Source of the DNA: Octopus vulgaris
Lineage: Eukaryota
Direction: 5' to 3'
Assembly: GCA_951406725.2 (NCBI GenBank)
Contig: OX597817.1
Coordinates: 130,386,001 to 130,450,000 of the forward strand
DNA length: 64,000 nt
Shown here: one piece after another, positions 1 to 64,000 of the stretch
Layout of the letters: each line of letters starts with the position of its first letter
How positions within the stretch are numbered: the stretch's first letter is position 1
Made by a program: the position numbers and the translations under genes
The notes under the pieces: model-generated
The model's input: the letters and a program-made list of their open reading frames with translations, nothing else
Told to the model about the DNA's origin: nothing
Databases searched by the model: none

Positions 1-500
1 GCAGAATATTCTCAACTCTCCCACGAGGAATGCTAGCTGCATTGGCTGCTTGATTTATAGTCAATCACCTGTCATCGATCACCATGTGATGAACACGATC
101 GCTGTTTTCCTTGGTGGTAGCAGTTGCAGAACATCCAGACGTTGGGTCATCTTCAAAACTTTCTCTTCCCCTCCGAAATTCAGCTGCCCACTTTTACACT
201 GTTGATAAAGCTGGAACATTATCCCCTAGTGTAGCAACCATGTCAGCATGAATGTCGTTGGAGGCTAAACCGTTTGTCTGCAGGTCCTTGATAACACGAC
301 GGTCCCAAATTTTGTCTATTTTCAAGAGAAGTCGCTACTAGTTACTCTTGAAGTGTTCTTTGAACAGTCAGATATCAATTTACCCAGAAAGAAACAATGC
401 AGTTATTAATAAGAAAAGCTGAAATTAATGCAGCCATGATTTCAGGACTCTGGCATCATTCCTTCATAGGCAGCCTATGAACTTTTCAGCCCACTCTCAC
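1..500 (-). mobile_element. Mariner transposon remnant (5' end, transposase N-terminus, runs off window)
   Basis: Minus strand from ~319 reads roughly DKIWDRRVIKDLQTNGLASNDIHADMVATLGDNVPALSTV*KWAAEFRRGRESFEDDPTSG, the mariner HTH region, with stops. A TIR-like GAACTTTTCAGCCCACTC lies near 480-497. Confidence 0.85.
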
Positions 501-1232
501 ATCGTCACTTCCGATTTCTTTAGCAAATATACTTTCATTTTTACGAACAATTTATTTCGCTTTTCTTTTTTTTTTTACGACTGTAAACTGTATGTTAACG
601 GTTTAGTCATGACTACCTCTTCCTTAACTGAATCATTGCTCGTTTAACACTGCATTATCGAATGCGTTCCTGCTTTATCATGACGATAAAGAGTAATTTG
701 AGGGAAATTGTTTGCTATTTTTAATAGGTCAAGTGACTAAGTGACTGCTTCTCCTGGACTCGAAACTATTATCAGTTGAATTTGTAAGTGAAAAGAAATT
801 ATTTTTTAAATATAAGACAGATAGAGGATCGGGCAAAAGAGAAGGCATCGTTTATCACAAAGCAACATGGCCGACAGTTTTATGTAAACAGTTATTGCAA
901 TGGCGGCAGTTGATGGATTTAGTTTAACAGAATAGCATTTTCTCACGGACAGTAACTAAGGACGTTTATTATACGACACCACATGCTCTCTCTCCCCCCT
1001 CTCTCCTTCTCACTCTCTCCCTCTCTCCCTCTCTTTGTCTCATTCTATTAATCTTTCTTTTCAAACTTCTTTTTCAAATCTATCTTTCTATTTTTCTTTC
1101 TAACTGTTGATTTCGCTTTGCTCTTTGTTTATGTGTATACTTTATCTACATACACTCAAGTTTCTCTTTACTTCTATGCATATGTGATATGTGTCTACGC
1201 ATGTGTGTGTGTATGTGTTTCTGTATGTATTT

Positions 1233-1282
<50 letters not shown>

Positions 1283-3260
1283 GGTTTATATTATTGAACA
1301 AAAGAAATAACGTTGGTATATTCTCAACTACTTATGTTAGAAGTAATACTTCATTCCCTCTCCTCTAGTTCAATTCATCAGTGTCTCTTTCTATTTTCGT
1401 TTTAGTTCAACCTCCCTCGCATCATCGTTTCCTCCTTCCTTCGTATTTCTTTCGTTTTCTTCTCTTACTCCATATATACACACACAGGGAGAGATACATA
1501 CTTACACACGTACATATATATATGCATGTGTGTATGTATATATACATGCGTATATACATATATATACACGTAACAATACTGAGGTCAGTAAATTAATTTA
1601 GTATCTAAAGGATCATAATAAACAATTTGATTTGGAATGGAATATTCTATCTATGTCTTTTCCGTATGATAAAGTTAAATCTTTTTATCCGCTTTTTAAC
1701 AGTGAAATGCATTTCATCTTTTTCTCAGAGAATCCTCTTGTAAATACGCTTATAGAACGCGTTTATCGTTGCAAACATTGGCAAAAACATACCTTTAGTT
1801 CCTATACATGATTTCTACCATTCTATAAAATTCGACCTTTTACTGTCTCCTTACATTTCACTTCCACTAAATATATCTACTTCCATAACTTTAAGCTTTA
1901 TTCCTATTCACATATCGCTCTATTAGTTTTCCACTAATTTCTTTCTTTCTTTCTTTCTCCTTCTCTTTCTATGAACTACCTTTGACGTTATATCTACTAT
2001 TGTTTTTTTTAAAAACTTGCTATCGTTCCCCTCATCATATACGCAGTCATCACATTCTGTTAAAATGTCTTATTGATGTGTCTGGTTTCTCTGTTTCCCT
2101 GATGAGAAGATTGCATTGTTTTACACAATTTTATTCCTTCTGGAATAATACCAATGTTTTCTTTGAAACATATGTTGGAAGTAAAAAGATTTGAATAACA
2201 GTTGCGTTCAACTCCATTTATTTATTTATCTATGTCATTCAAAAACATTTCACCAAAATCCAGAATTTCTACTTTTATAAGTAGGCTGTTACATCCTTGG
2301 TACTTGTGTGAATTTTTGCTACGCTGGTAACTAGTTATTTATTTTTTCCGTGTTATTTCTAAGCACTGAAAAAATACGCATACATTTATATATATATATG
2401 TGTATATATATATGTGTGTGAGTGTAAGTGTGTGTATATATACATATATATGTATATATATAGTAAGGAGTAAATATTCAAAAAGCGAATATTCATATAG
2501 ATATTGTTATTAACTGCGGTAAATATAAATAATTGATAATAATAATAATATAGGTAATAGCATTAGATAGCTATACAAATAAATATATATTTATCATAAG
2601 GGCACATGAGGCACCTACTTGCTAGAAATTGGAGCTAAAACCCTCAACTTAACCACCATTGTTAAGTCGGGGGTTTTAAGTCCGTGCCACTCTCCTACTC
2701 AAAACTCATCCAAACTTTTTTTAAATGATATCATTTTACAAAAACTACCACTTTTTGTTATTTTTTGAAACGATTTGCAGATCATTTCAAATTTCACTGA
2801 ATTTCCAGCTAGCGCTGCTGCTGCCGTTGTTGTTGCTGTTGTTGACGTCGTCGTCGTTGTTGTTATTGTTTGCCGTTGTTCTTGTTGTCGTCGACACCAT
2901 CACCATTGTTGTTGTTTAGACGTGACTCAGCCATGATTCATCCGACCAAAGGTCAAAGGAATTTCAGCCATGACCTGGTCCGTCTTCTGAAGTTACGTTG
3001 CTACTAGACCCATGTTTTTCAAATGGTCCTTTTTACTCTATGCAGAAAAATGTAATTTTATGGAGAATTGGCTACTGCTTCTAGCAAACAGACTGTCTGA
3101 TAATGCAAAAGCTCTCTCACTCACTCTCTATCTATTTATCTCTCTCTTCCTCTCTCTTTGCCTCTCCCTCTACATCTCTATATTTCTCTCTCTCTCTCTA
3201 AGTATTTTTGTTCGACGCGTTAACTATTCTAACCACTCACCGCCTTCTCCTGCTGTATAA

Positions 3261-3471
3261 TAATTCTTTCTACTAAAGGCACAAAGCACGAAATTTGGTG
3301 GAAGGGGTCCAATCGATTACATCGACCCCAGTGTTTCACTGGTGCTTAATTCTTCGACCCCAAGTAGATGAAAGGCAAAGTCGAACTCGGCGTAATTTGA
3401 ACTCAGAACGTAGTGACAGACGAAATACTGCTAAGCTTTTCGTCCGGCGTGCTAACGACTCTGCCAGCTCG
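3261..3471 (-). mobile_element. SINE copy (family with GAGTTCAAATTCCGCCGAGGTCGACTTTGCCTTTCATCC core)
   Basis: Reverse complement of the core seen at 6264, 26351, 30008 and elsewhere. Confidence 0.8.
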
Positions 3472-3769
3472 TTAGTGATATCACTGTTCGTTGCGGTCTT
3501 CCAAGCAGTTATGGTATAAGCAAAATGTTGCCATTTCTTGTGGTAAATATGGCATTTGATCAGAGAAATTTTTAGAGATAACTCTAGAAGGCATTCCCGT
3601 GCACTGAGGAGAGATGAAATGAAATTGCTATTTGTAATGTATGTGTGTGAGTGTGAGTGTGTGTATGAGTGTGAGTGTGTGTATGCGCACGTGTGTGTGT
3701 GTGCGTGCGCATGCGTGTGTGTGTGTATATGTATGCGTGTGCATGTGTATGTAGGGTGTGTTATTGTGA

Positions 3770-3965
3770 CTGTGTTTGTCTCCCACCATCACTTGATGGT
3801 TACGTCCCCGTAACTTGGCGGTTCTTCAAGAGTGACGGTAGAATAGGTATCAGGCTTTAAAAAAAAAAGAAGTAATGGAGTAGATTCGTTCGACTAAAAA
3901 TTCTTCAATGTGATGCCCCAGCGTGGCCGCAGTCTAATGACTGAAACAAATAAAAGATAAAGATA
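3770..3965 (+). mobile_element. SINE 3' part (same family as 16119-16500)
   Basis: Shares TTACGTCCCCGTAACTT...CGACTAAA...GGCCGCAGTC..ATGACTGAAACA with other copies and has a (GATAAA) tail. Confidence 0.7.
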
Positions 3966-5110
3966 AATGAAGAGATGTATTTGATTGTGAAGCAACACAG
4001 AACAATATTAACGAAGTAATTAGTGTTGCATTAAGCGTGGCCTCTTGTTAAGTCATAATCCAGTGAACCAGTAACGCCTTACCAAATCATAACGCTTGCA
4101 TTAGTATCTGCGAATTTACTGAACAGTGCGAAGGCGATGAGACATATATTGCCCAATCGCTCTACGTTTTCATTCATCGTACTTCATTTCTTTGACTTAA
4201 TATGATAGTGATACCATTGGGCTTTATTTCTCCCTCTTATTTCCATCCTATTTAAATTCCATTATCGTATTAATATAGTACGGATAGGGATTTAGTTGGC
4301 ACCGATTCGGGCAAACCGATTGTTATATATCTTTTTGAATATATAATATGTTTTTTAACGTTCGTGGCAAATATTATTGCCGTAAACGTTTCGACTTAAG
4401 ACAATTTGCTGCATTTATTTTCCCCCTACACACTTTTCCCGTGAGAAGTTTTTGCCTAAAGATATTTTGCTGACTGGTATTTTCGCCGTAATTTAAAAAA
4501 AAAAAAACATAACGAAGATCTACTTGTCAGAAACAAACTATCTTGTTTCTCAAATTAGAATAAAAAGAAACAATAAAAATGATAACGTGTGTTAACCAAT
4601 GTTTGATTTTAATTTTTCCATTAATTCACACTTATCTATATTATTAGTGCTATTGTTTTTGTTTTTGTTTTTGGAGGGGGTCCCCCCTCCAAAAGGCAAA
4701 TAAGGCAGAATATGCCTTATTCCTAACAGGTAGAATATGAACCAAACTTATTCCTAACAGGCAAAATATGAACCAAATTGTGGGTTTAAATAATGTACTT
4801 TTTAATACGCTTAATATCACTCCATCAGTGTCCATTAACAATTCATATGGTTCTTTCTCGCTTTGAATTGGAAGAACGAAGAAATGGACATGAATGTTTG
4901 TTTATAAGTAAATGTATTCATAAACGCTTGAATATATATATATGCACGAATGTATGTATATATATATGTACGTATTTGTGTATGTGTATGTATGTTGTGT
5001 GTATGTGTGTATTTTTTAACCTTTTACTGACCCTATCTATATTTCTTTCACGGTAATTGAGTTTGTTTTGTCTGTAATTCTCTATCCAGTAGGGTACTTA
5101 TGTTTGCTGT

Positions 5111-5168
<58 letters not shown>

Positions 5169-5173
<5 letters not shown>

Positions 5174-5324
5174 AGAAACAAACCGCTATCTAGTTATTCC
5201 ATCAATAGTGAAAAGATATTATCTATAATAACGACATAAAAATTATTTAAATATCTTATAATAGTTATTCTAAAAATCTCATAACCAATCAAACATTAAG
5301 TTGACTACGGTTTGTCTCTAAATT
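5169..5324. repeat. Short insertion with 17-bp imperfect inverted termini at the edge of a (TA)n array
   Basis: AATTTAGAAACAAACCG (5169-5185) versus CGGTTTGTCTCTAAATT (5308-5324). Confidence 0.55.
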
Positions 5325-5364
5325 CTATATGTGTGTGTGTGTGTATGTGTGTGTGTGTGTGTGT

Positions 5365-5655
5365 AGAAGCGCAATGGCCTAGTGGTTAGGGCAGCGGACT
5401 CGCGGTTTCAATTCCCAGACCGGACGTTGTGAGTGTTTATTAACCGAAACACCTAATGCTCCACGAGCCTCCGACAGGGGGTTGTGGCGATCCCTGCTGT
5501 ACTCTTTCGCCACAAATTTCTCTCTCTCATTCTTCTGTTGGCCTGCTCGCTTAGCCAGCGGGGTGGTGTAATTTGAAGGCTAAAACAATGCGAAGCGCAT
5601 TGTGACCAGCGATGTGTAGCAATATCTGATAGCCTGGTCGGTCACGGTAATCACG

Positions 5656-5660
<5 letters not shown>
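5365..5660 (+). mobile_element. tRNA-derived SINE
   Basis: A-box TGGCCTAGTGG and B-box-like GGTTTCAATTCCC, a (TCACGG) tail, then (TA)n. Confidence 0.7.
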
Positions 5661-5705
<45 letters not shown>

Positions 5706-6263
5706 GAATTTTGATTTAGTGTGCTAAATTGAAATTTTTTTCCCTGTTAGCTCGGAATTATTACATTCCCTAACTATTAATAATGTGTGTGTGTGTATAG
5801 ATGTGTGTATGTATGTATGTATGTTTGTGTGTATGTATGTATGTATGTATGTATGTATGCATGCATGTATGTATGTATATAGGGGGATGGGATGTAATTG
5901 CTTGCATGTATATAAGTTCACACTCTAAATTCTGCCGCTTTGTGTCGGATGAATAATATTCTATCTGGTACCCCAACTGTATCTGTATATGTGATTGTTT
6001 TTAGTACTGGTTTTGTTCATCTTTGTTTGCCACCCGATCGTCCTCTATTCACTCCCCAAACGTTAGTCTAGCATCGAAGAAGTATATCTGCGTTTTCGAA
6101 GTACTGTTGTTATCCCTCTCACTATTACAATTTCCCGTCGTAGTTTCTTTTTCATTCATTGAGGGTAAAGATGTACTAAGTAGTGTTGATCATGGCTTTA
6201 GTCTGGCTCCATCTTCCAAAGCATGCAAGCGATATATATTTCAAATAATTTTTTAAGATTACT

Positions 6264-6652
6264 CGGCGGCGAGCCGGCTGAACCGTTAGCACGCCGAGCA
6301 AAATGCTTAGCGGTAATTCGTCTGCCGATACGTTCTGAGTTCAAATTCCGCCGAGATCGACTTTGCCTTTCATCCTTTCGGGGGTCGATAAATTAAGTAC
6401 CAGTTACGCACTAAGGTCAATGTAATCGACTTAATCCGTTTTTCTGTCCTTGTTTGTTCCCTCTGTGTTTAGCCCCTTGTGGGTAGTAAAGAAATAGGTA
6501 TTTCATCTGACTTTACGTTCTGAGTTCGAATTCCGCCGAGGTCGACCTCGCCTTTCGGGAGCGATAAATCAAGCACCAGTAGCATACTGGGATCGATCTA
6601 ATCGACTGGCTACCTTCCCAAAAATTTCGGACCCCTGTTCCTAGAGTAGTAA
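6264..6652 (+). mobile_element. SINE with internally duplicated core
   Basis: GGCGGCGAGC head, and the core GTTCTGAGTTC..ATTCCGCCGAG occurs twice (6332, 6518). Confidence 0.8.
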
Positions 6653-7495
6653 AAAAATTTTCAAGATTACATAATAGTGGTTTCAAATTTTGCTACAAAG
6701 CCAACAATGTTGGGAGAGGGAATAAATCAATTACATTGCCCCCAGTGCTCAACTGGTACTTCTTTTATCGACGTCGAAAGGATGAAAGCAAAGTCGAATT
6801 TGAACTACAGACGTCAAAATTTGAACTCAAGACGTCTAACGATTCTGCCTGCTCGTTTTATATAATATTGAGTCAAGGGCGAGACTGAGCATTGCTGCGG
6901 CCTATATGTTTGATATCCCTGATATAGCATCTATCGATGTTTCGTCTCAGTTGCTAAATTTACCAGAAAATTGCCATAGCATGAAAGACCAACGGAAGAT
7001 GCGACACGTTACCGAAAGGCTTGGACACAGTAAAAATGTTCCACACTCCACCCCTATACGCGACGCAATTTGACAATAACCATCATAACCCCTGATAGGC
7101 TGGTGTTCAGCGTCTGAACCATCATACAGAAAAAAATGAGCAGAAAAAATATAACACGTGTTTCAGTAAGCTGATTAGCGTTATTCCGAAAGCCTGTTGG
7201 CTCTATTACACAAAATAGTCGACTCACTTCTTCAGCATGTGTGTGTGTGTGTGTGCATTCAATAATGTGCATGGCCATTGTCAATGAACTGCAAACCTTA
7301 ATGGATTTTCATCCGAGTTAATAATCTGTAGCTTTTGCTACATTCATCACAAGTCTCTTCTTAGTATACAATACAGAATTGTCGATATTTCATATTGCGT
7401 GCAGACTTGTGCCTTTTCAGAACACCAAGAGAAAAGTAACTGTTATTGACATGTGTATGAGTTTTATTTGAATGTATGCATGCATGTGTGTGTGC

Positions 7496-7541
<46 letters not shown>

Positions 7542-7615
7542 GTGAGAGAGACAGTAAGAGAGAGAGTGAGAGAAAAAAGGCAAATAGAACAGACAGATAG
7601 TTCAGACTGGCTGAC

Positions 7616-7683
<68 letters not shown>

Positions 7684-8400
7684 TCAAACCGTCAAACCGC
7701 GAAATTAATGCCATTACGGATAGAGTTTCGATAGATTTGAAACTCCAAGGACGACCCCAACATGAGTTTTAAATTTCTTTGAGTCTACTATTACTGCTCC
7801 ATGACAGCAGGATCTATACGCGAAAAACAACACAAATGAAACCACAGAAGGTTTAGTAAACCTGATTACGTTGTGACCTTTCCATTAGAACTTTCTGGAT
7901 GTTTAGATCTAGTTAGGACTATTATTCATATATTTCTTGTTTTTACTCAACAAAATCCTAATATACTTTTTTTTACTTATTGTTATCTGCTTTTGTCTTT
8001 TTTTTCTCTTTGCTGTTAGAATTCATCGTATGTTGAGAAGTGACCTTGAACGATATAAGTTTGTGTTTGTTTTTTTTGCTTTTTTTTTTACTTTTCTGTC
8101 GTATTGAGTGATGGTGAAGGAGAAAGAGAGAAGGAAAATCGGGAACAAAGAGGATAAGATAGAAGTTAGATAACAACAGAGAAAGAGAGCATAAAAGAGA
8201 AAATGACAGAAACTTAAGAAAGAAAATTTAGAGAGGGAGAGAGAGAAAATGAAAGACGAAAAGCAGAAAAGCAACAAAGAAAGGAGAAAAGAAGAAATCA
8301 AAGAAGGGATGGGTTAAAGGACATACAGAAACCAAAAGGTTAAGGATTCCCAAAATAAAATAAAAACATAAAAAGAAGGGACAAAGGAAAGAAAGAAAGA

Positions 8401-9130
<730 letters not shown>

Positions 9131-10049
9131 TAGAAGGTAAAAAATGATTGAGAAAAGAAAGATAGAAAGATGAGTAAAGAGTGAAAATATAAAGGAAGAC
9201 AAGGAATGAGTAAGAATAACAAATTAAATAAATATTTAAATAGAGAGTGTGGGGGTGGAGAGAATCACTCCAAGATTTTTTTTTTTCCTTCTGAATCGAT
9301 AAGAATTCAGCATCCACACTGCTTCAGACAACGACTACAACAGCAATAAATGTTTGTTAACTTGGGACAAAATAAACAAATTTTTTTAGTTATCCTTGTT
9401 TTTGCTGCTGCAGTTGTTTATTGCTGCTCCTGCCGCTGCTGCATACTACTGCTGTTGCTGCAGCTGATGCTGTTGTTGTTGTTGCTGATGTTGCTGTTGT
9501 TGTTGTTTGCTGATACTGCCGCTGTTTGTTATTCACTTCCAATTAGTACTTCCGAGTTAGCTGTGACAAGCATCAAGTAAATGATGTTTGACAATAACTC
9601 GGCAACCATGCGTAAATCATACATCACTTCCGGTTTAGTCACCTGATCAACATTCTGCCGACGAGCAAGAGATGTAAAAGAGAAAGAGGGGAAAAAAAAC
9701 AGAGACAGAGTGAGTGAGTGAGAAAGAAGGAGAGAGATTTGTAAATATTTGCAGACTACAATTGAATGAGCGTGCTGTGGTGAACTCTGCTACCGAAGAA
9801 AAGATAAATTTCTTCTAAGCTGAAACTTCAGCCTGGTTTTGTTCTCCACTTAAAACTATATGGCTGCAACGCTGCAGTTACGCCGATAATACCATACGCT
9901 AAGGTATAAATGTCACAGAATATCTCCTTTAAAAGATATATGATCTTTGCATATATTCTAAAAAAAAAAGGTGGGGAGGGTTATATATTTTGCACAGTGT
10001 CGAAAAACTTTCTTTTAATTTTCGTAAAAATAAGTAACTAAACCATACT

Positions 10050-10600
10050 AATTAGTTTCAGTTGCTCTAAAATTATATTTGAAATCGATAGTGAATGTAA
10101 AATATTTATGCTAAATTAGGGCACTGCCATTAATTGTTGTTGGCATCAGGAGAATTCATAAAATTTCGGGAGAACGTGAACTAAGTCATTTTTGGAACAG
10201 TGGATCTCGAAGCACATAAAGCTGGAAATAATAGCATGCAAATATTGGATTGAAAAACCGTTTTGGATAGAAAACGTCTGAAGGCTGCCTGTGGGACTCG
10301 AAACCAAACTTCCTGTAGACATGACAAATGTTTTACCATTGGGCCATAACTGGTAAGAATAAGGTTTCTGAAACGGAAAAAAAAAACCCACCTATGGTTC
10401 AATGGTAGAATACCTGTCGTGTTCTGTCGATGTGGGTAGACTTCAGACTTTTTCTATCCAAAACGGTTTCTCAACACAGTATTTGCATGCTATTATATAC
10501 AGCTGCATGCACTTCGAGATCCACATTTTCACGCAAAAAATGGATTATTCCATGTTCCACTAATATTCAAATTAAATTACTACAATATGCAATTATAATT
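10050..10600. mobile_element. Foldback/MITE-like element with long imperfect inverted repeats
   Basis: GTGGATCTCGAAG..AATAGCATGCAAATA..AAACCGTTTTGGATAGAAAA.GTCTGAAG (10200-10283) is the reverse complement of ~10441-10525. Outer limits are uncertain. Confidence 0.65.
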
Positions 10601-10897
10601 TGGTTATTACTCTTTTGTTACGACAATCATTTCTATTGTAGGCACAAGACCTGAAAGTCTGGGAGAGGGGCGAAGTCGATTACATCAACTCCAGTACTTG
10701 ACTAGTACTTAATTTATCGACCCCGATACGATGAAAGGTAAAGTCGACCTCAGCGGAATTTGAACTCAGCTCTCTTTTGTTACGATTATGATGGCTCTTC
10801 TATCTGTTTTGATGATGTGCAGTTATTTGCTCGATCAATTAAAAACTCCACGTTTTAAGTTATCAAGTAAGTGGCCGAGTATTTAACAGTCATATTT

Positions 10898-11233
10898 GAG
10901 ACCCACTTCGGTCATGACTGACCGTGGGATTGCCCCTAGAAAGTTACCCTCCCAGGGACAAGTCCGAGCAAGGTTGTTTATGGAAGGCCAGCAGTCGGCC
11001 ATGCATACCGGCATCCCCTTTCCACGCCACCAGTGTTATCCAAGGGAAAGGCAACAGTAGATACAGCTTGGCACCTGTGATGTCGCAACTCATTTCTACG
11101 GCTGAGTGAACTGGAGCAACGTGAAATAAAGTGTCTTGCTCAAAAACACAACACGCAGCCCGGTCCAGGATTCGAACTCACAACCTCACGATCGTAAGCT
11201 CGACGCTCTAACCACTGAGCCATGCGCCTTCAC
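10898..11233 (-). mobile_element. tRNA-derived SINE
   Basis: Minus strand starts GAAGGCGCATGGCTCAGTGGTTAGAGCG...GTTCGAATCCTGG (A and B boxes). The body is shared with 21910-22228 (TTGAGCAAGACACTTTATTTCACGTTGCTCCAG). Confidence 0.85.
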
Positions 11234-12538
11234 ATCACAGTCATATACTTGAAACGTAATTCTCAAGGCAAATCAGCGTACACAATATATAATAAAGATA
11301 GTCTTTTGAACTACAGGTACGGTTCACCCGACCGACGAGGGCTTCTACAGAGTTTCTATCTGTTCAGTTTCACTCACAAATCAACCCGACGATTTAGTAA
11401 AAGAACAAAGGAAATGACATGCCAATATGCCAAGCGGTTTCAACGCCGTCTTAAAGCATAGACATACTGGGCGATTGACAAGGGAATTTACGAGTCCTGT
11501 TCTAATCTAAGTACGTCGTGACTTGTTGCCAATAATACTACTGATTTGCCCAGGAACCTATAATGCTACTCAGATGGATCTGCGCGGCAGGTTGATTGTA
11601 TCGATTCAAGAAGATTGAAAAGCAAAGTTGGCTTCTACGGGATTTGAATTCAGAACGGAGCTGAAATAGATACCAGATTTTGTCTGATACCTTTAACCAT
11701 TTTGCCAATTCACTGACCTTCACCTCTTACTCTCGGCGAAATAATTTATACCACATTGCAAATTTTTTGCCAGTATTGGATATCTCTTGGTATGGCAAAC
11801 ACGAGAACTAATTTCAATTCGGAATTGGTAGCTAGTTAATTAATCTCATAAATATCGCCCATGATTTTAGGGAAGACATGAATGCCATAACTTCCATCTT
11901 CAAGTCTGTACTGATTTGATGGGATATGAACCAAGAATTTTTCTATCGTATCTTATCTGGGACTAAAGGGTAGTTTCATAGAGAGCTACTCACTTGCGTG
12001 CTCAGAGGTGCGTACCTTTGAGAAACTTAAATTTTCTAATTTACCACTCTGTTTGCTTTAAAAATTATCTGAAGATGGCGGATTTTGCCATGATATATAA
12101 TCTAAAACTTCATCAATTAAATGCTGCAGAAACAACTGTTGTGAATTTTAGACCCCATTTGTGTTCTTTTATACTTTTAAGTATATGAATAGGCAAACTG
12201 ATGAATGAATGAATGAATGAATGAATGAATGAATGAATGAATGTCTGGCTGGCTGGCTGGCTGGATGGATGGATGGATGGATGCTTCGGTTCATGGAAAG
12301 ATAGTTTGATGAATAAGTGGGTAGACAGACGCATAGACGAATGGAAGGGTGAACTGATCTCTTCTGTTTGATGATTTTTTTAAGATAAAGAATTGATCAA
12401 AAATATATGGATTCCTCCTCCTCCTTCTCTTATTATGCGGATTTCTTTTAAATAGATAAAGGTCACAGTTTGACCCCGTTTCTTGATATTGTTGTTGTTG
12501 TTAGTCTTCTCTTTCTTCTTCTTCTTCTTCTTCTTCTT

Positions 12539-12569
<31 letters not shown>

Positions 12570-12777
12570 TGCGGATTCCCTTTAAGCGGAGAAGGAGCGC
12601 AATTTGACCCCGTTTCTTATTGCTCCTCTTCTTTTCTTTTATTTTTTCTTCTATTTTTCTTCTACTCCTCATTTTACCGTTTCACAAAACAGACAAAATG
12701 TCTGAAGATGCGATAACTTAAGAGATGAAGCCATGAAAGATGAAATAATTAGGCGTATTGACGCAAGTGGAGAGCGG

Positions 12778-12808
<31 letters not shown>

Positions 12809-13239
12809 TTGTCGATAGCAAAACAATACCACATAACGTTTTATTTGTTTTTATATCGCAACTGGTGAGCAATCGCGTCGTTGGACACAGGTTTTCCATT
12901 GAACGTTGGCAATAGCAAGTGAGACAAAGTACTAAACAAGTATGTTCAAGAACTTCGCTCGGAGAATATATCGGTGAAATACCACGAACATTCTCACTAT
13001 CTCTCTTTCTCTCTCTCTCTCCCTCTATCTCTCTTTCTGTCTCTTTCTCTCTCTCTCTCTCTCTCTCACACTCTCAAACACATACGTACATATATAAGCA
13101 TATATATGAATGTGTTGTGTGTGTGTGTAGTGGTTGAATGAGCTGTTCGAGGAAACTTATAATCATGTTAAAATTTACATCATATACGTGTGTGCGTGTT
13201 TGATCGCATAAATCAGTGTGTGTGTGCGTTCGTGTGAAT

Positions 13240-13281
<42 letters not shown>

Positions 13282-13399
13282 ACGCGTGTGATGCATGTGT
13301 GTGTGTGTGTGTTCATGCTAAATTTGAGGGTTTGTATAAAAGGAAAAGAAAACAAAATCCCACCTAAATATAGAAGTACGCGCTTAAAAAAAATTTCAT

Positions 13400-13690
13400 A
13401 ACATCAACTAGATTATGACTGGGAGATAGTGGCCGCTCTCAGCTCCCAGCATGGCCTCAAGACAGCTCCGGAACCTGGGATTTGCGTTCGTCATTATGCC
13501 CCACGGAAGACTTTCGAACACATCCTTGATCTTGACTACCACCTCGGCCTTTCTTCAAGCAGAGCGGCTGGTGTCTTTTTTTTTCAACCGGGCCCTACAC
13601 ATAATAAAATGAAAATGTCCCTGTTGGCATGTTTAGGGAGGTGGTTTATGAGATCCAGGTCGTATCTTGCAATACTTATATGTTTGAGAA
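13400..13690 (-). mobile_element. Degraded Tc1/mariner (maT/DD37D-like) transposase C-terminus
   Basis: Minus strand reads KAEVVVKIKDVFESLPWGIMTNANPRFRSCLEAMLGAESGHY, matching the typical ..C.RFRSRLEAV..A.GG..E end. A second short fragment lies at ~20570-20635 (TRSRTHLEAVVESEGG). Confidence 0.7.
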
Positions 13691-13834
13691 TTGGCTTTAG
13701 TAGTATGTCTATAAATGGACACCACCCGAGCAAACACAACACGCACGTACACAAACACACACCTCTCTAACAAGCATAACACACACACACACACGCACGC
13801 ACGCACAGATGCACACCGTCCTGACAGACGTAAC

Positions 13835-13930
13835 ACTGCGTGACACCTTGGGCAAATGTCTTCAACTATAGCCTCGGGCCGACCAAAGCTTTGTGAGAGG
13901 ATTTGGTAGACGGAAACTGAAACAAGCCCG

Positions 13931-13974
<44 letters not shown>

Positions 13975-14070
13975 CTGTGTCTGTGTTCGTCTCCTCAACA
14001 TCGCTTCACAACCGATACTAAAAAAGGCGGTGCTCCAGCATGGCTGCAGTCAAATGACTGAAACAAAAAA
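13835..14070 (+). mobile_element. SINE (partial, 16119 family)
   Basis: CACTGCGTGACACCTTGGGCAA...GGCCGACCAAAGC..GTGAG..GATTTGGTAGACGGAAACTGAA core. Confidence 0.8.
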
Positions 14071-14076
14071 ATAATA

Positions 14077-14149
<73 letters not shown>

Positions 14150-14201
14150 TGTGTGTGTACGTGTATACATACATACATACATACATACATACATACATAC
14201 A

Positions 14202-14250
<49 letters not shown>

Positions 14251-14878
14251 CGCTCTGTACTCCTACTTCTAGTAGCAAAAAGTAGATATTGATCCATTAG
14301 TGTCTCCATGTTGTCAAGGAACGATCAAATATCAATGCCAGGAAACTTCATATAAAATATCAAATTCCTGATTACCGTTGCACACAGAGGTTGGAGAGGG
14401 ATCTCCTTCAATATCTCACTATTGCCTTTTTTATATTTCTTTCATTTTTCTTCTCTGTTTTTTTTTTTATTCCTTTCGCATATTTGTCGATCGCTTCGAT
14501 TTAAATTCTTCGCATTCAATTTTATGTGCGTGCCTGCGTGCGCGAGTGCGTGCGTGAGTGCGTACACGAGTGTGTATGTGAGTGCGTGAGTAAATGTGTG
14601 TGTGTGTATGTGTTGAGGGAAATGTCTAATGAATGTGTGTATAAAAATGTGCGTGCATAATGTGTTGAGAGATGCATCTGGGTATCTGTTGTGCATGTAT
14701 AGTGTACTTACCTATGTAGTCGAATACGTAGTATGCAGACGTGTATGTGTGTTTAGAGAGAGAGAGTGATTATATATATGTATGTATATATATATATATA
14801 TATAAGAATAAATGTTTTTATATATAAAGAACGTGAAATACAGGAAGGGACGAACACGGAACACAGACAAATCATTCG

Positions 14879-14963
14879 AAGCCTTCAATCTTCAGTCAGA
14901 CACCGAATCATCATAGCAAATTTCGGCTGTTCAATTCTGATATTTGCTCCAACTCGGCCAGCC
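14879..14963 (-). ncRNA. Candidate non-circularly permuted hammerhead ribozyme (copy A)
   Basis: GGCUG-G-CCGAGUU-GG-AGCAAAU-A^UCAGA-AUUGAA-CAGCC-GAA-AUUUGCU-AUGAU-GAUUCGG-UG-UCUGA-CUGAAGA-UUGAA-GGCUU. Helix III is 7 bp, helix I is 5 bp, and the cores CUGAAGA, GAAA and AUA are intact. Confidence 0.65.
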
Positions 14964-15570
14964 CCAAGAAAAAAACTAAGCTGTAAGCATTAGATTTCTT
15001 GGTAGAAGACAGGAATGTGAACGCACGAGACGGATGTAAATACAAGAGACGAAAACGAAATTGAAAACAGTAATGAATAAACAAAATATAACGGTGGTTG
15101 TCTTACGACTTTAGACCAAATGAGACAAAAACAACAACAACATAGCAGCTGGCGTAGAAATAATTACCGTTTCGGTAGAGGGGACACATGTTGGTCGAGA
15201 TACGATCGCCAACAGAATGGTTAAGAAGCAGCAGGTTGCAGGAGAGAGAGAGAAAGAGAGACAGAGAGAGAGGGAATCAAAGAGGGTGGAAGGCAGGGGA
15301 CAGAATCAGTGACCAAGAGAAAAGGAGAAAGAAGGGATTAAGGAGGATGGGAGGAAGAGGGGGAAGAATCGGAGGGCGCCAAAATAGTTTGGTAAAGAAG
15401 CAATGGCGGGTAGGAAAGACAAAGTGTATAGAAGTCGTGCAGGGTTTAAAATTGGACAAACAAACGGGGGGGTGCACGTAACGCCGCAATAATATAAGAA
15501 TAAATGTTTTTATATATAAAGAACGTGAAATACAGGAAGGGACGAACACGGAACACAGACAAATCATTCG

Positions 15571-15655
15571 AAGCCTTCAATCTTCAGTCAGACACCGAAT
15601 CATCATAGCAAATTTCGGCTGTTCAATTCTGATATTTGCTCCAACTCGGCCAGCC
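15571..15655 (-). ncRNA. Candidate non-circularly permuted hammerhead ribozyme (copy B)
   Basis: Identical to 14879-14963, offset by 692 nt. Confidence 0.65.
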
Positions 15656-15680
15656 CCAAGAAAAAAACTAAGCTGTAAGC

Positions 15681-15733
<53 letters not shown>

Positions 15734-15790
15734 GAAATATTAAAATTACTAAATCTCTCTAAAGGAGATTACGGCAGCGTTACTGGAAAT

Positions 15791-16059
15791 TAATAGTTAT
15801 CGCCATACTTATATGGCAGTCTTATAAATATAAGACTAAAGCTGTCGCTGATTAGTTTTTTAATAGTTATCGTCATAATGTGTTGAGAGATGCATCTGGG
15901 TATCTGTTGTGCATGTATAGTGTACTTACCTTTGTAGTCGAATGCGTAGTATGCAGGCGTGTATGTGTGTTTAGAGAGAGAGTGTTTATATTATAGAAGC
16001 ATACTAATCAGCGACAGCTTTAGTCTTATATTTATAAGACTGCCATATAAGTATGGCGA

Positions 16060-16066
<7 letters not shown>
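15791..16066. repeat. ~64-bp inverted repeat enclosing a duplicated copy of upstream flank DNA
   Basis: ATAGTTATCGCCATAC...GCTGATTAGT (15793-15856) versus ACTAATCAGC...GATAACTAT (16003-16066). The loop 15873-15991 matches 14657-14775. Confidence 0.8.
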
Positions 16067-16118
<52 letters not shown>

Positions 16119-16121
<3 letters not shown>

Positions 16122-16500
16122 CGTAGGAGTGACCGTGTGGTAAGTAGCTTGCTTACCAACCACATGATTCCGGGTTCAGTCCCACTGCGTGGCACTTTGG
16201 GAAAGTGTCTTCTACTATAGCCTCGGGCCGACCAAAGCCTTGTGAGTGGATTTGGTAGATGGAAACTGAAAGAAGCCCGTCGTATATATGTGTATGTGTA
16301 TATGCTTGCATGTTTGTCCCCCTAACATCGCTTGACAATCGATGCTAGTGTGTTTACGTCCCTGTAACTTAGCGGTTCGGCAAAAGAGACCGATAGAATA
16401 AGTACTACGCTTACAAAGAATAAGTCCTGGGGTCGATTTGCTCGACTAAAGGCGGTTCTCCAGCATGGCCGCAGTCAAATGACTGAAACATGTAAAAGAG
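16119..16500 (+). mobile_element. tRNA-derived SINE, near full length
   Basis: Head AGGCGTAGGAGTG..TGTGGTAAG..GGGTTCAGTCCC. An inverted copy lies at 46386-46792, with other copies at 30789-31160, 41321-41472 and 49770-49980. Confidence 0.85.
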
Positions 16501-16742
16501 TACATATATATATATACATATATATATATAAATATAGGTGAGAAAGTTTATTCTTTTCTTCTTTTACTTGTTTTAGCCATCTGACTACAGCCATACTGGA
16601 TATATAATTTTTGATAATGAATTAAATCAAATGATAATATTTTTAAGGTATTTAGTTAGTTAGTTAGTTAGTTAGTTAATTTGGCTCAAAAGCAAATAGC
16701 AAGGCCATGTAGGGGGACATGGAGTTAAGTACAGGGTGGTGT

Positions 16743-19631
16743 TCATGTAAAGAGTTCAGGCCACTTGAGGTCCAGGGAGGCTTTGAACAAAGCGGTCGTC
16801 GGCATCTTCACCATCTCGTCTGGCAGCTTGTTCCACGGATCCGCAACCCGGACGGAGAAAGCTCCTCTCCTTCGATTGAGATGAAATCGTCGCAGGTAGA
16901 GCTTTTCGGAATGACCCCGCAGCCGACGCTCCGGAGCAGGAGTGAAGAACAGCTCTTTCGAGAGGTTACACTTCCCGCTTATGATGTTGTGGGCGAGAAT
17001 GAGATCACCACGGCGGCGGCGTTTTTCAAGAGAATAAAGGTCGAGCGTCCTCAGCCTTTCTTCGTAGGACAAATTTTTGAGACCATGAACCATGCGGGTA
17101 GCCAGCCTCTGGACTCTTTCGAGATGCTGTATGTCTTTGAGGAGATAAGGAGAAGAGGCTTGAATCCCATACTCCAATATGGGTCTCACCAGCGTGACAT
17201 AGAGTGGTAGGAATATGGCTGCTGTGAGCATTCCGAATGACCGTCGAATCAAAAACAGAATTCCGCGCGCTTTGTTGGCAGCATGGACGCACTGGGCCGA
17301 AGGCGAAAAGGAGGAATCCACCAAGATACCCAGGTCCTTTACCTGATCGGTCCTCTCCAGCAGCAGACGACCCGGCTCGAAATCAAGTTGAGTTGCAGGA
17401 GTAGAGCCGACAGGCAGATGACAGCACTTTGACACGTTCAGACACAGGTCCCAATCGTTAGACCACTTCCAAATTTGGTGGAGGCATCGACGAAGATCCT
17501 CTATACTACCGCGAGGAGCGACCAGTTTGATATCGTCGGCAAATAGAAGGGTGTGTTGCGTGAGGTCGTCGGGCAAGTCATTTATGAAGACTAAGAACAA
17601 CAAGGGCCCAAGCACTGAACCTTGAGGCACGCCACTGCTCGCACTGGAGACGTCGGACCGCGAACCATTAACTTGAACTTGGAAGGAGCGATCTGAGAGG
17701 AAGGCACCAACCCATCGTACAATATCCGGATGGAAACTATATGCTTGAAGCTTGACAAGTAGTAGGCGGTGGTTTACCGAGTCAAAAGCTTTGGCAAAGT
17801 CCAATAAAACGATGTCAACAGCATCACTATCATCGAGGATGCGCGTCACCAATTCTTCCATTACTAGTAAGTTGGTCAAGCATGATCTCTTCGGCACGAA
17901 GCCGTGTTGGGAATCAGTGATCGAGGCTGTGTTTAGGAGGTGGAGCATCATACTTTTCTTAAGGATGGTTTCGAACATCTTGCTGATTATTGATGTAAGG
18001 GAAACCGGTCGGTAGTTAAGCGGGTCTTCGCGGCTCCCTTTCTTGAAAATTGGGCAGATTATCGCTGTTCTCCAGTCTGCAGGTATAACACCCGTCGCCA
18101 ATGACATATTGAATAGTCGTGTTAAGGGCTCGCAGATGACCGGAGCCAACGCTTTGATAACCCGTGGGTGTATGCCGTCAGGGCCGTGACCCTTGTTGAC
18201 ATCGAGGCCTTGAATAACACGTTTGACTTCGTCCCGCGTGATGACCAATCGAAGCATTGGAGGTACCGATCTATCAAATGGAGGGGGTTCACGACCATCA
18301 TCTTGTTTGAAAATAGTTGAAAAAGCCTCGGCAAATAATTGACTCTGTTGATAAGGGTCCTCAATCGATACGCCTGTTGAGTCTACCAACGTTGCAATCT
18401 GGTTGTTCAAGCGGGAATTCCGCTGGACATGGGCAAAGAAGGTTTTTGGATTGCTACTGGCATTTGCCGCGATTTTGTATTCATAACTGAAGCGTTCTTT
18501 CTTTTCAATTTTCACGGCTCGGTCTCGTTGAGTTTTGTACACCTCAAAAGCTGCAGTCGAATCCAGATTTTTGAATTCAGCCCAAGCAATATCTCTGAGT
18601 CGACGTTCTCGTTTAACCTTCTTCGTCACCCAGGGCTTGTGTTTCTTCCTCTTGGGAAGCCCAACGGGAACTGCCTGGTCAGTCAAACAGATTACATATG
18701 CTTTGAGGGATGACCATAGTTCGTCAACTGAGGACAACGTCATCAGGGATCGCCAGTCCAGAAGCGCGGAAGCCTCGGTTAGAATTTCAAGATTAATTGC
18801 AGAGAAGACTCTACGTGGCAGCGAAGTAATCGTGGGCGTAGAAAAAGTTGTGTGCATGACGAACTTCAGGACCGTATGATCACTCTTGGCAAGAGGGGCG
18901 CACACAGATACGTCTGACACTGATCTTGGATAGCGGGAGAATACCAGATCTAGCATAGATGGCTGCTGCCCAGACCGATGCCTTGTCGGATATTCAACAT
19001 GTTGCGATAGAAAACAATCTTCAGCCACGTCAAGAAGGGCCTGGCCGAACCGGGAAGATGTTGTACAAATTGATGCGGGCCAATCGATCGTGGGAGCGTT
19101 GAAGTCACCTAGTACCAAGCAGTCATGCGAAGCTGAAACGAATCTTATCGCTTCGAGTAAATGGGCATCGTCCTGGGGGTCGGCAAGAGGCGGCCTGTAG
19201 ACAGCCAACACGGGCAGGCAAAACTCAGATAGGCTCAGCTTGCAATAGACGGCATCGAATTTGGTTGTAGGTTGAGCATTTGTGGGTAGAATACCGCAGG
19301 ACGGTTTGTGCTCAGACTTAACATACACAGCAACACCTCCACCTCGCCTTTTTCCTCTGTCACATCTGAAAAGGACGTAGCCCTGCAGGTGGATTTCTGA
19401 GTCCTTTACTGCTGGAGTCAGCCAAGTCTCGGTGATAGCTATCACATCAGGGGAGTCACGTATGGCCAGTGTAAATAGTTCACTGAACTTTGGGAATAAG
19501 GAGCACGAGTTGGTGTAAACGATGCTGAGCTGTGAAGTCTGAGGGGCGGGAGTTGGGGAACAAGCAGAATAAAGGGCATCAGAGATAGCATCGTTGACGG
19601 GGGTATCAACTTCACTTCGATTTGCCCTCAC
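16743..19631 (-). CDS. LINE ORF2: APE endonuclease + reverse transcriptase (962 aa)
   Basis: EN motifs YTN, IAITETW, GGGVAVY, VYRPP, GDFNAP, LDLVF, SDH. RT motifs GPDGI, NYRPVSLTS, QHGF, LDFAKAFDSV, GVPQGSVLGPLLF, FADDIKL. CR1-type C-terminus YEERL..LDLYSLEKRRRRGD..LRGH. Confidence 0.95.
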   Translation of the reverse strand: MRANRSEVDTPVNDAISDALYSACSPTPAPQTSQLSIVYTNSCSLFPKFSELFTLAIRDSPDVIAITETWLTPAVKDSEIHLQGYVLFRCDRGKRRGGGVAVYVKSEHKPSCGILPTNAQPTTKFDAVYCKLSLSEFCLPVLAVYRPPLADPQDDAHLLEAIRFVSASHDCLVLGDFNAPTIDWPASICTTSSRFGQALLDVAEDCFLSQHVEYPTRHRSGQQPSMLDLVFSRYPRSVSDVSVCAPLAKSDHTVLKFVMHTTFSTPTITSLPRRVFSAINLEILTEASALLDWRSLMTLSSVDELWSSLKAYVICLTDQAVPVGLPKRKKHKPWVTKKVKRERRLRDIAWAEFKNLDSTAAFEVYKTQRDRAVKIEKKERFSYEYKIAANASSNPKTFFAHVQRNSRLNNQIATLVDSTGVSIEDPYQQSQLFAEAFSTIFKQDDGREPPPFDRSVPPMLRLVITRDEVKRVIQGLDVNKGHGPDGIHPRVIKALAPVICEPLTRLFNMSLATGVIPADWRTAIICPIFKKGSREDPLNYRPVSLTSIISKMFETILKKSMMLHLLNTASITDSQHGFVPKRSCLTNLLVMEELVTRILDDSDAVDIVLLDFAKAFDSVNHRLLLVKLQAYSFHPDIVRWVGAFLSDRSFQVQVNGSRSDVSSASSGVPQGSVLGPLLFLVFINDLPDDLTQHTLLFADDIKLVAPRGSIEDLRRCLHQIWKWSNDWDLCLNVSKCCHLPVGSTPATQLDFEPGRLLLERTDQVKDLGILVDSSFSPSAQCVHAANKARGILFLIRRSFGMLTAAIFLPLYVTLVRPILEYGIQASSPYLLKDIQHLERVQRLATRMVHGLKNLSYEERLRTLDLYSLEKRRRRGDLILAHNIISGKCNLSKELFFTPAPERRLRGHSEKLYLRRFHLNRRRGAFSVRVADPWNKLPDEMVKMPTTALFKASLDLKWPELFT

Positions 19632-19921
19632 ATCACTTTCCCTGTCAGCACTACAGCATGGGACCAGAGGTAGGACTTGATTATCTGTCCATCTTCGATT
19701 CGTAAACCCTTCTCTCCCATTTGTTTCCTCATCTTTAGTTCGGATATCAGGTTCCTCCGGCGAATTCTCTCTCTTAGTGAGTATTCCTCGCGAAAACCCA
19801 TATTGGGGTCCTCCCAGGCATGCGTCTGAGCTCTGTTCAGAAAGACTGAAGCCTCCCGATCAGAAGAAAAGATTACCCTTATTGGGCGTGGTCTAGTATC
19901 TGCGGTTGGGTTCGCTTGGAA
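19628..19921 (-). CDS. LINE ORF1 C-terminal fragment (5' truncated, absent from ORF track)
   Basis: Open frame FQANPTADTRPRPIRVIFSSDREASVFLNRAQ...GFREEYSLRERIRRRNLISELKMRKQMGEKGLRIEDGQII...KVM*. RPRPIRV.F and the ER..RR.L..EL..R motif resemble LINE ORF1 C-termini. Confidence 0.75.
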   Translation of the reverse strand, partial: FQANPTADTRPRPIRVIFSSDREASVFLNRAQTHAWEDPNMGFREEYSLRERIRRRNLISELKMRKQMGEKGLRIEDGQIIKSYLWSHAVVLTGKVM

Positions 19922-20158
19922 TACACATATTTCAGATTTTGCGTAATATGTAATAGAAAAGACATTGCTTACGCGTGAACTTCTTCAGTGAATACATTTC
20001 AATAAATGTGTGTGTCTGTGTGTATGTGTGTGTGTGTATTCATACTTAGATGTATATGGATATCTATATGCATATACATACATAATATTAAATATGGATG
20101 TATATATACACATACATACACACACATATATATATGTATCTATGTATCTGTATATATG

Positions 20159-20196
<38 letters not shown>

Positions 20197-20729
20197 CGTG
20201 TGTGTATGCACATATATATACAGATATATATGTGTATGTGTATATATATATCTATATATATATATAGTAGTGGTAAGATAACAAAAGAATGAAAGAGACC
20301 TCGATAGTATGTAAATAGAGGAATTTATCTGTAATATAATATGTTACAATTATTATATACACGCGCACACTCAAACACACACGTCTGTACGTATATCTAT
20401 TAAAGTATGCTTGTACATGTATATGTACATGAACGCAATGATATACATATACATACAGGGTTAAATTTGACAGTTTGCATAAAAGGAAACAGAATAGCCT
20501 AACCAAAAATGAAAGTATTTAAAAAAGAATTTTTTTTTAAATATCAACCAGATTATAGTTGGAGTATAGTTGCTTACACTGAGCAGCCGCCCTCAGATTC
20601 CACCACGGCCTCAAGATGGGTCCGTGACCTGGTGCACAGAGATAGATGGATACTGAGAGAGAAGGAGAGAGAGTGAGAGAGCGCGGACTGATGTACATGA
20701 AGGTGCACTGAACAATTTAACTTCATCTA

Positions 20730-21075
20730 AGCAACCATTTTTTTTATCAATGAACCACTTTGATCACTATTTTATTCTAGTGGATTCCCATAGCCATTTC
20801 ATGTTTAAAAACTAGTTCTATAGAAACTTCTTTGAAAACCCCTATTTTGTTTTTCACACATATTCACTTGTGTAGGTTGAACTATGTTAAATGACAGAAA
20901 AAGCAACCTAGCTATTTCTTGCAATACATACCAATATATACATTTAAACCAAAATGTTTGCAGGGGCCCTTAAAATACTATTGTGGATCCCCAATTTATC
21001 ATTTTGTTGCGTGGACCCTCAAAAATCTTATATAGACCCTCAGGGGCCATATGGACACCGACTGAGAACCACTGC
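20730..21075 (-). mobile_element. hAT-type MITE (same family as 34579-35100)
   Basis: Minus strand begins CAGTGGTTCTCAG..GTCCATATGGCCCC, and the body is similar to 34579-34680 and 34897-35100. Confidence 0.7.
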
Positions 21076-21454
21076 CATAGTGTTCAACTATGCAGCGGGT
21101 ACTCCGTGCTATGGTTGTATGTTTATGTGAATTAAAGAAAAATGGATCTAAATATACCACTCAGGAAAAAAATGTGAAATATTTACCATCCTGTATAACT
21201 TTCAAGAGTTCTTCACCTCGTCAGCTGATGTTAACCTCAAAAGAGCTACTCTGACAACAAAATAACTTCAGTGTTCTACTGGTGGGACATAAGTTGTGAA
21301 ACTTGTAGATAGAGGCATATGATTTCAGTCATAACAATATAATTTCAGTTCTTCCAAAACAAGATACTGAGTGCTCAATGTCTCATCAGGGAGTTTGTCC
21401 TTTGACGTACACACACCTACAGAAAATGAGAGATGGATAGATAGAAAGATAGCT

Positions 21455-21456
<2 letters not shown>

Positions 21457-21519
<63 letters not shown>

Positions 21520-21817
21520 CATATAAGTATATGTTTGAGTATTTAGAGTCAAACATATATGTATGCATATATGTATGTATATATGCATGTATGTATGTAT
21601 GTATGTATGTATGTGTGTATGTATGTATGTACATGTGTATGTACGCGTGTATGTATGTATGCACGCATCTATGTATGTTTGTATGTATGAATGTATGCGT
21701 TTATGTACGTACATACATACATACATACATACATACATACATACATACATGCATGCATGCATACATACATACATCCATGCATGCATACATACATACATAC
21801 ATACATACATACATACA

Positions 21818-21849
<32 letters not shown>

Positions 21850-21852
21850 CAT
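21457..21852. repeat. (TA)n/(TATG)n/(CATA)n microsatellites
   Basis: Directly visible. Confidence 0.95.
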
Positions 21853-21909
21853 TTATATACAGAACCATTCGTGCACATAAGTATATACGTATGTAGATAT
21901 ATAAATTGT

Positions 21910-22228
21910 GAGGGCGCGTGGCTTAGTGGTTAGGGCATTCGGCTCATGATCGTAAGGTTGTGAGTTCGATTCCCAGCAACGCGTTGTGTCCTTGAGCAAG
22001 ACACTTTATTTCACGTTGCTCCAGTCCACTCAGCTGGCAAAAATGAGTTGTACTTGTACTTCAAAGGGTCAGCCTTGTCACTCTCTGTGTCACGCTGATT
22101 ATCCCTGAGAACTACGTTAAGGGTACACGTGTCTGTGGAATGCTCAGCCATTTGCACGTTAATTTCACGAGCAAGCTGTTCCGTTGATCGTATCAGCTGG
22201 GACCCTCGTCGTCGTAACCGGCGGAGTC
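21910..22228 (+). mobile_element. tRNA-derived SINE
   Basis: GGCGCGTGGCTTAGTGGTTAGGGC..GAGTTCGATTCCC with A and B boxes. A degraded relative lies at ~38578-38740. Confidence 0.85.
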
Positions 22229-22607
22229 TTTAAGATATATAAATCTAACTAATGATTATATCAATTTGCTAGTTATTCTAGCTATTTAATTAGAAATTAA
22301 TCAATAAACATGTGTGTACGTATGTATGTTTTTGCGTGCGTGTGTGTGTGTGGGGGTGTCGGTTGTAACTAGACACGCATGAACTTCACAAGACGAACCT
22401 TGCAAGACGCGCGCATATATATGTATATAAACACACACACACACACACATATGAATATATAGATACATACATATACATGTATATATCTCCTTGCATATAC
22501 GAATACTCGCACATTTTCCATGGTTTCGCTTTCACTTTCAATTCTCCTCTACCCTTTCCCCCTTTTTGTTTTCTGTTTTAGTCTCAATCTCTCCCTTTCT
22601 CTCAACC

Positions 22608-22646
<39 letters not shown>

Positions 22647-22833
22647 TTCTCTCTCTCTCTCTCTCTCTCGACTAATTCCTCCACAATCTCTGCTCAATGT
22701 TCGACCTCAAAGATTCCATAATCAACAGGAATTCATTTAAACACATTTATCGATCTTCTTTACGCTCGAATTTCGGTTTTCCATTCCATTCTTCACACGT
22801 GCTTATTGCAATTGATGTGCGTATAAACTACTA

Positions 22834-22837
<4 letters not shown>

Positions 22838-22882
<45 letters not shown>

Positions 22883-23110
22883 CGATGACGACGATGACGA
22901 TGATGACAGTGACAATAACAGCGTAGTTATGATATTGACGGTGGTGGTGGTGGTGGTGGTGGTGGTGGTGGTGGTGGTGGTGGTGGTGGTGGTGGTTTTG
23001 GAGGTGGTGGTGGTGGTGGTGGTGGTGGTTTTGGAGGTGGTTTTGGTGGTGGTGGTGGTGTTGGCGGCGGCGGCTGCGGCGATAGTGGCGACGGTGGTGG
23101 TGGTGGTGTG
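22838..23110. repeat. (GAT)n/(GGT)n trinucleotide repeats
   Basis: Directly visible. The poly-His, poly-Pro and poly-Val ORFs are artefacts. Confidence 0.9.
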
Positions 23111-23550
23111 GGAGTGGAAAAAGATGAGGGTTGGTGATGGCAGCGAAGGTGCTGGTGGTTGGTACCAATGACGATGTTCATGCTATGATCATGATGATAG
23201 TGATGTGATGATCGTGGTTGGGATGGAAGGAGTGATGATGGTAGTATGTCACTGAAGATTTAGTTTGGCAAGCATCGAAGAAATATACGGGTAAATTCTC
23301 AGGGAGTTAACCGGGGTCGGGGCGAGGTATTTACGATTCCTAATTAAAATCCTTCTCACTTCATTTCCTTCGCCTAGAAAGAGAAGACCATCACAATATC
23401 CAGTTTCACCTATCCTGAATAATAGGGCTTAGCGGCCCAATGAGTAGGTAGGGTTTCTGTCCAGTCGCCGGATCTACTAGAAATAACACCCAAACTCCAT
23501 CACATCACATCTTGCGTTTCAATAAAATAGATAGGATACATTGGTTAACT

Positions 23551-24168
23551 ATTTCTTTACTGTCCACGAGGGGCTACACACAGAGAGGACAAACAAGGAC
23601 AGACAAAAAGATTTAAGTCGATTATATCGACCCCAGTGCGTAACTGGTACTTATTTAATCGAGCCCGAAGAGATGAAAGGCAAAGTCGACCTCGGCGGAA
23701 TTTGAACTCAGAACGTAAAGACAGACGAAATACCTATTTCTTTACTACCCACAAGGAGCTAAACGCAGAGAGGACAAACAAGGACAGACAAACGGATTAA
23801 GTCGATTATATCGAGCCCAGTGCGTAACTGGTACTTATTTAATCGACCCCGAAAGGATGAAAGGCAAAGTCGACTTCGGCGGAATTTGAACTCAGAACGT
23901 AAAGACAGACGAAATACGGCTACGCATTTCGCCCGGCGTGCTAACGTTTCTTTTTTCTTTACTGCCCACAAGGAGCTACACACAGAGGGGACAAACAAGG
24001 ACAGACAAACGGATTAAATCGATTATATCGACCCCAGTGCGTAACTGGTACTTATTTAATCGACCCCGAAAGGATGAAAGGCAAAGTCGACCTCGGCGGA
24101 TTTTGAAATCAGAACGTATCGACAGACGAAATACCGCTGAGCATTTCGCCCGGCGTGCTAACGTTTCT
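23551..24168 (-). mobile_element. Trimeric SINE array (~182-217 bp units)
   Basis: The unit TTTCTTTACT.CCCAC..GGACAAACAAGGACAGACAAA..GATGAAAGGCAAAGTCGAC repeats three times (23552, 23736, 23953). Confidence 0.85.
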
Positions 24169-24289
24169 GACGTGTTAATCATGGAAGGTATTTGAGACTA
24201 ATCAACAAGAACATCATAGTTTTGTGTGTATATGCACACGCGTATGTGTGTGTGTGTGCAATGATCAAAGCAGATGGGAGCTTGCAATC

Positions 24290-25400
24290 CTTCAAGGAAA
24301 CTGTTACGATCGTAGGAGTTTAATCAAAAAGTATCATTGTTTGACTACTGACAGTCCAAGCTTGTTCATTACATCCAAGCCGTTATTATTTTCCTCACTT
24401 GTTATAGTTTTCTTAGCTTATCAAACCACTTCCACCTCTGAATACAATCAACATCATATTTTTGGAGACAGTATATCTTTTGTGTTTAAGTAGCCATACC
24501 TACCCTCATACCCCTGGTCTTTTCTTTGTTCCATTTGATAATCCTAACTCTGTCCTTCATCACTGAAACAGTCATGTTACATCCACTGAAATTAGTCACG
24601 TCGTTTGTCAAGCCAACTAACTGCATTTTATTATCCACAAGTACAAAACCGAATCATGCCTTTTATTATTTTTTTTCTTTTGGTACTCTGTTCAAGGCGT
24701 TGCTAATTTCCTTTGCATTATTTTGTTAATACTTGAACCCTCTGCTCTTTCTACGACAACACTTTCTGTTCTCTTCTACAAGAAATATGTACATGTTATC
24801 TGCAATAATTCCTGTCAAGTTAGACTTGATACTGAACAGAAATTGCTGACAACATTTCACTTTGATGTGTCTTTTGCCACCGGAACAGTCATTCATTTGC
24901 CATCCATGCAAACAAGCTATCTTCTCTGCTTGCCATCTTATTCAGTTCCACTGATATTCTCTTATACAATGACTTAAAATATCTTTAACCAGCACTCTTG
25001 GTCGCGATCAAAATCTGGGGCTTTCCCCTTAATTTTTTATTTACTATCACTCGTAACACGTATATTCTCCTGCTAGTTGCTGTTTATTTAATCCTTAAGA
25101 AACTGTAATCATTCAGCTTGAGTATTATTAATCTTTTCTTCACCTCGAATTTCTCCTCAGAACTTCTTACTTTCTTTTTTGAGAACCGGGAAATAGCCTT
25201 ACATATTTACTCAAATAAGCATGCATTTGTTTTTCAGCCATGTTTTATATGCGGTTCTGTATTTATTGAGTTTTTTCTCTTTCTTCATATTTTTTCGTCT
25301 AAGAACTTTTGGTTAAAGTACTCTCTTTCAGTTTTTGTATCAGCGGTCATTTTTCTTTGTCTTTCCAATAAATTTGCCTTAGATTGGCAGAATCATTAAA
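24290..25400 (-). mobile_element. Highly degraded non-LTR RT remnant, R4/Dong-like
   Basis: Fragments GKAPDFD....CWLKIF and LTGIIADNMY.FLVEENRKCCRRKSRG resemble the R4-clade RT motifs KAPG.D....WLK and TGII...Y.....EQKGCR..SRG. Many stops and frameshifts. Confidence 0.5.
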
Positions 25401-25636
25401 TCGTTGAACAACATGCCAGGTGATATTTAGTTCCGGATCTTTGCGGTCTGAGTTCAAATACCGCAGTGGTCATTACCTCTCATCTTTTCAGAGTCGATAA
25501 AATAAAGTACTAGTCAAGTACTAGTGTTGAGAAAATCAACTAACCAGCATCCCCACTAACCATTTTACCTTTTGCTCAATTTAGGAATATTCTTTTATTA
25601 TCATTGTCATTCTTCTTCTTCTTCTTCTTCTTCTTC

Positions 25637-25685
<49 letters not shown>

Positions 25686-25693
25686 CATTATTA

Positions 25694-25740
<47 letters not shown>

Positions 25741-26297
25741 GAGTGAGTGAGAGGGCAGTGCATGCCATCAAAGTGACAAAGGGTAAAATATATGAAGCTC
25801 AGTATACCCATCATGACTACCCGTCTGATAAGGATACACCAGGCACATTCATCACGACCGTATGTGCACGACATAGTGATCACGTATCAGTATAAACAGC
25901 GCATGACCTTGCAGGTGGGGCCCAGTTAGAATTTTCTTCTGGTCGAGTAGCCCATCTTGCTCAAAAGGTCCCTGAATAAGGGTTGTTTAAGGATGATGAA
26001 CAAAACACTTATGTTTCCAGAGATGAATTATCCAAACTCCAAAGAATTCTTCTCAAAACATGGCTATGATGCTCCCTCACTACTTCTGCTCGTGATCAGA
26101 GATGCACCTATCATCAACCACTGAGGGACATGCTCAATTGGTTAAGACCAAACAACTGACAAGCAAATCTGAGGTATTGAGCAGAATATTTGCTGTATCC
26201 CATCTTTTATACAAAGACAAAAGAATGTACATGATAACACTTCCAATCAGTTAAGATCAGAAGGCATGAAAGCCACTGCTTGGTACTGCATCAGGGC

Positions 26298-26300
<3 letters not shown>
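25741..26300. repeat. Probable interspersed repeat (retroelement fragment) flanked by (ATT)n tracts
   Basis: A sharply bounded 560-bp block between two (ATT)n arrays. The family is not identified. Confidence 0.4.
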
Positions 26301-26348
<48 letters not shown>

Positions 26349-26350
26349 TA

Positions 26351-26790
26351 AGGCGGCGAGCCCGCAGGATTGTTAACACGCCGGGAAAAATGCTTAGCAC
26401 AATTTCGTCCGTCTTTACGTTCTCAGTTCAAATTCTGCCGAGGTCGACTTTGCCTTTCATCCTAACGGGGTCGATGAAATAAGTACCACTTGAATATTGG
26501 GTCGATGTAATCAACTAGCCACTTCTCCAGCCTTGTACCTATAGGAGAAAGGATTATTATTACAAAGAGACTCTGGCGAGCTGGCAGATTCGTTATAACG
26601 TCGACAAAATGCAAAGCAGCATTTCTTCCAGATTAACGTTCTAGGTTCAAATTTCGCCGAAGTTAACTTTGCCTTTCATACTCTCGGGGATGATGAAATA
26701 AGTGCTAGCTGAGGACTGGGTTTGATGTAATCGACTAGACCCTCTCCCTCCACAAAATTTCAGGCCTTGTGCTTACAGCCGGAAGAATTA
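26351..26790 (+). mobile_element. Two tandem SINE copies (6264 family)
   Basis: GGCGGCGAGC heads at 26352 and ~26575 with the shared core. Confidence 0.75.
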
Positions 26791-27097
26791 TTTTTTTTTA
26801 CTAAATCAAGACAAAGGTGAGTATAGATAATTAGGCGATCCAGTTTCGATATCTATGAGAGCAAATCGCTTAAATTCTTTGGTTTTGATATATTCTCTTG
26901 AGAAAGGATCACCGCTTTAACATCATACGTTTTTGTTGTATCTCGGGAGAGTCATTATACCAATAATACGTTTCCTATCTGGAAATAATCACAAGTTTTA
27001 TACCCTACACCTTATGGCTATATCGGCAACAGAAGCGGTAGCACCAACAGCAATAGCAGCAGCTGTGGTGGTAGAAGTAGTAGTGGTTGTGGTGGTG

Positions 27098-27145
<48 letters not shown>

Positions 27146-28026
27146 AGTGGTAGCAACAGCAGCTGCAGCAGACGGAATTAAAACTTTATAGCTGTAACAA
27201 ATACTGATAAAATTCTGTTGCCGCCGTTTTCAAACCTCATTTTCGATTGTTCTGTACGAGTTTTCTACCGATTGCTCCTGGCCTACGTATTTCATTCACA
27301 CTCTACCCCGTCACATTTTACAGGAACTCTTACCGCAATCATCAAAGCCATTCCGGATGTACTGAATCCTTAGTGACTAGGCACAGGGCCAGAGATAGCC
27401 TTCTTGAAATTCAATTTACTTTCACGGCAACACATTTTGAATAGCAAACGAAATACATGCAGACGTTCTGTTCAAAGCAAGTGATCGATAGATGTTTATT
27501 GAGAAAGAAAGTGCGTAGTTGTGTGTAGGGTATGTACGTGTAAGCTTAGAGATCAAAACTCTTTTTATATGTATTTAGTATTCATTTGAGTTTATATATA
27601 TATATAACATTATGAACATTCACTTATACAACTATACAGATATATATATACGTATATACATACATGCATGCATCAGGCGTGCAAAAAGTATACACACATA
27701 ATATGCATGCATAAATACGTTAATATATACACACTAGCATGCACCTATATTATACATACGTGTGTTCATAAATTTCATACATACATGCTATATATTAAAT
27801 ATATTAAAATCGGGGGGGGGGTACAATATATATATAGATAGATATACACATACACCCATGCATACATACATACAAACAAACAGACAGACAGATACACATA
27901 CACACATACGCACACACAAGATATATATAAAAAAAATAATAGGTACTCACAACTATGTACACACACGCAACACACTGTACATACGTACGTACACCCAACA
28001 CACACACACACACACACATACATACC

Positions 28027-28079
<53 letters not shown>

Positions 28080-28735
28080 ATTGAGTGACAGATGTATGAG
28101 CCTGAGCGTGTGTATAGGCAGTCAGACAAGGAGACAGACAGAATTTCCCGAGAGTTTCTTCGTATCCAAAGTTATTGATTTTGTTTTCTTTTTCGTAAGG
28201 CTAAAGATCGCTTTTAGTAGGATAGACGGAATAATCGATCGCAGAATATTATTGGCTTAGTTTATTGATTCTGAAGATAGGCTCAGACGAAAAATCAATA
28301 TAAACATCAATTGTTTTCTGCCAGGGATCGAACCCTTATAGTCTAATCGGTTTCCTAGAAATTTACGATTTATTTTTCTTACTAACTTGTTGCATAGAGT
28401 TGTGTGTATACATACATACATACATACATACATACATACATACATACATACATACATACATTGGCGGTGCCCTAGCATAGCCGCAGTCTCAAGGAAGAAA
28501 TATATAAAAGAATAAAAGAATATATAGACACACGCACACACACACACACACACAAAGAAGAAGAAGGAGAAGAAGAAGAAGAAGAAGAAGAAGAAGAAGA
28601 AGAAGAAGAAGAAGAAGAAGAAGAGAGAGAGAGAGAGAGAGAGAAGAACGCGCATACACTATGTGCAATAAGTTAGGAAGAGAAGAAAGATTTCTAGCGA
28701 GTCAAATCGAAGACAGAATGTGGAAGTCTGATAGA

Positions 28736-28776
<41 letters not shown>

Positions 28777-30007
28777 GGAGAGGGAGAGACAGAGAGACAG
28801 AGAGACAGAGAGAGAGACGAAGGAAGACCATATATCTAAGAGAACAGACTGAAAGGAAATGAGATAAATATCAAGTGGGTGACAAGTAGTGGGGGGGTGC
28901 AATAGCGGGGCAAAGTTAATGGAAAAGAGATAGTGGTGGTAAATTGAGGAAGAGAAAGAGGGTATGCGAGAGAGGGAGGAAAGTGGGGAAGAAGTGTAGA
29001 GTGAGGCAAGAGAATATTAAAGTGAAAGAGAAAGAGAGAAAAATAAAGATAGAAAGAATGAGTGAAAGAGTGAAGGAGAGAGAGAGAGTGTGTGTGAAAC
29101 ATACACGCGCGCGCACACCGTCCCTCCTACACACACACACATAGATAAATAGATAGGAGAGAGAAAAAGAGAGTAAGACAGGGAAACTATATGTGTGTGG
29201 GAGAGAGAAAGAGAGTGGTAGTGGTGGAGTGATTTGGTAGGTGAAATTATTTGATACGACATTCAATAAAATATAACAAATAATAGCTGACGACGTCATT
29301 CTACGTGATTACCCGTTCTACGGCTAATAGCGACCATATTTCCCTGAAATCACTTCGTAATTCCTATAAAGAGTGAAATCACGTACGATGGAACAGAGGT
29401 GGACATGCTATGTCTGAAAAAATAGACACACTGTTCTTAGCAGAAGCACGTTTGTTAGATAAGGGCTGAACTAGAATTAAACTACTTCTGCTTAACAACT
29501 CTGGCTTTCACTTTTCTTTATTTTCTGCCTCAACCCATTTCTTGTTAAAGCCAACAAGGAAGCTTATAGTCGCAAATAGCCGCCAAATACACCACCGTCT
29601 TAAAAACAAAAAAGACGGAAAACGCTTTCAACAATGTAAGCTTATGTATATATATATAAAAAAAATAGATCGGTCATGTCTGGAACACTTTTGATCATAG
29701 GTCTGCTCAGTTACGGTTGACTTGGAGCAAGGCCACAGAATACTCAGTTCGTATATTTGGTTGTGAGATTGGGACCTACCGCCACGGAACGGGAAATTTG
29801 TCATACTGTCCGGCCTTTTCCCGTCCCTTCGATCTAGCCCCGTTGGCTCGAGTTGACACTATGGAACAAGACTAGCCCTTCAAGTTGCAAGTACAGTATA
29901 CCCTATACTATAGTCCACACACTTTTAGCTTTAATACAATCGACATAATCGGCCTGATACACTGTGTGACAAGGTTGGTATTTTAAATAATAAGTGCAAT
30001 ACATCTA

Positions 30008-30412
30008 AGGCGGCGAGTTGGCAGAAACGTTAGCATGCGGGGCGATAATGCTTAGCCGTATTTCGTCTGCAGTTACGTTCTGAGTTCGAATTCCGCCGAG
30101 GTCGACTTTGCTTTTCATCCTTTCGGGGTCGATTAAATAAGTACCAGTTACGCACTGGGGTCGATATAATCGACTTAATCCGTTTTTCTGTCCTTGTTTG
30201 TCCTCTCTGTGTTTAGCCCCTTGTGGGTAGTAAAGAAATAGGTATTTCGTCTGCCGTTACGTTCTAAGTTCAAATTCCACCGAGGTCGACTTTGCCTTTC
30301 ATCCTTTGGGGGTTGATTAAATAAGTACCAGTTATGCACTGGGGTCGATATAATCGACTTAATCCCTTTGTCTCCTCTGTGTGTAGCCCCCTTGTGGGCA
30401 ATAAAGAAATAA
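30008..30412 (+). mobile_element. Dimeric SINE (6264 family)
   Basis: A head plus two cores, each ending TAGCCCC..TTGTGGG...TAAAGAAATA. Confidence 0.85.
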
Positions 30413-31508
30413 GTGTCATACATCTTGTAGTAGTAAGTTAAGGCGATAGATTTTCAAAATCGTTTGAGCGTCAGTAAAGTGCTTTGCAGTATTTATTCTG
30501 ACTTTTTTTCTGTTCGGATACACACTCACACACGATTCACATTTTCTACACGTATATCTTTATCGTGTATAGGTTTTTCCTATACATTTAATATCATCGT
30601 TTTATATGAGTATGTATTTAACCTGTCTGCGAGTGAGTCAGTGTAAAAGCATGTAATACAAGAGCACATGTATTCTATCCTTACACAAAACTCAAACTTC
30701 CCTGGTGATTTTCTTGGTTATCCAACATAAAAAAAAAATCAAACTTTAAAGTTCTAAATTTATTCCCAGAGAAAAATAGGAACACATAAGCGCAGCAAGG
30801 CTGTGTGGTAATAAATGCTTGCTTTGCAACCACGTAGTTTCGAGTTCAATCCCACTGCGCAGCCATACGTCTTCTGATCTAGCCCGGAGCCGACGTAAGT
30901 GAAACTACGTCGAATCCCATCGCACACGCATCTGTGTGTATGCCTGTGTTTGTCATTTTGTTCGTTCTTCAATCACCGCTCGACAACCGATGTTGATTAG
31001 ATTACATCCTCCGTAACTAAGCGGTTCGTCAAAAGAGAAGCCGGCAGAAAAAGTGCCAGGCTTTAAAAAATAAGTACTAGGGTCAATTTTTTCGACTAAA
31101 CCCTTCAGAACGGTGCTCCAATATGGCTAAAGTCCAATGATTAACACAATAAGATAAAACATAGTAACCTAAAGTTCTACTTCACATTGGCTTCATACAG
31201 ATATTTGTAATAAATAACACAAATGACACACTTGAGGACTAACACCAAAATCGTATTGAACCTAAGATATGTAAAGACACCTTCATATACTTACTCACCA
31301 AGCTCTATAACAACTCACCAAGTGCCCACCTGCTCAACATATCTATAACAACTCACACATCTGTCCACCTGCCCTACGAATCCAGTTACATCAACAATTT
31401 TCACTTCCCTTAACAACTCTTGCCTAACTGTGACCACGTTTGTATCGTTGGCGATTTTCTTTCTCCGTCTTCCCTTCTTTGGACTTTTCTTTTTCTTTTT
31501 TTTTCTAT

Positions 31509-31543
31509 ATTTCTGACGAAGAGCTCCGCTCGAAACGTGAAAT
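31509..31543 (+). ncRNA. Minimal type I hammerhead motif (PLE-type; GUG at cleavage site, probably inactive)
   Basis: AUUU-CUGACGA-A-GAGC-UCC-GCUC-GAA-ACGU-G-AAAU. It lies in a 3'-end-like segment that finishes in (TA)n at 31598. Confidence 0.6.
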
Positions 31544-31593
31544 CCTCCTTCTTTCTTTCCTTTCCTGAGCGTCCAATAACACTATACTTATTC

Positions 31594-31663
<70 letters not shown>

Positions 31664-32260
31664 CCCGTTAATTTACTTACTCGGGTAAAAACACAACTGG
31701 AAAACCACATAATTAGTCGGCAAAAAGGAACTCGGCGTCACTACTAACGCTGGAACCCGTTTTTAAGTTTCCAAAAAAAATATACATTAATCAATATGCT
31801 ATAAGCTGTATCTTAAAACAGCGTATAACAGTTCTCTACAAAATATTCCTATTTCCTTGCTTTTGTGGCTTTCACCGTTTTCCATTTCCTTCTCTTTCTT
31901 ATTCGTCAATCAAGATAAGCCTATAAATACGATCAATTTCATACATTCTATAAATGTTTAACGAACTGCTTGTGTGAAAGAACCTGCTTGTGTGCATCGG
32001 TCGTAGTCATTTTTAGCAACATTCACACATATACATATACACACATATATTGTTGATGTCATATTTAACTACATCAACCTAAAATATCGCTATTCTTTAC
32101 AGTTTATGTATACGCTTCGAGATATACTATTCCAAACATTTCATATATATATACATATATATAAGTTCAGCAAAATTTAGATTCAAATGAATATGGTACT
32201 TAAGTTAGATGCACCAGAATTTTGTATGGTGTTATCCATATAAATCCATGGGGTGGTTAT

Positions 32261-32582
32261 AATCAAAATAAGCAACAAGAATAACTTCGGTAATTTGGTA
32301 CGATCGTTTCACGCTACATCATTTTATTAAATGTTGTGTCACAACAGTTTTAAAATGCTAAGCACTCATCAGCCATTAATAGAGGTTTTCCATTAATACA
32401 TAATTTTCATATCAAAATTATATATAATTATATGAAAATTATGTATTAATGGAAAACCTCTATTAATGGCTGATGAGTGCTCAGCATTTTAAAACTGTTG
32501 TAATACTTACAACATTTAATAAAATGATGTAGCGTGAAACGATCGTGCCAAATTACCGAAGTAATTCTTGTTACTTATTTTG

Positions 32583-32586
<4 letters not shown>
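32261..32586. mobile_element. Palindromic PLE-like element (arms ~32261-32412 and ~32430-32586) with an HHR in each arm
   Basis: Near-perfect inverted arms, with (TA)n on the right. HHR: UGG-CUGAUGA-GUGCU...AGCGU-GAA-ACGAUCGU-H-CCA. Confidence 0.75.
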
Positions 32587-32646
<60 letters not shown>

Positions 32647-32871
32647 AAATAATTGAGATTCAGTTGAATTAGGTACTTACGTTGAAGCACCAAGTTAGTG
32701 CGATGTTATCCGTACAACTCAAAGTAAGGTTGGTGCTAATCTGACTCAGAATATACTCTGAGTTACATTAGTAGCAACATGGGCTTTCTCCCTCTTCTTA
32801 CTCTATTAGAGAATTTGAGTAAAATTATATTAATGTGTCCAACTGATTAACAAAATTCTATTTATTCATTT

Positions 32872-32960
32872 ATGAAACTGAGGATAGCTCTGTATTTAAA
32901 TTGCTGTAATGACTGCATTGTTCAATTAAATGGAACCGCTTGAAACGGTCGTACTGCATC
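32872..32960 (+). ncRNA. Degenerate long-helix-II hammerhead motif
   Basis: CUGAGGA (32878) UAGC...GCUU GAA-ACGGUCGU-A CUGCAU. Helix I is partly decayed. Confidence 0.5.
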
Positions 32961-32984
32961 ACCTCTTGATATCCCATTGCTTAT

Positions 32985-33570
32985 TTTGATACTCCACTCT
33001 AAACGCTTTGCAACGTTTGTTTTTGAAAGTAGTGATTTTCTGATTGCAGCCCTCCCGTGAAATCCGGCTTTGTGCAACTCCCGGCGAACAGTTTTTGTGG
33101 AAATTGGGTTCTCGAGGTGATCATTAAGCTCTGCAGTAATTTTGGGAGCTGTAGTTTTGTGATCCTTTCTAACAATTCGCGTAAGAGTCCGACGATCCCT
33201 AACTGAAAGTTTTGGTTTTCTTCCGGGGTTTCGTTTCGACGAGGAGGTTTTTCCATCTTTCTCAAAGGCTGTCATTACTTTCGAGACAGTACTTCTTGAT
33301 ACACCAAACATTTCGGCTGTTTTCGTTACGCTAGCACCTGCCATATGAGCACCAATAATTTGACCTCTTTGAAAGTCCGATAGATCTGTGATTTTAATGA
33401 ATTTTAATTACCATTTTCTGATATCTGAAAAGAAACAGCAAATTTAGCAAAGCATATTAAGCAACACTAATAATAAATCAAAAGACATAAAAATAAACAA
33501 GTGTTTGACGGTTTTATAGATATTTCAAAATTATGATGCTAGGTGTTTCCATTATTTTGTCCAACCCCTG
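32985..33570 (-). mobile_element. Tc1-like transposon, 5' portion (TIR + transposase HTH region)
   Basis: TIR CAGGGGTTGGACAAAATAATGGAAACACCT preceded by TA. ORF 32922-33344 gives GASVTKTAEMFGVSRSTVSKV..GRKPKLS.RDRR.L.R...T..ELN...IS.KTVRRELHKAGFHGR. It is truncated before the DDE domain. Confidence 0.9.
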
Positions 33571-33779
33571 TATATATAACAACAAATGGATAATGTGTCA
33601 ATTCACTACAGCTATTTCCAACGAATGTATTCGTCTCTCTTTGTGGTGTATGCATTTTAATTTTGACCTGATTCGGTGCTTTACTATTTAAGTGCCTGGT
33701 TCACTTGAACCTTAATCTTTTGTATATATATGTATATTGTTTCGAATTTGTGTGAATGTGTATAGAATAATATATCAGT

Positions 33780-34031
33780 TGAATAAAGGTAAAACATGGT
33801 CTGGTTTTCACGTTTTTTTATTATAGTATTTCAACATTAAAAAATATTTTGTAATGCTCATAAAGTTAAATTAGCGTTTTCATACATAGTGTAATCATCA
33901 AATTTCAAATGTGTTTAACTAACAGTTGAATTCTTGACAACTTTAGTACCTCTTAGAACGCTCCAACAAGCTGAATTTTTAAAATACCATAATAAAAACG
34001 TGAAAACCAAACCATGTTTTAACTTTATTCA
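33780..34031. repeat. Inverted repeat (~55-bp arms) adjoining (TA)n
   Basis: TGAATAAAGGTAAAACATGGTCTGGTTTTCACGTTTTT versus AAAAACGTGAAAACCAAACCATGTTTTAACTTTATTCA. Confidence 0.7.
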
Positions 34032-34043
34032 TATATACATACA

Positions 34044-34125
<82 letters not shown>

Positions 34126-34578
34126 TCATAGGGAGGAGAAGAAGGTTTTGATGAAGGGAAATAAACAGAAACAGAAAGAAAGCAGAAAAAAGAAAGGAAA
34201 AAGGAAAAGAGAAAGAAGGAAGAAAGGATTTTGAAAGAAAAATACTGTAGGGTAGGCAGTTGGTAACTCAACAAGAGAATTCAATAGAAACAAGATAAAC
34301 TATTTAATAAGTAAATAAATAAATTTGAATGGGAGACAAAAGGATGAAATTGTATGGGTGGATGGAGAAGGAATTTGGAAAAATATCAATAAATATATAA
34401 AGAAAATGGATGGGTTGGCTAAATGAATATTTATTTATTCTCTCATTTCTTTCATCTGTTATGAGTTTACATTGTAACAGTTGTACTATGATAGCGTCAT
34501 GCGAACCAGCTAAGTGATACAGGCACCGCAATGCACCCTTTTTTCATTAGTAACGTATAAATCCATCAGCGACTAGAT

Positions 34579-35100
34579 CAGCGGTTCTCAACCGGGGTCT
34601 ATATGGCCCCCGAGGGTCCACATAAGATTTGGGGGGGGGGTCTACGCAACAAAATGGTAAATTAGGTATCCACAATAGTATTTTAACCCTTATGATAGCA
34701 ATCCGCCTGAAACTGCCTTTGGCTCTGTAGTACAAATGTCATGTTTTCAAAAGTTGTGAATTAAAATCTTCCACCAAACCTTAGTCACAATTTATGTTCC
34801 TAACAAAGTTATTTTACTAAACTCTTCGTTATATTTAAAACATAATTGAAAGAAATACAGAGAATCTCAACAGAAATATGGTAACAAAGGGGTTAAAGCC
34901 CCCTGGAAAATATTTGCTTTAGACGTATGTATTGAAAGAAACAGGTTTCTTTCTCCAACATTTTATATAGCTCAACCTACACTAGTTAATGAGAAAAATA
35001 AAATAGGAATTTAGAAAGAACATCGATTGGCTATGGTGGTTCACCAGAATAAAATATTAATCAAAGGTGCCCATAGATAAAAAATGGTTAAGAACCCACG
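34579..35100 (+). mobile_element. hAT MITE with 8-bp TSD GACTAGAT
   Basis: Termini CAGCGGTTCTCAACC ... GGTTAAGAACCCACG, with GACTAGAT at 34571-34578 and 35101-35108. Confidence 0.85.
34687..34892. mobile_element. piggyBac-type MITE nested in the hAT MITE
   Basis: TTAA-CCCTT...AAGGGG-TTAA. This segment is absent from the 20730-21075 copy. Confidence 0.7.
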
Positions 35101-35221
35101 GACTAGATCGTGAATTTACGATGTGACTAATGCTGTTGACAAAAAATAGTTAAATGATAAAATTGAAGTGTTATATATATTCGTCTGTGTATGTGTGCGT
35201 GTATATATAAATATGCATATA

Positions 35222-36333
35222 CTAGCTGGTGTACCTGGTAATTCCCAGGGGTAAAGATGTTCTATTGGAACGCCTTATTATTCTGATATAAGAAAGCAAT
35301 TTCTTCATAACTGCCACAAAAGGTGTATTTTCCGTCACGAAAAAGTACAAAATACTGTCAGCTTGAGGAGGGAGACATTGTTGGAGATTGGCGAGAGAGG
35401 TTGGAGAGAGGCAAAGACATTATTCTGCTTAGAGAAAGCATCTGGGAAATGTTTAACTGCTGTCATTCACAGAAAAAAACTATTGTTTTACCGTGAGAAA
35501 AGCGCTGTTGAAGTGTTAAGTGAAATTTAGCAATCGAGGATCGAATCCACGCTATGCCTGCATGAAACCACTCCAAATACATTGTGGAATAAAAAATTTA
35601 TCTACTGTCATGGAAAAAGTGTAACGGTAAAAATGCAGAATTATCGGAGTAATTGATATTCAAAAAAGTATGTATGTATAGAAATGTATGAATGAAGAGA
35701 TTCAAATTAAGGAAGTGTAGTAATAATGTTTAGCAGTTCAAAGCTGTGTGTAGTGAAATGCAGAATTATGTCCGCTGATCATGAGAATCAAATATTGATC
35801 GGTTCACTAAAATCTGCAGGTGGTATGGATTATTTCCCTTGGGTTGTTTAAATCAAATATTAGTAATATGTAGTAGAGAGAAGGATCCATTGGAAGGGCC
35901 CCATTATCGATTTTTTTTTCAACAATCTAAGTATATCACGAAGTTTCCAGACATGAGTTCTACTCACGTGTCAAATAAAGTATAAAAGTGATATTGTCTG
36001 CAAAAATTAGAAATAGGACACACAAAAAATATTCAAAGTAATCGAACATAAACAATGAAATGGGTTATTTCCCGTGAGTGTTTAAAATATATTGTACAGG
36101 TGCTATGGGTTATTCCCTTGGGTATTTAAACAAATTAGTTATATGATAGATATAAAGGTCCCTTCCAGGGTCATATTATCGATATTTTTCAACAATCTAA
36201 GTATGTAACGTGGTTTCCAGACATGAGTTCTACTCACGTGTCAAGTTTCATCAAAATCAATAAAACTATGTAGTAGGAGATAGCTAACAACGCCACAAAC
36301 AAACACACACCGATATTCTACATATGTAGTAGA
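35222..36333 (-). mobile_element. Non-autonomous Helitron
   Basis: Minus strand reads A|TCTACTA... to a CCTGG/CCAGG hairpin, then CTAG|T. There is an internal ~150-bp duplication (35817-35975 and 36097-36245). Confidence 0.7.
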
Positions 36334-36597
36334 TATATACATGAGCAGGTATATTTACATCAGTGGCATATAGAGGTTGTAGTATTGGGTGTGCTGCCAT
36401 ACCAAATGCCACTAAATTTCAAGCAGGGTATAAGAAGTTTTCCATTAAGATTTGTGATTAAATTAATGATGGGTATGCAGTGCACACTTGGAATATATGC
36501 CCCTGATTTACATACATACATGCATTTATACATACATGCATACATACATACATACATACATACATACATACATACATACATACATACATACATACAT

Positions 36598-36646
<49 letters not shown>

Positions 36647-36650
36647 TAAC

Positions 36651-36722
<72 letters not shown>

Positions 36723-37399
36723 CAGATTTATATAAATATATATTACCTATATATTAACGCGCACATACACATACACACGTAAATTATATATAGCTCTCAC
36801 TGGATAGAGTGCTTTTTTTTTGCTGGTTATTGTGCGAGTTTGATGTGTACCGTTCAGTGGTTAGGACGTGATGTTGCACAACTATATATTATAGCAACAC
36901 AGCTTCTGCCCACTTAATATTAAATGTAGAAAGCAAACTTAACCTCTGTAAATTGAATCAATATGAGCTATTGTAAGCTCATTCACAAAAAATTCATTCA
37001 AAATTACACACGTTATAGATCTAGAGACAGAAATAACTCCACCTCCACTTCTCAAAATGTCTAAAAATTGCGTAGTGAAATTTAAAACGTCCGTATGAGG
37101 TTTGAACTTTGTTGAATGTGCTACGCCATATTCAAATACTTAATCGAGAAATATAACATCATATAATGCATCAGTACCCGTATGTTAAAAGGAAAACAAA
37201 AACGGTTCTATGTATAGACATATGAACGAAATGCCTCTGGAAAAGTTTCAGCTGCAGATTGGTTTCTATTTTCGGCACAACCGGATGAGATCGGTGAATA
37301 TATGCACTGGGAATGCCATATCGTAGAAATTCTTCTCTGCATAAGGTTACTCAGTATAGGGTGATATGTGAAATCTAAGGAAAATGTACATTTGGTCGT

Positions 37400-37468
37400 A
37401 ATGATACGAAGAGCCGATATCGAAGGATCAAAAAGCGACACCTTACGCCAGTAATTCCTGACACCTCT
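37400..37468 (-). pseudogene. Degraded 28S rRNA fragment (peptidyl-transferase region)
   Basis: Minus strand GAGGTGTCAG..ACTGGC..GTCGCTTTTTGATCCTTCGATATCGGCTCTTCGTATCATT versus the conserved LSU GTCGCTTTTTGATCCTTCGATGTCGGCTCTTCCTATCATT. Confidence 0.7.
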
Positions 37469-39004
37469 CGGAGGGCGGAGATGGAGAGTAAGGGTGAAGT
37501 AAAGAGATAGCATGACAGAAAAAGAGAGTGAGGAGTGATAATGAGATAGGTTGGGCTATACGTTGAATAGTATTAACCTTTGCAATGAGAGAAAAACTGA
37601 AAGTCAATTTTTTTCTTTTCTTTTCTTTTTTAGTGAATTAGAGTCATCAGAGGAAACTTGTTCCGACCTCTTGTGTTTGAGTTCAAATCACGCCAACGTC
37701 AGCTTTACGTTTTATCCTCTTAAGATTGATTGAGTGGAGTGCTGCAATGAGAGTAGTCATGCACTGTAGTACTTATTCCGTTTTTTTGGGAGGGGAGAGA
37801 ATTTTTATTGATTTTGGGTGTAGAGTTCTTGAGTGACAAACTTATCCAGAACGTGGGAGCTTTAGATCTAGGAGTAATGTTTATTTGGTCTGATGTTTGA
37901 GAAGCACGGTGATAACTTTGGACATCTTTCGGTCTTATAACAGCTCATCAGTGAAACTTAAACTTTCCCAGTTTTTGTCAGATCTAATTATAGAGAATTA
38001 TTTAGATACGCGAACATTCACGCTGTACGCAAGTTGGTGTGACAACTTAACATGATGACTAGAGTAAATTACCGAAGAGAATGTAAGCTATAGGGTGAGA
38101 GAGGGAGAGAGAAAGAAATAGAGAGGGAGAGAGAGAGAGGAAGAAGGTAGGTAAGAAAATAGAAGAGCTGAAATGAAAAGAGACACATAAAAAGAAAATG
38201 TGTGAAGCGTAGTAAAAGAGAAGAGAGAGAAAGAGAGAGCAAGTGAATGAGTCAGATTTGAAACTAGATATATTAGATGTGAAACATATTAAAAGGTAAC
38301 TATGATATGTATGTATGTGTGTGTGTATAATCTTTCAAATACAATATTTATTAGTGCATATTTAACAACACTGTCTAATACTCCCACGAGCTACATGCCA
38401 ATGGCCTGGTTCAGCACGCGGCGGCGTCGGCGGCGTCGGTGGCGTTGGCGGCGGCGGTGGTGGCGGAGGTGACGGTGGTGGAAGTGGCGTTGGTTAAACA
38501 AAACGAAAAAGAAGTTAAGATATACTGTATAAACACACGCACTCACGGATACATACATACATACAAACAAAATATGCTCAGCTCAGTGGTTATGGTGTTA
38601 TGCTCATGGTCGTAAAATTGTGGTTTCATCTGCTGGACTGAGTGACGCCTAGTGTTCTTGAGCAAGACACTTCATTTCACCTTGCTCCAGTTCACTCAGT
38701 TGGCAGAAACAAGTGATCTTGAGACGAATCGGTGCTGTGTCCCAGGGCTCCGGTGGTCAGCTAAATGAGGCGTCCTCCTGGGGTTTAAAAATAGCAGTAA
38801 CGTCGGTTCCTATGGAACAGCTGTGTTTAAGTGGCGATAAATATTACTTCTCAGTATAGTTACTGCTTTCATCTCATATAGAGATTTTCTCATCTAGCTA
38901 ATTTGCTTGTTGCAAGATCAGTGACTGTATGTCAATTATTTTCAAATATTATTATATATAGCTAGCTGGACTGAACTACTGCTATCTCCAGCAGACGAAT
39001 ATCT

Positions 39005-39050
39005 GCTCCCGAGGATGACCACTAAGAGGTCGAAACCGTACGGTCTGATA
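39005..39050 (+). ncRNA. Minimal hammerhead motif with a U4C-like change
   Basis: CCGAGGA-U-GACC-ACUAAGA-GGUC-GAA-ACCGUACGGU-C. Helix III is palindromic and the triplet is GUC, but helix I is poor. Confidence 0.55.
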
Positions 39051-39676
39051 GTCTAGTGGTTAGAAGATGGTAGATGTTCTCTCCCCTGCTTGTAATACAT
39101 ATCGGGTGCAAATTGCATCAAATAACCAGCTGAAGGGGACATCTTCTTGAGGCTAAAATTAGCAGTAACATCGGTCGCTATTGTTTCTAAATTACGTTTC
39201 ATTTTATGTTGGAAAATAATGGAAGTGGGTATTGTAATGGAGATAGCCAATTTCCATTTTTTTTAAACTTCAAGGCTTCTATTATTTGTAAGAATCTCAC
39301 GTAAAACAAATTTGAAAACGTCCGTCAAAACAGAAGAAATCCAAATTATGTAGGTGTGCTATCCGAAAGTATACATACATACATACATACATACATACAT
39401 ACATACATACATACATACATACATACGTGTGTGTGTGTGTGGTAATAGGTAAGTAAGATCGTGGGAATCAAGTGAAGGATGTTAGAAAGCTTCGAGCATT
39501 TATGCAGCTAATACAGATGATATAACGTGGAGAATATGCGATAAAACGAGTTTATTTTTATTAACATCGCAAGTCACACGTTTCGCCCCACATTGAAATT
39601 GAAAGGAATTTCGATGAGCTGACGGTTAACGCACAATTCGTGGCTTAGCAACTAATGTTGCTAAACATGCGAATAA

Positions 39677-39992
39677 AATCCAAGAAAGTAAGGAAGGAAA
39701 CAAATAAAACACCAACTACGAACGTTTCATAGTTAAGCGATGGTTATTACATAAGCTGTAACATACACAAAACCAACTTAGTTAATCTTCAGATCTTATT
39801 ACCTATGAGTCGTTTACATTGATAGTTCGTTTGTTCGTCTCACGCGATAATGTAAACAACTTATCGATTATAAGGCCTGAAGATTAGCTTAGCTGATTCT
39901 GTGTATGTTACAATTTATATGACAACCATCACTTTGCAATGAAACGTTCGTAGTCCGTATTTTACCTGTTCCACTCTTTACTTTCTTCGATT
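39677..39992. mobile_element. Older palindromic PLE-like element with HHR in both arms
   Basis: Diverged arms ~39677-39820 and ~39849-39992. GGC-CUGAAGA (39877)...GAA-ACGUUCGU-A-GUC (39941-39955) is mirrored at 39716-39792. Confidence 0.7.
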
Positions 39993-40145
39993 ATATATAT
40001 ATATCGTTTCAGCCATTTGACTGCAGCCATGCTGGAGCACTATTTTGAAGGATTCGTGTAATGGTTTCGAATTTTGGCAAAAGGCCAGCAATTCCATTGA
40101 CTCCAGGGTTCAACAGGTACTTACTTTATCGACTCCGAAAGAATT

Positions 40146-41258
40146 AAATCTGAGCTAAGAGCATTAAATATTTTGGGAGAAAGCAAGCGAATGTGTACGA
40201 CAACAACGACAAAAGAAATAATAATTTTCTCCGTTTTTCGTTTTTTTTTTGTTTTTTGTTTTTGTTGTACACATTCGCTAGCTTTCTTCCAAAATATTTA
40301 ATGATCTTAGCATAGATTTTTGGGGCCAGCCAGATTTGAACAGTCTCAAGTATAAACGGCCGAAATTGTAAGGATAATCTGGAAGCTTGAGAGAAGGCCA
40401 CCAATGGCTCACCCTTGTTTTTTTCCTGTCCGTCTTTTTGTTGTTTTTCCTGTCCGACTTCGTATAGTCAATCTGTCCGGATGTTTTATTGTCGTCTGTT
40501 GCGTTCTTGTTCTATTTTTTGGATTCATATATACATATAGCGGCGACTTTTTTACTCCTTCTTTTAGTCTCCCTCATACTTTTTTCTTTCTTTCTTTCCT
40601 TGCTCCCCTTCTCTCACATTTCTTGGCCTTCTCTTTCTTTAATCTACCTATTTTTCATTGCTTATCTCCTTTGTACCTTCTCTATGGTCCTTTTGACTTT
40701 TTCTCACTTTCTTGTTCTCCCCCTAAATCTTCAATCCCTCTGCCACCTACCTCTATCCTTTCCTTCCACATGATCAGTGTTCGGCCAAGCATGATCTTTC
40801 ATTCTTGACTCGCCTGCCAGACTCGAAACATCTCATTTCTGTCTCCTGACTTTCATCTCTTTCTTCATCAATGTTCCTGCCTCAATGCTTTCAGTCCACA
40901 CACGCCAGCTCAACTTGATTCGTCTCTATTAGTCGAAAGACACCTGCTGTTATTTTTTTGTTTGTATTTGTAATTGAGTAACATTTCCTCCATTTTTTCG
41001 TATTTTTTTGTGTATTTTTGTCTTTGTTGTCGCTTGCTTTTTCCAAAAATATTTAATACTCTTGACTTAAATTTTTGCGGCCAGCCAGATTTGAAGAGTT
41101 TCAAGTGTAACTGGCCGAAACTGTAAGGATAACCTGGAAACTTGACTGATGAGAGAAGGCCACAAATGGACCACCCTTGTTTTTGCCTGTCCGTCTTCGT
41201 ATCGTCTGTCTGTCCGGATGTTTTATTGTCGCCTGTTGTATTCTTGTTCCATTTTGGC
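40146..41258 (+). mobile_element. PLE-like element: 5' inversion plus tandem terminal repeats (~755-bp period), related to 14801-15683
   Basis: 40146-40205 is an inverted copy of 40262-40319. ~40225-40522 repeats at ~40985-41258. Both repeats contain the permuted HHR motif. Confidence 0.75.
41079..41162 (+). ncRNA. Candidate non-circularly permuted hammerhead (decayed; sister copy at 40324-40400)
   Basis: Two-copy consensus: GGCCAG-CCAGAUU-UGA-ACAGU-C^UCAAGU-GUAA-CUGGCC-GAA-ACUGU-AAGGAU-AAUCUGG-AA-ACUUGA-CUGAUGA-GAGAA-GGCCA. Confidence 0.6.
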
Positions 41259-41534
41259 GGGGGGGGGATTTATATGTGTACGTGTGTCTGTCTGTGTGTG
41301 TGCGTGCGAATTTGTATGTCTGTTTGTCCCTCCACCATCGCTTGACAACCGATGTTGGTGTGTTTACGTCCTCCTAACTTAGCGGCTCGGCAAAAGAGAC
41401 CGATAGAATAAGTACTAGGCTTACAAAGAATAAGTCCTGGGATCGATCTGTTCGACTAAAGTCGATGCTCCAGAAAACAAACGAATAAAATAATACACAC
41501 AACCACACATATATATGTATATATGTGTGGGTGG

Positions 41535-41580
<46 letters not shown>

Positions 41581-41595
41581 AGATAGATAGATAGA

Positions 41596-41962
41596 TAAGT
41601 TTCTTTATTGGCCACACAGGGCTGCACACAGATGGGACAAGTTACAAGGTAGAGCTTTTCTTTTGGGGGATGAAAAAAAGGGGTGGTGTAGGTTTTCGAT
41701 CAAGAGGGATCGTAAAAGGGAAGAAAAGAACAAAAAAAAATGGAAAGAAAAAAAAATAGAATAAAAAATAAAAAGAATAAAAGAAAAAAAAAGAAAGGGA
41801 AAAGGAACAAAAGAAAAGAGAAATGAAAACAGAAGAAAAAGGGGAAAAAAGGGGAAGAGGAAAAAAAAAAAAGGAACGATCAATGGGGATCGTGTATCAC
41901 AGTGTTATGATATATGGTGTAAAGGGGAAAGCAAGTAAAGTTTATCTGTGGGAAGAAAAGCC
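41596..41962 (-). mobile_element. 3' UTR fragment of a LINE (Tx1/L1-like, inferred) inserted in (GATA)n
   Basis: T-rich minus strand ending GGCCAATAAAGAAAC, with (GATA)n on both sides. Confidence 0.5.
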
Positions 41963-42308
<346 letters not shown>

Positions 42309-42852
42309 TGCATATACACAAATGCACACGCACACAGGCACATGTATTCGCATACAGGATAAGTACCACGATGAAATACTTTTGTATTATCTCGTATAGT
42401 TCTACCTGGCTAGTTTTATTTTTACCTTAACAACATATGTGTGTAAGTATTTATTGAAGGAGAGTATGTGTCTACGATTCTATGTTTGCACATGTATTTG
42501 CATGTTAAGATATCTGCATCGATACGATCTGTATGTGTTCATGCTTGTGTGCATGTACACCTGGGAATGTTTCCCTAAGTCTGATTATAGGCCTTGTGTG
42601 TGAGTATCTATACATGCAAACGTCTTCGTATGCCTATGTCCATGTGACTGAGTTTGTGCGTATGTCTGTGTATGGCTCTCTCTCTCCTCTCTCTCTCACT
42701 CACTCACTCACTCTTTCTCTCTCCCTCTCTCTCACTCACTCACTCACTCTTTCTCTCTCCTTCTCTCTCACTCACTCACTCACTCACTCACTCACTCACT
42801 CACTCTTTCTCTCTCCCTCTCTCTCGCTATATATATATATATATATATAAAT

Positions 42853-42942
<90 letters not shown>

Positions 42943-43969
42943 GTGTATGTGGGGGAGAGAGAGATGGGGGAGGTTATGTCTGCGCGTATACCAATGGGAT
43001 TATTTAAGGATGCATCTACGTGTGTCGGGTTTGGCAATACGTACGTGCAAATATATGAGTGATTGTCCCTCGATGCTTGTGTGTGCAAGTGTGTGGACAT
43101 GTATGAGTGTATATTCCTATGCGTGAGTGCCCACCTCTATCTGAGTGCCTACCTGTATGTGTGTTTCCGTGTATGAGTGTAAGTGTGAGAATATGTGTAT
43201 ATATAGTTAAATATGTGTATCTATATGTGTATGGAGTTCGTGTTTTCTGTATGTTTGTGTGGGTGTACCGATATATTGTTGCTGCTCTTGTTGCTAGGGC
43301 AGTTATGCCTATAGATTGTTCGAACATGTGATTCTTCTTATTGCTATTGCTATTATGGCTACTACTGCTGCCGTTGTAATTGTTGATGTTGTTGTTTTCC
43401 TTTGCTTTTATTGACAAAATTAAACTTGTTGCAGGTTAATTCATATAAGATGAAATGGTCGAGTGAATACAGAACTTCGCTGCAAGCTTCTCTTCTCTTC
43501 AAAGCCTACATAGAAACCACTCTTCTCCCACTATTCACTCAACCATCTCTGCGTGTTTCTCTCACAGTCTCTTTATCTATCTATCTCTACCCATGAGGAC
43601 CGAGTTATTTTTATCTCATTCACTTAGTCAATATCAGGTGTAAATGGCTTTATAGAAAAGCTAATACAAAGATTTCACACTAAGATAAATTTATGGTCAG
43701 CTTAGGTAATGGGTATGGTAACAGGGTAACAAAAATATATTTCGTGTTTAAAAGATTTTGAAAAGAAGTCGATGAGTGTGGCAAAGAAAAAAAAACATTA
43801 TTTAAAAAAGCAGTCTGTGTATCATACTTAAAGCAGATACATTACCGAAAGCCTAGTTAACTGCGGCATTTGTATTAAGACAGCATCTCTTATAGACGTA
43901 AAAAGGTTAAAAAGCGCAAATATTTATATATCAGTAGCAGACGAAAATCGTCTGGCAGCGGAGATGGCA

Positions 43970-44008
43970 TTACTAAATGCGCATTTCTGCCTCCTTCGTC
44001 AGTAACAA
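43970..44008 (-). ncRNA. Minimal hammerhead motif (degenerate helix II, AUU triplet)
   Basis: UUGUUA-CUGACGA-AGGAGGCA-GAA-AUGCGCAU-U-UAGUAA. It lies between direct repeats ATACTTAAAGCAGATACATTA at ~43824 and ~44172. Confidence 0.55.
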
Positions 44009-44484
44009 GTATCCACTGACAATCATATGCTAAGATAAAATCCACCGTTTCTAATATTGTAAAACAGTAATTGAAAAAAATCACTGATGTTGCAATTAGC
44101 CTAAAGGCTAAATAAAGAATTCGTTAGATGCAACAGAAACTGTATTAGTTTAAAATAGCATTCTATGCGTTATACTTAAAGCAGATACATTAGGATAGTG
44201 ATACATTATGTGTCATATTTAAATCTAAATAACACAGTAAAATAGTGAAGTGTAATAAAATATATACGGGTGTATGTTGAAGAAGCGAACCCGATATATA
44301 TGTGCTTCTTGCAGGAATACACCTACAACGCCAGGATTATGCTTTGATTTCATCAAGAGCTCGGCAGTCAAGTACGGTTCTTTAATATTAACCTAAATGT
44401 AGTTTTGATATTTATAACTAAACTACTACTGAAGTAAGATAATTAGAGCTAAATATGATATAGTTAGAGCTAAATACGATATAG

Positions 44485-44564
<80 letters not shown>

Positions 44565-44654
44565 GTGTGTGTGTACAGCAGATGAAAAAACAGTTGACAT
44601 ATCGCCTGTGGAATTCAAATCCAGCGCCTGTTGCAATCTGCATTAGCAATAGAG

Positions 44655-45135
44655 ATAGAATGTTGAATACGGAATGCATTTGCGGCAAGTAGTGTATGAA
44701 CCTGCGCGGTTTGAAAATCCACTTGGAGAAGATGAAATGTATACAGTCGATGCAAGCACTAAACTGCACAAGGCTTAATCATGATTATGCGGAGGGGAGC
44801 TACCACGAGAGCACAGTGACGTTCTAATCATACTCCTAAAGCTGAGACCGAATGTCACCTCAGAGGCACTCTCAGTTATGACTCGAAGGAGCTAAGCCTG
44901 AGCCACTGTATATTCTCAATGAACTCACCTGCAATTAGATGGAAAGGAACTTTTCCATCTAATTGGAATTCTGGGAGATCCTGGAGGTTGTATAAGGAAA
45001 GGGTAAGGTGGTTTATCAATGGAGTTGTGTAGAAGGTTGTGAATTCAACCTCAGAGTGGAAAAAGCTCAAAAATGGAAATATTACGGAATGTAACAGATG
45101 TTTTTTACCGAATGTCCGATGTTGCCGGTTCGAAT
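44655..45135 (+). mobile_element. Degraded N-terminal fragment of a Hero/NeSL-like non-LTR element
   Basis: Reads ECICGK*CMNLRGLKIHLEKMKC, resembling the C.CGK.C...RGLKIH...M.C zinc finger of RLE-type elements. Confidence 0.45.
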
Positions 45136-45158
45136 TTTGAGTCAACTTCTATCATCAA

Positions 45159-45199
<41 letters not shown>

Positions 45200-45200
<1 letters not shown>

Positions 45201-46118
45201 GTTTAAATATTTGTTGTGCAAGATTTTTTATGTGAAGTCGTGTGTTGAAACAGATATTGTTATATTTCGGAATGGTCATATTGCCAGTTTAGCCAATAAA
45301 AACACACGCACTATATATTTGGTGTTATTTTGCTTCAGTGATATTTATTTTTTACATTAATCTTAATCTTATTTCGGCCAAAGTTCTTTCGTCACACTCC
45401 TGTGACCGCATCAGTGGTCCTTTGTTTTCTTCTCACTTACTTGTGTCTCTCCTTACTAACCGTCAGCCATTTTGTATTTCTATTGTATGTCTTCATTTGC
45501 GCATGCTTATATCTCTATGTGCGTCTATGTTTATTTAGTGTGTGTGGGGGGGGTGCCTGTAATATTTGTATCTTCTGGTTATATACATTTTTGTAATTTG
45601 TATTTTGTTTTTGTTGTTGTTGCTTTTGTTCTAATTTTGTTCATGTGTTTACATCCACCCATTATTATCATTACATATTGTTGTTATACATACATACAAG
45701 CATATGTAATGATAATAATGGGTGGATGTAAACACATGAACAAAATTAGAACAAAAGCAATAACAACAAAAACAAAATACAAATTACAAAAATGTATATA
45801 ACCAGAAGATACAAATATTACAGGCATCCCCCACACACACACTAAATAAACATAGACGCACATAGAGATATAAGCATGCGCAAATGAAGACATACAATAG
45901 AAATACAAAATGGCTGACGGTTAGTAAGGAGAGACACAAGTAAGTGAGAAGAAAACAAAGGACCACTGATGCGGTCACAGGAGTGTGACGAAAGAACTTT
46001 GGCCGAAATAAGATTAAGATTAATGTAAAAAATAAATATCACTGAAGCAAAATAACACCAAATATATAGTGCGTGTGTTTTTATTGGCTAAACTGGCAAT
46101 ATGACCATTCCGAAATAT

Positions 46119-46126
<8 letters not shown>
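45200..46126. mobile_element. Large palindromic PLE-like element (~425-bp arms 45254-45678 and 45702-46126, plus a 54-bp unpaired tail) in (TA)n
   Basis: Near-perfect inverted arms, which also produce mirror-image ORFs in the track. An HHR motif lies at 45960-46004 (+) and 45376-45420 (-). Confidence 0.85.
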
Positions 46127-46200
<74 letters not shown>

Positions 46201-46203
<3 letters not shown>

Positions 46204-46380
46204 AAGAGTTTACGAAAAAAATAAAAGACGAAGACAGGTGGTGTACAGAACAAACAGATGTATTAGTATAACGATCAGGAATAGAAAAATTCTTTTACGT
46301 TTCGAGCCTACGCTCTTCTACAAAAAACGGCACAGAAAAAACAAGGAGAGAAAAAAAATGTGTGTAGTGGCTAACGATAT
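46201..46380 (-). mobile_element. Short PLE-like 3' end with variant hammerhead, in (TA)n
   Basis: Minus strand UUUU-UUGUAGA-A-GAGC-GUAG-GCUC-GAA-ACGU-A-AAAG (46292-46327), with the same helices II and III as 31509. Confidence 0.55.
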
Positions 46381-46385
46381 ATATA

Positions 46386-46587
46386 TTGTTTTACTTTGTT
46401 TCTGTCATTTGACTGCGGCCATGCTGGAGCACCGCCTTTAGTCGAGCATATCGACCCCAGGACTTATTCTTTGTAAGCCTAGTACTTATTCTATTGGTCT
46501 CTCTTGCCGAACCGCTAAGTTACGGGGACGTAAACACACCAGCCTCGGTTGTCAAGCAATGTTGGGGGGACAAACACAGACATACAA

Positions 46588-46662
<75 letters not shown>

Positions 46663-46792
46663 ACGGGCTTCTTTCAATGTCCATCTAGCAAATTCACTCA
46701 CAAGGCTTTGCCCAAGGTGCCACGCAGTGGGACTGAACCCGGAACCATGTGGTTGGTAAGCAAGCTACTTACCACACAGCCACTCCTGCGCC
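46386..46792 (-). mobile_element. tRNA-derived SINE (16119 family)
   Basis: Reverse complement of 16119-16500 with an internal microsatellite. Confidence 0.85.
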
Positions 46793-46793
46793 C

Positions 46794-46861
<68 letters not shown>

Positions 46862-47819
46862 ACGCATGCGTTCGTGTGTAACTAAATCAGCGTAAAAATT
46901 CAGGTGAACGTCGCCATTCCATAAAGATTAAGATGAGTACCCAAATAAGTACTGGAACCAACGTAACAGACTAAAGCTCTTTGAAAACGTGCTCTAGCAT
47001 GGCCGCTGTCCAATCACTGAAACTAATATGAGATCAAAATATCAAAGAACATGATTTTAAAAATCATGAAAAAAAAAAGTAATCAGAATATTTTTCACTT
47101 CAATTACATTTTTATGATTACTTCATACATTAAATAAATATAATATTTGGCTCCAAAATTATTGCGAGAAGCTTAGGCGGCTCCTCCGGGTGAATAGCCG
47201 TTATCTGAACCGTGAAATGCGTCTCGATTTGGGTTAGATATGAAGAATATTGATTCTCTACATCGGCAGATAGTCGAGGAACAAAAAATTAATAAATCAT
47301 TCAACAGGTACATTGAAATAGACGTGGATATTCAACTGTATTTTTCCTGTGTTTCAATAAGAACTTTTTTTATTCATTTATTTATTTATCAATTTTTGCA
47401 TAAATAAAATCTTCAGAGTTTATTTTCGAAGAACTCATCAATTCTATCGGTAAGTCATAAGCTGTCTTGGCGACATCAACAGTATTCTTTCGGTTTGTGT
47501 TTTTCTTTTTTAAATTAGCAAAACTTTTATCGTATTTCTTTCTTTCTTTCTTTTTTCCTTCCTTGCTTTCTTTCTTTTTCCCTTTCCTTTTTTTATTTTT
47601 AAAAATCACTGAAACTAAAACAGCTGTGTGTTCTTCAATCGATTCACATCTCGTAGATTTCAGTTCGTTAATGAAATTTTGCCAGCTGAAGAAAATATTT
47701 GGCATGAAATTCCAATTGAGTGAGCTTTCTCCAAAATTCATGGATTTTTTTTTTTTTTTTTGCTACACATCATAATCATCATATATTTACGTACACACAC
47801 ACACACATACACACATATA

Positions 47820-48525
47820 TCATTAAAGTATACAGTTTTATATATCCATTACCGCCGATCTTACTAATTGGTTTCGCACAGGGTGTCAAACTGAATGCCA
47901 GATAACAGCACGGTTATATAATACCGCGTAATCGTCAGAGCTAGCAGGTTTGAAAAAAAAATTAGCCAGAGTTCTCCGTTGTAGGAGGTGGAAAACTACA
48001 ACCGGTTTGTGTATGCTGTGAAAAAAGACGAAATGAACTGAACAAGGATTAAATTAAGAATTACTTCCCTTGGCCCCAAAGGTCTCTGAGTTGTAAGTCT
48101 ACAAGAGTTTTCTGAAAATGTGAGTAGGGATTGAGGGTTGGCAGTAAGGTTGGAACATGTGTAGGGGGTATCTTTTATTGGAAAAGGGGGTTGCTGGGAA
48201 GATATCTGTCTGTGTTCGTTTGTGTATGTTTTGGTTAAACTCTTTGTCGGATTCTCAGGATGTAATGGCGAAAATGTCGAAGGGGGAGAGCTGATGATAG
48301 TCATGAAGGCGCAGTAAGGTATACTTTTTTTCATGTAGGCAAAGACTATAAACCTCACTGCTGCAGTTTAGGTAGATGTATGGGTGTTGAAAGTTTTTCC
48401 ATATGGTTCTTTTCTGCTGCTATTAAAATAAACCATGCACTCCTCTGTGATTTTCCATTTTATGTTGTACTCCGTGACGCTTTCCTTTAACGACCATACG
48501 CGCTCGACCAGGGCTGTGGCATTTA
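47820..48525 (-). mobile_element. Penelope-like element 3' end: GIY-YIG C-terminal remnant, 3' UTR and HHR
   Basis: Minus strand ATALVERVWSLKESVTEYNIKWKITEECMVY and LNCSSEVYSLCLHEKKYTL match the PLE endonuclease C-terminus (T.LS..IW.LK....Y.I.W.I / LN.R.E....C.H..K..L). An HHR, CUGACGA...GC-GAA-ACCAAUUAGU-A, lies at 47856-47942. Confidence 0.7.
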
Positions 48526-48529
48526 GTCT

Positions 48530-49035
48530 CCAGCCTAAAATTTAGGGGAGAGGAGTTTAGTTGATAACAGCGACTCCAGTGCTCAACTGGTACTTATTCT
48601 TTTCTACTCTAGGCACAAGGCCCGAAATTTGGGGGGAGGGACCAGTCGATTAGATCGACCCCAGTACGCAACTGGTACTTAATTTATCGACGCCGAAAGA
48701 ATGAAAGGTAAAGTCGACGTCAGAGGAATTTGAACTCAGTGCGTAAAGTCGGTCAAAATGCCGTTAAGCATTTGTCTGGCATGCGAACGATTCAGCTAGC
48801 TCTCTGCCTTTGTGCTATAGAGTATCCTATCTACTCTAGGTACACGGCCTGACATTTTGAGGAAGGGTGATAATCGATTACATCAACCTCAGTCCTCAAC
48901 AGCACTTGTTTCATCGATCTCGAAACGATGAAAGGCAAAGTCGACCTCGGCGAAATTTGAGCTCACAACATAAGGACAGGCGTAAATGCTACTGAGCATT
49001 ATGTCGGCGTGCTAACGATTCTGCCAACGCGCTGC
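48530..49035 (-). mobile_element. Cluster of SINE copies (6264 family)
   Basis: Repeated ATGAAAGG.AAAGTCGAC..GGAATTTGAACTCAG cores. Confidence 0.75.
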
Positions 49036-49058
49036 TTTTATGCTATTAATATTAATTA

Positions 49059-49259
49059 CGAAGGGGTACTGAAAAGTTCCTGGCTTTGGGTAAAAGAAAA
49101 TACAGGGGGATCATTTAATTATGATTTTATTCAGACTCACACACTTATTGCAGTGGATCTTCAGTTTTTCTAAGCCCTGAAAAATGAACTTGGAGGGTTA
49201 GGCACCCACAATGCCTTTCGCGATACCCTTAAAGCCAGGAGCTTTTCGGCACACCGTTG
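49059..49259. mobile_element. Mariner-derived MITE (~200 bp; further copies at 55454-55652 and 56922-57133)
   Basis: TA-CGAAGGGGTACTGAAAAGTTCCTGGCTT ... AAGCCAGGAGCTTTTCGGCACACCGTTG-TA. Confidence 0.8.
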
Positions 49260-51510
49260 TACATTAACATCATAGGAGTAAATTTTTAATATGGTTATTT
49301 CTCGTCGCAGACATTCATCCAAGATAGGGCATCTCGCTATGTTGTACATTATGAAAATTACCTATGCCGCTAGCGTTAAGTGATTGGTGAATTATCTTGT
49401 AGAGATACAATAGTATAAAACGCTTTCTATACTATTTATTTGAATCTGATGGAATGACTGGTACACTGTGTCGTAATCGGCAGACTGCCTGGTAAGTAAT
49501 ATGTGCGCAGTTCGAGTCTCTTCGCCCGGCTTGTTAACCGTGGCGTATAATATATACCATAAGTCAACAACGTCAATAACCTTATTCATTGAGTCAATAA
49601 CATAATATGTTTAGAATAGTGATTTTTCTTATTACAATAAAAGAAAAGAAAAATAGCTTTCTTACTTTTTAAGTATCATCGGCAGAAATATTGCTATGGT
49701 GTTACATATATTTGTGATTGTATGTATGTATGTATGTATGTATGTATGTATGTATGTATGTAGATGACTTTTATCTTTTATCTTTACTTGTTTCAGTAAT
49801 TAGATTGCGGCCATGCTGGGGGCATCATCTTGAAGTATTTTTAGTCGAATGAATCAACTCCAGTGCTTTTATTTTTTTTAAGCCTGGGATTTTTGTTTAT
49901 CGGTCTCGTTTGCCAAACCGTTAAATTACGGGGATGTAAACACACCAGCACCGGTTGTCAAGCGGAGGTGGGTGACAAACACACACACACAGATAAAAGG
50001 AGCAAACTGCAAATGAATAAGGATTTGCGATGGCTTGTCTCACTTTTTAATTTCATAAATGCAAATGCGATTTTCATCTTATGGTAAACGTGCAAAACGC
50101 CCCCGTCCAATGGACGGTGCTGAGTTGTCAAACATTTAAACCAAATTTTCTCCCCTTTGAGAAACACTGATTTAACTTAAATTTGAGACACCAGCAAAAG
50201 AAGAAATAAAGATACTTTTTCTCGCGTACCCGTAGTATCGATCGCAACAGCTGATGTACTTGCGCGTACAAATGCAGGTTTCCACGGCTTTATCGATCGC
50301 ATTCTCACCTGGAATAGATTTTTGTAATTTTTCCAAGACTTGTACACACCTTGATACCGTCGGTATCTACTTATCAAATTTGAGCGCAATTGGATGGAGG
50401 ATACCCGAGATCCTAGAAGACACACACACACACACAGAACGGATTTTATATAATAGATTACTCTTTTGGCCTTAAAGTTTAAACCATTTTTTATGGGTTT
50501 CTAGAGGACTTTGTCAGAGATCGGTGTTTTAAACTTGAATGCGTAGGGGCTTCCCATCATGCTGAAAGCAAATCGCTCGACCTGCTAGAAATAACTACGA
50601 AATCATTTTCAAATCCATACCGTTTTAAAAACGGAATGTTACATGGGATAATGTTGTTCTAAATATTCTTAATGTCTATCGAAGGAAAAAACATAGACGT
50701 GATGGTCAAGACTAGAAAAACTTTGTATATAGGTCGATACAATCAGAGCTGACATGAGACTAAACAAACCCAACAAGAAGAACAATAACAACAACAATAC
50801 CTAAACCAAAATATATTGCGTTGTCAGGTAAATTTGTTCGTTTGTTTCCGATTTTATTTGAATGAAGACGAAAAATATTTTTATCTTTGTGTTTCGGTTG
50901 TTTTGTAGCTCTTTTATTCTTCTACAACTTTTATCGTCTTTGAAATTTGAAAAACATTTCCCCTCTTTTTAGATGTATGACGATGGGGTGCCAAGTAAAA
51001 ACAAAATAATCAATTTCGACACCTGCTAATTATTTTAAGACGTGTGTGAGTGCGTGTGTGTGTGCGTGTGTGTGTGCGTGTGTGTATGTATGTGCATGTG
51101 TGTGTGTGTGTATCTATACAGCAGAAGATGATTCGGATCTTTTCTGTTTGAACGGCAGTTTTTAACATAATTTCTAGGTAACTGAAAAATTTTAAACTTC
51201 GTATACTGGTAGAATGTGCTTATAAAACATCTTTTTCTCTTGGCTTTATTCAGAAAATTCTATAGTTTGTAAGATATTTGTGTTTTTTTTCTTCAATTTC
51301 TGCAATTTCAACCAATCAATGACGTCTATTGAGTTGAAAACATTCTGTGCCGTATGAATATGTACCTCGTTTAAGAAACAGATTGGGTTTATTTACATTT
51401 GTGAAGAAAAAAAGATACCCTTCCCCCCACCCCTAACCCTAACATAGCAGCAGGCGAAATGCCGCAAAGCATTTCGTCCGGCATGCTAACGATTCTGACA
51501 GCTCGCCACC

Positions 51511-51574
<64 letters not shown>

Positions 51575-51588
51575 TAATAATAATGATG

Positions 51589-51626
<38 letters not shown>

Positions 51627-51865
51627 GTTGGTGGTCTCAAATTTTAGCACAGGCCAGAAATTTTGGGGTTTGGAAGTTAGTCAATTACATCGAATCCTAT
51701 ACTTGACTGGTATTTTTTAACCTCCCTGAAAGGATGAAGAGCGAAGTTGGTAGGAGCTTCCCAAGGAAATGTAATGAAAAACTTTATAACATTTTACGTC
51801 CTTACATATATTTGTCCCGTGCTTGAGAGTCAAATATCTATGTTTTCCAAGCTCAACACTTATAA

Positions 51866-53424
51866 CACTGGTCAACAAGTATTTTTCATCAAGTATATGT
51901 CAAAGTGTACTTAATGTAGTTTTTAATGCTGATTTCAAATATACAATTTTTTTGACATCACGAATAGTTTTCAAGATGAGAAAGTTTTTTTTGTTTGTTT
52001 TAGCGCATGCATTATATAGAAATTCCAATTGAAGACGTGTATGCATGTATTTCATTTACATTATGGAAACATATTTTAAAAATAAACTACATTATTCATT
52101 GCTGCATAGTTCAGATGCAATATTTCATCATTTTAAATTAACCAATCAAGTTTTGTCTGATGAAAAAGATATTTCAACATCTGAAATTGTCCAGTCATAC
52201 TTGGTCTGATAAAATATTTCATCATCTTAAATTCAATATAAGTATAACCGTTTGTATATATTTCCTTCCTTGTTTTACAGTGTTTACAATGTCAAGATAG
52301 TGTAGAAATCGTCCTGATGTGTTTTGTTATGTCTGTGGATAGTTTATTGTCAAAGCTCAAAAACGTACAATAACACCAGAGATGAAACAGATTTATAAGC
52401 TATATTATGACTGTCCTCTTGGAGATCAGGACAAGTTATGGGCACCACATTTCATCTGCTCAGCTTGTTCAAATGGCTTATGTGACTGGTTCAATAAGAA
52501 GAAGTCCATATCTTTTGCTATTTCAATGATATAGAGGTAGCCGAAAGACCATTTTTATAACTTATTTTGCAAAGTAAATGTCACAGGATTTTCTATGAAG
52601 AAAATATACAAAATTGTTTATCCCAATTTGGATTCTGCAATGAAACCTGTGTCTCACAATGGAAGTCTGCCAGTTCCACTTCCACCAGATGACGGTACTG
52701 AAACATCAGATGATGATGCTGGCTGTCACGTTAATGCTGCTGAGGAAGATTACGTGGCTGATGATGACAGCTTTGAACCTCAGAAATTTTCCCAAGATGA
52801 ACAAAATGACCTTGTCAGAGACCTATCCTTCTCAAAAGACAAAGCAGAACTGTTGGCATCAAGACTACAAGGATGACATCAAGAATCTTCTGAAATGTTA
52901 CTCAGCAATGTCACTGAAAGTCTACTTCTTGGACTCCCATCTGGATTTCTTGGCAGATAACCTTGGACCAGTGTCTGATGAACATGATGAAAGATTTCAT
53001 CGGGACATTAGGGCTATGGAGAAACGGTACCAAGGTTTCTGGAATGACAGTATGCTGGACACTTTACCGTGATCAACTAGATAAGGAACACCACAGGAAA
53101 TCTAAATCACAATGTTTCTAACTCTGTTGTTCTAATGTTTTCTGTTTTGTCTGACCCATGTTTTGTGTATTCACTCTTTGTAGAAAGATAGTGATGATTT
53201 TTAGTTCAATCAACTCATTTCCTTTCCAAAAATAATATCTCTTTATTTATTACGTTAATGATTTTATACATACAAATATGTAAATATTTGCATGTTTCTA
53301 CTGAAAAACTAGTACATGGTGCATACAAATGGAGTAAAATTTTGAAATCAGCATGAAAAATTAATCTTGAAAAGTTGGTTTGCATTCGTAATGAGTATAA
53401 TACATTTAATTTTATTGACCAGTG
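51866..53424 (+). mobile_element. Internally deleted Chapaev3-type (CMC) DNA transposon
   Basis: TIRs CACTGGTCAA..TTGACCAGTG with a TAA 3-bp TSD. Pseudo-ORF from 52289: CRNRPDVFCYVCG..GDQDKLWAPHFIC..YPNLDSAMKPV..ELLASRL, joined directly to MSLKVYFLDSHLDF..NLG.VSDEH.ERFH.DI..MEKRYQG. Confidence 0.8.
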
Positions 53425-53914
53425 TAATTATTAAAATTTAATAAAACTTTAAGCAATGTTTTAAAATTTAATAAAAAGTTAAGCAATGTTTTATTTCATT
53501 TGTTTGAGAAATTTTGGTTACCTTTTGTATCTTTGTATAAATAAACTAAAGAACTCTATCGTTACAACTTCTGATTTATCTTTATTATTTAACAAAGGCT
53601 GCGAGATGGCAGAGCCACTATCACGTCAGACAAAATGCTTAACAGCATTTGTGTTCTGAGTTCAAATGTTCCTATGGTTGACTATGCCTTTCAACCTTTC
53701 AGGATTGAAAAAAAATTAGTACCAGTCAATGTAATCGATAGCCCCCACTCCTCCAAAATTTAAGCCATGTACCTATAGTTTATTATCATTGAACATTATA
53801 ATTTAACAAACACACATACTCCTAATTATAATACCAAATACACTCCAATTCATTTCCACAGTATAATTTTCAGTTCAACATAAACTGGAAGTGCAATGTT
53901 TCTGCAAGTATATG

Positions 53915-55442
53915 CGAGGGGTGTATGAAAAGTCTTGAACCTCAAAAAATCAAAACATGGTACAAGACTTCTGATGATTTATTTTTCAACATAGTCCCCC
54001 TCGATGGCTCAACATTTTTTCCAGCGGTGCTGAAGCGCCTATATTTGTTTCTTTACTACCCACAAGGGGCTAAACACAGAGGAGACAAACATGGACAGAC
54101 AAACGATTATATCAGATTATATCGACCCCAATGTGTAACTGGTACTTTATTTATCGACCCCGAAAGGATGAAAGGCAAAGTCGACCTCGGCGGAATTTGA
54201 ACTCAGAACGTAACGGCAAACGAAATACGGCCATGCATTTCGCCCGGCGTGCTAACGTTTCTGCCAGCTCGCTGCCTATATCTCGGCGTAGAACTCTTTT
54301 GTTCGCGACTCTAAGAAACTTCCTACAGCGTCTATGATGTCATTGTCACTGGCAAAATGGTGACCAGCCTGGACTTTTTTCATTTTTGGAAATAGATGAA
54401 AGTCAGAGGGAGCTAAGCCTGGCGAATAAGGCGGGTGAGGAACAAGTCCACAATCACGAATTGTTGACATGGTAACCACTGAGGTGTGCACTGGAACATT
54501 GTCGTGATGAAAAAGGACTCCTCTGGTGAGCATTCTCGGCCTTTTTCCTTTGATTGATTCTCGGTGGTGTTTCAGTAGCTGAGAATAATACAACCCTATC
54601 ATGGTGTGACCCTTTTCAAGGTAATCGATCAGCAAGACACCTTGAGAATCCCCCAAAACGGACGCCATGACCTTGCCAGCTTAAAGAATGACCCTGGCCT
54701 TCTTTGAGGTAGGAGTAGATGTGTGCTTCCACTGCTTTGATTGTTCTTTGGTTTCAGGCTGGTAGAGATGAACCCATCTTTCATCCATAGTAATGAAACA
54801 AACTAGAAAATTCTCTTCATCAACTTCAAACAGTTCCAGATTGCTCGTGGACAAAGTGCATCTGGTGCGTTTCTGTTCAGGAGTCAAAAGGCGAGGGACC
54901 CACCTTGCCGAAAGCTTTGAGAACCCAAGTTCTTTTGTTACAATGTTGTATGCTCTTTCAGCATTTCTTTTGAGATGCCCAGTCTCTCGGCTATTTGACT
55001 ACATGATATTCGGCGATCTTGCATTATCATACCAAGAGCAAGGTCAGGGTTGTCCTTGGTGATTGCAGTTGGAAGTCTCCCTGGTCTGGGATCATCTTCC
55101 ACACTCTCCCTGCCACGCTTGAATTCATTTACCCAGCATTTGACTGTTGCATACGAAGGAGCATTGTCTGTTAAGGTTCTTGCTATATCTTCATGGATTT
55201 CTGATGGAGTCATGCCTTTCAAATGAAGGTACTTCATGACAGCACCATACTCAGTTTTCTCCATTTTCCTTGTAAACTCGAAGCTTGTTTATTCAAAAAT
55301 CTGCAACAAAAGAAATTAAAATATCAGAATCATGAAAATGAGCAAGAATACTCAAAAAGAGTGTACTTACGAGAAAAAATTGTTTCAGCTATATAGCAGC
55401 CCCGTTTCTAGGCTAGGCTCAGAACTTTTCATATATCCCTCG
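53915..55442 (-). mobile_element. Near full-length mariner element with frameshifted transposase pseudogene and a SINE insertion (54040-54275)
   Basis: TIRs CGAGGGGTGTATGAAAAGT and ACTTTTCATATATCCCTCG. ORF pieces 54938-55264, 54681-54887 (ITMDERWV) and 54276-54668 (HHDN, HPPYSPGLAPSDFHLF). Confidence 0.92.
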
Positions 55443-55719
55443 TACAATATATACGAGGAATGTTGAAAAGTGTCTGGTGTTAAGAGTATTGTGGAAGGCT
55501 TGGTTGAATGCCCAACCTTCTGAGTTCTTTTACAGGACTTAGAAAAAAATGAAGGACCACTGCAGTAAGTGTGAGAATCTGAAAGAGAAATATAATTTAC
55601 TGATCCTCCTGCACTTTCTTTTACACAGTCAGGAGCTTTTCAGCACTTCCTCATATGTACAAAGATATGAATGCTCATACACACGCGTGTGTGTGTGCGC
55701 CTCATATTCATCAGGAAAT

Positions 55720-57450
55720 AAGAAAGGAAAGCCATTGCATGTACCAAAATGTTTCCTGGTGAAGAGTGCTATACTCAGCACAAATACAAAGATTAGTGGT
55801 CAGTGACTACAAAGTCAGAGCCAGGCAGACTCAAAGGCAAAACTGTAGAGAGAAGAAAGACATAGAAGCTAAAAGAACTTGCAGTTTGTCATGTGTATGA
55901 CTGAGTTAGATAACTATAACATACCTCAGTAATTATAACATAGATGACAACTGGGAGTTCCTAAGAAATGACTTGCTTAGAGCTACAGACCAGATTATTT
56001 GGTAATGGAACATCCCAGCCAAATTGAAAGTGACATGATGGTGGAATGATATGGTTGATAAGGCTGCAAAAGAGGTTTGGAAAGCCAAGAAGGAAGATGG
56101 AAGCGAACAGCCAGCTAGGCGACAAATATACATAACTGAGGGAAAAGCAAAAAAGGAAGAGATTTGCACATGATCTCCAACCTGGAGACTAGAAATGTGA
56201 GGTATTCAGGATTGCAAGAGTGTTGGATAAAATTGAAGTGTCATTGTCATTGGGGGGGGGGGGGGGGGCATCAGAACTGATTCAGATACAAGTGTTATTG
56301 CTGTGAATGACAAGGGAGATACATCAAAATTACTTATATGAGATGTGGATAAAGTGTGGAATAAAGACAAGCTATGTCATGTTAACCCTACAGAGAGACC
56401 AGCAATTCAAGTTAACAGGAATGCTGTAGATTAAGTGATTAAGGAAACAAAGGTAAGGAAAGCTGATGATCCAGCAGTGATAGTGACATGTCTGGTGAGG
56501 TAAGATATATGATAGTCACCCTGAAAATAAATCAAGTAATACCATATTCAATGGAGAGTGAATAAGTATCATTGTAAACTACTACAAGAGCAAACAAGTA
56601 ACATTAGAAAGAGGATATTATATAGACATCAAATTACTGGACTAGATTATGAAGGTCAAGAAAAGTCATAGCACAACTGATCTGTAACAGAGTGAACTAA
56701 ATGGGGTGCAGTTTGGCTTCATGCTCAACAGAGATATCAAAGATGCAATCTTTCTAGTGAGGAAACTGCAGGGGAAATACTTGGCTAAGAGTAAACTACT
56801 ATTCTTGGCATTAATTGGATTGGAGAAGACCTTTGACAGAGTGCCACATTCTGTAATTTGGGGGTTATTATGGAAGCTAGGTGTAGACAAATGGTTTGTG
56901 AGGCCTGTGCAAGCTAGTGGGACAGGGTGCTGAAACATTCCTGATTTTAAGGGTATTACAAAAGGCCTGGTTGGGGGCCCTTCTGAGATCTTTTACAGGG
57001 CTTAGGAAAACTAAACGACTGCTGCAATAAGTGTATGAATCTGTGAGGGGAATATGTTGAAATAAAATCATAATTAACTAATCCTCCTGTATTTTCTCTT
57101 ACCCAAAGCCAGGAACTTTTCAGCACCTTGTGTACAAAGATGCAGTAACCAAGAGTTCACAATAAGTTCAGCATGAAAGAAGAGTCCATCAAATTTCACT
57201 TCTCATCCCTTTTATATTTACCATAGTCCTCCAGAATATCACACAAAAGTTCAGGAGCTCTTATATTCTGATGATCCAGTTCTCATTAATGAATGTATAC
57301 TGCAATTAGAGAAAATATTCTAGGTATGGAAGCTAAACTTACAATCAAGAAGTCTCAAGTTAAACTTAGCAAATATGAAGGTATTAGTAAGTAGAAAAAA
57401 AAGACAGAACCCAAACTTCTTCAGTGAAACAGTCTTGCTTGATAAAAGAG
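55720..57450 (+). mobile_element. Degraded RTE-clade LINE (RT region), interrupted by a mariner MITE
   Basis: QFGFM....DAIFLVRKLQGKY....LFLALIGLEKTFDRVP..VIW..L.KLGV at 56706-56920. Stops and frameshifts lie around it. Confidence 0.8.
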
Positions 57451-58177
57451 TAGGTATAAACTAACCTTGGACTTTCCTACACAACCCACATCATCACTCT
57501 TATCAAATTTGCTCCTTCTTTTCTCACTAACCATTGGCACTAATCCTTTTCCATTCCCCTGTTCCTGCTATACACCTTCCTCCAATAGTGACTTCTGTTA
57601 CTTTCTCCACTCCCTCTCTCTCACAATCATAAATCTGTTCCTCTCCTCATACTTTACCCTCTTCTGTCATGTTACCTGGAATCATTGCACCCTCTCTCTT
57701 TCTATTTTAGTTATAGGGATCACATTAAGCTCTTAGTCTTTCAAATTGCACAACAACCTCTCTAGTGATGGTTCCACAGAAACAGCATCCAATACACTAA
57801 GTGGTTGGCATCAGAAAAGGAATGCAACCATAGAAACTATGCCAAAGCAGATATTGTGGCACGGCATGCTCCTTTGGCTCATTGAACCCTGTTCACAATT
57901 CCAATATGGAAGGTGAACGTTAAATGATGATGATGATAGTACTAGCAACCACGCACAGTCTTGCCTGGGTTTATTAATACATAAAATATATACAACATAC
58001 ATTTATAATATTTTGGATAAAAACACACTGACAATCTTTGGTTAGTTCAAGAAACAAGATTCACTCAGAACTGTTGCATCAAAGCCATCCAAAGTCTGGT
58101 TCTAGTAGAGTTCCATTAAAGATGTGTAAAAAATATTTCTTTTAATAACCCATGCTAGCATACACAAAAGACATTAA

Positions 58178-58222
<45 letters not shown>

Positions 58223-58497
58223 GAACCTAAAACATGATTTCACACTATTTTTGTTTCCTGAGAATTTTTTTATTTTTCAAAATATTGAAGTGGTGTATAT
58301 GATTAATATAAATTAATGATTTTTCTAATCAGTCTTAGTGGTGGGGTGAAGTTACACACCCCTACACATACATCTAATGTCTATAAAAACACCTATATTA
58401 TGCACACATGTATATAACATACTTATGCACATACATATGTACATGCAAATATATATATGTATGTGTGTGCATGTATACATATATATATATATATTTA

Positions 58498-58525
<28 letters not shown>

Positions 58526-58532
<7 letters not shown>

Positions 58533-59011
58533 ATATTTCGGAATGGTCATTTTGCCAGTTTAGCCAATAAAAACACACGCACTATATATTTGGTGTTATT
58601 TATTTTTTACATTAATCTTAATCTTATTTCGGCCAGAGTTCTTTCGTCACACTCCTGTGACCTCATCAGTGGTTCTTTGTTTTCTTCTTTCTTATTTGTG
58701 TCTCCCCTTACTAACCGTCAGCCATTTTGTATTTCTATTATTGTATAGAAATACAAAATGGCTGACAGTTAGTAAGGAGAGACACAAATAAGAAAGAAGA
58801 AAACAAAGGACCACTGATGAGGTCACAGGAGTGTGACGAAAGAACTCTGGCCGAAATAAGATTAAGATTAATGTAAAAAATAAATAACACCAAATATATA
58901 GTGCGTGTGTTTTTATTGGCTAAACTGGCAAAATGATCATTCTGAAATATAACAATATCTGTTTCAATACATGACTTCACATAAAAAATCTTGCACAACA
59001 AATATTTAAAC

Positions 59012-59012
<1 letters not shown>
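58526..59012. mobile_element. Second copy of the 45.2-46.1 kb palindromic family (arms 58526-58738 and 58745-58957, tail on the right), in (TA)n
   Basis: Same sequence in the opposite orientation, with shorter arms. Confidence 0.85.
58808..58852 (+). ncRNA. Minimal type I hammerhead ribozyme, core intact (mirror copy at 58631-58675 on minus)
   Basis: GGACCA-CUGAUGA-G-GUCACA-GGAG-UGUGAC-GAA-AG-AA-CU-C^UGGCC. Confidence 0.7.
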
Positions 59013-59078
<66 letters not shown>

Positions 59079-59170
59079 TAAATATATATATATATATATA
59101 CATATATATATTCATGCATATATATATATATATATTCATGCATATATATATATATATATATATGTATTCA

Positions 59171-59226
<56 letters not shown>

Positions 59227-59316
59227 CATATATATTTATACATATATATTTTTTTTTCTCTGTAGTTTCAGCTCAGAGCTGTGGCCATGCTGATGCGCTG
59301 CCATTTTACTACACTG

Positions 59317-60745
59317 TTATTCCTGAAAGCTTCCTCCAATATGTGGCACTTGGTGAAGAATGGAGTTTGATGTAGCCCCCCTCATTTGCACCTCTTGGCG
59401 TAAAGTAGGTTCATCTGGGACTCTCAGCAGGAAGAGGTCCAGCCTTGATTTTAAAATGACTACATCAACATTGGGCAGGTTCCTCAGGCTCTTTGGGAGA
59501 ATATTAAAAATCTGTGGGCCCCTGCAACTGCAGCTGTTGCAGTAACTGGTCCTGAAGCATGATGGCATTGCTGGAATCTTTGGCACTATGCAGTGTTGAC
59601 CTGTTCTGGTATTGGTGTGGCTTTCAAATCCAAAATTTGGCACAATTTCTTCCAGGATCTTTCAGATGTATATTACTACATACCTCTCCCACCTTCGCTC
59701 CAGGGAGTAGAGTTTTAGCTGTTTCAGCTTTTCCCAATAGCCGAGGAGTTGCAAATAAATGATCTTCTTTGTGAATCTTCACTGGATTGCGTAAAGGTCC
59801 ACTATCAATTTTACACTGTTGGGTGACCATTGCTGGGAGCAGTAATCCATGTGGCTCAGGATGAATGTCCTCCCACAGGACCATTATGGTTTCTTTATCT
59901 CTGGTTCTGAATATTTTCAGGATCCATCCAGCCAGTCATCTGCACTTTGTCACCATCCTGGTAATGGTATCATAACCATTGTTGATTCCCAGGTCCCTCA
60001 CTGATTTAGGCTCTGGTATTGAAATTCCCTGTGGACCAGTGGACCCTGTAAGTTTTATATTCAGTTTTGGATGCTGGTAGCACAGGGCTTGGAAGTTTTC
60101 AGCATTAAACTGCATATTATTATTCCCAACCCATCTGTAAATTGAGTCCAACTCTTGTTGCAGATGTGCAATATCGCTGGGGTTCTATATTTTCTGCAAA
60201 ACTTTTGTATCGTCTGTGTTGTTAGCAAGGGTGGCTATCCGGGCAGTTGAGAGCATACCTGAGAGGGCCACTATGAAATGCAGTGGTTCCAAGACAGTGC
60301 CCTGTGGAACACCGCTCACTATTTGTGCTTTCATTGAGGTGGCTCCATTGGCCAATAGTGCTTGACTTCTATCTTTCAGAAAGTCATGTAACCACTCTCC
60401 AAGTTTTCCAGCTATGCCAAGATCACGCAGTTTGTGGCATATCATACCATGATCCACTATGTCAAAAGCTTTTGTAAAATCAAGGTGTGTTATGTCCACA
60501 TTTGAGTTGTTGAGTAACTGCCTCAACATCCAGTCATAATGTTGTAAGAGCTGAGTAGGGCAGCTCCTACCTGGTGGAAAGCCATGATAGGTATCACTCT
60601 GCAAGTTACTTTCTTCAAGGAATGCAATTAGTTTTCCTCTGACTATCCATTCCATGACTTTGCTGATGTGTGAAATGAGAGAGATAGGCCTATAGTTTTG
60701 GCATCTGCACTGCTTCCCCCTTTATGGATTGGGAATATCATTTGC
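59317..60745 (-). mobile_element. Degraded CR1/L2-group LINE ORF2 3' half
   Basis: HGFPPGRSC.TQLL, HLDFTKAFDIVDHG, SGVPQGTVL.PL.F, DDTK, RDLGI and GPQIFNILPKSLRN, all frameshifted. Confidence 0.88.
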
Positions 60746-60783
60746 TCCTTTAGCTTATATGTGAGTGTGTGTGTGTGTGTATT

Positions 60784-60825
<42 letters not shown>

Positions 60826-60869
60826 CATATATATATATATATGTGCATATATATATATGCATATATATA

Positions 60870-60905
<36 letters not shown>

Positions 60906-61023
60906 CATATATATGTGTGCATATATATATATATATATATATGTGCATATATATATATATATGTGCATATAGATATATATATATGTGCATATAGATATAT
61001 ATGTGCATATATATATATATATA

Positions 61024-61080
<57 letters not shown>

Positions 61081-61094
61081 GCATATATATATAT

Positions 61095-61675
61095 TCCAAG
61101 TGTGACTATGATACCAGTACTGGAGAAAAGATTGTCTTTTCAGACAGGATGAGGAGAGCTGTGTGAAGTGCCACTCCCAAATAGTGGAAGGAATCTAGGG
61201 TAGAGAGAGACCCAGGAAGACATGGGTTGAGGTGGTCAAGCATGCCCTTCGAATATTGGGCCTCATTGAGGCAATGAAAAAAGACCAAGGCTTCTGGAGA
61301 TATGCTGTGACTGAGAAGACCCAACAAATAAAGTGAGTTCACAGCTGTAACCTACACCAGTGTTGCATAATCAGCCCACTCAAAAGTACCTTGGATCGTA
61401 GGGTGACATGCCATGCCTGAGGAAATCTATTGAGTTAAGTACATCAACATCAAATCACAATCAAATGGAAATTGTAGTTGTGATCCCTGTGCCGGTGGCA
61501 TGTAAATAGCACCACCTGAACGTGGCTTATGCCAGCGGCACATAAATAAAGCACCCACTAGATTCTCAGAGTGATTGGCGTCAGGAAGGGCATCCAGCTA
61601 TAGAAGGGCTTCCCGGACCCCAGGTGAACCGTCCATCCCATGCCAGCATGGAAAGCGGACGTCAAACGATGAAGA
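61095..61675 (+). mobile_element. RTE-clade LINE 3' end
   Basis: A decayed ..VEG...R.RPRKTW.EVVKH.L C-terminus followed by a 3' UTR ending GTCAAACGATGAAGATG. Related tails lie at ~57790-57937 and ~58150-58220. Confidence 0.65.
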
Positions 61676-61679
61676 TGCA

Positions 61680-62137
61680 TACATATAAATATATGTATGC
61701 GAATATATATATATTTATATATGCATATAGATATATATGCATGCATATAAATATATGTATGCGAATAATATATATATATATACATATGCATACATACACA
61801 TAAAGTATGTATACTTATCTACACACATATGCATGTATATATGCAGACACCATATACACATATATATATACATATATATATTTATACATATATATATTTA
61901 TACATATACATATATATACATATACATATATATACATATACATACATATACATATATATACATATATATATACATATACATACATATATATACATATATA
62001 TACATATATATATACATACATATATATATATACATATATATATACATATATATATATACATATATATATACATATACATATATATACATATACATATATA
62101 TACATATATGTACATATACATATATATACATATATAC

Positions 62138-62200
<63 letters not shown>

Positions 62201-62321
62201 CATATATATATATACATATACATATATATATATACATATATATATATACATATATATACATATATATATATACATATATATATACATATATATACATATA
62301 TATATACATATATATATATAC

Positions 62322-62361
<40 letters not shown>

Positions 62362-62375
62362 ACATATATATATAT

Positions 62376-62435
<60 letters not shown>

Positions 62436-62438
62436 CAG

Positions 62439-62506
<68 letters not shown>

Positions 62507-62510
62507 GCAG

Positions 62511-62553
<43 letters not shown>

Positions 62554-62570
62554 AATATTTATGTATATAT
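61680..62570. repeat. Long (TA)n/(TACA)n microsatellite
   Basis: Directly visible. A similar array lies at 60787-61092. Confidence 0.95.
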
Positions 62571-62639
62571 GTGTGTGATTTTTTTTTAACGAAATATATA
62601 TTCATGATATATATATATATATATATAGTTTCAAAAATA

Positions 62640-62945
62640 TTCCGAAATATTTCACTGTCGGCTGCTACGACTTGCAAGGTAACTGTCACCCATTGTAAGC
62701 AAGCAAGTCGAACGACCTAGCTGGCTAGCTAACTTTCTACCTACCTACCTGTTAACCTAACGTATTCAAATCACGGACGACAAACAGCTACAGGTATTCC
62801 TGTGTACCAACGTGTTTACGTCACGCCTTTTGTGCTCACGTAGACACCCGAAGGAAATTTCAAAAATAAACTTAACCTGGACCATCGGTGGTGAGGGACT
62901 TCTTTTTGAAGTTTGTAAATTACAAAATACAAAAAGGTACGTGTT
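62640..62945 (+). promoter_or_regulatory. Possible promoter/first non-coding exon
   Basis: Non-repetitive, locally CpG-rich stretch with a CRE-like TTACGTCA (62816), CACGT, and a candidate donor AAG|GTACGT at 62936/62937. Motif-level evidence only. Confidence 0.3.
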
Positions 62946-63039
62946 TCGTTATCATTATTATTATTTGTATTAATGTTTCGCGCGAGATTAAAATTTTTTT
63001 TAAAGATGTTTTATTTTTAATTTTCCGCGTTTAAGACGG

Positions 63040-63095
<56 letters not shown>

Positions 63096-64000
63096 TTGTT
63101 TTACGAACTAAGGTTTTGAAAGCATTTCGTTATTTTCTTCGATCGTCCTATTTCTTTACTGCCATTTAAAACTCCGATAAAATACGGAAAAAACTTCATA
63201 TGTTATTTAAGTTGATTAAACTAATTCGAAAGTAACTCGCTACTTGTTAAAGGTGTTGCGTTACCTGTAATATGATATTCCACTAACTCGCACTCCAATC
63301 AATTTTTACTCGCCGGTTTATATTTTACCGTAATAGCCGCTTATTATGATAATGCCATCAAAATATCTGTCTCAGACATATTGAGGATATTGTTTAATAT
63401 TATCTACAGATTATTGTTTTCTAAAGTGGTCCCATTAAAGATCCTAATAATCATTTCAACTTTGTACTCACACACTTATGTATATTCAAAATGTCCCACG
63501 TCGTTTTTACCTGAACAGTCTTAAGCCCCTCTTTTACAACATTGCCTAAACCTATAATTATTATTTTGTCAATCTTTGTTAATGAAATATAGATTGTGTT
63601 TATATATATATATAGTGACAGTTATGATATTCAAAACGAACATATATATATATATACACACACTTTTCTGTCTGACTATATCTATACATACATACGAGTG
63701 TGTGAATTTACAGGTACGTGTGTGCCATATTGCCTGTAAGCTATTGGAGGGTGGGTTCCGTTTTAAATTTTTATGTTTGACTTTTAAGTATACCTATCTT
63801 TCACTTTTTTCTTCTAGTCATTTTCTTTAGAACGTTGACACCTCTCAATTGCAATAGCTTCTCCACATTCCACCATTAATAACAGATGTTATTGGCAAGA
63901 ATATGGCAAACAAACACGAAGAACCCCATTCTAATATTTATAATTTAATCGTATTATAATCTTACTGCATATATGTATATTTTTCACCCTCCAAATCTCT

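Follow-up and report, generated by a model that had tools for sequence, protein, structure and literature searches.

An RNA structure that is real and under selection is carried by a Penelope-mobilized, retrozyme-like repeat family in the Octopus vulgaris genome, and this structure most likely works like a hammerhead. We consider it probable that the family is a non-autonomous Penelope-type group with units of 670–860 nt, which carries a hammerhead of new connectivity and moves by the mechanism proposed below. The window analyzed, a microsatellite-rich stretch of 64,000 nt (G000:C4:130386001-130450000) of a 2.8-Gb genome in 227 contigs, contains two of its members. Their motif has the order IIa-Ext5'-IIIb-NUH-Ib-IIb-GAAA-IIIa-Ext3'-Ia-CUGAnGA. 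All core elements of a hammerhead are conserved in it at the level of sequence, in the order S-G-C. The core is predicted to be opened between A9 and G10.1, with strand IIa located upstream of the cleavage site and not after CUGAnGA. Among small ribozymes, none has been studied more thoroughly than the hammerhead, in which helix II is assumed to follow the CUGAnGA strand without interruption. The S-G-C order itself is already published as type SGC; the novelty is the upstream helix II strand, which splits the CUGAnGA block.

The element of subfamily B (40146-41256) is a non-coding retroelement copy with head-to-head arms. Self-BLAST against the reverse complement, together with the sequence, delimited an inverted 5'-truncated arm at 40146..40225 on the minus strand, which ends about 26 nt short of the predicted cleavage site and adjoins a truncated SINE-like repeat. 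The self-complementarity of the inversion (40146-40319) was 77% by self-BLAST. The SINE-like repeat (39990-40145) has several partial matches within the window and is interrupted where the inverted arm starts. The main arm (40224..41256, plus strand) is non-coding, contains 69% C+T, and comprises about 1.3 tandem units; its repeats 40224-40518 and 40983-41255 are 75% alike in a gapped comparison. Its fixed 3' end lies about 156 nt past the second predicted cut, and the same endpoint was found in other subfamily B copies. Elsewhere in the window, a 431-nt inverted repeat (45254-46126, 99% perfect, 11-nt spacer) and a long near-perfect hairpin (32340-32502) possibly represent fold-back insertions or MITEs.

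The first motif copy of this element (40324..40390, plus strand) is dead. Strands IIa (40324-29), Ext5' (40330-36), and IIIb (40340-44) precede the GUC triplet with its site at 40345/40346, and Ib (40346-51), IIb (40356-61), GAAA (40362), IIIa (40365-69), Ext3' (40376-82), and Ia (40385-90) follow. As the sequence-only reading had noticed, GUC is kept at 40345, but the 7-nt CUGAUGA is missing between two TGA repeats; helix II has four of six positions paired. The second copy (41079..41152, plus strand) is damaged, with one mismatch in helix III and one in Ext. It consists of IIa (41079-84), Ext5' (41085-91), IIIb (41095-99), the site at 41100/41101, Ib (41101-06), IIb (41111-16), GAAA (41117), IIIa (41120-24), Ext3' (41131-37), Ia (41140-45), and CUGAUGA (41146-52). 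Here the core at 41146 is intact but the triplet at 41100 is GUU, again in agreement with that reading. Damage in both copies does not extend to the subfamily, since the majority sequence of subfamily B has GUC and an intact CUGAnGA.

The sister element, a young copy of subfamily A (14800..15687, minus strand), is inserted within (TA)n and consists of a 692-nt unit plus 196 nt. This 3' 196-nt part has 99–100% identity to other genomic copies. Both of its motifs are intact. In the 3' copy (14889..14963), IIa (14963-59), Ext5' (14957-51), and IIIb (14948-42) are followed by an AUA site at 14941/14940, Ib, IIb (14929-25), GAAA (14924), IIIa (14921-15), Ext3' (14909-03), Ia, and CUGAAGA (14895-89); the 5' copy (15581..15655) also has an AUA site, at 15633/15632. 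The helices are GGCUG/CAGCC (II), CCGAGUU/GAUUCGG (Ext), AGCAAAU/AUUUGCU (III), and UCAGA/UCUGA (I). All helices and motifs quoted in the sequence-only reading were present at their places in both elements, but the set quoted for the 41-kb element was a mosaic of its copies 1 and 2. The mosaic helices correspond to the majority letters of 38 subfamily B motif copies, except for one helix II position with a U/C split.

By plain BLAST, the 41-kb and 14.8-kb elements are barely similar (best E 0.003). Whole units of seven copies from five subfamilies could nevertheless be aligned along their full length, and the blocks common to them were ACGCCAGCT, GTCGRAAGACA, and one block upstream of the motif. 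In the 41-kb element, the first two are located at 40902..40910 and 40932..40942 on the plus strand and are conserved across subfamilies; each element contains a single occurrence of either block, and the rest of the window contains none. That the two elements share them had been seen in the sequence-only reading. GTCGRAAGACA could form a GNRA-type hairpin. A further block upstream of helix II, CUAAU-GCU-NNN-AGC-UUAG (about 40297-40316 in the window, and 14995-14976 on the minus strand), was seen in all subfamilies and could fold into a small hairpin, the 3-nt loop of which varies. The block CGAAUG-ACCCG, 11 nt past CUGAnGA, is likewise conserved. On the contrary, NNGAAGGC, which had been listed among the conserved parts, is not universal, and one subfamily, with 988 pattern matches, mostly has WAGAAAAC there. 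This spacer lies outside the conserved fold.

The core pattern ending in GAAGG had 3,776 exact matches in the genome and the reversed pattern used as a control had none; therefore, the motif is not a chance occurrence. A disjoint pattern forbidding GG at that place yielded 988 exact matches vs 13 for its control. The CUGAnGA box was built into both search patterns, and it was also the majority sequence in 38 copies collected by DNA similarity. A first look with the 41-kb motif gave 2,075 candidates, the best 40 of which scored 81%–88% identity (self excluded), while the 14.8-kb motif gave 1,837 candidates with 99–100% identity among the best 40. Subfamily B is thus old and its sister A is young. 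The 40.1–41.3 kb element is an old, decayed member of the family, and its value lies in the covariation that it provides for the intact subfamilies.

At least eight groups could be distinguished among the sampled copies (A, B, B3, C, D/E, F, H, and I). A tree built from flanks outside the helices had three main clades among 20 rows; two picked loci gave no row, and one row labeled D belongs to another subfamily. The proposal of a family with two or more subfamilies was therefore borne out, but of the proposed unit lengths of about 692 and 755 nt, the latter is peculiar to the 41-kb copy: motif spacing in other B tandems is about 670–800 nt, and A units are 672–724 nt long. Across the family, units of 670–860 nt are non-coding, indel-rich, and composed of 67%–71% pyrimidine, with one hammerhead motif per unit and up to four motif copies consecutively in tandem arrays. 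The family is non-autonomous; no long ORF was common to the 138 loci, and no ORF with reverse transcriptase (RT) and GIY-YIG domains was found inside the units. At one sampled locus, the second motif has ACCAU/AUGGU as helix III and a helix II rich in A/U, and it represents yet another subfamily or variant.

The core was assessed by an alignment-free parse of 97 motif copies. Among the 74 copies with well-formed helices I and III, 71 had an NUH triplet, and the distance from H17 to G12 was 17 nt in 58 of 60. The pair U16.1-A15.1 was present in 24/24 and 36/38 rows of two alignments, and G10.1-C11.1 in 22/24 and 33/38. Position H17 is only C or A in the subfamily majorities, and the two largest subfamilies have an AUC cleavage triplet, which is active, yet rare in natural hammerheads.

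The pairings proposed from the two window elements held in these larger alignments. The 24-row set was restricted to copies that could be aligned free of register errors; of its 550 cells, 94.5% were paired, and both sides had changed in 8 of 23 pairs. Its covariation was 0.291, compared with at most 0.072 in slid controls, and was reached in 0 of 500 shuffles, which ignore relatedness between copies. Helix I was 96.5% paired; the Ext helix, which joins the outer ends of stems I and II, was 92.3% paired with a two-sided change in two of seven pairs. The 38-row set, covering more subfamilies, had 87.2% of cells paired, two-sided changes in 11 of 22 pairs, and a covariation of 0.358 vs at most 0.090 in slid controls; its Ext columns are misaligned for F and H rows, making some counts unreliable, and two helix III pairs were omitted. 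Both sets were hand-picked from full-length copies. Helix II occurs in three states, GGCUG/CAGCC, GGCCA/UGGCC, and GGGCA/UGCCC, and the helix III states include CAAU, CAGU, CUGU, and CCGU, each with a matching partner. On the flank tree, helix II and III states fall on different clades.

Common descent or chance could in principle produce such pairings as a by-product, since the copies are related and related sequences can outscore shuffles, and the number of independent changes is modest, about a dozen by our count. This explanation has a negligible probability because each of the four helices has pairs changed on both sides, such changes are spread over several clades, slid controls were 2–7 times lower in pairing, and the core motifs are in the exact hammerhead register. 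The selected structure is predicted to be a double pseudoknot, in which Ext and helix III make up one long hairpin; helix II arises by pairing of the hairpin loop with the 5' flank, and helix I by pairing of the loop with the 3' flank. Nested folding gave unremarkable z-scores (−1.82 to +1.62) and recovered Ext and helix III in four of five sense sequences, missing them in window copy 2; this is expected because two of the four helices cross. The Rfam hammerhead model was not among all six matches of each targeted scan and was absent from the best 150 of 345 matches of the window scan. Such a miss is also expected, since the Rfam models are nested and their order is fixed.

Two segments could serve as strand IIa, the upstream strand and a GGC located five bases after CUGAnGA. 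The choice between them decides whether the motif is an ordinary type SGC hammerhead with a 5-nt insertion after CUGAnGA. In that arrangement, the downstream GGC(C/U) would form helix II, and the upstream strand would act as a competitor or a switch. The 3' segment can indeed pair over 4–5 bp in subfamilies A, B, C, and D/E, with one two-sided change (GC in 16 and AU in 15 at one pair). However, this alternative is only 66.7% paired in the 24-row set and 71.1% in the 38-row set, and in the GGG/CCC lineages it is unpaired at one position in 15 of 38 rows, the third pair being C·C in B3, F, and H. In subfamily I, detected by the 988-match pattern, the downstream segment is AAAAC and the upstream strand is still complementary, with a mean duplex energy of −5.6 kcal/mol vs −0.2 kcal/mol downstream, and the ordinary arrangement is largely refuted thereby. 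The downstream partner for helix II fails in four subfamilies, while the upstream strand tracks IIb through all three helix II states. In addition, Ext is continuous with the 5' strand, as the joining helix of type SGC is with IIa. An ordinary SGC hammerhead with an insertion is therefore very unlikely.

With the upstream strand as the helix II partner, G10.1 does not lie within 0–2 nt of A9, and the block Ia-CUGAnGA-IIa is interrupted. Ext is formed by the sequence that continues IIa on its 3' side and the one that precedes Ia on its 5' side, and it takes the role of the stem I–II joining helix of type SGC. The motif therefore corresponds to an SGC hammerhead whose natural ends have been connected and whose strand has been opened at A9/G10.1 instead. 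A fifth helix closing the A9/G10.1 break was considered and was unsupported (−4.0 to −5.7 kcal/mol, register not conserved).

The available text of Eckert 2023 (PMC10085705) describes hammerheads as blocks S, G, and C and counts six orders, because block C (Ia-CUGAnGA-IIa) is assumed to be uninterruptible; no alignment in that text has more than 1–2 nt at A9/G10.1. Type SGC (HRIMA-1) was validated there and reported from metatranscriptomes only, with none in the genomes of known organisms. The octopus motif shares with it the S-G-C order, a short linker from stem I to stem II, and a helix joining the outer ends of these stems. It differs in that block C is split with IIa upstream of S, a layout outside the six orders given in the parts of Eckert 2023 available, and in that both strands connect Ext with helix III. 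Moreover, type SGC was only metatranscriptomic in that account, whereas here thousands of copies reside in an animal retroelement. According to the sections accessible, an extra nucleotide at A9/G10.1 is tolerated in the CChMVd plus strand (PMC3705267) and usual in Penelope minimal hammerheads (PMC4209133). These hammerheads are also interrupted at A9/G10.1, but by one nucleotide, whereas in the octopus motif the strand is fully broken, and in a circular unit the whole 600-nt body would sit at this position. A full break at A9/G10.1 had no tested precedent in the open-access PMC and bioRxiv texts consulted, and no description of the split motif was found in open-access PMC papers and bioRxiv preprints. 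Hammerhead variants with extra helices or other permutations are stated to exist (PMC13725137); the portion of Forgia, cited there, that was available contained nothing relevant.

Outside the genome, viral contigs had no core-pattern matches, and none of the 21 metagenome matches formed the helices well (5–7 of 10 pairs at best). Two of the four scanned metagenome matches adjoin Rfam matches to group II intron domains D1-D4, and most of the remaining ones share that sequence. The 5' region of group II introns matches GAAA...CUGAUGA...GAAGG by chance and is a false-positive class for permuted-hammerhead searches.

The insertions carry the marks listed for Penelope elements in the available part of Craig et al. 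2021 (PMC8557442), namely 5' truncation, partial tandems, inverted 5' copies, a 30–40 nt tail at one end, and (TA)n. In the octopus family, we found 5' truncation, partial tandems, an inverted 5' copy, an optional tail of about 30 nt, a (TA)n target, and a fixed 3' end. The interpretation of inversion plus tandem repeats as Penelope architecture, made from the window, therefore holds genome-wide. In a sample of 32 subfamily A arms, selected for the presence of the 3' 196 nt, 27 share an endpoint, located about 140 nt 3' of the predicted cut, and the other five extend about 30 nt beyond it; (TA)n follows 31 of the 32. Two subfamily A loci are arranged head to head by inversion, and in these only one arm bears the tail. 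The longest insertion was 2,430 nt, with up to 3.5 tandem units. The portion of Frangieh et al. 2024 (PMC11167929) consulted attributes the tail to two internal RT start sites. These marks and a fixed internal RT start are shared with Hydra-clade Penelope-like elements as far as those papers describe them, but the split-motif element has no RT/GIY-YIG ORF.

The 5' ends of the copies pile up at the predicted cut. From the first 100 matches to the pattern on contig C1, we took those of subfamilies A, C, and D/E and scored each insertion at its 5'-most motif, setting aside five copies for internal deletions or mismatches (one at +4). Ends at −3 to +13 of the predicted cut were found in 24 of 71 copies, vs 2 at −23 to −4 (P = 8e-7), and in subfamily C alone in 17 of 55 vs 2 (P = 1e-4). 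The truncation rate further 3' (15 per 100 copies within 61 nt, counted by eye) predicts 2.9 such ends for all 71 copies and 2.3 for subfamily C. The ends do not coincide at one base but cover 0 to +13, and their positions may be influenced by TA microhomology. In the simplest interpretation, cDNA synthesis reached the 5' end of a cleaved RNA and stopped there, and the pile-up would then be an indirect sign of cleavage in vivo.

Alternatively, the fold could be conserved without being catalytic, serving as a recognition signal for the Penelope RT/endonuclease, and the pile-up could reflect RT stalling or microhomology. In accordance with this, the split core is without precedent in the literature found, the motif lies at a fixed distance from the RT start, and cleavage is dispensable for in vitro insertion of a lizard Penelope element, as stated in the available text of PMC11167929. 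However, the conserved letters are exactly those of the catalytic core, with H17 only C or A in the subfamily majorities, and an RT moving 3' to 5' meets the helices about 40 nt before the pile-up, while the drop sits at the predicted cut. We regard a non-catalytic role as unlikely and lean, with moderate confidence, towards a seventh natural hammerhead topology: a four-helix double pseudoknot broken at A9/G10.1, which would be active in animal cells, drive a circular-RNA retroelement family with thousands of copies, and leave a trace of its cut site where the genomic insertions begin.

The following mechanism is proposed for this split hammerhead. Tandem transcripts would self-cleave after NUH to give unit-length RNAs, some of which would be circularized. 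A GIY-YIG Penelope-like RT/endonuclease, for which an abundant and intact Hydra-like family is the best candidate, would nick (TA)n, and cDNA synthesis would start inside the RNA, on the 3' side of the cut and about 140–160 nt away from it; the tail would come from another start point, 30 nt beyond the first. Short copies, about one-third of those sampled, would arise where a linear, cleaved template lets synthesis run only as far as the cut, while on a circular or uncleaved template it would continue for up to 3.5 units. Since the RT start is internal to the cut-to-cut monomer, copies crossing the cut would need a template of the latter kind.

The active form could also be a domain-swapped dimer or be assembled from strands of neighboring tandem units, so that cleavage is regulated by tandem context. 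Covariation cannot distinguish pairing in cis from pairing in trans, tandem copies are common, the monomer requires two crossing helices, and dimeric activity is described for Penelope and other animal hammerheads in the available text of PMC4209133. However, the helices are all 5–7 bp long and the palindromic helix III, the usual mark of dimers in the same text, is absent. The fixed 17-nt spacing and fixed linker lengths suit a compact monomer, and the published SGC ribozymes cleave co-transcriptionally from single-copy constructs, according to the accessible part of PMC10085705. A dimeric or context-dependent form is accordingly doubtful, with a small but real chance.

Copies linked to an RT/GIY-YIG ORF had been suggested as a route to the autonomous partner. 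The search revealed a Hydra-like family with 17,488 candidates, whose intact ORFs are about 980 aa long and contain RWK, DKT, and CxCx5C motifs. The family (e.g., G000:C19:23215000-23224500) is apparently young; pLTRs and inversions are present, as is a long insert rich in Asn. The element runs out in (TA)n and carries, near its 3' end, its own type I hammerhead of canonical order; therefore, it is not the source of the split motif. Helix II of this hammerhead is unusually long (about 60 nt), and its helix III is palindromic. The split motif was absent from 29 of 30 Hydra-like 3' regions; the exception, at G000:C28:548840, is a chimera of a Hydra-like 3' UTR with a subfamily A copy. No autonomous partner bearing the motif was found. 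In the region G000:C28:545486-550767, two different Penelope-like elements flank this subfamily A copy, one of them fused in the middle of its 3' UTR, and the arrangement is consistent with fusion by a template switch. Judging by one chimera in 30 loci and the shared target, the Hydra-like family is a plausible enzyme donor for the split-hammerhead elements.

Comparison of 3' ends with the Hydra-like family beat the shuffles in one of four subfamilies (0/500, inflated by the TA tail), the others giving 73, 100, and 30 of 500. This similarity was dropped, as part of it proved to be the Hydra-like element's own helix II. A second Penelope-like family has a CxxxCxxC linker and 5,595 candidates. 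The initial 1,300 nt of its 3' region do not contain CUGAnGA, and the split-motif element had no match to this region; a near-palindromic GUGAUGAGUG(G/A)UCACUC was seen there instead. Neither protein matched Pfam, and thus the Hydra-clade label is based on inspection of motifs.

Among known systems, the octopus family resembles metazoan non-LTR retrozymes, which are described in the available parts of PMC7229834 and the bioRxiv preprint 10.64898/2026.07.22.740005 as low-GC, non-coding tandem units with one hammerhead each, dispersed as monomers and multimers, and for which a Penelope origin and a circular RNA intermediate were proposed. Their hammerhead, as given in those parts, is of type I, while the octopus motif has the order S-G-C and not C-G-S, and the descriptors used there would miss the split motif. 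The octopus units are longer than the 150–450 bp of Cervera and de la Pena 2020 (PMC7229834) and within the 51–972 bp of Li et al. 2026 (10.64898/2026.07.22.740005), and the available text of neither source mentions cephalopods. The motif thus lacks both the contiguity of hammerheads and type SGC and the type I feature of retrozymes.

A natural covarying family with a broken strand would revise the count of hammerhead permutations. Within the open-access literature searched, it would also give the non-circular permutations their first host genome and a biological role. The motif is about 75 nt long, and near-identical intact copies exist. If the interpretation is true, a class of genomic hammerheads would have escaped descriptor searches, and some of the Naiad 'half-core' cases in the accessible part of PMC8557442 possibly belong to it. 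The pile-up of 5' ends bears on whether ribozyme cleavage shapes Penelope-type transposition in vivo and offers a way of detecting ribozyme activity in retroelements from sequence.
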